A DNA stretch of 63,994 bases, counting the filler, from Octopus bimaculoides (Eukaryota): the NCBI RefSeq assembly GCF_001194135.2. It is 4 parts of 4 records of this genome, joined end to end, with 100 filler letters (N's around TTAATTAATTAA, not from the genome) between each part and the next. Parts side by side here need not be neighbours in the genome. Positions count along the whole stretch, not along the records: positions 27,633 to 51,966 come from NC_068983.1; 3 more parts are not named here. One strand, written 5' to 3'. Within the stretch, counting starts at the first letter, position 1, and each line of letters opens with the position of its first letter. Of the stretch, positions 1 to 63,994 are shown one piece after another. The notes below the pieces were generated by a model. It saw nothing but the letters and a program-made list of their open reading frames with translations. It made no database searches and was not told the DNA's origin. The position numbers and the translations under genes were made by a program.

Positions 1-157
1 ACGCACAGACATACAACACTCACACACAAACATGCACATGCAGACGCACACACACATACACACACACTCATACAGAGCTAACATTCTTGTTTTCCCAGCT
101 GATGTTTTTAATGGATATTTTGGGAAACACCAAGGTGGCTGTGGTACATGAAATGAA

Positions 158-543
158 AGTTGTTGTTGGCACTCCGTCACTTACGACGTCGAGGGTTCCA
201 GTTGATCCGATCAACGGAACAGCCTGCTCGTGAAATTAACGTGCAAGTGGCTGAGCACTCCACAGACCCATGTACCCTTAACGTAGTTCTTGGGGATATT
301 CAGCGTGACACAGTGTGACAAGGCTGACCCTTTGAATTACAGGCACAACAGAAAGAGGAAGAAAGAGTGAGAGAAAGTTGTGGTGAAAGAGTACAGCAGG
401 GTTCACCACCATCCCCTGCTGGAGCCTCGTGGAGCTTTAGGTGTTTTTGCTCAATAAACACTCACAACGTCCGGTCTGGGAATTGAAACCGTGATCCTAT
501 GACCGCGAGTCCGCTGCCCTAACCACTGGGCAATTGCACCTCC
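158..543 (-). mobile_element. tRNA-derived SINE family B (tRNA-Arg-like head; probably octopus OR-type)
   Basis: Head ggaggtgcaattgcccagtggttagggcagcggactcgcggtc..ggtttcaattcc; tail ggagtgccaacaacaac; copies at 5700-6010(-), 60997-61308(-), 38139-38385(+), 38393-38640(+) and 44150-44420(+). Confidence 0.8.
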
Positions 544-769
544 ACATGAAATGAAAGAGACCAAGGATTTTAGAGTTCTGTGATCAATGTTCCCTCTAAA
601 CAGTGCACTTGCACCTGCTCACATGGTTTTACAACTAGTGTACTAGTGTACTAAAGGCAAAAAAAATGTGTGTCCACAAGGTTTTCAAGATGAAATCAAT
701 TTTTTTTTTATTGAAGATAGTTACTCACAAAAATGCACACATGCTTTGCAAAGGAAGACAAAATATGTC

Positions 770-1870
770 TATGCATACCTACAGTAAAATATTAGAAAGG
801 ACATTGTCTGTGATGCAGAAGCTCTAATCATTTGCAACTCTAACTTAACCCATAAACTGTGATAGGCCACCTCAGTGGCCAACGCGACAGTGCGACAGGC
901 CACATTCGTGGCCACGGAAGTAGGGCATGATCTGACCAAATTTTGATGACGTATAATGTATGCACATGATACCCTTTCACCCCAGAAACAGTGTAGCCAA
1001 TCACAGAAGGTGTTAAGAAACACTGAGTATTTTTTTCGAGTGATAGATCGATGTTGATCTTTACCCAAATTAGGCTCAGCAGTTCGTGTTACATACAGCA
1101 AAATCCCAGCAGTTTATGGGTTAAGGAAACTTGCCACCTACCGGATCACTTGCCACAAAGTTGAACACACATGATGAGAAAGACTTCATGCTTACCAACT
1201 AACAAGACTTCACAACCAGTTGTGAGCATCAAGTCCTTCTCCAGTAAAGAATGTACCACAAGAGACTAGTGTTTAACGTTGATTCAAGAAAGTGCTATAT
1301 GGATTGAAAGACACAAGAAAATCTGCAGAAAGAAGGTATGGAAACTGAAAGATCCTCTCAGATAAGCATAGGTATAATGAAGTACTGACACTTGTCAAGA
1401 AGGAAGAGGAAATTGGGCCTTGTGCCTAGAATAGAAAGGAAGGAAGAGGAAATAGAGACCTATAGTACAGAAAACAATTGTTAGTTCCTAAGATTACATA
1501 CTTTAAGAAACAGACTAGACCTGTAGATGAGTATGGATTCCTCTTCCTTGAAGCTGACTAGTCTTGTACTGGCATCTTTCTAGTACCCTGACTTACTTGT
1601 CTTTTCACCTCTCAACACCCTTGTTGTGTACACATGCTTCTCCTTTGGCTCCACACTAATCACTATGTACCCAGTCCTTGCTCTATGCCAAAACATTGAT
1701 CCTCTAGAATCTTCTTTCCACTAAGTTTTCCTGCAGGTGCTAACTTGCAACAATTCAAATGATGAACAGCATCAAGTTTGCCAGTCTCTGAAGGCCTGAA
1801 CATGCCCTGGTCACTGTCCCTTATATACTCAGCAAAGAAAACAAAAGGGGGTACAAGAGATGATGACATA
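770..1870 (-). mobile_element. Decayed RTE-type LINE APE-endonuclease/linker region
   Basis: ETGKLDAV near 1780, LLGFC near 1110 and the 769-1101 ORF resemble the RTE endonuclease and linker in order; heavily degenerate. Confidence 0.4.
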
Positions 1871-2855
1871 GTGTTGAAATATTCTGGTGAATATATATAC
1901 AGTGATGATATAGATATCTAAATCAGTAATAAACACCCAAGTGGTCCTCTACATCTTCCTGTGCTTCTTATGTTTGGCCATGTATAGCTTGTACTTTTGC
2001 TGTACATTTAAGATTTGAGGTAGAGAATAAGTCCTGGGGCAGTCAAATGTATGTTTAAACCATCTTAGATCTTTTATGGCCCCATTGTGTCTCTAAGTAC
2101 AGAAGACCTCTCTGCAGGGCCTTGACAATTGCATTTAATACTAATACTACTAATAATAATAATTTATAATTATGACTTCTACAATTATTGCTTTTAGAAA
2201 ACATAGTTTCAACCTTTACAATGATGACAACTCCTATGATGACTCACATTACAACCACTAATACCACCACCACCACCACCACACATACCCACCACCACCG
2301 CTGCCACCACCACATCATCATCATCATCATCATCACAATGTGAGCTTCTTCTACAACTGTCATCAACACAGTAATCACCATCACTACTATCATCAGCAAC
2401 ATTACTACCACCACCACCACCACCACCACCATCACTACAACCTCTTCCATACAAATGCACACCACAACCACCAATGCCACAGCTGTGTCACCCTTTTTTC
2501 AAATCCTTCAATAGATAAAGTTTCCCATGCCAGCTTGTCTCACACTGCCTCAACTCTAACAACACTGCCAGATAACGTAACTACCAACGCAACTACCACC
2601 CTGCCACTGGCGGGTATGGTGGGCATATCAAGGGGGTGGCAGCATAACAGGGTGTGTGTGAAGAAATATCTAGAAGAAATCTCACAGAAGAATGTTAGGG
2701 AAAACGAAATAGAGACTTCCCTTCTGAATATATACACCTCTGTTTATGACTTTAAAAAGCTGTTTTGGAGATTGGAGTATTGTATATGTTTGCATATTTA
2801 TATGTGTAATTCCATTATATACACACACACACACACACATATATATATACTCTCT

Positions 2856-3245
2856 TTTACTCTCTTTTACTTGTTTCAGTCATTTGACTGCGGCCATGCT
2901 GAAGCACCGCCTTTAGTCGAGAAAATCGACCCCAGGACTTATTCTTTGTAAGCCTAGTACTTATTCTATCGGTCTCTTTTTGCCGAACCGCTAAGTTACG
3001 GGGACGTAAACACAGCAGCATCGGTTGTCAAGCGATGGTGGAGGGACAAACACACACACATATATATATATATACATATATATACGACGGGCTTCTTTCA
3101 GTTTCCGTCTACCAAATCCACTCACAAGGCTTTGGTCGGCCCGAGGCTATAGTAGAAGACATTTGCCCAAGATGCCACGCAGTGGGACTGAACCCGGAAC
3201 TATGTGGCTGGTAAGCAAGCTACTTACCACACAGCCACTCCTGCA
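2856..3245 (-). mobile_element. tRNA-derived SINE family A (internal TA/TG microsatellite)
   Basis: A box tggctgtgtggt and B box gggttcagtccc; near-identical copies at 12376-12769(+), 14125-14929(+), 32240-32655(+) and 41257-41580(+); partial copies at 5264, 15095, 17415, 34680 and 50153. Confidence 0.85.
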
Positions 3246-4021
3246 TATATTTATGTTGATAGTTGTGTTTGTGAATGTATGATGTGTATATATATATATA
3301 TGTATGTATGTATGTATTTATGTATGTATGTATGTATGTATGTATGTATGTATGTGAGTGTACATATATATGTACACGTACACACACATATTTATGAAAT
3401 AAAAGAAACTGAAAATGTACTAAGATCATATAAGATTTATTTATATTCAAATTAATACAGTGCATTTTATTTTATATATATCTATATGAGAAATAAAATG
3501 CATCCAGTACATTCTTTAAAGTAACTGGTATCAAGAGCAGCAGCCAGCTGAAGAGAGAATACTAAAAACAGAATCTAGGAATGAGATATGGCTCTTGAAA
3601 TAAAAACTGATTTTGACTGTGTAATAAGCCAAATAATCCATACAAATATAGAAAGTGTATGTAAAATGATGATGATGAAGACAATGTGTGTGTATGCATA
3701 TGTATATGTATCTGTACATATGTGTGTGGGCATATATGTTGATGGAAACTATGGAAGAGGAAGGACAAAGAAGACATGGACAGAAGTAATGATGTCAGAC
3801 ATAATGAAGTAGTGAAGTCAGATTAGCAGTGTCGTTTATTTCCAATCTTCTGTGAAAACAGGTCTGACCCTGAGAGAATATTATCTCACTTGGAAACAAT
3901 TGAGACTGAACCCAAAACACATGATTGTGAAGTGAACTTCATATCTACAAAGCCATGCCTGCATCAATAGACATGTCTGTGTCCACAGCCATATCAGTGC
4001 TTATAAATATACTAGTGCCTC

Positions 4022-4064
<43 letters not shown>

Positions 4065-4403
4065 TTCCTACATATGTTTCAACATTATCGCTGTTTGGAA
4101 ACTGGATATTCCAAGTCCATATGAATGCTTCACCAGAATGGATCATCAGGGAACACCTTATTGCATTAAGTTACAGTGAACTAATGTATGAATCTGTATT
4201 TATCTTAATTCTTCCTACATTTGGTCTGTGTCTCATTACTATTATTTCATTACTATCAGTACAGTGGTTACTTGATCACTATACTGATAGCAGACTGGAG
4301 TATGATAATCTAGGTGGAACTCTAAACATAACAGTAACAGTTGTGCATCTATTTATGTACGTACAAAATTTTATATATGTTTATACACACGCATACATGC
4401 ACA

Positions 4404-4463
<60 letters not shown>

Positions 4464-4880
4464 NNNNNNNNNNNNNNNNNNNNNNNNNNNNNNNNNNNNN
4501 NNNNNNNNNNNNNNNNNNNNNNNNNNNNNNNNNNNNNNNNNNNNNNNNNNNNNNNNNNNNNNNNNNNNNNNNNNNNNNNNNNNNNNNNNNNNNNNNNNNN
4601 NNNNNNNNNNNNNNNNNNNNNNNNNNNNNNNNNNNNNNNNNNNNNNNNNNNNNNNNNNNNNNNNNNNNNNNNNNNNNNNNNNNNNNNNNNNNNNNNNNNN
4701 NNNNNNNNNNNNNNNNNNNNNNNNNNNNNNNNNNNNNNNNNNNNNNNNNNNNNNNNNNNNNNNNNNNNNNNNNNNNNNNNNNNNNNNNNNNNNNNNNNNN
4801 NNNNNNNNNNNNNNNNNNNNNNNNNNNNNNNNNNNNNNNNNNNNNNNNNNNNNNNNNNNNNNNNNNNNNNNNNNNNNNNN
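4464..4880. other. Sized assembly gap after a (TA)n tract (others at 14329-14677, 59187-59454, and 10 N at 33622-33631)
   Basis: Runs of N. Confidence 0.99.
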
Positions 4881-7353
4881 TTCTATTTGAAAATTGGTTA
4901 TGAAACACGTGTAATCTTTTTATTATATTTATCTTATGATATTTACTTTACTTTATATTATACTCATTTATTGTGCTTTTAATTATTAATTTTTCTATAT
5001 GTGATAGTGGATTTTCATCGATGAGTTCTTGAAAATTGGTTATTTTCCCTAAAACTATATATATTTTATATATACTTTATCTATAAGGCTCAATTTAATT
5101 TTTTATAAATTGATTTTAATTGAGTTTTTTACCTGTAATTTTGGATTTTGTCCCTAATAATATTATTATATATATATATATATTAGTCCAATGCATGCCA
5201 CCATGGAAGTCAGATGTTAAATGAAAAGGATTTTATATGTGTGTGTGTGTGTGTATTTATATAGGTGCAAATGTGGTTGTGTGTTAAGAAGTTTGCTTCC
5301 CAGCCACATAGTTCAGGGTTTGGTCCCACTGCATAGCACCTTGGGCAAGTGCCTTCTACTATAGCCAACCAAAGCTTTTACTTGGGTCTACCAGATGGAA
5401 AGTGAAAGAAGTCCACTGTGTGTGTGTGTGTGTATGCATGCATATATGTAGGTCTGTGTGTCTGAATGTATGTTTCTACCTCCTTATCTTGACAATGTGC
5501 AATAGTTGTAAAATGATTATCTCTGTCACACAAGTAGTGTCATTCATTTCCAATATTCTGCAGGAACATACTGGTAATGTGGAAATATTATCTTGTTTGG
5601 AAACAGGTGAATGTTGGTGACAGGAAGGGTATCTCAATAAACTCCATCTGACTCATACAATTATGCAAAAGTAGATGATAAAATGATGATGATGATATTT
5701 TGGCACTCAGTTATAATGACAAGACTTCCAGTTGATCCAATCAATACAACAGCTTGCTTGTGTAATTAATGTACAAGTGTCTGAGTAGTCCACAGACACA
5801 TGTGCCCTTAACGTAATTCTCAGGGAGATTCACCATGACACAGAATGTGACAAAGCTGGCCCTTTGAAATACAGGTACTGCCAGCTGAGTGGACTGGAGT
5901 AACGTGAAATAAAGTGTCTTGCTCAAGGACACACTGTGTCACCAGGAATTGAACTCACGATCTTGTGATTGTAAACCGAACACCCTAACCACTAAGCCAT
6001 GTGCCTTCACAATGAAAATGATGATGATATATATGTATATAGCAAATGATGATGATAAATATGTAGCTCTAATGATGGAATACTCAACCTATGGAATCCT
6101 TACTCAATATAACGTTCCACACGCTTGGCTGTTTTAGAAACAGCTGTAAGATACTCTGTGTATCTATATTCTCTATCTAAATTAAATATCTTTTTCAAGT
6201 GATGCCAAACAGTTTACATTTTTCATTTTTACTTTAATCTTTATGATATATATATGTGTGTGTATATCAGGTTTAAAAAATGAAGAAAATGTTGTTATAT
6301 AATTTTATTCAGTTTGTATGGAATACTCTAAGGATTTAAGCTATACAAATTCCCATCTGTCTCACTTGACATTCTGTTAGCCAAGCTTTTTTGCGTGGAA
6401 TGCTGACTGAGGTATTTGTCTGGATTTCTTCGGTCTACTTCTTATCACTACACACACACATCATCATCATCATCGTTTATATATAATGATATATACTGAT
6501 AAACACATATAATGATATATAAAAAAAAATAAGTACTGAGGTTGATTTGTTCAACTAAAATTCTTCGAGGTGCTGCTGTAGCATGGTCACAGTCTAATGA
6601 CTGAAACAAACAGAAGTTAGAAGGTGTGTGTGTGTGTGTGTGTGTGTGTTTGTATGTATTTCACATACAAATAATAATAGTGAGTTTATTGTATTCAGTG
6701 CTCAGATGAACTGCAAATTATTGAAAAAGAAAGCAGCAACAGCCTAAGTATGGAAAGACAGTAATGATAGCCAAAAGTGCATGTGTCATGCACAGAATAA
6801 ATCACAAGAAGATAGAAAAGAGAACAATAAAACTGTTATGAAGAAGAAATGGCAGACAAACATGCCAAGAGTAGTGTTGGTGAATTTTGGAAAGCATAGA
6901 ATTCTTGAAGGGTGCAGTGTCCTGACAGCTAACCGCCACCATAAGTAGTTTAATCTGTGCTTCAATATTTCTGAGCATGATAAAATGTTTCTGAAAGTCA
7001 TGGGAACTGTGTTGTTTAAAAGCATATAAATGTGGATTTGAATATACATGCATACAAAGGGGTGCTGAAAACTCCCGGGCTTTGAGTAAAAGGAAATACA
7101 GGAGGATCACATGATTATGATTTTATTTAACATATTTCCCTCTCAGATTCACACACTTATTGCAGCAGTCCTTCAGTTTTTCTAAGCCCTGTGAAAGAAC
7201 TCAGAAATTTGGGCCTCTAACCTAGCCTTCCACGATGTACTTAAAGCCAGGAACTTTTCAGCACCCCCTCATATATGTGTGTTAATGTGTATGTATCTTT
7301 ATATGTATGTGTATACACACCCTCTAATTTAATTTTTTTTTTTTATCTTTCAG

Positions 7354-7380
7354 TTCAATATTCAGAACAAGATAAAGTTG
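7354..7380 (+). CDS. Candidate 27-nt microexon (QYSEQDKV or FNIQNKIKL) of an unidentified plus-strand gene
   Basis: ttttttttttttatctttcag|TTCAATATTCAGAACAAGATAAAGTTG|gtaagg; length 3n, two open frames; peptide not recognised. Confidence 0.4.
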
Positions 7381-8171
7381 GTAAGGAATTACTTTAGTTG
7401 ATATTTTATCATTGTTATCATTATCATCATTATCATCATTAACATCATTAACATCACACATCATAAGCATCACACATCATTAACATCATAAGCCTTGATC
7501 TTCCCCACTTCGCCATCACCACCACCATCATCATCATTATCATAAGCCAGAGTGCCTCTATATTATCGCTGAACCTACAAAAGTTGCAGCCAGATCACCC
7601 TCAAATTACACCTATTTCAAAAAAGAATAATATATTTTATAATATAATCCTTGATATCAAAATATGAGGGCCATGGCCAGAACACCGATGTGTCATATAA
7701 TAATGTGTGTATAAGTGTGTGTATATATTTATCTATTATACACAAAATTTTCTAAACACCTCTGTGACCTGATCACCAATACATGTGGAAAAGTTAAGCA
7801 AGCATGTAGGAGACCCACATCTGCCTCCAAAGGTTCAACAAAAACTGAGGAAAAACTTGAGGCCTGTAAAAACTTGCTAGTGACTTAATATTAATCAGTT
7901 ACAATGAAATTGTGTTAGTGACTATGCCACAGATGTGTGAAGAAAATGTTAATATCTGAAGAAATAAAGCAAAAAAATGAATATAACAATTTTTGTGGGT
8001 TCTTAAAAAGCTAAAATGGATCTTCCATGATGTAATTACATCAATTTCCAGACTCTCTGATCAGGTCACTTACTAAACAATTACGGCTCAACTGTATGTT
8101 TGTGTGTGTGTGTGTGTGTGTGCCTGCCTGTCTGTATGTATATATACATATGCATATTTATGTTGGTATGC

Positions 8172-8211
<40 letters not shown>

Positions 8212-9032
8212 GCACACACACACACATATCTATATGATAAAAACACACACACAAACACACATACTATTGTTCATCCACTTATGTTCCTATATGAACTTAA
8301 CCGAATACCAAAACTCATCGTTCTTGTGATTAGTTTTCATTGATTTTTGTTGTTCTTATTGTGACTGCCATTTGTGCTCCTTTCTAGTTATTTCTGTTAT
8401 TGTTGCTATACTCATCATGTCTCCACCCATACACTCTCTTATCCACCATTCTGAGATGTCTCGTAATCCAATTTGCCAATTCCTTCTGCACCATACAACA
8501 TAAATATTGTAGACAAAGCTTTCATTGTCAGAGCACCAGTTTCCATTTAGCTGAAAGACGACAGCCTTTAGAGAAGAAACGGTGTGGATTCCTGGTGTTT
8601 GATAAGCACTTTGGTTAATTCTCAGACTGCTGATTTTTTTGCATATATTACAGTGTATGTGTGTGTGTGTATGTGTGTGCATGTGTGTGTGTGTGCATGC
8701 ATGTGTGCGTGTGTTTGTTGGGAGGGGACAATTGACACTATTTTCAGCATCATATTGATATTTTGTAAAAAAAAAAACCTTATCTTTATCTTATAAGACA
8801 TCTAGTGTGTGTGTGTGTGTGGCAGGGGAACAGTTTTTTTAAAGCAGGAACATGTATCTAAAGACTCAATCTTGAATGACATCTCAATACAGTTAATAAA
8901 ATATATTTAAATAAGGGAGCGTTGGTACTGACCTTTGTGTAACTCTTATAAAGTTACTGAACTAATTTATTGATCTATCATTTTTATGTTAGGAAAAAAA
9001 GGCTGATTTCTATAAGAATATTCACACATGCA

Positions 9033-9062
9033 CACACACACACACACACACACGCACGCACG

Positions 9063-9148
<86 letters not shown>
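9033..9148 (+). repeat. (CA)n microsatellite, representative of the very dense TA, CA, GA, CAT, AAT, CATA and GATA arrays across the window
   Basis: Direct inspection; other long arrays at 19025-19095, 27833-27908, 28344-28445, 54198-54310 and 56012-56370. Confidence 0.95.
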
Positions 9149-9149
<1 letters not shown>

Positions 9150-9720
9150 GTAGAAAGGCAGAGAACAATTGCAAATAGGTTTTATAAGTACACATACATG
9201 GAATGCAAAATACGAAGTATGAAATAAAGAATACAAAATAAACAAAAGATATTATGTAATAGTCTTATCTTGACAGGTGTTTTGTGTAAACCATGGCTTA
9301 TGCCATAACCACATACATTATGGATTATTATAACCAAATAATGTCATGAGTATATGAAATAGCACAAGTCTCTGTGGATCCTTTTGGCAAGGCCAGGTCA
9401 GCTTCATTGGAAGAATGTAGCAAAACACACACACATACACACACACACATTACACATATATATCATATATATAACAAAACAGGAACCTGGAAAATTTTTT
9501 GGTATTATCTATTCACCATTACACATGTTTCATTTGCTAATAGAAACCACAAAATTGTACATGGATAAACATGTAAGAAATTTCCTTTTAGATATTCTTC
9601 AGACAGATTAATGACCTGTAAAGGCATGGTATTTTGTTATGTAACTATAATATACTACAAAGTATATTAAATGATTTTATAAGTCAACACCATGTTCTAC
9701 TGCGTTAGCAGTGTTATTAC

Positions 9721-10081
9721 ATCACTTGTTAAGGTTACCTTTACAGATTTTCTATAGAAATTATAGTCAGCTCTGGTTTTGTTATGATGTTTCATATCCA
9801 AGATGCCAGATGTAAACAACAATGAGACTGAAGATAAAAAATGGAAATGGGGATGTATGACATTTTTCAGGAGTTTCTGCTCCTTTATCAGCAGCCATCC
9901 AACCCATTAATCATTCATAAACTCATTGCTTAAACAGCCACTAAATATATCGGTGTAGCATTATTGGATATATCCATTTATCATCTTTGATCTCATTGTT
10001 GTTTACATCTGGTGTCTCGGATACAAAATGTCATAACACAATTTCTATAGTAAACCTGTTGAGATAACCTTAACGAGTGAT
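9721..10081. repeat. Inverted repeat, ~100-115-bp arms around a ~140-bp loop (MITE-like)
   Basis: Identical 22-mer ccagatgtaaacaacaatgaga (9806-9827) and its reverse complement (9991-10012); termini atcacttgttaaggtta / taaccttaacgagtgat. Confidence 0.85.
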
Positions 10082-11122
10082 TTGCAGACAGAGAATCAAA
10101 CAATATTGTATTGTTTGATTTTCTGTCTGAAGAATTTGTAATAGGAAATTTCTTACATGCAGGCAATGTTTCCAGAATTTTCAAGTTTAATATGTACCTC
10201 ACATCAAGACAATAATGACAACTGCATAGTGGATTGTAACACTGGATGTGCTTCAAGAGAACACAGCTTTGATTTTTTTCTCTACCTTTGTCTATTGAGA
10301 TTCAAATAGTTTATAGAATTTTAATACAACATCCTTATTCCTTTCAGTCATTGTAAAATAGCTGATTTTTTAATGGTTTCTTGACTTCACTTTCTCTTTG
10401 GACACATGACAATAGATTTTTGACAAAATATAGCCCAAAGAACACTACTTTTAACCTAAATTTTCACCCAGCAATAATACATTGATGTAGACATGAAACA
10501 GCAATTAAATCAGACATCCTCTTGCTGTCATCATACAAAAGGTGTTTTTACTCAAAATTTATTAGAATTATCAAATTTTTTTAGTTCAATCTTTTATTTA
10601 TATTCAGGCTTCCCACAACAGCATTGTTTTGGCTCTCTCAAACTTCTGAAAGCGCTGATGTCATATTTTTTTGTATAGGGGTTTCATTATTTGAAGGGTA
10701 GTATGTTGTGCTGGGAGAGTTTTGATGGCTATATTTATAGCAGTATGATGTACTGTAAGGAGGCTCCTCTGGTTATTGTTGTTTAACCTCAATTCAACCT
10801 TACCAAACAACCAATGATTAGGGGCATTTCAGTATTGACCATCCTGTCTTTTTGTAATATCAGGAACTATGTTCTCTAATCTGTCATTTTTAAGGCAATG
10901 CTGATCTATGATTTGACAGAGAGAGAGAGAGAAAAAAAAAGAGATTTGGTTACTCTTTCTAGTAGACTGATTGACTACACAGAGGCTCTGTTGGTTCATA
11001 ACTGTTTTAGTTGTAGTTTAGTTCTGGATTAGTTCTGATTGAGTTGACTTATGACAAGTGTTTCAGCTGTGACCATCCTGTATGTCAGGGACTACTGCAT
11101 TGTCTGATGTGCTTTTTTTTAA

Positions 11123-11319
11123 CCCTTTAACATTCAGATTACTCTGTTGTATGTAATGCTTATTTATCCTGATTATTTTGAATTAATCATGACTAATCTC
11201 GTAGCTTTGAGATTTCAATGATGTGATTGTTTAGTTTTAGAATGACATTGTAGGTTAGGTTTGAACATAAAATAGGTAGAATATTTGGGTCAGATACAGC
11301 CAGTTGAAATGCTAAAGAG
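11123..11319. mobile_element. piggyBac-like MITE with TTAA target duplication
   Basis: TTAA|ccctttaacatt...aatgctaaagag|TTAA; related copies at ~36749-36968 and ~42228-42431. Confidence 0.7.
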
Positions 11320-12375
11320 TTAAGACAATAAGACATGTGATTTGAAGAAAGTTTGGTGCTATTTCTAGCAATTCACGTGACTCCACATAGGCCCCTTTGT
11401 TGGTTTGTAGCAGTTTTAGTCATTGTTAAGTCCCAGAAGCATTACAAAACACCTGGTGTGAATTTGATAATCCAGTGCTCAATTAAGGCCAGGGGTAAAA
11501 GATGGCAAAATTATGCTTACACTGTGCTGTATTGTTAATACTGATATGACATAGAATTCAAGTTTACTGTGACTAGTAGCCATCATGAAAATTAAAGACC
11601 ACCAGATTCAAATCATTGTCTTGAACCATCAAAGTTACCATACTAGTGAATCCAAGATTAATGACATTCAGCTTATGTTATGAATACCAGGGGCATTGTA
11701 AAGTTGATGAGTATTTTATCAGTTATTAGGACCGAGTTCAGGTTCTTCTATGGGTATAACTTAAAAGAATGACAAGCAGAGGAAGCCTGCTTAATATAGC
11801 TGATAAATATTCTTTCAATCATTCTCTACTTTCAAAAATGAGAGGACACATTAAATATTGTGGTCCTAAATATGCTGTGATTGACAAAGACAGGGTGTTC
11901 ATAGCTAGAAACATCTTTGATCATAAATCTATTTAATAAAGGCTGGTTTGGGGTTAGCAACAACTCCATCATCACTATTAATGATTCATCATCACCACTA
12001 CCGTAACCATCATCCTCGCTGTCACTGTCTTCATCATTGTTAACATTACCATGAATACCGTTATCATCACCATCACAAGCTTGAGACCGGGAACATCTAT
12101 ACAATCATCGAGCTGGATAGAATCAGCAGTTAACTCTCCCTCAAATCACATCCTACTGTCTTTAATAATTTGAATGTCATATTGGATAAAGTATTCCTAG
12201 ATACACTATGTTTGGAAAGAAGGCAAATACGGGTAATTAACTGATACTTTCATTTTTCTGGGATGGGGTTGCTTAAATAAAAGTACTAATCAAGAATTAA
12301 TCATTGATTCAATCTAGCCTTGCCTCAACTCCTAAATTTGTGGGCTTGTTGGCTATGTTAAAAATGATTAAACAA

Positions 12376-12769
12376 GGCGTAGGAGTGGCTGTGTGGTAAG
12401 TTGCTTGCTTACCAACCACATGGTTCCGGGTTCAGTCCCACTGCATGGCATCTTGGGCAAATGTCTTCTACTATAGCCTTGGGCCGACCGAAGCCTTGTG
12501 AGTGGATTTGATAGACGGAAACTGAAAGAAGCCCGTCGTATATATGTATATATATGTGTATGTGTATGTGCTTGTGTGTTTGTCCTCCCAACATCGCTTG
12601 ACAAACGATGCTGGTGTGTTTACGTCCCCGTAACTTAGCGGTTCGGCAAAAGAGACCGATAGAATAAGTACTAGGCTTCCAAAGAATAAGTCCTGGGGTC
12701 GATTTTCTCGACTAAAGGTAGTGCTCCAGCATGGCCACAGTCAAAAGACTGAAACAAGTAAAAGAGTAA
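12376..12769 (+). mobile_element. SINE family A, full-length copy
   Basis: ggcgtaggagtggctgtgtggtaag...gactgaaacaagtaaaagagtaa. Confidence 0.85.
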
Positions 12770-14124
12770 GCCAATAAAGGATTATTTATGTGAAAACTCA
12801 GCCTGCCAGAAATAACAGCCAAACTCCCCTACATCATATCCTACCATCTTGACTAACTCAGTCCTAGATTCTTGCACATAGGAAAAGGATGGCCATTCCT
12901 GGTATGATTTTGACTGTAGGTTGGCTTTATCAGAATTGCTAACCTGGTGTCAAGTAACAACTGCCAAATGCCCCTCATATCACACACCCTTCTATCTTAG
13001 AAAAAGGAAGATTATTAAACCCTAACTCTAACCCTGATATACAAAAAACTGGATAGTCATATCTGGAATGTCTTTGATCAATAGGTTTTTCTCTTTATGG
13101 GCTGAACTGGAGCTAAACAAGAACAACATTAACTTCAACAATCAATACCAGAGCAGACTTTGGTAAAAGCATAACCACTCACACAGTACTTAGTGTACTA
13201 GTTTCACTGGAGCCTGTTGACAATCCACTACCATGACCATCACCACTACACATAATCACTATTGCTTGGGTATAGTGTAGGACTGGTGAGCTGAGGCTTG
13301 TGAAATGTCTGGAATGTTGCCTACTTCATCCTTACCTCTTAAATATTACAATGACAACAACAGCAATTGTAACTGATATTATAATTAGAATAGTAATCAA
13401 AGTAACACAACAATAAACTTAATTACAGTAACAACCATAATTAGCATCACCACTGCCACTACCACCACCGGCATCTTTATATGAGCTTTTGCGGAAGCCT
13501 ACATGGTCACTTGACCTTTTAGGAATAACAGCTAAATCTCCCTGAAATCACACTCTGCTATTTTTAAAAAGGGACATATTAAATAATGTAGCCTTGTATA
13601 TACTAGCCCTGAAAAAGCCAGGATAGTCATGGCTGGAATGCCTTTTGATCATAGGTCTGTTCAATCAATATTGACATGAGGTTAAACAGAAAAACATGGC
13701 TAATTACAGCAAGAACTATTTAAATACCACCACCAATACTGCTACAACAGCAACAACAACAATGCTAAAATGATAATAGCAATAAGAGCAACCACAACAA
13801 CAATGGCAATTTTAACAATCTGTTAATTATGTTAATTATGTCTAGTTGTTAGTGATGATTATGATGATGATATAGTAATTATGGAATGTTTCAGAATATT
13901 CTTAATGATTTATTGTTGTTTGCTTCATTAAATAGTATTTTAGCGTTGTAGTTGTGTGTGTGTGTATGTGTGTATGTACATATCTATGTACTGTATGTAT
14001 GCGTGTACATACACATGTATGCATGTGTGTGTATATGAGCTTATGTGTACTGACAATTTGTGTGTGTGATTGCATGAATGTATTTATGAATATGTATAGT
14101 TGTGGGTGTGTATCTCAAAATGTA

Positions 14125-14295
14125 GGCGCAGGAGTGGCTGTGTGGTTAGTAGCTTGCTTACCAACCACATGGTTCCGGGTTCAGTCCCACTGCGTGGCAC
14201 CTTGGGCAAGTGTCTTCTACTATAGCCTCAGGCCGACCAAAGCTTTGCGAGTGGATTTGGTAGACGGAAACTGCAAGAAGCCTGTCCTATATATG

Positions 14296-14328
<33 letters not shown>

Positions 14329-14677
14329 NNNNNNNNNNNNNNNNNNNNNNNNNNNNNNNNNNNNNNNNNNNNNNNNNNNNNNNNNNNNNNNNNNNNNNNN
14401 NNNNNNNNNNNNNNNNNNNNNNNNNNNNNNNNNNNNNNNNNNNNNNNNNNNNNNNNNNNNNNNNNNNNNNNNNNNNNNNNNNNNNNNNNNNNNNNNNNNN
14501 NNNNNNNNNNNNNNNNNNNNNNNNNNNNNNNNNNNNNNNNNNNNNNNNNNNNNNNNNNNNNNNNNNNNNNNNNNNNNNNNNNNNNNNNNNNNNNNNNNNN
14601 NNNNNNNNNNNNNNNNNNNNNNNNNNNNNNNNNNNNNNNNNNNNNNNNNNNNNNNNNNNNNNNNNNNNNNNNNNNNN

Positions 14678-14724
<47 letters not shown>

Positions 14725-14929
14725 TTGTGTGTCTGTGTTTGTCCCCCCAGCATCGCTTGACAACCGATGCTGGTGTGTTTACATCCCTGTAACTTAGTGG
14801 TTCGGCAAAAAGAGACCGATAGAATAAGTACTAGGCTTACAAAGAATAAGTCTTGGGGTCGATTTTCTCGACTAAAGGCGGTGCTCCAGCATGGCCGCAG
14901 TCAAATGGCTGAAACAAGTAAAAGAGTAA
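14125..14929 (+). mobile_element. SINE family A copy whose internal (TA)n is expanded and spans an assembly gap
   Basis: 5' and 3' halves flank (TA)n-N349-(TA)n. Confidence 0.85.
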
Positions 14930-16559
14930 ATGTTATATATATATATATGCATATGTGAATATGTATATGTGTATAACTGCATATGTTTCTATGTGTAGTC
15001 ATATGTGTCTTTGTATTAATGTGATTATATTTGTGTTTATATGAAGGTATGAATGTGTGTATAAAATACATATTCATGGTTTTGTAGACACATGCATGGC
15101 CATGTGGTTAAGAAGCTTGCTTCTCAAACCTGTGGTCTTGACTTCAATCCCACTGCACAACACTTGGGCTACTATTGTCCCAGGTCAACAAAACCTTTGG
15201 TAGACAGAAATTGAAAGAAACTCTTCACGCATGCACGTGCATGTATGCATGCATACATGCTTGTGTGTATATTTGTCTAAACATTGCATGATGTTTGTAA
15301 ATAAGCATCACCATCATACAAATGATGTTGTTCATTTTCAGTCCTTTGTGAAAAACACTTAGGTCATGAGGAAATATTCCCTTGATTGGAAACAAGTAAA
15401 AGTTGGCAACAGGAAAGGCATCTAGCTATAGAAAATCTGCCTCAAAAAATTCTGTCTGATCCATGCAAGCTTAGAAAAGTGGATATGAAACAATGATAAT
15501 GACATGTGTTACAAAGAATTTTGTACTTAGCTTTTTAAGATGAGTTGTTTTTGATAAGATTATAAATTTTGTTGTCCATTAACCTCATCTTTTAAGTATA
15601 TTTCCAATATTTATATTTATACTACATTAGGATTCATTCAGACCTTGATTGTCATCAGATGTCTTACTCTGAAATATATCGATCATTCCTGACAGAATTC
15701 AAACTAGGAACCTTTTATTTTAAAAATAAGTGTATTTAGAAGATTATAATTTTTGTTTTCAGAGTGTCTGCATCATCCTTTAGAGATGAACCTCTTTTTA
15801 ATATATTTATATATCTAAGAGGGCAAGCTGGCAGAATCTTTAACATGCCAAGCAAAATGCTTAGCGGTGTTTTGTATGTCTTTTCATTCTGAGTTCAAGT
15901 TCTGCCAAGGTCAACTTTGCCTTTCATGGGGTCAATAAAATAAGTACTAGTTGAGCACTGGGGTTAATGTAATCAATTTATCCCCTCCCACAAAATTTCT
16001 GGCTCTGTGCCAAAATTTGAAACCAATATATTTATATATCTGCCTTGTGTGCCAATCAGTATGATTTCAAATAGTTGTTAGGCATATTATTCTTAGATAC
16101 ATCCATAATTCCATACTGGATTTAAACTAGGACTGTTATTTCTAAACAGCATAATGATGAACTTGTTCAGTAGGCCTCTGGCACATTGTTCAAATCTAGT
16201 CTGGCATTATGCATATATATATATGTTAAGGGATGATATACCTGATAATGATGAGAGATGAAATCAAATGAAATATAATGTCATCATCATCGTCATTTTA
16301 ATGCCCATTTTCCCATACTTGTACAGGTCAGAAGAAATTTATTAAGACAAATTTTCTTCAGTTAGATGCCCTCCTTGTTCCCAAGCAAGGTAATATTTCC
16401 ACATGGCCAGATATGTTTTTCAGATTATTGGAAACTAGCAGAGATATCCGGTGTTGTTTGGGATTAAAATGGCATTGTTTGTATATATACATCACAGTTA
16501 TGTTGAAAGAAGTGATATGGGAAAGTGTAGCATTGGCGACAAAACATTTGTGGAGTAAA

Positions 16560-17261
16560 TAATGGGCTAATTCGACTAAGCAACATGTCATGCATTTGCT
16601 TGGAATATTCCAGGCCCTAACCTATCGTGGAAAATTGGAGGTGGTGGGGTATGTGATTTTTGAATGCACTGCAAAGCTGTTAGTGGATATATTCTCCTTT
16701 ATAGTGGTCAGTGCAGCGTCTAACATGATCCATCGTCTGAAGTTTTGACACCTCCTTTGAGTTTGTTGTTCCACATCACTTGTAAAGTAAATTTTGAGGA
16801 TGTTCCTTCTGTATTGAGACTCCATCTGATGTGCTGCAGCATGCCTTTTCTGATCTTGGGAAAGTCTCATCTTGCTTCTAGACTCCATTTAAATTGCTGC
16901 AGCATGCCTTTGCTGATCTTGAGAAAGTCTCATCTCACTTCCCTCTTAATATAAATCATTCATTTTTTTAATATAATAGAAATAAGATGATCTTAGTGTT
17001 ATCACATTAGAATTAAAAGTGAAAGAATAAAAGTGAAACAATATTATATCACATTACAATAAAGCTCTTATTCTTTCACTTTTGACACATAATACTGAAC
17101 CAGTGGCGTTGTTTTATTGTTTTAATCCAAATGAAAAAAAAAATTACATGTTAACACTCACGGAATCTGATACTATTACCTTGTAAAATTTGATGTGATT
17201 TGGCCGAGCCATTTGAGAATGCATAGGGAACAAACAGACAGACAAGAAATTTTATATAGAT
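16560..17261 (-). mobile_element. Helitron relic: 5' terminus plus N-terminal repeat region of Rep/Hel
   Basis: Minus strand starts A|TCTATATAAAATTTCTTGTCTGTCTG (Helitron-type 5' end). A 63-bp direct repeat (16817 and 16880) encodes RLSQDQxRHAAA..MES, typical of Helitron N-terminal repeats, followed by a decayed MTCC motif. A second similar 5' end lies near 18066. Confidence 0.5.
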
Positions 17262-19043
17262 AGATACATGATTGACACTGCTTGTATAACATTCATTTAC
17301 AACTATATGGTGATCTCAAGGCAAGGAGACATACTTACACAAACACACACACACACACACACTCTCTCTCTCTCTCTCTCTCCCTCTCTCTCTCACACAC
17401 ACGCGCACATGCACATATACAAAGGGCTTCTTTTAGTTTCCATATACCAAATCTCTCACAAGACTTTGGTTGGCCTGGTGTTATACTAAAATATGCTTGT
17501 CCAGTATCTTCAGAGAACTAGAGCTATTAATTTCCAAACATTTAACACTTCATTCAATACTAGATTAAAAGCCGTGGGTCTGTGGTCCAAAACTAAAGAA
17601 AGCTAAATAGCATGATTATAATACGTCTATAGTGACTATATGCCCTGGTGGTGTTTGATCTGAGGTTAAGGATGAGTGAAAATTAATTCTGTAATGCAAT
17701 CATTCTATTGTTCTAGTCCCAAGTTGAATTCCAACTATTGGCCAATTTGTCCCAAACTTCTTATCTCTTACACAAAAGTAACCAAGCAAATGTCATTTTA
17801 TCTTCCCCTTGTTCTCTGACATCATCTGACAAATGTCATGCAAGATGGCATGAATCAGTGAAGCTTTACCTGCTAGAAATAGCAACCCAAATGCTCTTAA
17901 ATAAGATCTCAATGCTGGATGCTCAAGAACCAAGTGAACGGCAGATTTACAATCCCGGGATCATCCTGATTCCAAAAATGTATAATATGTCTATGTAGAG
18001 CAAATGTAGACTGAGATACAGTGGTCCCAGATGGACATACAGACTTTCGCTTTTATTAATATAGATATACATATTCTAATAACAATAGTATTGTCATTAT
18101 CTGCTAAGTCACAATTAGTTTAAAAATAAAGTTTTTTTGTTTGAGTCCTGTTTGGTATCTTGCCTGTATCTAGGAATAATACAATTGATAAAGATCCAAG
18201 ATTGAAATATAGTATAGTATAATATAGTATAGTAAATATATACATGAGGTAAATAATGGAGAAAATTGTAATCTTAACTACATTAATTGTTGTTACTGTT
18301 GTTGCTGTTTAGCCTTAGGTCAGACCTGATCAAACAGATCTGTAATCAAATAATGAATTGTAGCTGTTGCTATGCAATCCTTTTTTGCATCATTGTCTAT
18401 ATTATCTAAATTGTACTTCTCCTTCGAATCATACTCAAGTATGATTTGAAGATTTAACTGCTTTTACCAGATCACTTACTGTCTAGAGGCAATTTTTTTT
18501 TTGTTGGTTTATTTAAAATGGTAGTATGTGTAATTTGAGGGATATTTAGCTGCTATTTCTCAAAGGTGATGGGGGGATGGTATTATGAGATTTGAAGCAG
18601 TTTATGGGGTAGTTTTAAAAGAGTATCTGCTCTCAAAAACTAAATTGCATCAACTATTCTTTTACATAATTTATTTCATTGAATGTGTGTGTGTGTGTGA
18701 GTGTGTACACTGACAGTTTTATCTCATCATCATCATCATCATCATCATCATTATCATCATTGTGTTGTTGTTTGCTTCCCATCAAAATGCAAGGACTTGA
18801 AGTTCCTTTCCCTGTTCCCTACCAGTATCTGGTCCCATATGTTGAGAAGTCAGGCTGTTCCTGTGGGTTGGTGGGGGCTCAACTCATAGGGAATGTATAT
18901 CTTACTGTCTAAGTATGTCTGTACTTTTGAAATGTTGCAGTAGAAAGTGACTTGGAGTGTCTGTGTGGGCCTTACAGAGAGTAAAAGTTCTGAAGTATGC
19001 ATTAAATAGGAGAGCGATTTGTTCCATCATCATCATCATCATT

Positions 19044-19094
<51 letters not shown>

Positions 19095-19714
19095 GTCATT
19101 ATTGCTAACAATATTTTGGAATTTTTTTTTTTTTGCTCACATGCCTTGAGCAGGTCTATTGTTGCACCACCCTATATTTTGTCATTTCAAGCAGCCATAG
19201 ATCTTCTCCTGCCCCTCTATCAAACTTAAACTGTTCAACATCTGGCATAAAGTCACCTCCCCACCTTACTAGACCCCTACTCAGTTGGAAGGGCTTTTTC
19301 TTTGTCTTGGAAGTTGTTTGGTGGCCCCACTTTCACAGTGACATGCAAAAGTGGTTGGTGTTAAAAAGGAGGGCATCCAACTGTAGAAACCAAGTCAAAA
19401 GGCCATTGGAGCTGAAAACAGTCCTGCAATTCATTGGACCTTATCAAATCATCCACCCCCATGCTTGCATGGAAGATGGATGGATGATGATGATGATATA
19501 TATACATATATATATATATATTAATTTAAATTTACAAAGCAGAGAAAGAATACTCAATACATATTGTAGTGATTATTAGTTTAATACATATAATCTTCCT
19601 TTATCTACTCTGAGTTTCCTGTTTACATTTTTTTTTTTTTACAGTAACTAAAAAGCAGAAGCAGAAAGCTCAAAATAACGATGGAAGGAAGTCTCAGTTT
19701 CATTTGTGTGTGTA

Positions 19715-19760
<46 letters not shown>

Positions 19761-20346
19761 AATTGGATAAATGTGATGCACTTTGCCAGTAGATAGCTAG
19801 ATCGTTTAATTAACTGATTAATTGTTTCCAAATTTCGAAGAAATATTGGAAAATTGCCAAGTTTAGGATCTGTGTTGAGTACATCCTGAATCTATTAATG
19901 GTATCCATGTCAATCATTACTCCTGTTCACCTAATTTCTCAGTAGTTCATAACTGGATTCGAGTCCAGCATTCTAAACTAATGAAATTACTTGTCAGTTA
20001 TAATACAGTAATCGTTTCTGCTTACAGCAGGAGGCATCCTCCCAGTGTTACTAATGTGTAGGCTAGGTGGCCTGAGTCATTGCCATGGATGCAACACAAT
20101 GCTAGTAATAGGATTTGAAGCTTTGGTCTTGATGTCAGTTGACTGTGATCTTACTAAGTCAGTCAGTTATAATATACAGATTGGAAGATGATTAGATAAC
20201 TCGATAGAATGACAGATAGGCAAAGAAACAGATTAATATATGTGTAGACAGATACAGATAAATAAAGAGCTAAACATATGAGTGGATAGAAAGACATATA
20301 AGTAAGTGGATAGATAGATAGACTGTTAGATAGATGGATAGGTAGG

Positions 20347-20378
<32 letters not shown>

Positions 20379-20639
20379 CAGACAGATAGACAGATAGATA
20401 GATAGAGAGAAATATACATACTGACATGCATACATACATACAGATAAGTATACATATCTACATACATACATGCATACATAGACTTTGCACACATACCTTC
20501 CTATTTATCTACCTACTTACCTACCTGCCCACCTAAACACACACACACACACACACACACATTTTGTATTTGTTATAATGATAACATTCACATTAACAGC
20601 AACACTGATAGGATTTATGTGAGATGAAATGATGATGGT

Positions 20640-21830
20640 AAAGCATAAGGCCAGTCGAAACAGCTTTTGAATGTCGCATTATATCACTCAGGCAACACCT
20701 GCTGAACAGTAAAGAAAGAAATTAGTACATTCCACACATACTCAAAGGTGAGAGCAACAACATCATCAGAGCTGGAGAAGAACTACTGTGCAGATGTTCT
20801 GAGAATACAACTGTCTCATACAACCCAAAGGAGGCTGGACTGGCTTACCTAAACAGAAGCTTGGAGGAGAAGCAGGTATCATACCAGCAAAAAGCAATTC
20901 ATGAGTACACATCATCATCATCATCATCATCATCGTTTAACATCCGCCTTCCATGCTAGCATGGGTTGGACGATTTGACTGAGGACTGGTGAAACTGGAT
21001 GGCAACACCAGGCTCCAATCTAATTTGGCAGAGTTTCTACAGCTGGATGCCCTTCCTCTAAACTAAAGGATAACAACAGCTTTGACAGGAAGAGTAGCCT
21101 CTCCTGGACCTGTGATAGTTTCATTACATCCCACCTAGAAGGATATGTCTTCACTATCCAGGAACAGGAGATAGCTACTAAATACCTGATAAACAAGAGG
21201 GTCAAAGATGCCATCAAACCTCCACATTGTGATAGAAAATGTCAGCCTGGAGGAAATCACTACGTCAGCAACAACAGCTGCCCCAAAATGTATATAAGAT
21301 ACTACCTGCCCCTAGGCATGACAGTTGGAAAGTCTATTTACAATGCTATCTGCTGGAACACTTGCCCTGATGTATACATCAAAGGCATGTCAGAACCAGC
21401 ATGTATTCATACCTTTAAAAGTAAAGAATACTGGTAGAACACTCCAATAAAAACATCAATTCGGTGCAACCATAACAGATCTGATATTGTTCTTTGGGAC
21501 AGGGAACAAAAGTCATGCTGTCCAGTGGATGTATGTGTAGCATCTTTAAAAGTTCAGGAAAAAGAGAACATTTATAGTGAATTAATATGGAACCTACAGC
21601 TCTTATACCCTGATTATAAATTTTCATAGGTTCAATGCATTAAGCTATAAACATACAAATTTACACAAAAACGTAGAGATACTAAGTTTTTTGAAGAAAG
21701 CAAAAGAAACTAATTTAGGTTCTCCAAATCCAATCTATTAGTGGCATTGTGTAGATTTGTAAGTCATTCCAAAGATTTTCCATCTGAGATTCTTTAGGTG
21801 AATAGATGCACATAATTAGGTGTGCATTGA
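20640..21830 (+). mobile_element. Degenerate R4/Dong-type LINE 3' part, interrupted by an RTE 3'-tail insertion at ~20905-21058
   Basis: ETAFECRIISLRQHL, HLEGYVFTIQEQEIATKYL, decayed CCHC and RHD, HNRxDIVLWD; same family as 54.3-55.9 kb. Confidence 0.75.
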
Positions 21831-22298
21831 CAGCTCAACCAACACAGCAACTCAACCACATGTTTACAAACACTGGGAACTCTTAACTCCAAAAGTATTG
21901 TCGCTTTGTTAGTGACCGGCTTGAACTCTCTTAAGAAGAACTTAAATAAAGGTCAAAGAAAGACACACACACCCACACACAAACACATAGATATCATCAT
22001 CATCATCATTTAACGTCCATTGTCCATGCTGGCATGGGTTGGATGGTTTAACCAGGGCTGGTAAGCTGAGGGGCTGCACCAGATTCCAGTCTGATTTGGC
22101 ATGGTTTCTATGGCTGGATGCCCTTCCTAATACCAACCACTTCGAGAGTGTAATGAGTGCTTTTACATGCCACTGGCACGAGTGCCAGTTGTGTGACACC
22201 AGTATCTACAATTTCACTTGGCTTGATGAGTCTTCTACTCAGGCATGACATATTGGCCATTTGTCATTGCCTCTGTGAGGTACAATGCTCAAAGAGTG

Positions 22299-22347
<49 letters not shown>

Positions 22348-22539
22348 ACACTCTCTGAGTGGTTGGCGTTAGGAAGGGCATCCAGCTGTAGAAACTCTGC
22401 CAAATTTAGATTGGAGCCTGGTGTTGCCATCCGGTTTCACCAGTCCTCAGTCAAATCGTCCAACCCATGCTAGCATGGAAAGCGGACGTTAAACGATGAT
22501 GATGATGATGATGATATATATGTATATCATCTACAATAT

Positions 22540-22920
22540 TATAATGCCGGAATGATTGTCCCAATGGCCATGCCTAAGGCACACCATAACCAGAGTGTAT
22601 CCACACCTTTAAAAATATAGAACACTGCTGGAGTATTCCAAGAGGTTGGCTGCCTGGTGGATGTGAACATAATGCCAAAAATTGGGGGAAAGCAAAACAT
22701 CTAGGGAGAACTAATGGAAAATCTACCCTTCCTTATCTCCTGGTTATAGATTTGCATTTGTGCCTGTTATCGTAATTGTACTGGGCAATGTAACAACAAA
22801 TCTGCATTAAAACCTAGAAACGCTGAGATTCGTCAAAAGAGAACAGAGCAAACTGATTTGCATTCCTCAAATACAATCAATTAGAGGCATAGTAAGAATT
22901 TGTAAAACATTCTCTGTTTG
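22540..22920 (+). mobile_element. Degenerate R4/Dong-type REL fragment
   Basis: Nucleotide similarity by eye to 21300-21800 and 54640-55050. Confidence 0.5.
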
Positions 22921-23879
22921 ATGTTCCAGGTCTGAACACATGCACGCAATTACATGGAATATGGAATACATGCACTCACATATACATATAGAACACACAC
23001 ATATAAACACTAATGATATTCATATATGCTACATGAGTGCAAATTTATTCACACACATTTGTATGTACACTCATACACATATGTATACACACGCTATTCA
23101 ATTCAGATATCCGCAGGTTCCCAAAGCTGTTTTGACTCTTTTAAGTCAAAGGTTATTTTGGAATTAAAGCCGTTTACTTAGTGATCAACTTTAATTCTAC
23201 TAGGGAAATAAAAAACTTAGATATATCCCAGAGAAAAATATACATGCATGCATGCATAAATAAGTAATTGGTTGGATGGATATGTAGAAAGATAGAAACA
23301 TTGCTCGATTGTTGGACAGGTAGAAAGATAGAGCGACAGAGAAGTAAATTCTAAATTTGTAATTTCGGCACGTGAAAAGACATTCGAGCGAGATCGTTGC
23401 CAGTGCCGATGGACTGGCTTCTGTGCAGGTGACACGTAAATTACACCATTTTGAGCGTGGCCGTCGCCAGTACCCGCCCAACTGGCCCTCGTGCCGGTGG
23501 CACATAAAAGCACCCACTACACTCTTTGAGTAGTTGGCGTTAGGAAGGGCATCCAGCTGTAGAAATTCTGCCAAACCAGATTAGAGCCTGGTGTCGCCTC
23601 CTGGTCCACCAGTCCTCAGTCAAATCATCCAACCAATGCTAGCATGGAAAGCAGACGTTAAATGATGACGATGATGATGATGATATCTGTAAAGTGGTTG
23701 GCATTAGGAAGGGCATCCAGCTATAGAAACCAAGCAAAAACAAACTATGGAACCTCGAGCAGCCCCCTGCCCAGCTGTCTAACCCATGCTAGCATAGGAA
23801 ATGGACACTGAATGTTGATGATTATATCAACAATAATCTTTCCTAATGTATGTCAAGATAGTAAACATATGGGTAGATG

Positions 23880-23910
<31 letters not shown>

Positions 23911-24906
23911 CTTACTATACACAAATACTCACTAACGTAGTTGCCAATGAGTACCGAATAAACACTTCATTACATTTCCTTCCACTTAACAAGTACCAAA
24001 ATATTCAACTGCTTACCGACACACACAAACTCAAAAATAAACACACACACACACACATTCACACACACACATACACACACACAAACAAGCCTACTTTATT
24101 ATGCAATTATCATCCCCACCCCCACTTGTTCACATATAAACACAGTTTTATGGTTTTGTAGGTAGGTTAGCAACATAAACTCATACATATGGTGATGATA
24201 ATCTATATCATATTATATTACATTATAATTAACCTATATTTTAAATTTTGTTACCATTTCATGGTGTGCTACACATTGAGCAGTTCTTGGATAGTTCCAA
24301 TAAAATAACAGTTTTTCTAAGAGAGGAAGTCCCTAAGCTCTTGCTCAACCTTTCTCCATTTCTGGAGAAAGGAATGCAGTGAGAATGCATCTACAACCTT
24401 TCTAATGACGAAATGTAGTTGATTCCAAAAACAAGAGAAACTGACCCCAGCACTTGATTGATACACTATTGATCCCAGGAGGGTAAAAACAAAGTTGACT
24501 TTGGTGAGATTTGAAATTGGAGTGCAGAAAATGAGAGGAAATACCTCAAGGCATTCTGATTGTGCATAAGTCTACTAGATATGTAGATAGATAGATAGAT
24601 AGATAGATAGATACAGAGAGAGAGTGTGTGTGTGTGGTGTGAATCTATATATACATTGCCATAATAAATCTGTTTATGAATCCTATTATGTGTGTCTGTA
24701 TATATATATATATATATATATAGTCAATAGTTCGTATATCTATAGAAGAAGCAGACTCTAGTACATTAAGGCAGTAAAATATATTTTAAGCCAAGGTCGA
24801 CTTTACCTTTCATCCTTTCAGGGTTGATTTAATCGACTGGCCCCCTCCCCCAAAATTTTGGACCTTGAGCTTAGAGTAGAAAAGAATATATATTTTAGGA
24901 AGTTAG

Positions 24907-24997
24907 TTGATTGTTATGGCCAGTCAGGGAGTGACCATTGATTTTGCTTTATAGGTGCAAAGCCAATGATCACTCTCTAACTGGACATAACAATCAA
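24907..24997. other. 91-nt near-perfect hairpin (34-bp stem)
   Basis: ttgattgttatggccagtcagggagtgaccattg pairs with caatgatcactctctaactggacataacaatcaa. Confidence 0.8.
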
Positions 24998-25312
24998 CAC
25001 ACACATATCATGAAAATTGGGACATTCAGTGCTTCACATTGATCAGCAGATTTATCTTGGGTGGTAATCTTCAGATTGATCTAACATTGAGAGAATGGAA
25101 ATCATGTTTATGAATAGTGTGGGTGGAAAATTTTGCACATGCACATATGCCCCCTCCCCACGCACACACACACACACACATGCACATACACACAACTCTT
25201 CTCTGAAGTGGCATATAAACTTTAGAAATTTTTTACTTAACCTTAGATTTTTTCTAATGTTGATAACTAAATTTTTTTTATCAAACACAAGTCATCACTA
25301 GTTTCTTTGAAT

Positions 25313-25343
<31 letters not shown>

Positions 25344-26880
25344 GTGGCGGGTGGGGGGTGCAGAATAGTGTTATCATCATCATCGTCTAACGTCCGCTTT
25401 CCATGCTAGCATGGGTTGGACGATTTGACTGAGGACTGGTGAAACCAGATGGCTACACCAGGCTCCAATCTGATTTGGCAGAATTTCTACAGCTGGATGC
25501 CCTTCCTAACACCAACCACTCTGAGAGTGTAGTGGGTGCTTTTACGTGCCACTGGCATGAAGGCCAGTCAGGTGGTACTGGCAACGACCATGCTCGAAAT
25601 GGTGTATTTTATGTGCCATGCACAGGAGCCAGTCCAGCGGCACTGGTAATGAACTCACTCGAATGTCTTTTCACCTGCCACTGGCACAAGTGCCAGAAGG
25701 CGATGTTGGTTATACCTATATGCATTTCGTGTGAGTGTATAATGTCTATTTGTGAATGTGTGTGGCTATTGAACGGATATGGGAGTTGGGAGTAAATTCA
25801 CACATGAATGGATAAAACTTTGTACACAATGCATCAATATCACTTTTACTGGTTTTTTTTTCCATAAAGTAACAAAAATAAATTTTAAGCACATAAAAAA
25901 ATGAATGACCTAAAATACCAAAAATAATTATTGGGACCAAAAACAAAAGGATAATTTCTAAACTCACAACAATCAAATCAAATAAAAAAAAAATAACAAA
26001 ATAAAAAACAAGCAAACATGATCATGAACAGAATTGTTAAGTTATTTATGCATGGTACAACAAACGGCTGCTGTTTTAATTGTTTACAAGTTTCTGACTG
26101 GCATCAAAAACAGGTCAGTCTTGTAGATGAGCTGGTTTAAATTATTTAACATAGCTGCTGGCTGGCGCTATTGTAGTTTTGCAGTCAATTTTAGAATAAT
26201 AATCCTCTTTCCTCTCATTCTCTCTTTATCTCTTTCTTTCTCTCCTCCCTTTCAATTATGACAGAAAAAAAAAGTTCAATCTTTGTTTACATCTAGGTTG
26301 CTTTACTGCAGGTTTAAATCATCATCTGTACTTGATTGGTCCCTTGTTTTATTCATCCCTGAATAATGAAAGGCAAAATTGACCTAAGTGGGAATTGAAC
26401 TCAGAATGTAAAGGACTGCAACTAAATATTTCGAGCATTTTGTATGATGCTCTAATGATTATGTCAAAGATGCCATTCCTCATTAACATATGTAATACAT
26501 GAACCATTAAAAAAGCCAACTAGAAATAACTGCTGTTAGGAGAAAAAAAGCAAAACAATAGGTCAATGAGTAAGGGAGACAACTTAAGAAATGTTTTGAC
26601 CTTATTCTGACCTCCTCAGGGAATCATGCATTTATTTGTACTTACTGAAATAGCAATAAAAAAAAATCAGTAATTAAATGTGCATGATTCTTAGCAGCTA
26701 AAATAATCTTAAAATGTATCACCCTACCATCTTAAAAAAAAGAACACATTGGATACATTATGTCTGAGAAAACAGATGGAATGGTCATTATTACAATACC
26801 TCTTATCATAGGTCTGCTAGATCATGGTTGAATTGACGGCTAAACAACAGCTCAGTCGTGCACACGCACGCATGCATGCA

Positions 26881-26925
<45 letters not shown>

Positions 26926-27191
26926 ACACACACAGGTGTTAGTGTGTGTATGTATATATATGCATAAATACATTTTTTTAAAAATGTTAATTCAAAGATA
27001 AGAATTAAAACACCTACCTATATCATTTCCTCTTGAATGTTGGAAGCAAACACACAACTATACAAATGTCTGCATATATCTATATGAGTATATATTTGCA
27101 TTCACATGTATAGTATATCAATAGAAACACATATATGTGTAATATATACAGATACATATACATGTACATAGATGTATAGATATATATATAT

Positions 27192-27532
27192 ATGAAATCG
27201 TTCAAGCGGGATCGTTGCCAGTGCTCCTGGACTGGCTCATGTGCGGGTGACACATGAAATGTTTCGAGCGGGATTGTTGCCAGTGCCCCTGGACTGGCTC
27301 ATGTGCGGGCGACACATGAAATCTTTCGAGCGGGATCGTTCCCAGTGCCCCTGGACTGGCTCATGTGCGGGCGACACGTGATATCTTTCGAGCGAGACCG
27401 TTGCCAGTGCCCCTGGACTGGCTCTTGTGCGGGAGACACGTGAAATGTTTCGAGCGAGATCGTTGTCAGTGCCCATGGACTGGCTCATGTGCGGGAGACA
27501 CATGAAATCTTTCGAGCGGGATCGAAGCCAGT
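27192..27532 (+). repeat. 62-bp minisatellite, 5.5 units, running into a scaffold gap
   Basis: Units start at 27192, 27254, 27316, 27378, 27440 and 27502; no spacers. Confidence 0.95.
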
Positions 27533-27632
27533 NNNNNNNNNNNNNNNNNNNNNNNNNNNNNNNNNNNNNNNNNNNNTTAATTAATTAANNNNNNNNNNNN
27601 NNNNNNNNNNNNNNNNNNNNNNNNNNNNNNNN
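27533..27632. other. Artificial scaffold spacer N44-TTAATTAATTAA-N44 (also 51967-52066 and 62700-62799)
   Basis: Three identical 100-bp blocks carrying a six-frame stop linker. Confidence 0.95.
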
Positions 27633-27832
27633 ACAACAATGGTTTCAAATTTTGCCCAGCAGGGAGGGGTTAAGTTGATTACATAAATTCCAGTGCTCAA
27701 CTAGTACTTAGTTTATCTACCTCAAAAGGATGAAAGTCGACCTCAGCAGAACTTGAACTAACAATGGAGAGATTGACAAAATGCTGCTAAGTATCTTGCC
27801 CGACATGCTAATGACTTTGCCAGTTTGCCACC

Positions 27833-27910
<78 letters not shown>

Positions 27911-28349
27911 TAAAATAACAGAAATTATAGGACACAAACTCAAACCAAAGACAAAGTGTAAGGAGAGAAGCCAACCATTGGAACTGTATGAGATCCACCC
28001 ATAGTTCTTCAAATCATTAATTAGAACCTAATGAATCAGCTATATAACTTAGAAGACAGGTACAATATGAGAGGAAGAAACAGGGTCCAATTGCAAGGAA
28101 CACAGGAATGATAAGATGTTGGTGAATATCATACAAGCAGTCTGCCAACAGCTAAAACTTAAGCTACAAAGAGATATGGAGTTCTCAGGTCATCCAACTG
28201 TGAAGACATTCATAGGGGACAATATGAAAAATTGAGGAGGAAACAGAAAGACTATTGAAAGCTTGTGGATACCTAAAGTTATAGGTAGTAACTCGCAACC
28301 CATATAAATCCTATCAAAAATAAGACTGAACCTAAGTCAAATCAATAAT

Positions 28350-28417
<68 letters not shown>

Positions 28418-28429
28418 TGATGATGATGA

Positions 28430-29790
28430 TGATGATGATGATAATATATAAAACATGCCATCAATTAATAAAATATATAAAACAGGCCATGAATAAGTGG
28501 CAAACAGTTCTGCAGCTCGAGACAAAAGAGGGAATCATAAAAAAAAAAAAGCCATCCCCATTAGAAGAGGAATATTCCAAGGAGACTCACACTCTCTACT
28601 CCTTTTCTCTCTGACACTGAAACCTCTAACTGACATGCTAAACAGAACTGGATGTGGACACAACTGTTCTGGTAAAATAATCAACCATCTCTTGTATATG
28701 GATGATCTAAAATTGTATGCTGCAAATGATAAACAACTGGAAATATTAGTACATGGATTTACCAAAGAAATAGATATGAAAATTGGCTTAGAAAAATGTG
28801 CGAAAGCAGCCTTGAAAAGAGGAAACCTAGTTAAGAGTAACAATATCACACTAGATAAAGAAAATGAAATAAGAGAATTAGACCAAACCCAGATTTACAT
28901 ATACTTAGGAATCAATGAACTAGATACGGTACAATGCAGATGACTGAAAGAGAAGACGAGGAAGTAAATTAGCTTAATGCTTACAACAGAGCTCAATGTG
29001 AAAAACAAGATAATAAGTATGTCCCAGTTATAAGTTACAGTTACAATATTCTCAATTGGTCATTAGATGAACTAACTAAGCTAGACCGGAAAACAAGAAA
29101 AATAATGACGAAATTTAAAATACATCACCTAAAATCTGACATTGAAGGGTTATATATATACCATACAATGAAATGAAGGTGGAAAAGGCCTTATACAACT
29201 AGAAAACTACTAAAAAATATCTACCATAGGATTACAGAAATATCTAACTCAGAACCAAAGAAAACTGGTACAAATAGCCACAAAGCATGAGCAAAACAAA
29301 AAAGTATTTGCTGTCTTCAAGAAAGCCAAAAAATACAAGAAAGAGGTCATAATACCTGACAACTATGAAGAAAAAACAAAAACAATAATGGCTGTGGAGC
29401 AACTAAAATCTAAGCTAAAACTGGAACTATAAAATGCCATGATAAAATGATGGCAAGAAATTCTCAAAATACAAAGATCTGGAAATAGAGATAAACCAAA
29501 TGTGGAGCTTAAAAACAGAAACAGTCCCTATAATTAATAGGTGCACTAGGTATGATTAAGAAACTTACTGATATATACATGACCAAAACACCAGGACTTA
29601 CAAATATATATAACATACAGAAAATAGCACTGCACACATCCTACATATATCACTTTCAATATAGTGACAATAACAACACAAAAAAAAAACCCCACAGTAC
29701 ATACCCAAGGCGCACAGAGCTGAGCTTGGTAGTGCAGTGAAAGCACATGATAAAAATAAAACTACTGAATGATGATGATGATGATGATGA
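28430..29790 (+). mobile_element. R4/Dong-clade non-LTR retrotransposon, 5'-truncated and internally deleted
   Basis: RRGIFQGDS, HLLYMDDLKLY, GLEKC and YxYLG RT motifs; later KYKDLEIEINQMW..VPII-GALG (REL endonuclease end); flanked by (AAT/AAC/GAT)n. Confidence 0.9.
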
Positions 29791-30749
29791 CGATGATGGG
29801 CGATGATGGTGATAATAATAATAATTTCACTTTATAGTGTTTGTGAAGACATTTCCAATAATTATTTATATATTCCTATGCTATTAAAAGAAATTGGTAC
29901 ATGCCCTGTCCCTTTATTGATTACAGATCAATACTCTATAAAATAGTAAGTCAAGAAACTTACTACTGAAACAATTACACTACTTCATCGATTTCAAAAT
30001 AACCATTATTAATAAAGATTATTTTGGAATCAATGTATGAAAGTAATTGGAATTGCTAACCTAAAATATGTATGTGCATGTATGTATGTGTATATATATA
30101 TGTATGTATATTATCCCTTATCCCTCCATCTCTCACTATACATATATATATATATATACATACACACACGCATACATGCATGCACACACACACATGCATG
30201 AACACACACACATAATATACTCACATATACATCCGTATGCTTTGTATATTATTTACATCTAAATATTTTTATATTAATTACACTAAATTACATTCTGTGG
30301 AGACAAGTGGGTTCACATACAACTGATTTGTAGGGAGACATTGTAATTTAAATAATCAGTATACCAATGTATGTTCAATGTATATATGTCCAAAGATAAA
30401 TTTTAGAGATAGGTTGAACGTTTCAAGAAAACAGTACAAGTAACAAAAAAACTCACTTTCTTAATTATTATTGGCTGGTCAGTTTTATTATAAGCCTGTC
30501 CCCTACTTACTTCCTTAATCCCCTCCCATCTTGTGTTTTCTCTCTTGCCAAAAAAATATATATAAAGCAAGATATATCTGTCTTTTTTCTTCCTTGCATA
30601 CTCTGGTTATATTTAATTCATCCTTTTCTCCTTTTCCCACTGTACACTGACAGCAGAACTCTATCAACATTGTAACCTTGCTCATTGCTTTCCTCTCCTA
30701 ACACACACACACACACACACAAACATGCATGCACGCACGGACACACATT

Positions 30750-31175
30750 ATTCAAAGGCTTTAGAGTTAACTCTGCTACCTACATTGAGGTCCTGGAAAT
30801 AATTGTTAAGCCCTGGATAGACAGAGTATGCAATGGAAGGCTATATGTGTTTCAGTAAGACTTTGCACTATCACACATTGCTCTAGTAACACAGGAATGA
30901 ATGGGTGAAAATTTTCATGATCACATAACCCCTAACATCTGGCCTCCTAGTTTCCCAGATCTCAATCCATTGGACTATTACATGTGGAGCATTGTTGAGA
31001 GAGAGAGAGAGAGGTCAATGAACACGCCCATAACACCAAAGATTCTTTGAAAGCTGCCACAGTCAGAGTAATGTCCAAAATGAACCAGGACCACTTGATT
31101 TGAGCATGTAGATGATTTAGGTCTCATATAGAAGCAGTTGTTGAAGCTGAAGGTGGCTTTATTGAATAACATTAT
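30750..31175 (+). mobile_element. Tc1/mariner DD37D (maT) transposase relic
   Basis: RVNSATYIEVLEIIVKPW..YVFQ*D..(37 aa)..WPPSFPDLNPLDYYMW..SLKAA..EAVVEAEGGFIE*; in-frame stops. Confidence 0.85.
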
Positions 31176-32399
31176 AGAAAAGGTTTTTTTTCATCCTCAT
31201 TGCATGTTTTGATAATTAAGTTTTTATCTGTTATTATATATCTGTTTTTTTATAAACATAAATCTGTCCTCAGATATCTTACACACCCTGTGTGTGTGTG
31301 TGTGTGTGGGGGGGGGTAATGCAAACAGGAAAACGGAATTCAAAACAAGTGCCAATGCACAAGACTCTTGACCCTTCAGTCATTGTAACTTCTGGTGATT
31401 TTTATTAACAATGATAATTACACACACACACACACTTATGTATAGATATATCTTCACCGCAATATCACTAGCAGTCTTTGTTTAACTCATCACTACCTCG
31501 CCTCCAGTCCATCTCACACATGCACATATACATTGTACTTTATCACTCTCCCCACTGACCCACTGTTTACAAGTTATTGCAATTACAGCCCCTTCCTCAC
31601 TGATTTATGATATTTTTTTTAAATAAACACCTAGACCCTCCTGGCATGTTAACACACCCTCTCCTCATCCTTCTCTTATCTATGTTCAGTACTACTTCAA
31701 ACCCCGGCAGTTGAAAAAGACAATAGTAGGAACAGACAACCTCCTGATCAAAACATCAGATTCCTCAATTTCCCAGGGCAAGTGGAACTTTACTATTTGT
31801 ATATCTCATACAAATTTATAATTTCAGTATAATATCTGTAGAGATTACATATATATATATATATACGTTGTCGTCGTTTAACGTCCGCTTTCCATGCTAG
31901 CATGGGTTGGACGATTTGACTGAGGACTGGTGAAACCAGATGGCTACACCAGGCTCCATGAAGATTGAAGTAAAATGTAAGCATAGACTATCTTTTAGTT
32001 TTAAACATTAAATAGTCTACATGCTTTGATATGTGTTAAACATAATTTCTCTACTCATTTCAGTCATTGGACTGCAGCCATAGTGGAGCATCATTTCCAA
32101 AAGTCTTCTTAGTCAATCATATTAATCCTTACCACTCGTATTTATAAAGCTGATCCCTATTGAATGGGCTATGTTAGAAGTTTTGACATAAAGGGATGCC
32201 ACTCAACACACTGGTTGACACCAAAATAAAGTACATAAGGCACAGGTGTGGCTGTGTGGTAAGAAGCTCGCTTCCCAATCATATGGTTCTGGGTTCAGTC
32301 CCACTGCATGGCACCTTGAACAGATGTCTTCTACTATAGCCTCAGGTTGACCAAAGCCTTGTGAGTGGATTTGGCAGTTGGAAACTTAAAGAAGCCAGT

Positions 32400-32443
<44 letters not shown>

Positions 32444-32689
32444 CATGTGTGTGTATGTGTTTGTCCCACACTACTGCTTGACAACTGGTTTTGGTGTGTT
32501 TATGTTTCTCTAATTTAGCAGTTCACTAGAGATCACTAGAATAAGTATCAGTTAAAAGAAAATAAGTATTGGGGATGGTTCATTCCACTAAAACCCTTCA
32601 AGGTGGTGCCCCAGCATGGCCACAGTCTAATGACTGAAACAAGTAAAAGATAAAGCTCCATCACTAGAATTTGGTTAGCAACAATGATA

Positions 32690-32880
32690 ATTGTAACATA
32701 TTAAATGTTAGAAAAGTCTTGCATATTTTTACTGTTCCACTTACATAGTGTATCTGTAAAGTGTGCATAAAGCTGTTTTCTTTCTTTGCCTCCAAATCCT
32801 AGCTTTTTCAGATTGTTATTTAGACATTTAATAACATAATGGTATAAATGTGAATTTATGATCAAGGTAGAGAAGCTGAA
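32690..32880 (-). mobile_element. R4/Dong-type LINE extreme 3' fragment
   Basis: Minus frames give DHKFTFIP, YVIKCLNNNLKKLGFGGKERKQ and GTVKICKTF, matching 54930-55050. Confidence 0.65.
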
Positions 32881-33059
32881 GGTTTGAAAGCAGTTGTCTT
32901 TTATATTTTACTTGCTTCAGCCATTGAACTGCAGCCATGTTGGGGCACTGCTTTAATGAGTTTAATCAAACAAGCCAACCACAGTCTGGTACTTCTATTG
33001 ATCATTTTTACTGAACCTGCTAAGTTACAGGGATATAAACAAATGAGGAAAAACCTTGG

Positions 33060-34270
33060 ATGTTAATTCTATCTGATCTGGCAATGTTTCTACAGCTGGA
33101 TGCCCTTCCAAATGCCAACCACTCCAAGTGCAGTGGGTGCTTTTTATGTGCCATTGGCACACGAGCCAGTCAGGGGGTACTGGCATCGACCATGTTTGGA
33201 TGGTACTTTCAACATGCCACTGGCATGGAAGCCAGTCAGGGGGAACTGGTCACAGCTACGATATTGGTTTTACTCGACTCAACAGGTCTTCTCAAGCATA
33301 TCATATCACCCAATGCATCAGGGGTACTCTTAACTGGGTCATACATGCATGGCTGCAATCTCACTTTAGTTGCCAGGTATTCTTAATCACAGCAATCTCC
33401 AAAGGTCTGTCTCCTGTCATTGCCTCTGTGAGACTCAATGATTGAAGGTCATGCTTCACCACCTCATCCCATGTCTTCCTGGTTCTACCTTTTCCACAGG
33501 TTTCTTCTACAGTTAGGAAGTGGAACTTCCTCACACAGCTGTCCTCATCCATATGTAACACATGACCATACTAGCGCAGTCGTCTCTCTTGCACACCACA
33601 TTTGATGCTTCTTATGCCCAANNNNNNNNNNGCAGTCGTCTCTCTTGCACACCACATTTGATGCTTCTTATGCCCAACTTTTTTCTTAGGGCGCTAACTC
33701 TCTGTCGTGTATGCAAACTGACATTACATATCCAGTGGATCATACTAGTTTTATTTCTTTCAATGTCCTCACACACATACATCATACAGTCTACCATTCA
33801 TCTTGAGTGAGAGGCCTTTAGTTGCCAGCAGAGGTAGGAGCTCCTTGAACTTTGCCCAGGCCACTATACTCGCAGAGCAGCCACCCCCACTACAGACTTG
33901 GTTGTTTAGGTAGCGGAAGTTATGAACTACTTCTAGTTTCTCCTCCTGGCATGTGATGGAATCTGTTTTCTGCACATCTTCAGTGTTTATTGCCCCTATG
34001 CATCTGCCACACACAAAAATTATCTTCCAGGTTAACCTTCCTTTGATATTGCTGCATCTTTTATGTGTCCATAACTTACACTGGGTACATCGTATGGAGT
34101 TTCTACCCATGCCTTTTCTACAGATTGAGTAGGGCCATCTACCTGAAGGGGTTTGTGATTTGACAGCCTTCCGACTTACTAAGACTTTGATTTTTGTTAG
34201 GTTAACCCTAAGGCTCTTCGATTCTAGACCTTGCTTCCACACCCTAAACTTCATCTCTAGTTCTGGCAGT
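33060..34270 (-). mobile_element. 5'-truncated RTE-clade LINE (RT C-terminus with PHD-like finger, 3' UTR)
   Basis: ORF 33769-34254 has LRVNLTKIKV and LEVVHNFRYL (RT subdomains 6/7); it continues to RRLRWYGHVLHM and GKGRTRKTW, then into the abundant gagtggttggc-ttaggaagggcatccagctgtagaaac 3' UTR. Confidence 0.9.
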
Positions 34271-34468
34271 GACTCAGCTTTAGAGCAAACCCCATTTTAA
34301 ATGCAGAATGCATATTTTGTTAATATATTTGAGGTTTGCTTCCCCAGCAATCTTCATAGATTTCTGCATGTAAAGTGAATAATAGTCAGTCTAATCATTA
34401 TAGACTGTTACAAGCACAATTTTGTTCCAAACAACAGATGTATAATAACCAGATCAAATCAAACATAC

Positions 34469-34629
34469 CCTCAGTGCTTCCAGAGAAAAGAACCCATAAT
34501 GTGAAAGAAATAACCGTGCTGTCTGAAACTTGTTTCGAATTTTGGGTGGTTTGCATTCTGTGTCAGAGTTAACTTGATGACAGTTTTGACAAAGTCTTCT
34601 CTGTCACAATGGGCTCCATAGTTGGAATG
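34469..34629 (-). pseudogene. RALGAPB: Isolated, frameshifted exon of Ral GTPase-activating protein subunit beta
   Basis: 5' part reads (S)[16 protein letters not shown] (human SIPDLHEIVTEELEE); 3' part, in another frame, reads [31 protein letters not shown] (human [31 protein letters not shown]). Acceptor ttcag and donor AGG|gtatgt are intact; 161 nt is not 3n+1, and about 25 aa are missing in the middle. Confidence 0.8.
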
Positions 34630-34926
34630 CTGAATTCTAATTTTGTTCATACATATACAATAGTTTCTACACGCTTTATGTCAACCAAATTCACTCACAA
34701 GGCATTGGTCAGCCTGGGTCTATACTATGCAGGTGTATAGTTCAGTCCCACTGAACCCCAAACCATGTGGTTATGAAACAAACTTCTTAACCACACAGCC
34801 ATGCCTTAACCTCATGATAAATTAAAATTATTTTTTCCAAATCTAACACAAATTGAATCTCCATTTTAACCACACAAACAAAGAAAAACAAACAAATTAT
34901 AAACTGAAATATAAAGTAGTACTTAC

Positions 34927-34987
34927 CTCCAAAAATGTTGGATAAATATTGAGTTCAACGTCTATATTATCAATATAGGTGAACAAT
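34927..34987 (-). CDS. PARP6: PARP6/PARP8-like coding exon 3 (R-LFTYIDNIDVELNIYPTFLE)
   Basis: Acceptor tttttttttttctag, donor GAG|gtaagt, 61 nt, phase 2 to 0; aligns to PARP6 EYGTIDDVDIDLHINISFLD, with intron positions matching my recollection of the human gene. Confidence 0.85.
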
Positions 34988-37388
34988 CTAGAAAAAAAAA
35001 AACAACCAAAGCATAAATAGGTTGTAATTGTTGATTTTATAGAATTTCAAAATGTTTCTCTAAAAATAACAAACATTTATATTTACAAGATTCACAACAA
35101 TTTCTTTGGGGACTTTAAAGGTGTAGAAATATAAACATTTGAAATTAAGCAAACATTATTTATTCTCTCAGAAAAATTTATTTAAAAATATTTTATTTTA
35201 TTTTTGTTTATTTAATTATTTGTTTGTACAAACTTTTTCAAGAGTATATTTATAACAAAATACACTACCAATTAATTTTTGAAATATAATCAAGAACTCC
35301 TGCTTTCGTTGCCAGTGTTTGATTGAAAAAAGATGATATCACATTGAATATAGTTTTCTCAATAGGAAATCGTTTGTGTTAATAGTAATGTTGTCACTGC
35401 TAGTTCTAATAATAATGTTTGCATTTCTGATTCTCTCTCTCTCTATATATATATATATTCTGTAAATAGAATGAAAAATTAAAGTACACTGAAATAAATG
35501 AAAGATATTTCAAGATATAACTAATAGCTTTCTTCTTTTTCAAATGTTTAAAGTGGTGATTACTGTACAATGAAATATTTGGCCTGTGCTTGTTTGGTAT
35601 AAGTGATGCTCTTGTAGCAAATACAGACATCATCATCATCATCATCATTGTCGTCGTCATCATCGTCGTCGCTGTCATCATCATCATCATCATTATCATC
35701 AATGTTGTCTTACTTTCAGTGCTGTTGTGATTATTTGTTTATTATCTCTATGCCAGCAGTATATTTTCATGTGTCTTGGTCTAGTGTGATACAAGAGATA
35801 TCTTGTATGAGACTTGACTCTCACAAGTTCATATTGTAACTGCATATCCATCAGATCAAACACTGTTCAAATCTCTACAATTGTTACTGATCTATTTTTC
35901 TGGTCTTAATGAACCTATTTTTTGCCATCATAACATTTCTAACAAATATGTTATAATCAAACTTAATACATGTATTTCTAATCTAAGCATAATATTTAAT
36001 ATAGAAAGTTCCTTTGTCACTATCAAAATGATTATTCATCAATAGAATGTTAATAATATTAAGTTTTTTACATTTACTAAATGTTAATAATTTAGACAAG
36101 CTTCTGCTGACCGATGTTCTCAGCAATGGGAAATAATTCTTTCAAATTTTGGCACACATCCAGTAATTTTGAAGAGAGTAAGTAGTTGATAATATCAACT
36201 CCCATACTTGGTTGGTACTTATTTTATTGAGGTCAACTTAACCTTTCAGCCTTTTGGCTGAAAGGTTAAGTTGACCTCAATGGAATTTCAGCTCAGAACA
36301 TAAAGCCCAAAGAAACGCAGCTAAGCATTTGTTCCATGTGCCAGTTCACTTGTTGGCTTCTGCTCATTTGTTTCTGCCAGTTCACCAGCTTAAGCAATGA
36401 GAAATAATTGTTTATGAGACATTCACAGACACCTAGATACTGAGGTAGTTATTTGACCTATTTACAATATGGCAATAAACTCTTCCTATCAAACTTATAT
36501 CATCATTTAAATCCAGGAACCACTTGAGCAACATGTATAATGTTACTTGTTCCAGTTTTTGTTCTATCCTGTTGGGATGTGTGAGTTCTAACACTTCAAA
36601 GACTCTAATTTGGAGAAAAAAATGTTGTATGATCTTGGGAAATAAAAATTCTAATCTTTTGAGATAAGCCCTTCTTCAGATCATTCCTTTTGTTTTTTCA
36701 TGCCTTTCTGGTGCATCAAGGGGAGCAGCAAGGTGTGATGCTTGTTAATTATCCTTCTGTATTCAGACTATTCAAACAAATATAATGCTTATTTATTCAT
36801 ACTGTTTTGAATTAATCCTGCATTATCTTGTAGCTTCAGGATTTCAATATGATTGTTTATTTTCAGAATAACATTGTAGGGTAGGTGTGAGAGGTTGGAT
36901 ATAGCCAGTTCGAACATAAAACAGATAGAATATTAAGGCCGGATATGGCTTTTTTCAGTGCTAAAGGGTTAAGTCATATGCACCAAAAGTATCTATGCTG
37001 CCGAATGCTGAGAACCCTTGCTCTGCTACTGCAAAGCATAAAATGTATTCAAATTTACAGACATTATAGATCAATTGCTGCTGAAGCAAATTGCAATGAG
37101 TTCCCTTGGAATCTGGTTTTTAATTGTTAATTATAGATAAGTTTCACACCTACTTCATGGTTGAGCTGTGAGTTGTAGGAAAGATAACTAAGTATAAAAA
37201 CAATTGTTTTTAACAAAAGAATTAACCCAACCATGCAAAAATGGGTATAAAAAGTGTAAAAATATTTTAGAATATTTAAGGATCAACTCAGGCATGCAAG
37301 CATGGGTATAAAAACAGAATAAAAATACTATGCAAATATTTAACTTGCACAAAAATTAGACCAAGTTATTTGAAGGAAATATACATAC

Positions 37389-37486
37389 CTGTACGTTATG
37401 GATTCTTCACCAAATAAATTTTTTATTTGTTCCATGTCCTTGTCAAGTGCTGGATTTACTTGCACTTCTTCAAGCATTTCAAGATC
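37389..37486 (-). CDS. PARP6: PARP6/PARP8-like coding exon 2 (DLEMLEEVQVNPALDKDMEQIKNLFGEESITY-R)
   Basis: Acceptor ttatttattggcag, donor AG|gtatgt, 98 nt, phase 0 to 2; aligns by eye to human PARP6 HPQLDADIEAVKEIYSENSVSIR and PARP8 HPQLEADLSAVREIYGPHAVSLR. Confidence 0.85.
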
Positions 37487-39439
37487 CTGCCAATAAATAA
37501 TAAAGATGATGATGATGATGACAATGACAATGATGACGATGACAACAATGGTGGTGGTGGTGACAATGATAGTAACAACAATGATGAGGGTGAGGATGAG
37601 GTGATGTTGATGATGACAAGGATGACAACAACGATGATGATGATGAAGAAGGTTGTCAACAGCAATCACAATGAGGGTGAAGCCAGATGGATCACTAATA
37701 ATAAATCCAATTTAATATTATCAAGTAAAAATGTATTTCAAAAAATAAAATAAGATAAAATAAAGCATAAAATTTTAATAATAATAATATAAAAACAATG
37801 AGTAGTTAAAAAAGATAAAAGCAATGAATAAAGACCTAATTCTATGCAATTAGCAGGGTCTTGTAAAAAATTAATTATGTATTCTTCATTTGGCAGCAGC
37901 TGACTTAATCGTTACAGGCGTTTATAGATTATTGATTATAATTGTTTACTCTTTTACTAGTTCTTGTCATTGGATTGTGACCATGCTGGAGTATTGCCTT
38001 GAAGGTTTAGTCCAGTCACAGGCAAACTGTAGCCTGCAAGACCTGAATGGCATGCCTAATGGAAAATTACCTTGAATTTTTTTTCAGTATTGCTGCCTGC
38101 TTGATGATGAACTATCATGTTTTATGTGATCCACTCATGGAGGTGTGTGGCTTAGTGGTTAGGGTTTGAACTCATGATCGTAAGATTGTAGTTTTGGTTC
38201 TTGGACCGGATGTGTTGTGTTCTTGAGCAAAACACTTCATTTCACGTTGCTCCAGTCCCACTTAGCCGGCAAAAATGAGTAATCTTGCGATGGACCAGTG
38301 CCCTGTCCAGGTAGGGAATATATACGCCATGAAACCAGGAAACCAGCCCTTATGAGTTGGTATGACTTGAGAAGGTAATTTTACCTTTCAAGTGAAGGTG
38401 CATGGCTTAGTGGTTAGGGTGTTGGACTCATTACCGTATGATTGTGGTTTCGATTCCTGGACCAGACAATGTGTTGTGTTCTTGAGCAAAACATTCTATT
38501 TCACATTGCACCAGTCCACTCCACTGGCAAAAATCAGTAATCCTGCAATGGATCTGCGTCCTGCCCAGGTGGGGAATATATACACCATGAAACTGGGAGA
38601 CTGGCCCTTATAAGTTGGTATGACTGAAGAACGTAACTTTTCCTTTACTTTTGTGGGCCACTTCTCAGAAAAAAGGTTGCTCGTGCATGGTTAAGTTCAT
38701 CAAACCAACTCTAATACTTATTTTATTCTATGGGTCACTTTTTGCTCAACTGCTAAGGATGTAAACAAACTAACGCCAGTTGTCAAGCCGTGAGTGAACA
38801 AATACAAAGACAAGCATGCCATCATCACCACCAAATCTATCTACCCTCCTCCTTCTCCTCAACGTTGCTGTTGTCATCTACACCACTACAACTGTCACTG
38901 CCACCACAACCATCACCACCACTACTACCACTGCCACGCCCAACCCACCACCACTACCAGCAACAACAACAATAGCTCTATGACACTACTACAGATAGTG
39001 CCACCAACAACCTCTGCAGCCATCACCATCATAAACAGCAAGGAAACTCAAAACAAGGAGAGAAGCATCTATGTGCATACTTAACTTGTTAGAAATAGTA
39101 GCTAAAAGGTCATTTTGGATAATGTAGTCCAAGACATACAAAATGGTTGGTTTGTCATGCCTGGAATGTCTTTGATCATAGGTCCACTAAATCAAAGATG
39201 ACCTGAAGCTAAAAAAACAACAGCAGCAGCTCCAGCAAAGGCTACCTAGAATCTTAAAAAAGAAAGAACTGTAGCTCTTAAAATTAGACAGGATGGCTGT
39301 TACTAGAAAGCTTGCCAATGAGGAAGCCTCTAAGTGGTCACTTAAATTGCAAGAAATAGCATAAAAATCTGCCTCAAATCACATCCCATTTAGAAAAGGA
39401 CACATTGGAGAATATATTCCTCAAGATACTATATTGGAA

Positions 39440-39825
39440 AACACTGTATCTATGGTGAACTAGCAGTTGGCTCTCGGTCATGTGGTGGATCAAAGGGAAG
39501 ATACAAGGACATTCTCAAGAAAACCTTGAAAAAATGTAACTTAATGCAGTTTACTTGGGAATGTTTTGCTCAAGATCACTCACTGTGGTGTACAGCTGTG
39601 TACTCTGGAGTACAGCACTCAGAAACAGAAATGATCAGAGAAACTACAGAAAGGAAGACAACAGGGAAAGTATGAGCCCCACTGAGTCTTGATTCTGCTG
39701 TTATGTGACTCCACTGAAATGATGGATCTTATGTGCATATTGGCCTAATAAGCCAACTAAGAACCCATAGAAGTAAAGCTAATAGTCTGGTCGTCTTCAG
39801 AAACATGAAGGACGAATGTTGTATT
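39440..39825 (+). mobile_element. BovB-like RTE LINE 3' fragment
   Basis: YGELAVGSRSCGGSKGRYKDILKKTL..TWECFAQD..W, then HIGLISQLRTH. Confidence 0.75.
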
Positions 39826-39912
39826 TGAAAATAAAATGAGATTGTCATATCTGCTGATCAAAGAACTGGTTACTTAATTAAGGATGACTTGCAGATAACC
39901 ACCACCACCACC

Positions 39913-39943
<31 letters not shown>

Positions 39944-40485
39944 CAGGCAATGAGCTTCTACATGGTAACTCAACCTGTTACACATAACCAAAATCTCACA
40001 TAAAACACACCTAACCATTTTAAAAGGAAGGACACATAGAATAGAGTATTTTTGAATAAAAGGCTGGCTAGTTATGTTTGAGACATCTTGATTTCAGATC
40101 CTTTTGATCGGGGTTGACCTGGGGCTAAACAACAACGGCAGCACATTATTCTTTTACACCATCACTGCAGCTATACTATAAAGATCATCTCTGCTATCAA
40201 AAGTATTAGTTGGACAATACCACCACCACCACCACCACCACCACTGCCACCATCATTGACATCACAAAAGACAATGGCCTCAGGCATCACCAACAAGTGC
40301 TACAACAGCAGTACAATAATTTTACCACTACCAGAACCACCACCACAATCACCACTGTCATCACCATGGCCACTACCATCATCATTGCTACCCTCACCAC
40401 CACCATAAGTGCTAATAATTACAAGAACAATAACCACACCAATATCTGTAAACATATCAAGCAATTCAAATGTCATCTTATCTTT

Positions 40486-40539
<54 letters not shown>

Positions 40540-41603
40540 CACACATGCATACACATATTCATGATAAACATACATACATATATATATATACACACACACA
40601 TATATACACACAGCTCTTTTATTGATAAACTCTAACATTTAAATGTGTAAACACACATACATACACCACACATATGCACCCGCACAAAACATCAAACAAT
40701 GAAAGTAATAAAATTAGATCAATGGAAATATTATTAATAATTAAAAAAACAAACAAACAATTATATAAACATACACACAGAAACAAATATAAAAAATTTA
40801 AAAATTTAAAAAATGCCAGACAATAAAATGTAAAGGTGAAAGGTAATAACGAGGGAAAAACGATAGAGCTGATGAATTCATTATGGTTGATATTTCTCAC
40901 AAGAAACAACGAAGACAAGCTCTCTCCCATTCTCCATGCTGCTAATTAATTGTTGATCAAGAGATAAAACATGCAAAGTTTCATCTAAACATGGCAATTA
41001 GAATTGCTAAATGGATGATGTTTTACATTAATTTACATTGTTCGTTGTTGTTGTTGCTGTTTTTATTTTTATTGTTTTGTTTTTCTTTTGGAGGCTGCAT
41101 AATGATATTGTGGTGGAGTGGATAAATGTATTGGACTCCCAATTCAGAGATTCTGAGTTCAAATATGCCGCAGGTTTTTCCATTACTTTGTTTTTACATT
41201 CAATATTTGATTTTACTTACAATCTCTCACCTATCTGTGGGTGAAAAAAAATATAGGCATAGGCTATGGCTGTATGGTTCAGTCCTACTGCATAACACCT
41301 TGGGTAAGTGTCTTCCACTATAACTGCAGGCCAACCAAAGCCTTGTGAGTGGATTTGGTAGATGGAAACTGAAAGAAGCCCATCGCATATGCGTGTGTGT
41401 CTTGTGTCTGTGTTTGTCTCCCCATCCCCACTTGACAGTGTTGGTGTGTTTATGTACCTGTAACTTAGCAGCTCGGCAAATGATATTAATAAAATATGTC
41501 CTGGGATCAATTTGTTCAACTAAAACCATGCTCCAGCATGGTCACAGTCAAATAACTGAAACAAGTAAAAAAATAAAAGAAAAGAATAGAAAGGTAGATT
41601 TAA

Positions 41604-41805
41604 CCCTTTTGATGCTAACCCACCTGAGACTGTTCTTGGTCCTATGATACAAGCTTAATGTGTTAAAATGATCTAAATTAAAACTTTCTATCAAAATCTC
41701 ATGCTAATTTTTGTTCCAAGTACCAGCCCAATAACGACAAAGTTATTTTCAAAATCAATTGAATCAAAGTCAGCCTATTTCAGCAGAAATATGGTAAGAA
41801 GAGGG
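41604..41805. mobile_element. Second piggyBac-like MITE family
   Basis: TTAA|ccctttt...aagaggg|TTAA with a different interior. Confidence 0.65.
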
Positions 41806-44585
41806 TTAATCCATTGCTCAGCTGAATGCTCCCACTTTCTGTCACATGGTCCAATTCTTGTAGTTTGGTGATTTGTGTGTCTCAATGACTCTGAGAGTTA
41901 TATCAGTGGATATCCCATGCAGGGAAGGTCAACTGAGGGTGAACTAATATGGACTGTCACTTCTTAGAGATAAAAATGGGTTTATGTAGGGCCAACACCC
42001 CTACCTAGAAAAAAAGCAAAGTTACTGAAGCATTAATGACAATTCAAAACCAACAAGATCAAAGAGACGAAGGCGTTTCCTTAGGGAATCCACAAGGGGA
42101 AGAGGTAGCAGAAGAGAGAATGCTATAAACTATGGTAGAATTGAAAAAGCAGAAAAAACAGCCAGAGTCAAGAACAGTGAAGAAAAGTTATTGATGGTAA
42201 ACACTTCATAAGGAATGAAGGGTTTAACCCTTTAGCTTTCTGATTACTCAGTCAAATGTGATGATCATTCATTCATATGGTTTTAAATTAATCATACATT
42301 ATCTTCTAGCTTCAAGGTTTTGATGATGTGATTGCTTATATTTAGAATGACATTCTAGGGTAGGTGTGAGAGGTAAAATCTGATTGGTTTGAACATAAAA
42401 CAGGTAAAATATTTGGACTGGATATGGCTGGTTAAGTAAGTATTTAGGTGACTTTAGCAAATTTCTCTTTTGCAATGATTCAGGCCAATTCATTAGGTTG
42501 AATATAGCCTACCTTTCAGTTGTCACAGCGGCCCTGAAACGGGCTATCAGCATTACTTTTCCTCTTCAGACCAAACGACAATGAAAAAGGCAGCAGAGTG
42601 TCTGGGAGTTTTACCTTTGATAGAGTTGTTTGGTTTGTTAATGCTTCAGAATCAAGAAGTAATTCAGAAACTCTTCAGTTCTTGGAGAATTTAGGGAGCA
42701 TTTGTTTACAATATGCTGATGAGTAATATCAGCACATTATAATTAGACTACAAGACAGTAAGAAAGATTCTATATAATCATTTGACCTGCTAAAAATAGT
42801 AGTAAAATCTCTATCAAACCACACATTACTGTCTTCAAAAAGGACACATTGAATATGGCCTGGAGAAAAGATGTGATGTTCATGAAAAGAATGCTTTTGA
42901 TTACATGTTTGCTTGATCAGGGTTGGTTTAGGGATAAGCAGCAACAATAACAATATCACCATTATACCACCACCATCAACAACAACAACAGCAGCAGCAG
43001 TAGCACCACCGCCACCACCACCACCACCAAAAACAACAACAACAAATACACATTGATGTACATCATTATTCAATCCTATCTACTTGCCAATAAGCTATCA
43101 AATATGAAGTGATTAGCAGCATTCGAATTGTTTGTTTGTAGGTCAACATATTAACAGCATAGCTATGAATCCAACTTCATTGATGGTTTATTAGCAGCAA
43201 CTACTTGTATGTATTAGCATTGTATGTATTGTCATGCTACAAGTATGTATTGAGATGGTAGGCTTAACATACAGTCTGTTTTAACACTACTGGATAATTC
43301 TTGGACTTTCACCCTGTTACAAACATTAAAACCAAGCCCTTAGTCGTCTCCTTACCTACGATTTTCTTGCAGATATTATCTCAAGCTGAATCAGCTACAT
43401 CACCCTCACTAGTCCATAATGGCTTTCAAAGGTTATGGCATGCTCTTCTACCCCAGACTTACTTAAAGAAAAACAACCAGAAGTTACAGGAACAGATGCC
43501 AGCAACATTTGTCCAATGGTTTATATTCATCAAAAATGCTAACAGTAATCCAGAAGTTATATTAATCAATGCCAACATTTATCTCCAAGGTTATACAGAA
43601 TATTACTAAACATTAAACAGAAAGCTATAAAAATTCATGAATGGCCACATTGCATGAATACTAAATGCTTTTGTATAAGGAATAGTATCAGATGTTTATT
43701 ACATATATATTTGCAACTTTACAATGTTGGAATTATAAGCCTCAAATATTACCATTTTACTGCAAAATTAAACAAACTGGAAGCATTTTAAAATTATAAA
43801 CATTAACTACAGAACTAAGAAGTATAATGATGATTCCAAAATTTAGCCAAATTCTCTTCAGACTAAAACCAACTAAATGTTGAATTTAGTCTGAATAATA
43901 CATTACAACTAATAGCTCATAGATGTACTGTTTATTCTCTTTGTTACTTCTAGCGCTGTTACAATAGACTTTGCTTGTCTCAACTAGCACATTGTTGCAC
44001 CTGTTTATCATTCATTTCTTGTCCCTGCTATTTTGTCTTGGCTCATGAGTCCATGTTTAAGCATTTTTGTCTCATACTGTTTTCCTTCACATGCAACCCT
44101 CTGGAATCCCCTGCTGCCCATATTTTCTACAAACATTAACATCATGTGAAGGAGTGTGCTCTAGTGGTTGGGGTGTTAGGTTCATGATCGTTAGATCATG
44201 GATTCAAGTCTTTGCCTGGATTGCACGTTATGATCTTGAGCGATGAGTAGCTCATTTCACATTGCTCCAGTTTACATTGCTGGAAATGAATACTAATGGT
44301 GTCTGAGGGTCAACCTTGTAATGGGCTGGTGTCTTGTTTGGAGGTGAGTCCATGTACTGTCAGATATTTAAACACTTCAGAAACCCAGACAGGCTCTGGT
44401 TTCATCATGAGCTTGTAGGCTGAGGCAGACATTAACATTACAGAAGTTTAAACTGAATGTCAACTGCAACAACATAAATCCCATAACCAGAAAGAATTCA
44501 CAAAGCTCATAATCATTTCTCCCTTCTCCAATCTGCTGATTAATCAATAACAAAAAGTAAGCAACAGAAAAGTTATTTTTCTTAC

Positions 44586-44735
44586 CTCATGCATAATGAA
44601 GTCATTGTTCTCATCACTACTACACTCCGTTTCAGAACTGTCTGTACTTGGGACAAAGGTCTCAGAGTTTTCTGAAGAATCCGAGCTTTCATCTGTTGTC
44701 AGCTGCAGATCATATCCAATATCTGATACTTCCAT
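44586..44735 (-). CDS. PARP6: PARP6/PARP8-like mono-ADP-ribosyltransferase, first coding exon (MEVSDIGYDLQLTTDESSDSSENSETFVPSTDSSETECSSDENNDFIMHE); full exon 44586-44764
   Basis: Acceptor ttttctaatgtcttatgttgcag before 44764; donor GAG|gtaaga; ATG in strong Kozak context (aatacaATGg); acidic N-terminus as in PARP6/8; phase 0 matches the next exon. PARP6 vs PARP8 cannot be resolved (probably the single pre-vertebrate ortholog). Confidence 0.75.
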
Positions 44736-45361
44736 TGTATTCAGTGTTGATACTAACACATTATCTGCAACATAAGACATTAGAAAAAAAATATTTATTT
44801 TGTATTCTGAAGTAAATAGCATATGAATGTGTGTAAGTAGATTTTGGTATCATATCTTTATGTGTAGAAATGAGTGATTTTATTCTATAGTTAGCTTCCA
44901 AACATTTTGTGTCATTTAGCCAAACTAAATTCACTGGTGTAAATAATTAATAATATCTATTAATCCAGCTGTAGAAACTCTGCCAAATCAGACTGGAGCC
45001 TGGTGTTGCCATCCGGTTTCACCAGTCCTCAGTCAAATCGTCCAACCCATGCTAGCATGGAAAGCGGACGTTAAACGATGATGATGATGATGATGATGAT
45101 GTCAATTTATTATACAAAGAATATATGCATGTGTGTAAGTGTATGTAAATAAGTAAGTATATGTTTGTGAAATACACTTACATATATTTTATGTGTGTGT
45201 ATATATATCTGTATGTATGTATATTACTTTAAGCAGTTTGATTTGGTTTCATACAACTTAAAGTTTTGCAAGCCTCTAACAGAAGACTGTCTCTTTCAGA
45301 TTTTACATTACTAAATTTATGTATGTGTGTGTATATATATATATAGCTCCCCTCTCTCTCA

Positions 45362-45395
<34 letters not shown>

Positions 45396-45399
45396 ATAT

Positions 45400-45555
45400 A
45401 CTCTCTGAGTGGTTGGCGTTAGGAAGGGCATCCAGCTGTAGAAACTCTGCCAAATCAGACTGGAGCCTGGTGTTGCCATCCGGTTTCACCAGTCCTCAGT
45501 CAAATCGTCCAACCCATGCTAGCATGGAAAGCGGACGTTAAACGATGATGATGAT
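45400..45555 (+). mobile_element. RTE 3'-tail copy ending in (GAT)n
   Basis: Essentially identical to 44965-45100 and 22350-22512; other copies at 20905-21058(-), 21995-22290(-), 23365-23680(+), 25372-25700(-), 31865-31960(-) and 50920-51058(+). Confidence 0.85.
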
Positions 45556-45582
45556 GATATACACACACACACAAACACATGC

Positions 45583-45618
<36 letters not shown>

Positions 45619-45881
45619 ATATACACACACATATACATACACACCCACACAACACCCACACATATTTATATATAACCATCATTTTATAAAGTGTGCAGGG
45701 TACTTTGTTTTACCATGGCAGCTGTATTTGTGAGGATATTTTATTACTTGCAAGACTATAGAGACTCCTTGCTTGAAAGGGAGAATACAAGATAGATGCT
45801 TTATGTGAAGTGTGAAGAGAATAATGTATGATGGGAGGAGCAGGGACTGGTTTGTTGCATGCATGTGTGAGTGTGTGTGTG

Positions 45882-45918
<37 letters not shown>

Positions 45919-46317
45919 ACGTAGAAATTCATAGCTATCTCACATTTTTACATAGGTGGATGTGGTCAGAGAAGTACCAGAAAGAGCAGTAAACTTTGAA
46001 GAGGTGCCAGAATGTACCTTCAAGGAAACATGTCTAACTTAAATAGAAAAAGAGACGGGAGAATCAGTGTGTGAGTGTGTGTGTGAGTGTGTGTGTTTGC
46101 GTGCGTGTGTGTGTGTGTTTGTGTGCATGTGTGTGTGTGTGCAAGCAAGTGAGGTTGCAAGAGTGGTGGCGAGTGAGAGATGGGTATAAAAATCAGCTGA
46201 AGGTGCTTAGATGTATATAGGAGGTAAATATAGTAAATTTTGAACAGGGATGCAGGTGGTCGATGGTAAATATGAGTGGGAGTGATAATGGTAAGAAAGA
46301 GGGATGGTAAGAAAGAG

Positions 46318-46530
46318 GTGGCAAGCTGTCAGAACCGTTAGCATGCCAGGCGAAATACTTAGCGGTATTTCGTCTGCTGTTACGTTCTGAGTTCAAATTC
46401 CGCCGAGGTTGACTTTGCCTTTCATCCTTTCGGGGTCGATAAATTAAGTACCAGTTACGCACTGGGGTCGATGTAATCGACTTAATGCCTTTGTCTGTCC
46501 TTTTTGTCCCCTCTATGTTTAGCCCCTTGA
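46318..46530 (+). mobile_element. tRNA-derived SINE family C (core gactttgcctttcatcctttcggggtcgataaa, Meta-core-like)
   Basis: B box gagttcaaattcc; copies at 15818-16030(+), 24788-24890(+), 24400-24560(-), 26300-26470(-), 27640-27832(-) and 36140-36360(-). Superfamily assignment is from memory. Confidence 0.7.
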
Positions 46531-46899
46531 GGGATGTCAATATGAAGTAGGTGGCAGGAGGAACCCAGTTGTGTGCATTAATGGTGTACAGACACATTAT
46601 GTTTCAAGGACATAATGTGTATATATATATGTATATGCAGAGGATGTGTGCGTATGTGTGTGTGAGTGCGTGTGTGTGCATGTGTGTAACTTCATACGCA
46701 TATTGTTGTACAACTCTTTGAGGAGACTGAACAGTTTTATTAACAGTTAGTGACTAAAATCTGCATTAGTTGAAGACTCAGTAAGAATTGTAGTGATATA
46801 ATATTGTCATCCTAACATTCATGACTATTTTAAAATCTAGTCCATAAATCCTAGTGAATTACCTTCCAAAGCTTCCAGATTGAGGGACTTTGATATTGA

Positions 46900-47520
46900 A
46901 AGATACAAATCTATGGTATCAAACTGAGTGAATATACAGGCTGCTTAATGTGACTTCAAAACTCATCTCCGAAATATATAGAAAAACTAATATTGCAATG
47001 TTTAATGAAATAAACACAGAAAGAAAAGAGTAAGCCACTCTGTTAAAAACAGAAGACCCTGTGGTACCCCATGCTTAAGGATAACAAATCTGATTTTCTT
47101 TCCAATAATAAACTCTAAATGTAGGCTGATTAACCCTCCTAAAAATGAGTTAGGTAAAGTAAATTTGTCCTTGATGCTATCAATTCTGATACGAGAAGGG
47201 TCAATGAATAGGTCCAACAGAATTGCAGCACTTTCACTATCAAGTGGTAATGCAATATTGAGTAGAAAGCTCTTGAAGAGAGTTAAGAAGAGGAAAAACC
47301 TGACTCGATCCTCCTTTTTTCTTAGATGTCTTTCTGAAGATAGCCAGAAACATTTTATTCCTCACTGGACACCATTTTCCAAGCATACATATCACAAACT
47401 TTATAAGTATATTATAAATATAAAGATTAGTCATTTCTACCAAGACAATGTCACTTTCAATATTACATGCTACAACAGTAAAAAGTATGCAACTATGCAG
47501 TTTTTATTCTGGACACCTAC
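46900..47520 (-). mobile_element. Highly decayed L2/CR1-type LINE RT fragment
   Basis: KWCPVRNKMFLAIFRK (about NYRPVSNLPFLSKILEK), LDSESAAILLDL and HGVPQG in the expected order. Confidence 0.55.
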
Positions 47521-49302
47521 ATACAATTGCTAATATCAATCCATTTGTCCTTATTGGAGATTCAGCTTGTTCTTGGCAGTGTGTCATAGATTGACCCACT
47601 CTCTAAATGACAGTATCTTCCAAAATTACTCAGCGCTCCCAGCCAGCAAATTCAAGGGTTGGTTCACTCAACATATGTAGTCCTTTAGGTCTGGGAATAG
47701 GGAAAATTCCACCTTTCTATTCCATATTATTTAGAGACTCTCAGATCAAAGTAATGACCTAGCCAACATAATCTGAGGCATGCCTGACAAGAGCTCTCCT
47801 TATTTGCTCAGAACATATAGCTACCGTCTCTGCCACTCGGAAAAACAGCACATATTGAAACAGCATGCCATATCTCTTAAAAAAACAAAAAACAAAAAAA
47901 AAATCATACCATTTCATCAACATAGCTCCATATAAATTTGAAGCCATTAATTGATAGTAATGTTTCATAACTTTAACTGTATCTTTAGTGAAGTTCTTTT
48001 AAATTTCAACTGGAATATTTCATGAAAGCAAAGGTCTATTTTTATCTATTGAGTTACAGCTATTCCCTTTTCAGCTGCTACTAATACAAACACTTAGTAG
48101 TTGCCTAGCAGTCATCTCTCAAATGAACTGAGCTAACAGGACTGAAATTTATCCATCAACTTTCTTTAAAATTCTGGAGACCCTGCACTTGGATGTAAAG
48201 GACCTAAAGAATCAGATATGGTTTAACATGTGTGAAACATTGAATAATGTAGATTTAAAACATTAACTGTTAATACATACCTACATGATGCATGCATATG
48301 TATGTACATACATACATACACTATAAATTAACAGCTAAAATAGTCAATATAAACAACATCAAACATTACACTTTTGTAAACATCAGTAAGAAGATGACAC
48401 TGGAAAGTTTTGCCAAGAGTGTCTTCAGCATGGAGAATTTACAGTTAAGTGCAGGCTACCATACATGAGGTGGTGACAAGAAAATAATTTATAATTTATT
48501 TACGTTACAATCAAAATGTAAAAGTCATTAGTATTAATGGAAATTTATTTTCTGAAAGGGAAACAAAAAGAACTTCTCCAATTTCAATCAACCAAAAAGT
48601 AAATAAATAGATGAAAGACAGAGGGAATGTTTCTGAACTTTGGCCCTGATGGCAACTCTAGACAATCTTAGTTCATTCAACAACTGCCAAGGTCTCAGAA
48701 TGACCAAGAAGCCTGACTACGTGCAGTGCTAAGTGACTGACATCACCAATAAAGTAGGCAGTGATGTAGTGGATAGATATTTATGCTCAATTTGAGTGAA
48801 AAGATAATTCTAAGTCAGAAACTCAGTGTAGAATAATCAGTAATGTGGTCATCTGGCAAAATGATAAATACAGATAAACCATAACAGGTTTGTAATTATT
48901 TTTCCTGATCTTAAATTAGTGTTAATAAAAACATAATGTTTCATATTAGGTCAAAGTATATCTTTAAAAAAAAAACCTAATTTAAAGGTCCAATATTCTC
49001 AATTCAAAAACCTAGGATTAGGATAGGGTCAATCTCATAGCTGTTTTTATAGGCATATCCGATTTCCAAATCTTTCTCTCACATTTTTTGCACTCAAAAA
49101 CTATTATAATCCACCAAATATAATGCTAACTAAAACTGACATACACTTAGTTCACTTCAGACCACGTCAGTGGATGAACTTTGAATAAAGTTGCATAGTC
49201 AAACAACCAGTTGAAAGTAACTGAATGAAAATGCAATTTCATGATGGTTATGCAGCAGAAACGTCCCTTGGACACATTTAAATCATTTATGCTTATAAAT
49301 AT

Positions 49303-49338
<36 letters not shown>

Positions 49339-51183
49339 GTAGTTAATTTACTACTTTGCATCTCCATAACTTAAGGCATATTATTTTCACATTATTGTTG
49401 AGGCTGTATCAATTCAAGTTGTCTTACCACTATCACTTCCTCAGCTACTCCCCAATGCCATAAACCACAGCTACCTTCATAGACATTACTATAAGATTAC
49501 AGTAATAGACTGAGAAAACATAAGATTTGAAATTTGATAGAACAAAAATTTAATGTTAAAGATGAAAGAAAATATAGTATACACTTTACCCTAACAAGGC
49601 ATCTACTAAAAAAGATAAAGGTAGGAAAGAAAACAAATAAAGGAAAATGAGGAATAGAAGGAAAAAGAAAGAGTGGAAGAGAAAGAGAAAAAAGACACAA
49701 AAACAAAGAAAAGAAAAGAAAAGTAAAGTCATCTAAATGTTTCAGTGAAGTAGAATGTCATTGGCTAGGTTATTGATCCGTGACCAAATAATTTGCCACC
49801 TAATAATATATGTATTATTCAAACATATGTCTTCCCCTAGTGGACAGTTATTACAAAGGAGATAATCATTTCTACATAATATTTGGTGGGATCAAAAATT
49901 TGAATTTGATATTAAAGAATTATAAAATGTATAGAATTCACATGAAAGACACACAGGCATATTAGATGCATTGCAATTTCAAGAGTGCATATTCATGAAA
50001 AAGTTTTTTAGTGCATTAAAGCATGTGATGTAGGTCTAACTTTACATATAGGACTTGGGGTGATTTTTTGGATTTTTTTTTTGAAAAAAATGTGTTTTAT
50101 ATTTAATCAAATAAGGTACTTCAAATTTTTATTTTTGTTAACTTATTAGGCACAGGCATGGCTGTGTGGCAAGAAGTTTGCTTCCCAATCACATGGTTCT
50201 GGGTTCAACCCTACTAGCTTGCTGCCTTTGAGGTATTTCTAATTTTGTGACAAGCCTTTTTTTCAGAGAAAAATAGAGGGAGAGAGAGAGAGAGAGGAGA
50301 GAGTGGGAGTGAGAGAGTGAGAGAGAAAGAGACAAAGTTATATAAATCACAGAATTTATTTATAATATTTTAATGGAACTTATTTTGTGAACTAGTAAAT
50401 TTGAATGAATTTGTATTCTACAGGAAGACATGATTTCTAACATATTTGGCATAGCCATATTCTAAAAATAAGCAGGAAAAAAGGGACATAAAAACCTGTG
50501 GTTTTTCTCTGAAGAAGGAGCCTTTTGAAACATTGAGATTAACTTGCAATACCAATGGTATAACAACTTAATCATATTTGCAAATTGGTTATTGATTTTT
50601 GCAAATGTAAATCCCATTCAGTTATTCAGACTTGTTTTTATTTGTTTATTTGATTAAAAAAAAAAACCCTTCTGAGATTAAAGGTGTACGGTGATAATGA
50701 TAGAATTTGAACTTAGAGCAATGTGACACAACAGATCAGCCTATATATGCTAAATGCATTCTAAATGCTAACCCTCCTCTTAGTAAAAGTGATAGTTAAT
50801 GTTAAGAAGTAAAAGGATGTGAAATAATTTGAAGCGACAAAAGATAAATGTGGTAGCAGAGCAATCCTATGCATAAAAACTTTGTTCATATGTGCATTTA
50901 TGTGTGTGTGTGTGTATGAGTGATTGGTGTTAGGAAGGAGCATCCAGCTGTAATAATCCTGCCAAAACAGGTGCAGAAGTCTGGTGCAGGCTTCTGCCTG
51001 GCCGGCTCCTGTCACACCTTCCCACCCATGCCAGCATGGAAGACAGATGTTAAGCAATGAATATATGTATATATATATATATGTATACGTACATACATAT
51101 ATGCATGTAAGTCATCTAATAGTATAAGTCAAGAAAAAATGCACTCATATCGCAGTGTACAGTATTATATATCCATTACGGCC

Positions 51184-51268
51184 AATCTTACCAATTGGTT
51201 TCACGCTAGGTATTCAATGGAGTGTAAGGTAATAGTCCGATTATATAACCCTGAGCTCATCAGAGGTA
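51184..51268 (-). ncRNA. Degenerate type-I hammerhead ribozyme motif (Penelope pLTR-like)
   Basis: acct-CTGATGA-[stem II gct..agg / cct agc]-GAAA-CCAATTGG (palindromic stem III)-TA^agat; an inverted, more decayed copy lies at 51294-51378(+). Confidence 0.55.
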
Positions 51269-51431
51269 GCCATTTTTCATTCTATAACAGTTACCTCTGA
51301 TGAATGCAGGGTTAAATAATTGGACTGTTATTTAACACTCCATTGAGTCTCTAGCACAAAACTGATTGATAAGATTGGATGTAATGGATATGTAATACTG
51401 TATACTTCGATCAATATATATATATTTATAT

Positions 51432-51895
51432 ATTCTCTTTTTGGAATATCTTGAAGCACACACATAAAACTTTAAATAATAAGATGTAAATGTCGGGTTG
51501 AAAAACCCTTTTGGATAGAAAAAGGCTGTGGTACTTGAACCTAGGTCTCCTGTAGACATAATAGGTGTTCAACCATTGTACCAAAGTATCCCTTTGAATA
51601 TCTCTATTCATTTTTGTTAACTTTAGTCAAATCAGTAAGAACTATATGTCTACAGATGTGGGTACAACATATTCTCTCAGGTAAGAATGAAATTAACTAA
51701 AATGGATAAAGAAATTCAAAGGATTGCTTTGGTACAATGGTTGAATACCTGTCATATCTACAGTAGATGTGTGCTTGAGTCACACAGGTAGCCTTTGACT
51801 TTTCCTATCCAAAAGGATTTTACAACCCAATATTTACATGCATATCTACATTCATAATTTTATGTGTGTGCTTCGGAATATTCCAAAACGAGAAT
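51432..51895. repeat. Foldback: two ~195-bp diverged inverted arms containing a tRNA-like A/B-box segment
   Basis: attctctttttggaatatcttgaagcacacacataaaa.. versus the reverse complement of ..tttatgtgtgtgcttcggaatattccaaaacgagaat; shared core gtgttcaaccattgtaccaaag. Confidence 0.85.
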
Positions 51896-52134
51896 TAGTG
51901 CAAGTTGTCTAGTACATTTATAAAATTCTTATGGTGTCAACAATTTTTACATATATATATATATATNNNNNNNNNNNNNNNNNNNNNNNNNNNNNNNNNN
52001 NNNNNNNNNNTTAATTAATTAANNNNNNNNNNNNNNNNNNNNNNNNNNNNNNNNNNNNNNNNNNNNATATATATATATATAAATTCAAAGTAAACAGAAA
52101 ATGGAAAAATATTAATCAATAACAATTGACTTAC

Positions 52135-52267
52135 ATCAATTATTATTTATTAATTCAATACAAATAGACTGTATCCCATCTAACAGCTGTTTCTGCTTCC
52201 ATTGTTATAAGGTATTACTATTGATATTCTAAAAATTATATTCATCATATTAGGTAATAAATCCGAT
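52135..52267 (-). other. Candidate non-coding 5' UTR exon of the PARP6/8 gene (overlaps a Penelope-like hammerhead relic)
   Basis: Long pyrimidine tract plus ccag acceptor and perfect gtaagt donor; stops in all frames; another donor (ATG|gtatga) lies near 52367. No transcript evidence. Confidence 0.3.
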
Positions 52268-52294
52268 CTGGAACATGGAGTTTCATCAGAGTGA
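52177..52294 (-). ncRNA. Degenerate type-I hammerhead ribozyme motif (Penelope pLTR-like) with a long stem II
   Basis: cact-CTGATGA-aactccatgtt...aacaatggaagca-GAAA-CAGCTG-TT^agatg. Confidence 0.5.
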
Positions 52295-52775
52295 AGAAAA
52301 ATATATACATAAAAGAAAAGAAGAGCCTCGAAGGGAAAAAGAAAGGCTTAAAATGTTTGAATCATACCATTGTGCTTATGTGTCGCTTTAGGACGTTGAG
52401 TAAACGACTAAACTTAAAATAGTTATTGGTGGGTTATTTTTTCTATAGGTGTAATAGAGTGGATAGATAATAAAAAAAAGTAAAACTTAAGGAAAATTAC
52501 AATAACGAAATACGCCAATAAGTTTAGTCAAAGAGGGAGTGAGGGTGCCATAACGTTTTGAAGTAATCATAATAGTTCTTAATAATTATGTCTATAGTAC
52601 TAATTAATAGTTTTTATCGTAATAAAGTGTCCGACAATTAATTTCTGTAATTTACTTACATATCAGTAAGTAAATAATTGAAATTAATAGTCGGGCATTC
52701 AGACCATATTATTCAATTTAGCTATCGATTTTAAGACATTCGACTATGATTTCAAGCTGTGATTTGTGATTTAGG

Positions 52776-53048
52776 CAGTGCCGTCTTAAAGTATTGATAC
52801 ATGGGGTAGTTGCTCAGGGCCACCACAAGTCTTAGGGGCCCAATTATGACTTAAGAATGTATGTGGCTTGCTGTGAATAAATACTGTAGGGCCTTATGCA
52901 CTGATTTCTGGGACCCATAATGCTACGAAGATGGCGGGGCAAACCACAAGTCTTAGGAGCCCAATTATGATCTATGTATGTATGTGGCTCTGTTGGGCTC
53001 TGTGCACTGATTTTCTCTGGGGCCTATAATGCTGCTAAGAGGGCTATG
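52776..53048. mobile_element. hAT-type MITE with internal tandem duplication of its 3' half
   Basis: TIR cagtgccgtctta / taagagggctatg; 8-bp TSD GATTTAGG / GATTTCGG; about 110-bp unit duplicated at 52821 and 52944. Confidence 0.75.
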
Positions 53049-53110
53049 GATTTCGGTGCTACTTTTCGAGGCTTGCATTTTAAGTAGTTGAAGCGTTGTT
53101 ACTCATGAAG

Positions 53111-53388
53111 TCAAAAGTCTGCATGCAAGGGAGTAAATTTTAAAATCTGGTTTAAAACTGTACCTTGATTTGCATTTCCAACTGCTATACCAGTAACTTG
53201 AACTTCACAGATGTGGAGAAACTCTGTAAAACTTGATACACGCTGGATCATAACATAACGAGCGATTGCAGTACATTTTACAGAATGGATGTTCCCACTA
53301 GCTTTTTCTGATACTTCTGAACACTCGGAGTTGGTGTTTAAATAATGAGCACGGAAAGCGAACACTTTGTAATATCTTGAAAATTCAA
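53111..53388 (-). CDS. F-type lectin exon 3 (FEFSRYYKVF...ECSEVSEKASGNIHSVKCTAIARYVMIQRVSSFTEFLHICEVQVTG...ADF*)
   Basis: Acceptor attttcattatatatcttcag; phase matches exon 2; ARYV-x-I and LxICEVQV match the F-type C-terminal GRYV..LxLCEVEV; stop at 53111-53113 gives a 178-aa precursor. Confidence 0.85.
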
Positions 53389-53411
53389 CTGAAGATATAT
53401 AATGAAAATAA

Positions 53412-53455
<44 letters not shown>

Positions 53456-54304
53456 CATACAAGGTTGGCTAAAATTCAGCCGAGAGTAAATCAAAATTAC
53501 ATAAATACAATCGGTAATTATGTATTGATTTGAATGGAAAAAAGTGTCGTCCAAGAAGGACTTCAGTTTGAATAATTTTCATGTTGTTTCATATTTAGAT
53601 GCTTATATTAAATTCATTCAGTAGTTAAACATAAATATATCTTGGAATTAAATAGTTTTGATTTACTGTCAGGTGACTTATGACCAACGTTGTATGTATG
53701 TATGTATGTATGTATGTATATAATTAGTAATCTGCGACTGATACGTTTCCTATCGAGTAAACAACGGAGCAACATAGTTAACTCCCTAAGTCTAAAACAT
53801 TTCAATCTATTTCTTCTTTCTTTTCCTCCCACATTTTCTATTTCATTCTTTCATTCTGTTCCATTTTATTTTTTTCTCCCAATCTCTTACAACCGCTTAC
53901 CCTTTTTATGTTCTTTCTTTTGCCTGAACAAGCAGAACTAACATCCTTTTTATGTGCTTATTCGTCAAGAGAGAAACCGAATAACTACCCGTTTTACAGT
54001 GTTAAAAATTGAAATTTAAAAATCAAGAAAAGAACAAAAGCTTAAAGTGAAATTGAATTTTCGAAAAACAAAACAATGCTTAAAGAGAAACTTAGAAAAG
54101 CAAAAGGTTTGCGTTGGCGTGATGGATGTTCGGTGATAGAGTTGGCAGTTTCTACTGAGTAAACCGTTTTGTTTAGAAAAATACCCACACAATGATGATA
54201 CATACATACATACATACATACATAAATACATACATACATACACACACACATACATACATACATACATATATACATACATACATACATACATACATACATA
54301 CATA

Positions 54305-55150
54305 CATACAAAGACTACGCATGGGCATGTTGCCCGGAAGCTTGAAAAAGACAGTAGAATTGACACGAAGTGCAACTTCTCTTGGACACAAGATCACTAC
54401 ATCATATCACACTTTGAAGGGTATGCGTTTGCAATCCAGGAACAGGAGATTGCCACAAAATACCTGGTGAACAAAAGAGACAATGACGCTCTTGTAATCC
54501 CAAGGTGCAACCGCATGTGTAGGTTGTGTCATGTTTCTGTGGAAGACATCACGCATGTGATTAGCAACTGTCCTAAAATGCCGTCACGGTACTACCTCCC
54601 TATGCGGCACGATGTTGTCGCTAAAATAATTTACAATGCCATCCGCAAGAAAGACTGTCTTGAAATAAACTTTAAAAATTCCTCTGATATGGAATACATT
54701 CATAAACACCAACTCAAGGAATACTGGTGGAATATTCCCATCGAAACTTCTGTCAAATATAAACATAACAGACTGGATATTGTCGTTTGGGACAGAAGGA
54801 CAAAGGTATGTACCGTCATAGAGTTCAGCTGCCCTGCAGCTATAAATATCTCTTTAAAAAAATCAAAGGAAAAGAGGATATCTATGGGCAACTGCTTCGA
54901 AACCTCCAGTTTCTATATCCAGACTATGAATTCATATTCATACCAATAATAATTGTTAGTAAATGCTTAAAGGAGAATCTGGCTAATTCGTGCATTAAAG
55001 TGCAATCCGTGAGTAGAACAGTAAAACATGCAAGACTTTTCTTAAGTTCCAAATGTGAATTTGTCTATGTTAGCTACATCCCGAAGATTGAGCCTTGTCT
55101 TTTTGTTGGAAACCGGCTCCCTCCTCAGTGGAAGAATTATAATAATTAAA
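54305..55150 (+). mobile_element. R4/Dong-type LINE 3' fragment (CCHC knuckle plus restriction-like endonuclease)
   Basis: FAIQEQEIATKYL, CRLCHVSVEDITHVISNC, YLPMRHDVVAK, HNRLDIVVWD..VIEFSCP. Confidence 0.9.
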
Positions 55151-55269
55151 AAATAGAAGAGACATACATGCATACATACATACATACATACATACATACA
55201 TACATACATACATACATACATGCATACATACATACACACACACACACATATACATACATACATACATAC

Positions 55270-55930
55270 CGATGAGACATGACGTTGTAGCCAGTACACT
55301 GTATAATGAGATCTGTCGGAAGGATAACCCCGAGAGCAATGAAATAAGACCCTTTTTTGTGATAGAGGCCATTCCCACTCATATTAAGAGTGCTGGTGGA
55401 ATGTCCCAGTGAAAACCTCAATAAAATGTAATCATAATAAACCTGATATAGTAATTTGTGATAGAAAAGAGGAGCAGTGTACAGTTGTGGAAATCAGTTG
55501 CCCAGCAGATGTTAACATAAAGTTAAAGATCAGCAAAATAAAATACCTACGCTGAACTGTTGGGAGATCTATAGTTACTCTATCCAGATTACAAGTTCAG
55601 GTTTATGCCTGCAATTACTGGGGCACTGGGAATGTAATGCACTGCCTAAACATCAAACTTGGGAAATTAGGCTTCTCAAAACCAGAAAGGAGGAACGTAA
55701 TTCGAAGTCTACAGAACCAAGCCATCACTGGAACTTTAAAAATTTATGCGCATATCTAGACACACAACTATGTGCATGAGAATACAACATAAAACAAAAC
55801 ATACAAATCTGCACATGCATGATTCAAAATACTGCACATATATACACATACATGCAAAAATACCCTGTTCATTTTGTTGAAATTCCAATGAAGGAGCTTC
55901 GGATCTAGGTTAGAAACCGGCTCTTTCTCC
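55270..55930 (+). mobile_element. Second, shorter R4/Dong-type 3' fragment in tandem with the previous copy
   Basis: Starts at MRHDVVA; contains HNKPDIVI.D..VVEISCPADVN and ITGTLKI-like end; separated from the first copy by (CATA)n. Confidence 0.75.
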
Positions 55931-56023
55931 ATTATCTTCAAATAAAACTGAATAATATCTCTCTCTCACACACACATACACACACACAAACATACACACA
56001 TATATAACTTGTCTATCTATCTG

Positions 56024-56078
<55 letters not shown>

Positions 56079-56097
56079 GTGTGCGTGTATGTGTGTG

Positions 56098-56162
<65 letters not shown>

Positions 56163-56280
56163 GGATGGATACGAAAAAGAGAGAGATAATGACTAAGATT
56201 GAGAGGCAGAGAAAAAGATACAGAAAGAATGAAAGAAAAAGACAAGAGAGAATGAGAGAGTGGGAACGAGAGAGAGAGAG

Positions 56281-56369
<89 letters not shown>

Positions 56370-56409
56370 CAGTAAAGTAGATTTAGAAAAAGATGGAGGA
56401 TTTACTTAC

Positions 56410-56616
56410 AGCAATAGTTTTCAAAATATACAGTAACTAAATCAATTTTATGAGCGACTCTCAAGTCAACAATCCACCACGGATTCATCATGTAATTCGT
56501 TCGGCTGCATGGTCCGTTCCGATTCGTCTTGCCATCTATAGCAAGCTGGGCACCATACTTATCGGCCACACTACTTTGTTTTACTGGTTTTCCTCGTGCA
56601 ATGTTGTTGCCTGCAG
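56410..56616 (-). CDS. F-type lectin (fucolectin/FTP domain) exon 2 (AAGNNIARGKPVKQSSVADKYGAQLAIDGKTNRNGPCSRTNYMMNPWWIVDLRVAHKIDLVTVYFENYC)
   Basis: Long polypyrimidine acceptor, donor T|gtaagt, 207 nt, phase 1-1; motifs NIAxGKP..QSS, AIDG, C-x-x-T and NPWW-x-VDL are diagnostic of F-type lectin domains. Missed by the ORF track because it has no long Met-initiated ORF. Confidence 0.9.
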
Positions 56617-56667
56617 CTGGAAAAAAGAAACAAAAATATTGAGAAAAGTTTCCTATACTCTAAAACA

Positions 56668-57020
56668 CATCATCATCATCATCATCATCAAGATCCCTTG
56701 TCAGATTCAGCCAGCCGTTGGGGTCCCACTCTAGATGCTTTCATAGTCAGTCGTCACAACTGGTCTCTGATCTGTGTCATGCTTAGCAGCTTCACTGTGT
56801 TCTGACCTGTCCAGTCCTTGATGTTATCAAGCCAAGATTTTCTCTGTCTTATCTGCCTCACTTTCATCTTCCCTCATCTGTGTCATGAAGAATGATTTTG
56901 GACAGTGAGTTGTGGAAGGATACATGACCGTGCTAGAGAAGCTTCCGTCATTTTTACCTATGCAAGGAGTGGTTCCTGTCTGCCACCTTATTTTTGACTT
57001 ACTGTCTTGTAAGGCTGCTA
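56668..57020 (-). mobile_element. RTE-type LINE 3' fragment with (GAT)n tail, in lectin intron 1
   Basis: RKLL*HGHV..HNSLSKIILH..EG, decayed GR motif; tail is (CAT)n on the plus strand. Confidence 0.65.
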
Positions 57021-57759
57021 GCTTTGTGATCCGCCCCAGTCTAATAGATCAAGGTCATCTTATCCAAAATATAGTCGTAGTTGTTATATAATCATAGATA
57101 AGTCCTTATCGAGCAGACCTAAATCACCTTATCTGAAAGATGTTTGTGCAGTTATTGTTTACTTCCACTCATAGTTCAGCCCTGATCGAGCAAATCTAGA
57201 GCCAAAGACGATATGTCAGTCTATTTTAGTGTTATCTAGACACAAATTATCTAATGTGACCCCCGCTTTTCAAAAAGACAGCAGAGTGTGCTTTGAGAAA
57301 AATTCATCTGTTATTTCTAGTAGGTCTTTCTATTAGGTAAAGGGTTCTTTGTCGGCTGAGAAATTTAGAAAGACAGATGGATGGAAAACGATGTGTAGAT
57401 ACAAAAATATGTATGAATACACACACACACACACACACATACGCACACGCACACGCACGCACGCACATACATATTTATATGTGTGTGTATCAATATATTT
57501 ATATATATTTGTATGCGTGTGAGTAAACGTATGTACGTATGTGTGTATGTATGTATGTATGTATGTATGTATGTATGTATGTATGTATGTGTTGATCTAC
57601 ATCTTTTTCTGGGTATGACTTTAAACTGCATCGAGTAGTGGGCCCTTTGTTCGTAAGCTCCAGTGTTTTGAGGTGTGTGGAACCGCATCTTAGCTACCAT
57701 TTGTTCTCAGATCTACTCAGATCTGGACTTGTGGCTCTTGTCAGGATCCCAGTTATGGA

Positions 57760-58291
57760 CTAATTAGTAAGTTAGTCGGGAAAACAGAGCTCGTAATCCG
57801 GGAAGTGAGGGGAACCCGTCTTGAGGAAAGGGAACCCTGATTCCAAACCTCCGGCCGTACTCAACCACGAGAAAGGCTTCGGGAGTAAACCCTATGGAAA
57901 AATCGCGAGTCGGAGCTCTTGGGAAAGTTCGACGTTGACTACCACCTCGTTCTGCGACGATGCTGGTGCCAAACTGCAAGGGGCATGCTGTTGCTTTGGA
58001 GTCATCAGTGCTTTGGAGTCATCAGTGCTTTGGAGTCATCAGTACTTTGGAGTCATCAGTGGGTATACGCTGCATGGGCAACAGCCTGTCCTCCATACCA
58101 TACTATCAAACACCCTATGCTGGAAAGATAAAAAACATTACTACTCAAAGAGCACTGGAACAGCCTACGAGTGCGGCTAGTGTGGCCGAGACTGCTATTC
58201 GTGCATCGGACCGTTCAATCACAGACAACGTTGTTCAACGGCAGACAACTAGGACCTTAAGCCTTAGCCATTAATGACAGATGCGGACCTC

Positions 58292-58300
<9 letters not shown>
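57760..58300 (+). mobile_element. Internally deleted RTE element: 5' UTR joined to the C2H2 3' end, with a 17-bp VNTR
   Basis: RTE-like 5' UTR (gaggaaagggaaccctgattccaaacctccg..gggagtaaaccctatggaaaaatc); 3' ECG*CGRDCYSCIGPFNHRQRC; (tgctttggagtcatcag)x4 at 57992-58059. Confidence 0.6.
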
Positions 58301-58359
<59 letters not shown>

Positions 58360-58376
58360 AGACAGACAGACAAATG

Positions 58377-58429
<53 letters not shown>

Positions 58430-58686
58430 GGCATGTTGACAGGTATGTGTTCTCACTGTGCACAATAACTTATAGATTATCGACATGAACGCTGTCTCAG
58501 TACTTCGGTGAATCAAGCAATAATTTAGTACAATAAAGTACATGAAAGCAGCAACTACATTTAAGATAATCAACGAAGCATAAAGTCAAAATAGAAAAAA
58601 AGTAAATTAATTGTACACAGAAAAAAGGAAGCATTTTTAACAGCGACGACGACGATGACAAAGGTGATTCCAAATTCTACCCTTAC

Positions 58687-58738
58687 CAATACAGCCTTGG
58701 ACCAAGACTACAAGAAGGAATAAAACACGCAGCATCAT
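58687..58738 (-). CDS. F-type lectin gene exon 1, signal peptide (MMLRVLFLLVVLVQGCI)
   Basis: Basic residue plus hydrophobic core typical of a signal peptide; donor G|gtaagg, phase 1, in frame with exon 2. Confidence 0.75.
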
Positions 58739-59069
58739 TCTTTATAGGCTGTTCTTTCTACCATAGAAATATTCCAAAATGACTTCAGCTTTTGTTAAGA
58801 CATGTCTTCATTTATAATCATCATCAATCGAAGATCAATAAGGTTGTTATAATATTGATGTTAAAGACCATTATGTCAATACATCTATGTAACCATCCAC
58901 CCATCCATCCATCCATCCATCTATCGCTCGGCTTCTAAACACACACACACACACACACACGCACACACACACACACACACGCACACACACGCACACACAC
59001 ACACAAAATATACATATATATGTATATACAAGTTCATATTTACAGAAGTGTGTATATATATATATATTT

Positions 59070-59100
<31 letters not shown>

Positions 59101-59679
59101 CATATATGTATGCATATGTGTATGTGTATATATATGTATATATATGTGTGTATATATATTTATGTATGTGTGTATATATATGTATANNNNNNNNNNNNNN
59201 NNNNNNNNNNNNNNNNNNNNNNNNNNNNNNNNNNNNNNNNNNNNNNNNNNNNNNNNNNNNNNNNNNNNNNNNNNNNNNNNNNNNNNNNNNNNNNNNNNNN
59301 NNNNNNNNNNNNNNNNNNNNNNNNNNNNNNNNNNNNNNNNNNNNNNNNNNNNNNNNNNNNNNNNNNNNNNNNNNNNNNNNNNNNNNNNNNNNNNNNNNNN
59401 NNNNNNNNNNNNNNNNNNNNNNNNNNNNNNNNNNNNNNNNNNNNNNNNNNNNNNATATATATAAAATACACACACACACACAAGTTTTGAACTATCAACA
59501 CTGTCGGAATCTAGACTAATACCGAAATTCTTCAAGTGCAGGAAATCCTGATTTCACGACGGTAAAACTAGGATTATATTTGTACACGCATACATACCCA
59601 ATACATACGCACATACTTATGTACGTAGATGATGACGACAGTGATGATGATGGCTCTCCATTCGTGACCAAGGACGACC

Positions 59680-60130
59680 ATCAATGACAACTAAGAGAAA
59701 TGTGCACTCAGACAAATTTATACTTTACACTTTTCCTCTATGCGGCAGAAAATTGGACAAGGTTGCTATCTTCTTCTCGTTTATCGTGTACAATGGTACA
59801 CAGTAAACGAGAAGAAGATAGCAACCTTTGGGATAGAGATTTTTCACAGGTTAGGCAGAATAAGCTGGAAAGACGGTAACAAAAGTTACAGCTGTAGAGA
59901 AGCTGAAAGTCCAAGAAAGAACTTATTGGGGGAGAATCAAGGCCACAAAGCTATCGTGCCACGACCAACTGGCAGGAAGTGTGAAGGGGTAAAGAGCAAG
60001 TGGTCGTTAAAGACGTTTGCGGACTGGCATCAAAGAATGAACTGGAAATAAGAGCGTGGCGGACTGTAGCATGCAGTGGAACGCAGAGAGAACTGGAGTA
60101 TTGGCAAGTCGACCACCTAATTGGTGGCTG
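59680..60130 (+). mobile_element. Decayed RTE-type LINE RT C-terminal fragment
   Basis: LYAAE, NEKKIATFGIEIFHRLGRISWKD. Confidence 0.55.
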
Positions 60131-60851
60131 TTGATAATACTATAAAGTTTAGAGGTAGAAATAACGTATACAAGATCTCCCTATGGTTAATCTTCTGGCA
60201 TTAGAGTTTCATAAAATACTTCATATGATTCTGTGAAAACAGGTAAAACGGCCATTGCTCTGCCAGTCTTATTTAGCTTCTATTCTTTAGTGATCGGGAA
60301 AGTGTGGATCAGGTTTCATTTCGCTTTAGCAATCATATATGACAAACGTTTCATTTGTACGTAAATGATGTTGTGTTGATTTGAAGCCAATTCATAATAC
60401 ATTTAGTGTCAGGCTGAATAGGTTTTTTTTTTAAATAGTAGCGTGTAGTTTATTGTAGTGTAGTTAAAAGCTCGCTTTGAAAAAGCGAAATTTATAATTC
60501 AATCATTCTGTGCGGCACCTTACTCAAGCGTCTTCTATCATAGTTTCGAGTTGACCTGTGCTTCATGATCAAAAATATGCTGACGGAAGCCGTTTGCAAA
60601 CAGTTGTGGTGACCGCTTGTGCTCTTGGATAATTGACTGAATTCCTTGATAACCCCCGTTGGAAATTAAGAGCCTGCCAACATGGAAAAAAAAAAGAAAG
60701 GTATTCGAACCATACAATAGAGTTTAGAGATTGATTTAGATACGAGATTTCACACTCACTCTCGCTACTCGGAGTTTCACATTACTGATACATACATATT
60801 TATGTGTATACACAGACACACACGCGCGTATATATGAACATGATATACATT

Positions 60852-60884
<33 letters not shown>

Positions 60885-61371
60885 GAGTGTATGTATATAT
60901 GTATGTATGTATATATGTTTGTATGTATATATGTGTGTGTATATATGTGTATGTGTGTGTGTATATATACACACATATATATATAAAACAAATAACTAGC
61001 ACTCCGTCGCTTTTGACGACAAGGGTTCCAGTTGATCCAATCGACGGAACAGCCTGTTCATGAAATTAACATACAAGTGGCTGAGCACACCACTGACACG
61101 CGTGCCCTTAACGTAGTTCTCAGGGAGATTCAGCGTGACACAGAGTGTGCCATGGCTGGCTCTTTGATACTACTCATTTTTGTAAGTTGAGTGGGCTGGA
61201 GCAACGTGAAATAAAGTGTCTTGCTGAAGGACACAACGCACCGATGGGAATCGAACTCGTAACCTTACGATCGTGAGTGAATACCCCCAACCGCTAAGCC
61301 AGGCGCCTTCCCCTACCCCACACGTACGTAGTGTGTATGTATGTGAGTGCATGCGTGTGTATATCTACTTA

Positions 61372-61410
<39 letters not shown>

Positions 61411-61857
61411 GCTTGTCTGTCTATACATACATACATGCATACATACATACAAATAGACAGACAAGCAGATAGTTATCATAGCCCAAGAGTCAGTTCATAT
61501 GCACGTAACAAAGAGATTCAGAAAAATATATATTAAAAAAGAAAAAAACTGAAAAATAAAGCAGAAGTTGGAAAATAGATTCTTAATCCAAGAAAGACAG
61601 TGGGATTAAGATAACCGATAATCCCTGCTTCATATATTAATATCGAGTTATGTTGTTCATATGACAAGTTTATGCAGGTGCAGGAGTCTTCGTTTTGATT
61701 GGTTGACGTTTATTTGATAAAAGGTTTTTAATGAAAAAAAGAGAGATACAATGGTGGAATCAGGTGAGGGTACGGCGAAATATAATTCTGCTGCGATGTG
61801 TGTAAGTGTATAACTGTGTGTGTACGTGTGCATTTGTGGGTGTATATATGATGTTTA

Positions 61858-61904
<47 letters not shown>

Positions 61905-62158
61905 TTACATACATACACACACACATATAGAAGCACATTCATACAGGTGTATGTATGTATGTATGTATGTATGTATGTATGTATGTATCTATCTATCTAG
62001 CTAGCTAGCTAGTTAGCCAGCTATATAGACATACAGACATACACTAGTATGTGCTCACATAGACGCAGGCTGGCGTGTCTGTACAGAAAGAAAAGTGGGG
62101 AGGAAGGGAAAGTAATAGAGAGAAAAACAGAGATAGAATGAGAGAGAGCGAGAGAGAG

Positions 62159-62228
<70 letters not shown>

Positions 62229-62930
62229 CGTATGCCTGTGTATGAGTGAGTGTGTGAAAAAGTGAGTGACAGACAGAGAGAAAAGGAGGGAGATATTTAA
62301 ATTTACGTACTCATAAACACACGAATTTCCATGAAAATAGCCTTAAAAGAGATAATGGCCTCTCTATCTCTCCTTCTTTCATTCTCTTGTTCTCTTATTG
62401 TATTTCTCTCACTCCCTCTCTCTTCATTTCTCTTACTCTTTCTCACATACACTTTCATATGCAAGGCTAATTACTCGCAAGTTCTTTCTCTCCCTCCCTC
62501 CCTTTCTCTCTCTCCGTCCATCTCTCCCTGTCCCCGCTCTCTTTCTCGGTCAATCCGTTTGTCTGTGTATGCATGAAGCTCTGTATATGTATGCATGTTT
62601 GTATGACTATATGTACATACATACCTACACACAAATACACACACACACACACACACACATATAATATGTATATATTTATTATTTCTATATAATATATATN
62701 NNNNNNNNNNNNNNNNNNNNNNNNNNNNNNNNNNNNNNNNNNNTTAATTAATTAANNNNNNNNNNNNNNNNNNNNNNNNNNNNNNNNNNNNNNNNNNNNA
62801 GCATAGTCAGTTCGGAAGACCGGTCACCATATTTCACTGTCCCCGTGGAGCTGCATATTTACGATAGATGCATAACGTTTTTAAATAAATAAATAAATAA
62901 ATACACTCGGAATAACAAAAAAAGAAGATG

Positions 62931-62966
<36 letters not shown>

Positions 62967-63099
62967 AATAATCTTCCGAATTTTGGCACAAGGCCAACAA
63001 TGTTAGAACGTAGCCTCTAGGGAGAATGTTTCAACTGTAGCGCACCCGCAAAAAAAAAAAAAAAAGCCCCCAAAACACCCAAACATTCTGAACGTTTGG

Positions 63100-63900
63100 A
63101 CATTCTAAGGGCCCCTCAATTCATCCAACGAGTGAACTATCAGAATTGTGTTGCACGAGGCTATTCCATACAAATCGTATGTACTGAGGAGAAGCCGAAT
63201 CATGTGTCAGCAAAGACGCAGGAAAACCGTTTGGTTTATGTTAAGAGGTTATTTTACAAGGCTAAAAACTCTCATGAACACAGCATGCTTTAGACCTTCT
63301 CTGATGAGAACCGCCGCCTCAAAAAAGGAATCTTCGACCAAAACCGTGACTATAACAAGAGAAACGACAGATTATCAGCAGATTTTTCGGATGTTTCTAG
63401 AATGATGGACATCAAGTTTTCGAAAATTGTGATGGTGTTAAGTGTGGTGAGCAACCACACGCATGTCAAGGCAACTTACATCTTTTCACAAGATCTTAGA
63501 ACTAATGCTGCTGTTGTTAAGCCCAGGATGGATGAAGCGTGACGTGGAAGTATATACGTATTCCAACGAGACTCGGCTCCTTTTCACGATACCTACATAA
63601 CCCAAGAATGCATATCAGAAAGTTTTAAAAACCTGTATCACCAAACTTTTGGCCCCTCGACTCGTTAGATTTAGGTTTTCATGGACTACTATATTGGCAG
63701 CGTTTTTAAAAGGGAAAATAAATCGACATCCTCGTCTCACTTGATGCCAACATCGTCCAGGTGATGTCAGAAATAAATAAAGAACGTTCAGTGCTGGGAT
63801 AACAACGATTCTAGTCCCACATTGAAGCAATGATCAACACTGAAAAACAGATTCATAGAGCAACCTTATAGGAAAGCATGTCGAGAAAATGTGCACCTAA
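63100..63900 (+). mobile_element. Second DD37D (maT) transposase relic
   Basis: HEAIPYKSYVLRR, FSDE, KRNDRL, VMVLSVVSN, YVFQRDSAP, MDYY; frameshifts and stops. Confidence 0.75.
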
Positions 63901-63994
63901 TTTTATTCAAACGCATTTAATTTTTTTTACTAGATTAGAGTTGTTTTATTAGATCGCAAAATATGCCCTCAAATACTTTTCACATTCTGTATTT

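What the first reader, a model, noticed from the sequence alone, without database searches (positions are those of the whole stretch)
34469..34987. A RALGAPB exon sits ~300 bp downstream of PARP6/8 exon 3: exon shuffling or a chimeric locus
Seen: a same-strand exon with intact splice sites encodes [19 protein letters not shown], which matches RALGAPB. It has an internal deletion and frameshift, and I found no neighbouring RALGAPB exons. The junction between the two genes must fall within the 297 bp from 34630 to 34926. With the native acceptor, PARP exon 3 would run into a stop (poison exon, NMD). A cryptic acceptor gtgacag| inside the exon would instead put the RALGAPB part in frame: FLE|[23 protein letters not shown]. 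Inference: a captured or duplicated gene fragment that may regulate or truncate this PARP transcript, or a nascent chimeric gene.
Basis: partly seen in the sequence, partly recalled or inferred. Interest (0 to 1): 0.7.

Follow-up and report, generated by a model that had tools for sequence, protein, structure and literature searches.

The report
Dead RALGAPB exon in PARP6 intron
A broken 178-base copy of one exon of the RalGAP-beta gene lies among retrotransposon debris inside an intron of an octopus PARP6-like gene; it is most likely a harmless by-product of retrotransposon copying, not a new fused gene.

Summary
On the minus strand, 34646-34469 is an unmistakable copy of one RALGAPB coding exon. 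It matches codons 965-1052 of Octopus bimaculoides XP_052822736.1 (tblastn E 9e-24) and human RalGAP-beta structure 9qwp_B (E 1.8e-8). It lies downstream of exon 3 (34987-34927) of a PARP6-like gene, in the same orientation.

The copy is dead. It lacks 86 nt internally, which shifts the frame. No other RALGAPB exon lies in the 24.3-kb piece.

Only the donor (AGG|gtatgt) is inherited.

The fragment is one piece of a 1.9-kb mosaic of truncated retroelement pieces, all sense-oriented: SINE 5' half, RALGAPB fragment, 170-nt spacer, 5'-truncated LINE, second SINE piece, SINE/LINE tail.

The copy reads T-K-L straight into E-F-S-I-P, across an intron position conserved at about ten invertebrate loci. 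It still keeps the downstream intron start. That points to a partly spliced RNA copied by a LINE reverse transcriptase that switched templates.

A distant cephalopod with orthologous PARP exons 1-3 shows no RALGAPB match in the 3 kb downstream of exon 3.

Verdict: an ordinary retroelement-borne gene fragment. A chimeric or regulatory role is unsupported. The parental locus, reads and transcripts could not be examined.

The parts
44586..44764 (-). PARP6-like first coding exon. Acceptor ...ttgcag|A at 44765/44764; ATG at 44735-44733; coding 44735-44586; donor GAG|gtaaga. Encodes MEVSD...NDFIMHE.
   Evidence: Sequence reading. The ORF is 100% identical in the exon in a related octopod read assembly (P0004, L003/L004; 82% DNA identity overall) and 55% identical in a distant cephalopod (L005).
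37389..37486 (-). PARP6-like exon 2 (DLEMLEEVQVNPALDKDMEQIKNLFGEESITY-R), flanked by ...ttggcag| and CAG|gtatgt.
   Evidence: tblastn to oyster PARP6 representative P0019 gives E=0.001. 82% amino-acid identity in L005.
34927..34987 (-). PARP6-like exon 3 (61 nt; (R)LFTYIDNIDVELNIYPTFLE). Strong acceptor tttttttttttctag|, donor GAG|gtaagt, ends in phase 0.
   Evidence: Matches exon-level ORFs P0010, P0021 and P0032 of other animals and L005 17231-17275 (15/15 aa).
34647..34815 (-). SINE-A 5' half: tRNA-like head, body and a short TA/TG microsatellite, sense on the minus strand. It lacks the roughly 200-nt 3' domain that full copies carry.
   Evidence: blastn to copies at 32249-32374, 50154-50207 and 41327-41362. 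Alignments A1 and A2 show that full copies continue past the microsatellite.
34469..34646 (-). RALGAPB-derived coding fragment (pseudo-exon). [22 protein letters not shown] in one frame, then [40 protein letters not shown] in another. The 86-nt deletion junction is near 34592-34581.
34297..34468 (-). Retained donor (gtatgt) plus about 170 nt of unassigned spacer. Presumed to be RALGAPB intron sequence.
   Evidence: The donor follows the exon end conserved in other animals. The spacer has no repeat match in the piece and no Pfam hit in any frame. Its origin is inferred, not shown.
33364..34296 (-). 5'-truncated LINE: C-terminal part of ORF2 with a zinc-finger motif and the ...GRTRKTWDEVV... tail, sense on the minus strand. 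Slightly decayed (one in-frame stop, frame changes).
   Evidence: ORF segments. Weak PHD-finger hit, E=8e-4. The LINE assignment rests on motif recognition from my own knowledge of LINE ORF2 C-termini.
33576..33677 (.). Assembly gap of 10 N (33622-33631) flanked by two identical 46-nt copies. This is an unmerged contig overlap inside the LINE.
   Evidence: N run; repeat D17, 100% identical; the same peptide LGIRSIKCGVQERRL is read on both sides.
33072..33124 (-). Internal fragment of a second repeat family (SINE-B-like, ...ggaagggcatccagctgtagaaac...), sense on the minus strand.
   Evidence: Inverted match to 45407-45459, 91% identical (I21).
32900..33067 (-). Tail homologous to the SINE-A 3' domain, ending at the same CAAGTAAAA.ATAAA point. 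It is either the LINE's own 3' end or the missing 3' half of the SINE at 34815-34647.
   Evidence: Alignment A3; blastn.

Best explanation
What it is (shown): 34646-34469 (minus strand) is a non-functional, fragmentary copy of a single coding exon of the octopus RalGAP-beta gene. It lies in intron 3 of a PARP6-like gene in the gene's own orientation. It has an 86-nt frameshifting deletion and no RALGAPB neighbours.

How it got there (inferred): it arrived as a passenger in a LINE reverse-transcription event.
- The reverse transcriptase started on a retroelement 3' tail and copied a LINE RNA back into the ORF2 C-terminal region.
- It then switched to a partly spliced RALGAPB pre-mRNA. Alternatively, it was already copying a RALGAPB read-through transcript that ended in an intronic LINE.
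- It ran through about 170 nt of intron and the exon, crossed an already spliced upstream junction by 8 nt, and switched again onto a SINE RNA, which it copied to that RNA's 5' end.
- The result is the 1.9-kb all-sense mosaic seen here: SINE 5' half, RALGAPB fragment, spacer, 5'-truncated LINE, SINE-B piece, tail.

What it does now (inferred): nothing selected. It is a neutral relic. If the weak AG at 34630 were ever used, the transcript would carry a premature stop and be degraded.
For: Identity and decay:
- PDB E=1.8e-8; library-wide E=9.9e-17 to O. bimaculoides RalGAP-beta.
- 37/40 and 17/18 residues identical on either side of an 86-nt deletion.
- No other RALGAPB exon in 24.3 kb.

Retroelement context:
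- The SINE copy ends at its internal microsatellite, exactly where RALGAPB homology begins. It keeps its 5' end but lacks the 3' domain. That is the reverse of a normal SINE insertion and is what a template switch produces.
- The LINE is truncated at its 5' end and runs to a tail that stops where SINE 3' domains stop.
- All pieces from 34815 to 32900 are sense on the minus strand. The other three SINE-A copies in the piece are on the plus strand.

RNA origin:
- In about ten loci of other invertebrates the homologous exon starts at ...yag|N GAx xxx AGY ATH CC. That is one base before the D/E codon of (D/E)xSIP. The start codons differ among several of these loci, so they are not one species.
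- The window instead reads ACA AAA TTA GAA TTC AGC ATT CCA (T-K-L-E-F-S-I-P) with no AG there, and it matches parental residues 965-967.
- The 3' end keeps AGG|gtatgt at the exon end conserved at six of those loci (L002, L006, L013-L016).
- Chimeras made by single and double template switches during LINE reverse transcription are documented, including a SINE-containing tripartite one (PMC2104539).

No sign of function:
- The acceptors are poor: 35% and 45% pyrimidine, against 70-85% for real exons.
- No protein joins the two genes.
- No RALGAPB match within 3 kb downstream of exon 3 in a distant cephalopod.
Against: - The octopus RALGAPB gene structure could not be read. The gene spans 123 kb and no DNA was returned. 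Whether octopus keeps the intron before EFSIP is therefore an inference from other animals.
- Only 8 nt of the putative upstream exon are present.
- No target-site duplication flanks the mosaic or the LINE alone. Two canonical SINE-A copies also show none, so this criterion is uninformative here.
- The model needs two to four template switches.
- The same layout could arise from nested insertions and deletions in an old, repeat-dense intron.
- The tail at 33067-32900 may be the other half of a SINE split by an insertion rather than the LINE's own end.
- Transcription and splicing were not examined at all.
Confidence: 0.55

Rival explanations
1. DNA-level dispersed duplication. A short genomic piece of the RALGAPB locus (exon plus flanking intron) was pasted into PARP6 intron 3, for example as filler DNA during double-strand-break repair or by ectopic recombination. 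It was later trimmed and flanked by independent SINE and LINE insertions and deletions. It is still a dead relic.
For: The donor gtatgt and about 170 nt of non-repeat sequence follow the exon end, as expected for genomic DNA. No poly(A) and no target-site duplication were found. The intron is repeat-dense, so chance juxtaposition with retroelements is easy.
Against: The copy continues 8 nt (T-K-L) upstream of an intron position conserved in about ten invertebrate loci and shows no acceptor there. The adjacent SINE is truncated at its 3' end, not its 5' end, and stops exactly at the fragment. All five neighbouring pieces share one orientation.
Confidence: 0.28
2. Exonised element with a function. 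The fragment is spliced into PARP6 transcripts either as a poison exon (34629-34469, premature stop, NMD) or as an in-frame 44-residue cassette (34600-34469) that grafts a RalGAP-beta peptide onto PARP6.
For: Same strand as the gene. Good donor AGG|gtatgt. AG dinucleotides at 34630 and 34601. The 132-nt version is open and keeps phase 0.
Against: Neither AG has a polypyrimidine tract (35% and 45% pyrimidine, longest run 2-3). Both lie inside former coding sequence. No protein in 5.8 or 1.84 billion-sequence collections carries the junction. No RALGAPB match downstream of exon 3 in a distant cephalopod. The open frame is what a fairly recent copy of coding sequence would show anyway.
Confidence: 0.07
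3. Assembly artefact. Two unrelated regions were joined through the SINE at 34815-34647, so PARP exon 3 and the RALGAPB fragment are not really neighbours.
For: The junction lies in a high-copy SINE. The assembly has at least one unmerged 46-nt overlap with a 10-N gap 850 nt away and a perfect 129-nt duplicate at 44963/45430.
Against: There is no N between exon 3 and the fragment. The fragment is not the functional RALGAPB exon (86-nt deletion, six substitutions, no neighbouring exons), so even a misjoin would leave a dead dispersed copy to explain. The SINE 5' half and the SINE-like tail at 33067-32900 bracket the insert coherently.
Confidence: 0.07

Closest known systems
Chimeric retro-insertions made by template switching during LINE reverse transcription: U6-L1 and mRNA-L1 bipartite chimeras, and tripartite chimeras such as WEIRD/Mg-SINE/MGL in Magnaporthe (PMC2104539)
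   Same: Directly fused, same-orientation copies of different transcripts. A 5'-truncated LINE sits at the 3' side. A SINE and a cellular transcript sit at the 5' side. More than one switch is possible.
   Different: No flanking direct repeats were found here. The cellular part is a partly spliced pre-mRNA piece carrying an intron start, not a small RNA or mature mRNA. The element families are cephalopod ones. The event itself is inferred, not shown.
Exon shuffling by L1 3' transduction (Moran et al. 1999; cited from my own knowledge)
   Same: A retrotransposon carries a foreign exon into the intron of another gene in sense orientation.
   Different: In 3' transduction the passenger lies downstream of the LINE's 3' end and is followed by poly(A). 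Here it lies upstream of a 5'-truncated LINE.
Fragmentary (non-processed or semi-processed) pseudogenes and pseudo-exons in introns
   Same: A single decayed exon copy with a frameshift, no neighbouring exons and no evidence of expression.
   Different: This one lies in sense orientation 281 nt from a real exon with a usable donor, so annotation pipelines could build a false PARP6-RALGAPB fusion from it.
Poison or cassette exons born from intronic insertions (for example Alu exonisation)
   Same: A sense-oriented intronic insert with AG...GT that would introduce a stop or an in-frame peptide.
   Different: No polypyrimidine tract, no transcript evidence and no conservation.

Membership tests
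RALGAPB (RalGAP beta) coding sequence | Significant sequence similarity to RalGAP-beta proteins | tested here: met
   PDB 9qwp_B E=1.8e-8. O. bimaculoides XP_014774728.1 and XP_052822736.1: E=9.9e-17 library-wide, 92.5% identity over 40 aa.
RALGAPB (RalGAP beta) coding sequence | Intact reading frame and neighbouring exons of the gene (functional gene or exon) | tested here: not met
   86-nt deletion with frameshift. No other exon in 24.3 kb. The real gene is a separate 123-kb locus in GCA_001194135.2.
PARP6/PARP8 gene (host gene) | N-terminal exons homologous to PARP6/8 and conserved in relatives | tested here: met
   Query residues 17-108 match oyster PARP6 residues 100-192, E=9.6e-5 against 1.84e9 proteins. 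That protein has Pfam PARP at 3.9e-13. Exons 1-3 are found in order in another cephalopod contig.
PARP6/PARP8 gene (host gene) | PARP catalytic domain encoded downstream | not testable with these tools
   Exon 4 onwards lies outside the piece. No hit was found in 27633-34468.
Processed pseudogene (classical retrocopy) | All introns removed, poly(A) tail, target-site duplication | tested here: not met
   Homology stops at the conserved exon end and is followed by gtatgt, not by the next exon's ESSNSS.... No poly(A). No direct repeats.
LINE template-switch chimera | Component copies directly fused in one orientation, with a 5'-truncated LINE (intact 3' end) at the 3' side | tested here: met
   The pieces from 34815 to 32900 are all sense on the minus strand. 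The LINE starts in the ORF2 C-terminal region, and the tail ends where SINE 3' domains end.
LINE template-switch chimera | The passenger derives from RNA (crosses a splice junction) | tested here: inconclusive
   TKL|EFSIP is contiguous across an intron position conserved in about ten invertebrate loci. The octopus gene structure itself could not be read.
LINE template-switch chimera | Whole chimera flanked by target-site duplication | tested here: inconclusive
   None was found. None is visible for two canonical SINE-A copies either.
L1-type 3' transduction | Passenger lies 3' of the LINE's end | tested here: not met
   The fragment lies 5' of the LINE (34646-34469 against 34296-32900 on the minus strand).
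Poison or cassette exon | Competent acceptor (polypyrimidine tract plus AG) and donor | tested here: not met
   The donor AGG|gtatgt is good. The acceptors have 35% and 45% pyrimidine with runs of 2-3, against 70-85% with runs of 5-12 for PARP exons 1-3. This is composition only; no splice-site model was run.
Poison or cassette exon | Junction-spanning transcripts | not testable with these tools
   No RNA data are reachable. No predicted protein carries the junction.

The most novel reading that the evidence does not exclude
The fragment is a young exon-shuffling event caught in the act. A LINE-mediated, partly spliced RALGAPB passenger is occasionally spliced through the AG at 34601 as an in-frame 44-residue cassette (RRLCQ...[20 protein letters not shown]) between PARP6 exons 3 and 4. 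Through the AG at 34630 it would instead act as a lineage-specific poison exon that tunes PARP6 levels.
Probability: 0.05. Interest if true: 0.5.

Novelty: new member of a known kind. Interest (0 to 1): 0.2.

Why it matters
Its importance is modest.

- It is a clean, dissectable example from a cephalopod genome of how retroelement activity scatters pieces of host genes into the introns of other genes. That is the raw material of exon shuffling. The likely template-switch signature (3'-truncated SINE, semi-spliced passenger, 5'-truncated LINE) has been described mostly in mammals and fungi.
- In practice it is a trap for annotation. A sense-oriented RALGAPB-like open frame with a good donor, 281 nt from a real PARP6 exon, could produce a false PARP6-RALGAPB fusion model.
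- It does not by itself change what is known about PARP6 or RalGAP biology.

Tried and rejected
- **Parental octopus locus.** The full-length O. bimaculoides RALGAPB gene spans 123 kb, so no DNA was returned. The older 714-aa model is not on record. Three word-index protein searches and one metagenome scan returned only non-octopod exons of at most 55% identity. DNA-level comparison, dating and intron structure were therefore impossible.
- **Independent contigs of the same locus.** Exact look-ups of window ORFs (59 aa at 34471-34650; 161 aa at 33769-34254) found nothing.
- **Apparent extension of RALGAPB homology to 'VETI' at 34670**. I set this aside. That stretch aligns about as well to the SINE tail (GAAACT...ATCGCATATG), and the gapped extension adds almost no score. 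Homology is secure only from 34646.
- **Target-site duplications.** Searches for the mosaic, the LINE alone and the SINE alone found nothing above chance.
- **Pfam and PDB for the PARP N-terminal exons.** No hit. Identity came from the exhaustive representative search instead.
- **Rfam scan of the piece.** Only sub-threshold microsatellite look-alikes of miRNA families.
Used only as a lead and later replaced by tool-supplied proteins.
- **PARP exon 4.** Not found in 27633-34468.

Full report
**Observation.**

All features lie on the minus strand.

- Exon 3 of the PARP-like gene is 34987-34927, flanked by tttttttttttctag| and GAG|gtaagt. It encodes (R)LFTYIDNIDVELNIYPTFLE and ends in phase 0.
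- Upstream are exon 2 (37486-37389) and the first coding exon (ATG at 44735, donor after 44586).
- Downstream, the sequence ending at 34469 encodes ...[34 protein letters not shown] and is followed by gtatgt.
- The only N run near the finding is a 10-N gap at 33622-33631. Nothing interrupts the sequence between exon 3 and the RALGAPB-like stretch.

**Is the RALGAPB match real?**

Yes.

- The 45-residue peptide hits RalGAP-beta chain 9qwp_B, residues 1127-1158, at E=1.8e-8 against all PDB sequences.
- An exhaustive HMMER search of 1.84 billion representative proteins gave P0005 at E=9.9e-17. P0005 is XP_014774728.1, 'ral GTPase-activating protein subunit beta-like [Octopus bimaculoides]'. It clusters with the full-length XP_052822736.1 (P0035, 1415 aa) and carries Pfam Rap_GAP.
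- tblastn of P0005 and P0035 against the piece gives two collinear segments:
  - parental 1013-1052 against 34588-34469, 37/40 identical;
  - parental 959-982 against 34670-34593, of which TKLEFSIPTME[S>P]IVTEKT is secure.
  - The joint E-values are 3e-24 and 9e-24.
- No other part of the 1415-residue protein matches anywhere in 27633-51966.
- Parental T965-R1052 is 264 nt and the window has 178 nt (34646-34469). So 86 nt are missing and the frame shifts.
- About 8 nt at the junction (TCAAAACTG) can be read with either side. This suggests a microhomology-mediated deletion, but that is an inference from protein only.

**Is the host gene PARP6/8?**

Pfam and PDB have nothing for the N-terminal exons. 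The exhaustive search does.

- It matches query residues 17-108 to residues 100-192 of P0019 at E=9.6e-5. P0019's 90% cluster holds Crassostrea gigas 'protein mono-ADP-ribosyltransferase PARP6' XP_034323044.1, and P0019 has the PARP catalytic domain (Pfam E=3.9e-13).
- Exon-level ORFs of other animals (P0010, P0021, P0032) carry the exon 2-3 peptide contiguously.
- Exon 1 is 100% conserved at protein level in read assemblies of a related octopod, whose flanking DNA is 82% identical.
- Exons 1, 2 and 3 occur in the same order in a 42-kb contig of a more distant cephalopod (L005).
- Exon 4 is not in the piece, so the fragment lies in an intron 3 of at least 7.3 kb.

**Splice sites.**

- *Donor.* The donor AGG|gtatgt sits exactly where the homologous exon ends (EALK|gt) at six loci of other animals: L002, L006 and L013-L016.
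It lies inside the parental codons E-F-S, 17 nt downstream of where homology starts.
- *Polypyrimidine content.* Its upstream 20 nt are 35% pyrimidine with a longest run of 2. The cryptic gtgacag|A has 45% with a run of 3. PARP exons 1-3 have 70-85% with runs of 5-12.
The 161-nt version ends in TGA. The 132-nt version is an open, phase-preserving 44-codon insert.

**Context.**

The 297-nt 'intron' is mostly a SINE.

- 34815-34647 matches SINE copies at 32249-32374, 41327-41362 and 50154-50207.
- Two full copies in the piece (32235-32650 and 41262-41575) show the family is about 430 nt. It has a tRNA-like head and body, an internal TA/TG microsatellite, and a roughly 200-nt 3' domain ending CAAGTAAAA.ATAAA.
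- The copy next to the fragment keeps its 5' end but stops at the microsatellite (…TTGTATATGTATGA). RALGAPB homology begins with the next bases (ACAAAATTAGAATTCAGC…).
- An apparent extension of the protein match to 'VETI' (34670) is about equally well explained by the SINE tail. I do not count it.

Downstream of the donor come further pieces:

- about 170 nt with no repeat match and no Pfam match;
- from about 34296, the C-terminal part of a LINE ORF2 (…AESLPELEMKF…CTQCKLWTHKRCS…GRTRKTWDEVV…), read in sense and ending at 33364;
- a fragment of a second repeat family (33124-33072);
- a tail (33067-32900) homologous to the SINE 3' domain and ending at the same point.

Every piece from 34815 to 32900 is sense on the minus strand. 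The other three SINE-A copies in the piece are on the plus strand.

The 10-N gap sits inside the LINE between two identical 46-nt copies. The same peptide is read on both sides, so it is an unmerged overlap and not a doubtful join.

**A clue to the mechanism.**

- In L002, L006/L013, L014, L015, L016, L018, L019/L020 and L021 the homologous exon starts at the same place...yag|N GAx xxx AGY ATH CC. That is one base before the D/E codon of (D/E)xSIP. The ORFs P0055, P0056 and P0008 show the same start.
- These are host DNA of various invertebrates in read and metagenome assemblies.
- The window has no AG at that position. It continues upstream with ACA AAA TT, which completes T-K-L exactly as in the octopus protein (…PATKLEFSIP…).
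- Eight bases encoding T, K and the start of L by chance has odds of roughly 2e-4.
- So either octopus lacks this widely conserved intron, or the copied molecule had already spliced it out while still holding the downstream intron. The second case is a partly processed RNA, which can enter the genome only through reverse transcription.
- Three features fit LINE template switching: the 3'-truncated but 5'-complete SINE on one side, the 5'-truncated LINE on the other, and the shared orientation. Double switches and SINE-containing tripartite chimeras are documented for this process (PMC2104539).
- A variant is a RALGAPB read-through transcript that ended in an intronic LINE.

**Points against.**

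- No target-site duplication was found. The two canonical SINE copies show none either, so the test has no power here.
- Several switches are needed.
- The octopus gene structure is unverified.

A DNA-level duplication followed by independent retroelement insertions and deletions remains a serious rival. I put it at about 0.28, against 0.55 for the RNA route.

**Function.**

I found nothing pointing to one.

- The copy is frameshifted relative to its parent and has no competent acceptor.
- It appears in no predicted protein that also carries PARP6 sequence.
- The 3 kb downstream of exon 3 in the distant cephalopod contig L005 shows no RALGAPB match. Those introns are not alignable, so this only shows the fragment is not an old conserved part of the gene.
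- There are six amino-acid changes in about 62 aligned codons. If the window species is O. bimaculoides or a close relative, the copy is fairly young. The window's species is not known to me.

**Assembly artefact?**

It is possible in principle, because the junction lies in a high-copy SINE and the assembly shows small overlap artefacts. However, it would not explain the fragment. The functional exon would be intact and would have neighbours. I give this about 0.07. It needs long reads to settle.

**Comparison with what is known, and verdict.**

- The thing behaves like a retroelement-borne gene fragment, that is, a semi-processed chimeric pseudogene. It meets the orientation and truncation criteria of LINE template-switch chimeras. 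The RNA-origin and target-site-duplication criteria remain inconclusive.
- It fails the tests for a classical processed pseudogene, for 3' transduction and for a competent cassette exon.
- It is a new instance of a known kind of event in a repeat-rich genome, of low general interest (0.2).
- The most novel reading not excluded is a nascent PARP6 cassette or poison exon created by LINE-mediated exon shuffling. It has perhaps a 5% chance and would be moderately interesting.

Noticed in passing
window 33576-33677: A 10-N gap (33622-33631) is flanked by two identical 46-nt copies. The peptide LGIRSIKCGVQERRL is read on both sides. This is an unmerged contig overlap inside a LINE, not a true gap.
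   Followed up: partly
window 44963-45091 and 45430-45558: A perfect 129-nt direct repeat, 467 nt apart, in repeat-rich sequence about 200 nt upstream of the acceptor of the first coding PARP exon (44764). It is either a very recent tandem duplication or another assembly artefact.
   Followed up: no
window 32235-32650, 41262-41575 (+); 34815-34647 and 33067-32900 (-): A SINE family of about 430 nt with a tRNA-like head, an internal TA/TG microsatellite and a 3' domain ending CAAGTAAAA.ATAAA. The same 3' domain follows the LINE ORF at 33067-32900, which suggests a LINE/SINE partner pair sharing a tail.
   Followed up: partly
window 28497-28940 (+): A second, unrelated reverse-transcriptase fragment (Pfam RVT_1, E=5.9e-7) on the opposite strand, with triplet microsatellites on its upstream side (28318-28480).
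   Followed up: no
window 30053-30216, 40476-40612, 45300-45940, 51050-51133: TG/TA microsatellite tracts give Rfam hits to mir-297, mir-466, mir-5014 and others. All are far below the gathering scores and are composition artefacts.
   Followed up: yes
L005 17231-17296: In the distant cephalopod contig, PARP exon 3 is identical for 15 residues (RLFTYIDNIDVELNI). It is then 2 nt longer before its gt than in the window. This means a different donor or phase, or an assembly indel.
   Followed up: no
P0032 (113-aa ORF, unknown species): Carries two tandem copies of the PARP exon-3-like peptide (…DIDVELHIDVSFLEV…). This suggests a local duplication of this exon in another animal.
   Followed up: no
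window 51149-51411 and 51526-51787: Two hairpin-like inverted repeats: arms of 120 nt at 81% complementarity and 116 nt at 74%, with loops of 23 and 30 nt. They are possibly MITE-like or foldback elements.
   Followed up: no
L002, L006, L013-L016, L018-L021: The start of the RALGAPB exon beginning (D/E)xSIP lies at the same position and phase in about ten invertebrate loci recovered from read and metagenome assemblies. In vertebrate exon-level ORFs (P0015-P0017) the exon seems to start about 12 residues further downstream (…|LEERHEKL).
   Followed up: partly

What the first reader, a model, noticed from the sequence alone, without database searches (positions are those of the whole stretch)
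53111..58738. Secreted F-type lectin with a completely rewritten, charge-reversed fucose-binding motif
Seen: three in-phase exons build a 178-aa precursor (signal peptide plus one F-type domain). Established: canonical F-type lectins such as Anguilla anguilla agglutinin use H-x26-R-x-D-x4-R/K plus a vicinal Cys-Cys disulfide to bind L-fucose. Here exactly the same spacing reads R-x26-E-x-Y-x4-S(R): His to Arg, Arg to Glu, Asp to Tyr. The vicinal CC is reduced to one unpaired Cys, while the Ca-site (AIDG) and the two structural disulfides (GPC/HIC, SEC/VKC) are kept. Inference: the fold is conserved but the ligand has changed (non-fucose glycan or protein, possibly Cys-linked dimers), making it a candidate cephalopod immune, mucus or adhesion lectin. 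The six-frame track misses it.
Basis: partly seen in the sequence, partly recalled or inferred. Interest (0 to 1): 0.72.

Follow-up and report, generated by a model that had tools for sequence, protein, structure and literature searches.

The report
Octopus F-type lectin gene, fucose site lost

Summary
The three minus-strand exons exist with GT-AG borders, all in phase 1. They encode a signal peptide plus an F-type lectin domain (Pfam PF22633 4.4e-13; bass FBP32 1e-15; eel agglutinin 2.7e-10). Every fucose-motif residue is replaced: H52→R56, R79→E83, D81→Y85, CC→CF, R86→F89. The CDR2 loop has also lost 3 residues, including the aromatic pair that holds the fucose methyl.

The model is wrong at its 3' end. 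The collinear O. sinensis and O. vulgaris loci splice at CAAG|GT (last exon base 53164) to a fourth exon. That exon encodes a 75-aa, 7-Cys domain and should lie about 0.5 kb beyond the piece edge.

The pocket is not a stable new motif. The O. sinensis/vulgaris orthologues read Q or R, D, S/G and have no Cys. Pocket loops change at 11 of 21 residues against 17 of 122 elsewhere. Overall dN/dS is 0.75-0.85. Even so, reading frame, splice sites and the promoter/exon-1 block (97%) are preserved.

About 4% of related F-type domains also lack all four motif residues, and oyster bindin isoforms and Drosophila CG9095 are published precedents. This is a new member of a known kind, of modest interest.

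The parts
58634..58944 (-). Most conserved block of the locus: putative core promoter (TATAAA at 58816-58811, about 73 nt upstream of the ATG), 5' UTR, exon 1 and the start of intron 1
   Evidence: 311 bp at 97.1% identity to O. sinensis, against a locus mean of 87%. 138/140 nt are identical in O. vulgaris. Alignment. The promoter role of the TATA box is inferred.
58687..58738 (-). Exon 1: start codon and signal peptide (MMLRVLFLLVVLVQGCI + 1 nt), phase-1 donor G|GTAAGG
   Evidence: 51/52 nt identical in O. sinensis and O. vulgaris (C16→Y). Hydrophobic core, mean Kyte-Doolittle 2.4-3.9 over residues 1-18.
56924..56951 (-). ATG-containing stretch inside intron 1 (MTEASLARS + T|GT) that NCBI's O. 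sinensis model uses as first exon in place of the signal-peptide exon
   Evidence: tblastn of P0001 residues 1-9 and alignment. It lacks a signal peptide. By my reading of the sequence it lies in what looks like a LINE 3' fragment; this was not tested.
56410..56616 (-). [quoted passage not shown] It carries QSS, AIDGK (Ca motif), the shortened CDR2, GPC, R56 (H52 position), NPWW, and E83/Y85/C86 of CDR4.
   Evidence: The splice sites are identical in O. sinensis.
53164..53388 (-). Exon 3 (revised 3' end): C-terminal half of the domain (F87-Q161 + 1 nt), ending at the donor CAAG|GTACAG
   Evidence: O. sinensis and O. vulgaris splice here into exon 4. The metaclust fragment P0002 (100% identical) ends at ...GNANQ.
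53111..53163 (-).
   Evidence: A 10-nt indel in O. sinensis/vulgaris shifts this frame, so the tails differ (TVLNQILKFTPLHADF* against TVLSQILKFTPTICPCMQ...*). There is no AATAAA or ATTAAA until 52151.
52067..53163 (-). Intron 3, cut by the piece edge; exon 4 is expected about 0.5 kb beyond 52067
   Evidence: Window 52376-52068 aligns to L001 20586-20900, and O. sinensis exon 4 starts at L001 21428. No match to exon 4 lies inside the piece.

Best explanation
This is the 5' three-quarters of a real, single-copy-looking Octopus gene. NCBI calls its O. sinensis orthologue 'fucolectin-6-like'.

The encoded protein consists of a cleavable signal peptide, one F-type lectin domain (FTLD), and, in the orthologues, a C-terminal 75-aa, 7-Cys domain. 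That last domain is encoded by a fourth exon lying just beyond the piece edge.

The FTLD keeps the jelly-roll core, two structural disulfides and part of the Ca site. The canonical fucose site, however, is dismantled:
- the basic triad and Asp are replaced (R56, E83, Y85, F89);
- the vicinal disulfide is gone;
- CDR4 is one residue shorter;
- CDR2 has lost the aromatic pair that cradles the fucose methyl.

The protein therefore almost certainly does not bind L-fucose in the canonical way (inferred). The loops that ring the former pocket are the fastest-changing part of the protein between congeners, while the reading frame, splice sites and promoter/exon 1 are preserved.

My best reading is a secreted, fast-evolving recognition or adhesion module. 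Specificity (glycan or protein) would be set by the variable top loops, and the Cys-rich tail would serve anchoring or oligomerisation. The gene structure and the loss of the motif are shown. The ligand and the biological role are inferred.
For: Exons and splice sites.
FTLD homology.
F-type fold of the orthologue: pLDDT 85-95 over the domain, with top Foldseek hits 2j22, 3lei, 3cqo and 1k12.
Residue mapping onto AAA: read against Vasta 2017.
CDR2 length: 7 residues between DG and Cys, against 10 in 226 of 276 relatives.
Orthologous, collinear loci with a fourth exon and intact 235-aa ORFs.
Exon 1/promoter block at 97%.
Pocket loops: 11/21 residues changed against 17/122 elsewhere, Fisher 2.4e-4.
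Frame preservation: about 5 indels are expected in exons 2-3 at the intronic rate (11.8/kb), but only one, in frame, is seen; P(no frameshift) is about 0.017 and P(no stop) 0.12.
Against: No transcript evidence could be obtained.

dN/dS over the domain is 0.75-0.85 and not significantly below 1. Exon nucleotide identity (90.4%) is about the same as the noncoding identity (89.4%).

In the pocket loops dS is as high as dN (0.32 against 0.31, from only 12 synonymous sites). The fast change there could therefore be relaxed constraint or a local mutation or recombination hotspot rather than positive selection.

Exon 4 could not be seen in this genome because the piece ends first.
Confidence: 0.65

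Rival explanations
1. The lectin domain is decaying. The gene, or at least its FTLD, is under relaxed constraint after losing sugar binding, and it is on its way to becoming a pseudogene or a mere spacer.
For: dN/dS is 0.75-0.85 and not distinguishable from 1. The exons are no more conserved than the introns. Pocket residues are not conserved between congeners. Ca-site ligands and one salt bridge are degraded.
Against: The ORF and all splice sites are intact in three genomes. There is a single in-frame indel where about 5 indels are expected, and no stops; joint probability under neutrality is roughly 0.002. The promoter/exon 1 block is strongly conserved. The core strands, the structural cysteines and the D64-R131 salt-bridge equivalents are kept.
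Confidence: 0.22
2. One reading: a 178-aa protein of signal peptide plus FTLD that ends at TGA 53113-53111, through intron retention or an alternative 3' end.
For: The frame stays open for 17 codons past the donor. The first 12 of these codons are nearly identical in O. sinensis.
Against: That similarity equals the intronic background. A 10-nt indel changes the tail in the orthologues. The donor G|GTACAG is conserved and is used in the orthologue models. There is no poly(A) signal for about 960 nt.
Confidence: 0.08
3. The domain still binds fucose or a related 6-deoxy sugar through substitute residues, such as R56 in place of His and R91 in place of R86.
For: R56 is basic and occupies the H52 position. 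R91 lies two residues after the R86 position.
Against: R79→E, D81→Y, loss of the CC disulfide and loss of the CDR2 aromatic pair remove most of the described contacts. O. sinensis has Q at the H52 position and D at the R79 position.
Confidence: 0.05

Closest known systems
Anguilla anguilla agglutinin (AAA, PDB 1K12) and striped bass FBP32 (3CQO): canonical F-type lectins
   Same: About 140-aa F-type jelly-roll domain, with QSS, h2DG and NPWW.VDL signatures. The C50-C146 and C108-C124 disulfide equivalents and the D64-R131 salt-bridge equivalents are present. Sequence E-values are 2.7e-10 and 1e-15. The fold match of the orthologue model has TM 0.71 (target-normalised) to AAA and 0.54 (query-normalised) to the two-domain FBP32, rmsd 2.4-2.6 Å.
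   Different: The H52/R79/D81/R86 motif is entirely replaced and the C82-C83 disulfide is lost. CDR1 is 4 residues shorter, CDR2 3 shorter and without F45/Y46, and CDR4 1 shorter. Ser49→Pro at the Ca site, and the R41-E149 salt bridge is lost. An extra C-terminal Cys-rich domain is present in the orthologues.
Crassostrea gigas sperm bindin FTLD isoforms that lack the basic triad (Vasta et al. 2017, PMC5712786, Fig. 5B)
   Same: A molluscan FTLD with the His-Arg-Arg triad replaced by other residues. Variation is concentrated around the former fucose pocket. An intron splits the FTLD, and microsatellites flank the exons.
   Different: Bindins have 1-5 tandem FTLDs and documented positive selection and sperm expression. 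Here there is a single FTLD plus an unrelated Cys-rich tail, selection is unresolved (omega about 1 in the pocket), and expression is unknown. Whether the intron position is the same was not tested.
Drosophila CG9095 / furrowed FTLD
   Same: An FTLD whose basic-triad residues are replaced so that canonical hydrogen bonding to fucose is unlikely. The domain is embedded in a multidomain extracellular protein.
   Different: The fly proteins are large transmembrane proteins with CCP and C-type lectin domains, and only two triad residues are replaced. The octopus protein is small and secreted, and all motif positions are replaced.
NCBI 'fucolectin-6-like' [Octopus sinensis] (P0001) and 'fucolectin-like' [Octopus vulgaris] (P0003)
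   Same: Orthologues at a collinear locus, with 79-82% amino-acid identity over the FTLD, the same splice sites and the same loss of the motif.
   Different: Both database models miss the conserved signal-peptide exon, and P0003 also skips exon 3. Their pocket residues differ from the window's (Q/R, D, S/G, no Cys, one residue fewer).

Membership tests
F-type lectin domain (FTLD) fold family | Significant match to FTLD / F5_F8 type C sequence profiles | tested here: met
   PF22633 scores 50.1 bits (cut-off 27.8) and PF00754 30.5 bits (cut-off 28.2). The best PDB sequence hits are FBP32, AAA, lectinolysin and SpX.
F-type lectin domain (FTLD) fold family | F-type beta-jelly-roll fold | tested here: met
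   Tested on the 79%-identical orthologue only. The AF2 domain has pLDDT 85-95. The top Foldseek hits are all F-type lectin structures, TM 0.71-0.81 for the single-domain targets.
F-type lectin domain (FTLD) fold family | Structural disulfides equivalent to AAA C50-C146 and C108-C124 | tested here: met
   C54/C147 and C107/C124 align to these positions. They are conserved in all three Octopus sequences.
Canonical (fucose-binding) F-type lectins | Fucose motif H-X(24-26)-R-X-D-X4-(R/K) | tested here: not met
   The window has R56, E83, Y85 and F89 (or S90 if ungapped). Among 504 related domains, H is present in 57%, R in 90% and D in 83%; all four positions are kept in 214 domains and none in 23.
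Canonical (fucose-binding) F-type lectins | Vicinal Cys-Cys disulfide stacking on the fucose ring | tested here: not met
   The window has C86-F87. The O. sinensis/vulgaris orthologues have no Cys here.
Canonical (fucose-binding) F-type lectins | CDR2 of conserved length with aromatic residues forming the pocket for the fucose 5-methyl | tested here: not met
   There are 7 residues (KTNRNGP, no aromatic) between DG and Cys. Of 276 relatives, 226 have 10 residues, and 203 of those carry an aromatic. The feature itself is described.
Canonical (fucose-binding) F-type lectins | Ca-binding motif h2DGx plus the Ser49 and Glu147 ligands | tested here: inconclusive
   AIDG, D45 and E148 are present, but x = Lys and Ser49→Pro53 (alignment). 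Backbone ligands could still serve.
Canonical (fucose-binding) F-type lectins | Measured binding of L-fucose or fucosylated glycans | not testable with these tools
   This needs recombinant protein and a glycan array or ITC.
PAN/apple domain (considered for the orthologues' C-terminal 75 aa) | Match to PAN profiles or the PAN fold | tested here: not met
   No Pfam hit at E<10, no PDB sequence hit and no homologues. The AF2 model has pLDDT 54 and no Foldseek match below E=0.2. The domain lies outside the window piece.
Oyster-bindin-like gamete recognition FTLs | Positive selection on residues around the fucose pocket | tested here: inconclusive
   In the pocket loops dN is 0.31, against 0.079 elsewhere and about 0.11 in introns. 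However, the local dS is 0.32, measured on only 12 sites.
Oyster-bindin-like gamete recognition FTLs | Sperm/acrosome expression | not testable with these tools
   No expression data were available.

The most novel reading that the evidence does not exclude
An Octopus-restricted secreted protein in which the F-type lectin scaffold has been re-purposed. The former fucose pocket loops (CDR1, CDR2, CDR4) would be under diversifying selection for a new, species-specific ligand, working as a gamete-recognition or immune-recognition molecule in the way oyster bindin does. Intron 2 sits exactly inside CDR4 next to microsatellites and could favour recombination-driven diversification.
Probability: 0.2. 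Interest if true: 0.5.

Novelty: new member of a known kind. Interest (0 to 1): 0.25.

Why it matters
The finding adds a cephalopod example to the known set of F-type lectin domains that keep the fold but have lost the fucose site. If the fast change of the pocket loops proves to be adaptive, the gene would be a compact system for studying how a lectin scaffold acquires a new ligand. As it stands it is an ordinary divergent family member of unknown function.

Tried and rejected
The orthologue P0001 was used instead.
2. The word-index homologue search found only 3 proteins. The exhaustive search was needed.
3. Exon 4 was looked for inside the piece by tblastn and is absent.
4. The C-terminal domain looked PAN/apple-like by eye. 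Pfam, PDB sequence search, homologue search, local phmmer, AF2 and Foldseek all gave nothing, so the idea was dropped.
5. The look-up of encoding contigs on the 100%-identical fragment P0002, intended to reach this species' exon 4, found nothing on record.
6. tRNA and Rfam scans of the piece were empty.
7. Literature searches for cephalopod F-type lectins or fucolectins found nothing specific.
8. Twenty of the top representatives were named. None is a cephalopod, so no paralogue was found. The other 130 were not checked.
9. Clear positive selection in the pocket loops was considered but not claimed, because the local dS is equally high.


Full report
**1. What is in the sequence**

- exon 1, 58738-58687 (52 nt, ATG...G|GTAAGG);
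- exon 2, 56616-56410 (207 nt, ttccag|CTGCAG...TGCT|GTAAGT);
- exon 3, from 53388 (cttcag|TTGAAT...).

All introns are phase 1.

The product is an F-type lectin domain well beyond chance. Pfam PF22633 scores 4.4e-13 and PF00754 4.5e-7, both above their curated cut-offs. The best solved-structure relatives by sequence are striped bass FBP32 (1e-15), eel agglutinin AAA (2.7e-10), lectinolysin and the pneumococcal fucolectin-related protein.

**2. The motif**

The HMMER alignment to AAA reproduces AAA's published numbering. I read it against Vasta et al. 2017 (PMC5712786).

Fucose site:
- H52→R56, R79→E83, D81→Y85, C82→C86, C83→F87.
- G84 is deleted, and R86→F89.
- A profile alignment of 504 related domains gives the same register.
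- R56 and E83 are separated by 26 residues, as H52 and R79 are in AAA.

- CDR1 is 4 residues shorter.
- CDR2 has a 3-residue deletion that removes F45/Y46/H47. These include the aromatic residues that form the pocket for the fucose 5-methyl. Only 7 residues (KTNRNGP, none aromatic) lie between DG and the Cys, whereas 226 of 276 relatives have exactly 10 and 203 of those carry an aromatic.

Ca site: D38 and E147 are kept (D45, E148). The bidentate Ser49 is Pro53, the 'x' of h2DGx is Lys, and the R41-E149 salt bridge is lost (T48, Q150).

Kept: the C50-C146 and C108-C124 disulfide equivalents and the D64-R131 pair.

'Charge reversal' applies to one position only.

**3. The gene model is incomplete**

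The word-index search returned three proteins:
- O. sinensis 'fucolectin-6-like' (P0001, 227 aa, 79% identical);
- an O. vulgaris model (P0003);
- a 100%-identical fragment (P0002) that ends at ...GNANQ.

P0001 continues after ...GNANQG with 75 residues containing 7 Cys.

The O. sinensis locus (L001) is collinear with the whole piece, flanks and introns included. Noncoding mismatch is 10.6% and indels run at 11.8 per kb. It is therefore the orthologous locus of a related Octopus species.

In L001, exon 3 ends at the same CAAG|GTACAG as the window (last exon base 53164). Exon 4 lies at L001 21428-21653. The end of the piece (52067) corresponds to about L001 20900, so this genome's exon 4 should lie about 0.5 kb beyond the edge. 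Nothing like it is inside the piece.

A 10-nt indel gives the orthologues a different read-through tail.

**4. The first exon is right, and the public models are wrong**

Exon 1 is 51/52 nt identical in O. sinensis and O. vulgaris. It sits in the longest conserved block of the locus: 58944-58634, 311 bp at 97.1% against a mean of 87%. That block includes a TATAAA at 58816-58811.

NCBI's O. sinensis model instead starts at an ATG inside intron 1 (window 56951-56924), and the O. vulgaris model starts 22 kb upstream and skips exon 3. When the conserved exon 1 is used, both orthologues give intact 235-aa ORFs: signal peptide, FTLD, Cys-rich tail.

**5. Fold**

The FTLD has pLDDT 85-95. Its best Foldseek matches are all F-type lectin structures: SpX-3 2j22, lectinolysin 3lei/4gwi, FBP32 3cqo and AAA 1k12. 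Target-normalised TM is 0.71-0.81 for the single-domain structures; for the two-domain FBP32 the query-normalised TM is 0.54.

The C-terminal domain could not be assigned. There was no Pfam hit, no PDB hit and no homologue, and the single-sequence model (pLDDT 54) had no fold match. My first impression of a PAN/apple domain is therefore unsupported.

**6. Evolution**

Nei-Gojobori estimates over the FTLD:

| Comparison | dN/dS | Note |
|---|---|---|
| Window vs O. sinensis | 0.85 | dN 0.109, dS 0.128 |
| Window vs O. vulgaris | 0.75 | |
| O. sinensis vs O. vulgaris | 0.83 | 3 nonsynonymous, 1 synonymous change |

None of these is significantly below 1. Exon identity (90.4%) equals noncoding identity.

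The changes are not spread evenly. The loops that ring the former pocket (CDR1, CDR2 to the H52 position, CDR4; 21 codons, defined a priori from AAA) changed at 11 residues. The remaining 122 codons changed at 17 (Fisher P = 2.4e-4). In the loops dN is 0.31, against 0.079 elsewhere and about 0.11 in introns. The local dS is also 0.32, on only 12 synonymous sites.

The 'new motif' itself differs between congeners. The H52 position is R in the window and O. vulgaris and Q in O. sinensis. The orthologues read L-DGSY where the window has FENYCF. They have one residue fewer and no Cys.

Against simple decay:
- All splice sites and the frame are intact in three genomes.
- Exons 2-3 carry a single in-frame indel where about 5 are expected at the intronic rate. 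P(no frameshift) is about 0.017.
- There are no stops, with P = 0.12 by simulation.
- The promoter/exon 1 block is strongly conserved.

**7. How unusual it is**

An exhaustive HMMER search of 1.84 billion cluster representatives with P0001 found 1672 relatives (E ≤ 0.001). Outside Octopus the closest are about 40% identical or less. They are mostly multi-FTLD proteins of gastropods (Nucella, Gigantopelta, Haliotis), amphioxus, Xenopus and a hemichordate, plus metagenomic and bacterial proteins.

Among 504 domain instances from the top 150 proteins, 214 keep all four motif positions and 23 keep none. Two of those 23 are the octopus sequences themselves.

The literature already describes such deviants. 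In Drosophila CG9095, two triad residues are replaced. [quoted passage not shown] No paper in the searchable library deals with cephalopod F-type lectins.

**8. Verdict**

- The model is truncated by an intron read-through.
- The 'rewritten motif' is a variable, non-conserved set of residues rather than a new motif.
- The unpaired Cys is specific to this genome: the O. sinensis/vulgaris orthologues have no Cys at this position.

The most likely picture is a secreted, fast-evolving FTLD protein with a Cys-rich tail that no longer binds fucose canonically. Its variable top loops either recognise something else or are simply unconstrained. Expression data and a multi-species codon analysis would decide between these two. 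This is a new member of a known kind, of modest interest.

Noticed in passing
window 60998-61167 (also L001 19719-19889 and 23363-23533): A repeat of about 170 bp with a tRNA-like head (GGCGCCTGGCTTAGCGGTT...GGTTACGAGTTCGATTCCC). It has two extra copies at 86% identity elsewhere in the O. sinensis locus and is probably a tRNA-derived SINE. ARAGORN and Rfam do not call it.
   Followed up: partly
window 53450-55502 (intron 2): About 2.05 kb here corresponds to only about 0.5 kb in O. sinensis (L001 11988-12481). The extra DNA carries, antisense to the gene, a 160-aa ORF (54467-54949, + strand) with a weak zf-RVT match (E=0.01). It also contains two (ATAC/ACAT)n arrays (54198-54310 and 55162-55269). 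It looks like a lineage-specific retroelement fragment.
   Followed up: partly
window 56700-57010 (intron 1), minus strand: By eye this stretch translates like the degenerate C-terminal tail of a LINE ORF2 (...RKRGRQRKSWLDNIKDWTGQ-like) and ends in (GAT)n. Its internal ATG (56951) is the start codon of NCBI's O. sinensis gene model, which probably explains why that model lacks the signal peptide.
   Followed up: partly
window 59759-59828: A near-perfect inverted repeat (33-nt arms, 94% complementary, 4-nt loop) about 1 kb upstream of exon 1. It is also present at the orthologous place in O. sinensis (L001 6840-6905). Its function is unknown; it may be a transposon end or a hairpin.
   Followed up: partly
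window 56245-56368, 58296-58370, 56012-56171: A long (CT/AG)n array begins about 40 bp downstream of exon 2 (56245-56368) and another lies about 315 bp downstream of exon 1 in intron 1 (58296-58370). A pair of oppositely oriented (TCTA)/(TAGA) arrays lies in intron 2. The Vasta 2017 review notes GA/CT microsatellites flanking the FTLD exons of oyster bindin genes and links them to repeat shuffling. Whether the resemblance means anything was not tested.
   Followed up: no
window 57992-58061: A 17-bp minisatellite (TGCTTTGGAGTCATCAG x 4.1, 96% matches) in intron 1.
   Followed up: no
window 59193-59453: An assembly gap (a run of N) between microsatellite-rich flanks, about 0.5 kb upstream of the conserved promoter block.
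   Followed up: no
L001 20163-20900 against window 52068-52482: The end of the piece matches O. sinensis intron 3 in both orientations around L001 20586. This indicates an inverted duplication in O. sinensis. Its intron 3 is also about 7 kb longer than the aligned part of the window's intron.
   Followed up: no
P0142 (Haliotis cracherodii, residues 220-361): An abalone FTLD shares octopus-like strings outside the pocket (LAIVAFRKD against YKVFAFRAH; ARFVKIQR against ARYVMIQR; LTICEVQV against LHICEVQV). It has lost the His and the CC pair but keeps R..D....R. This hints at an older molluscan subfamily with a partly eroded motif.
   Followed up: no
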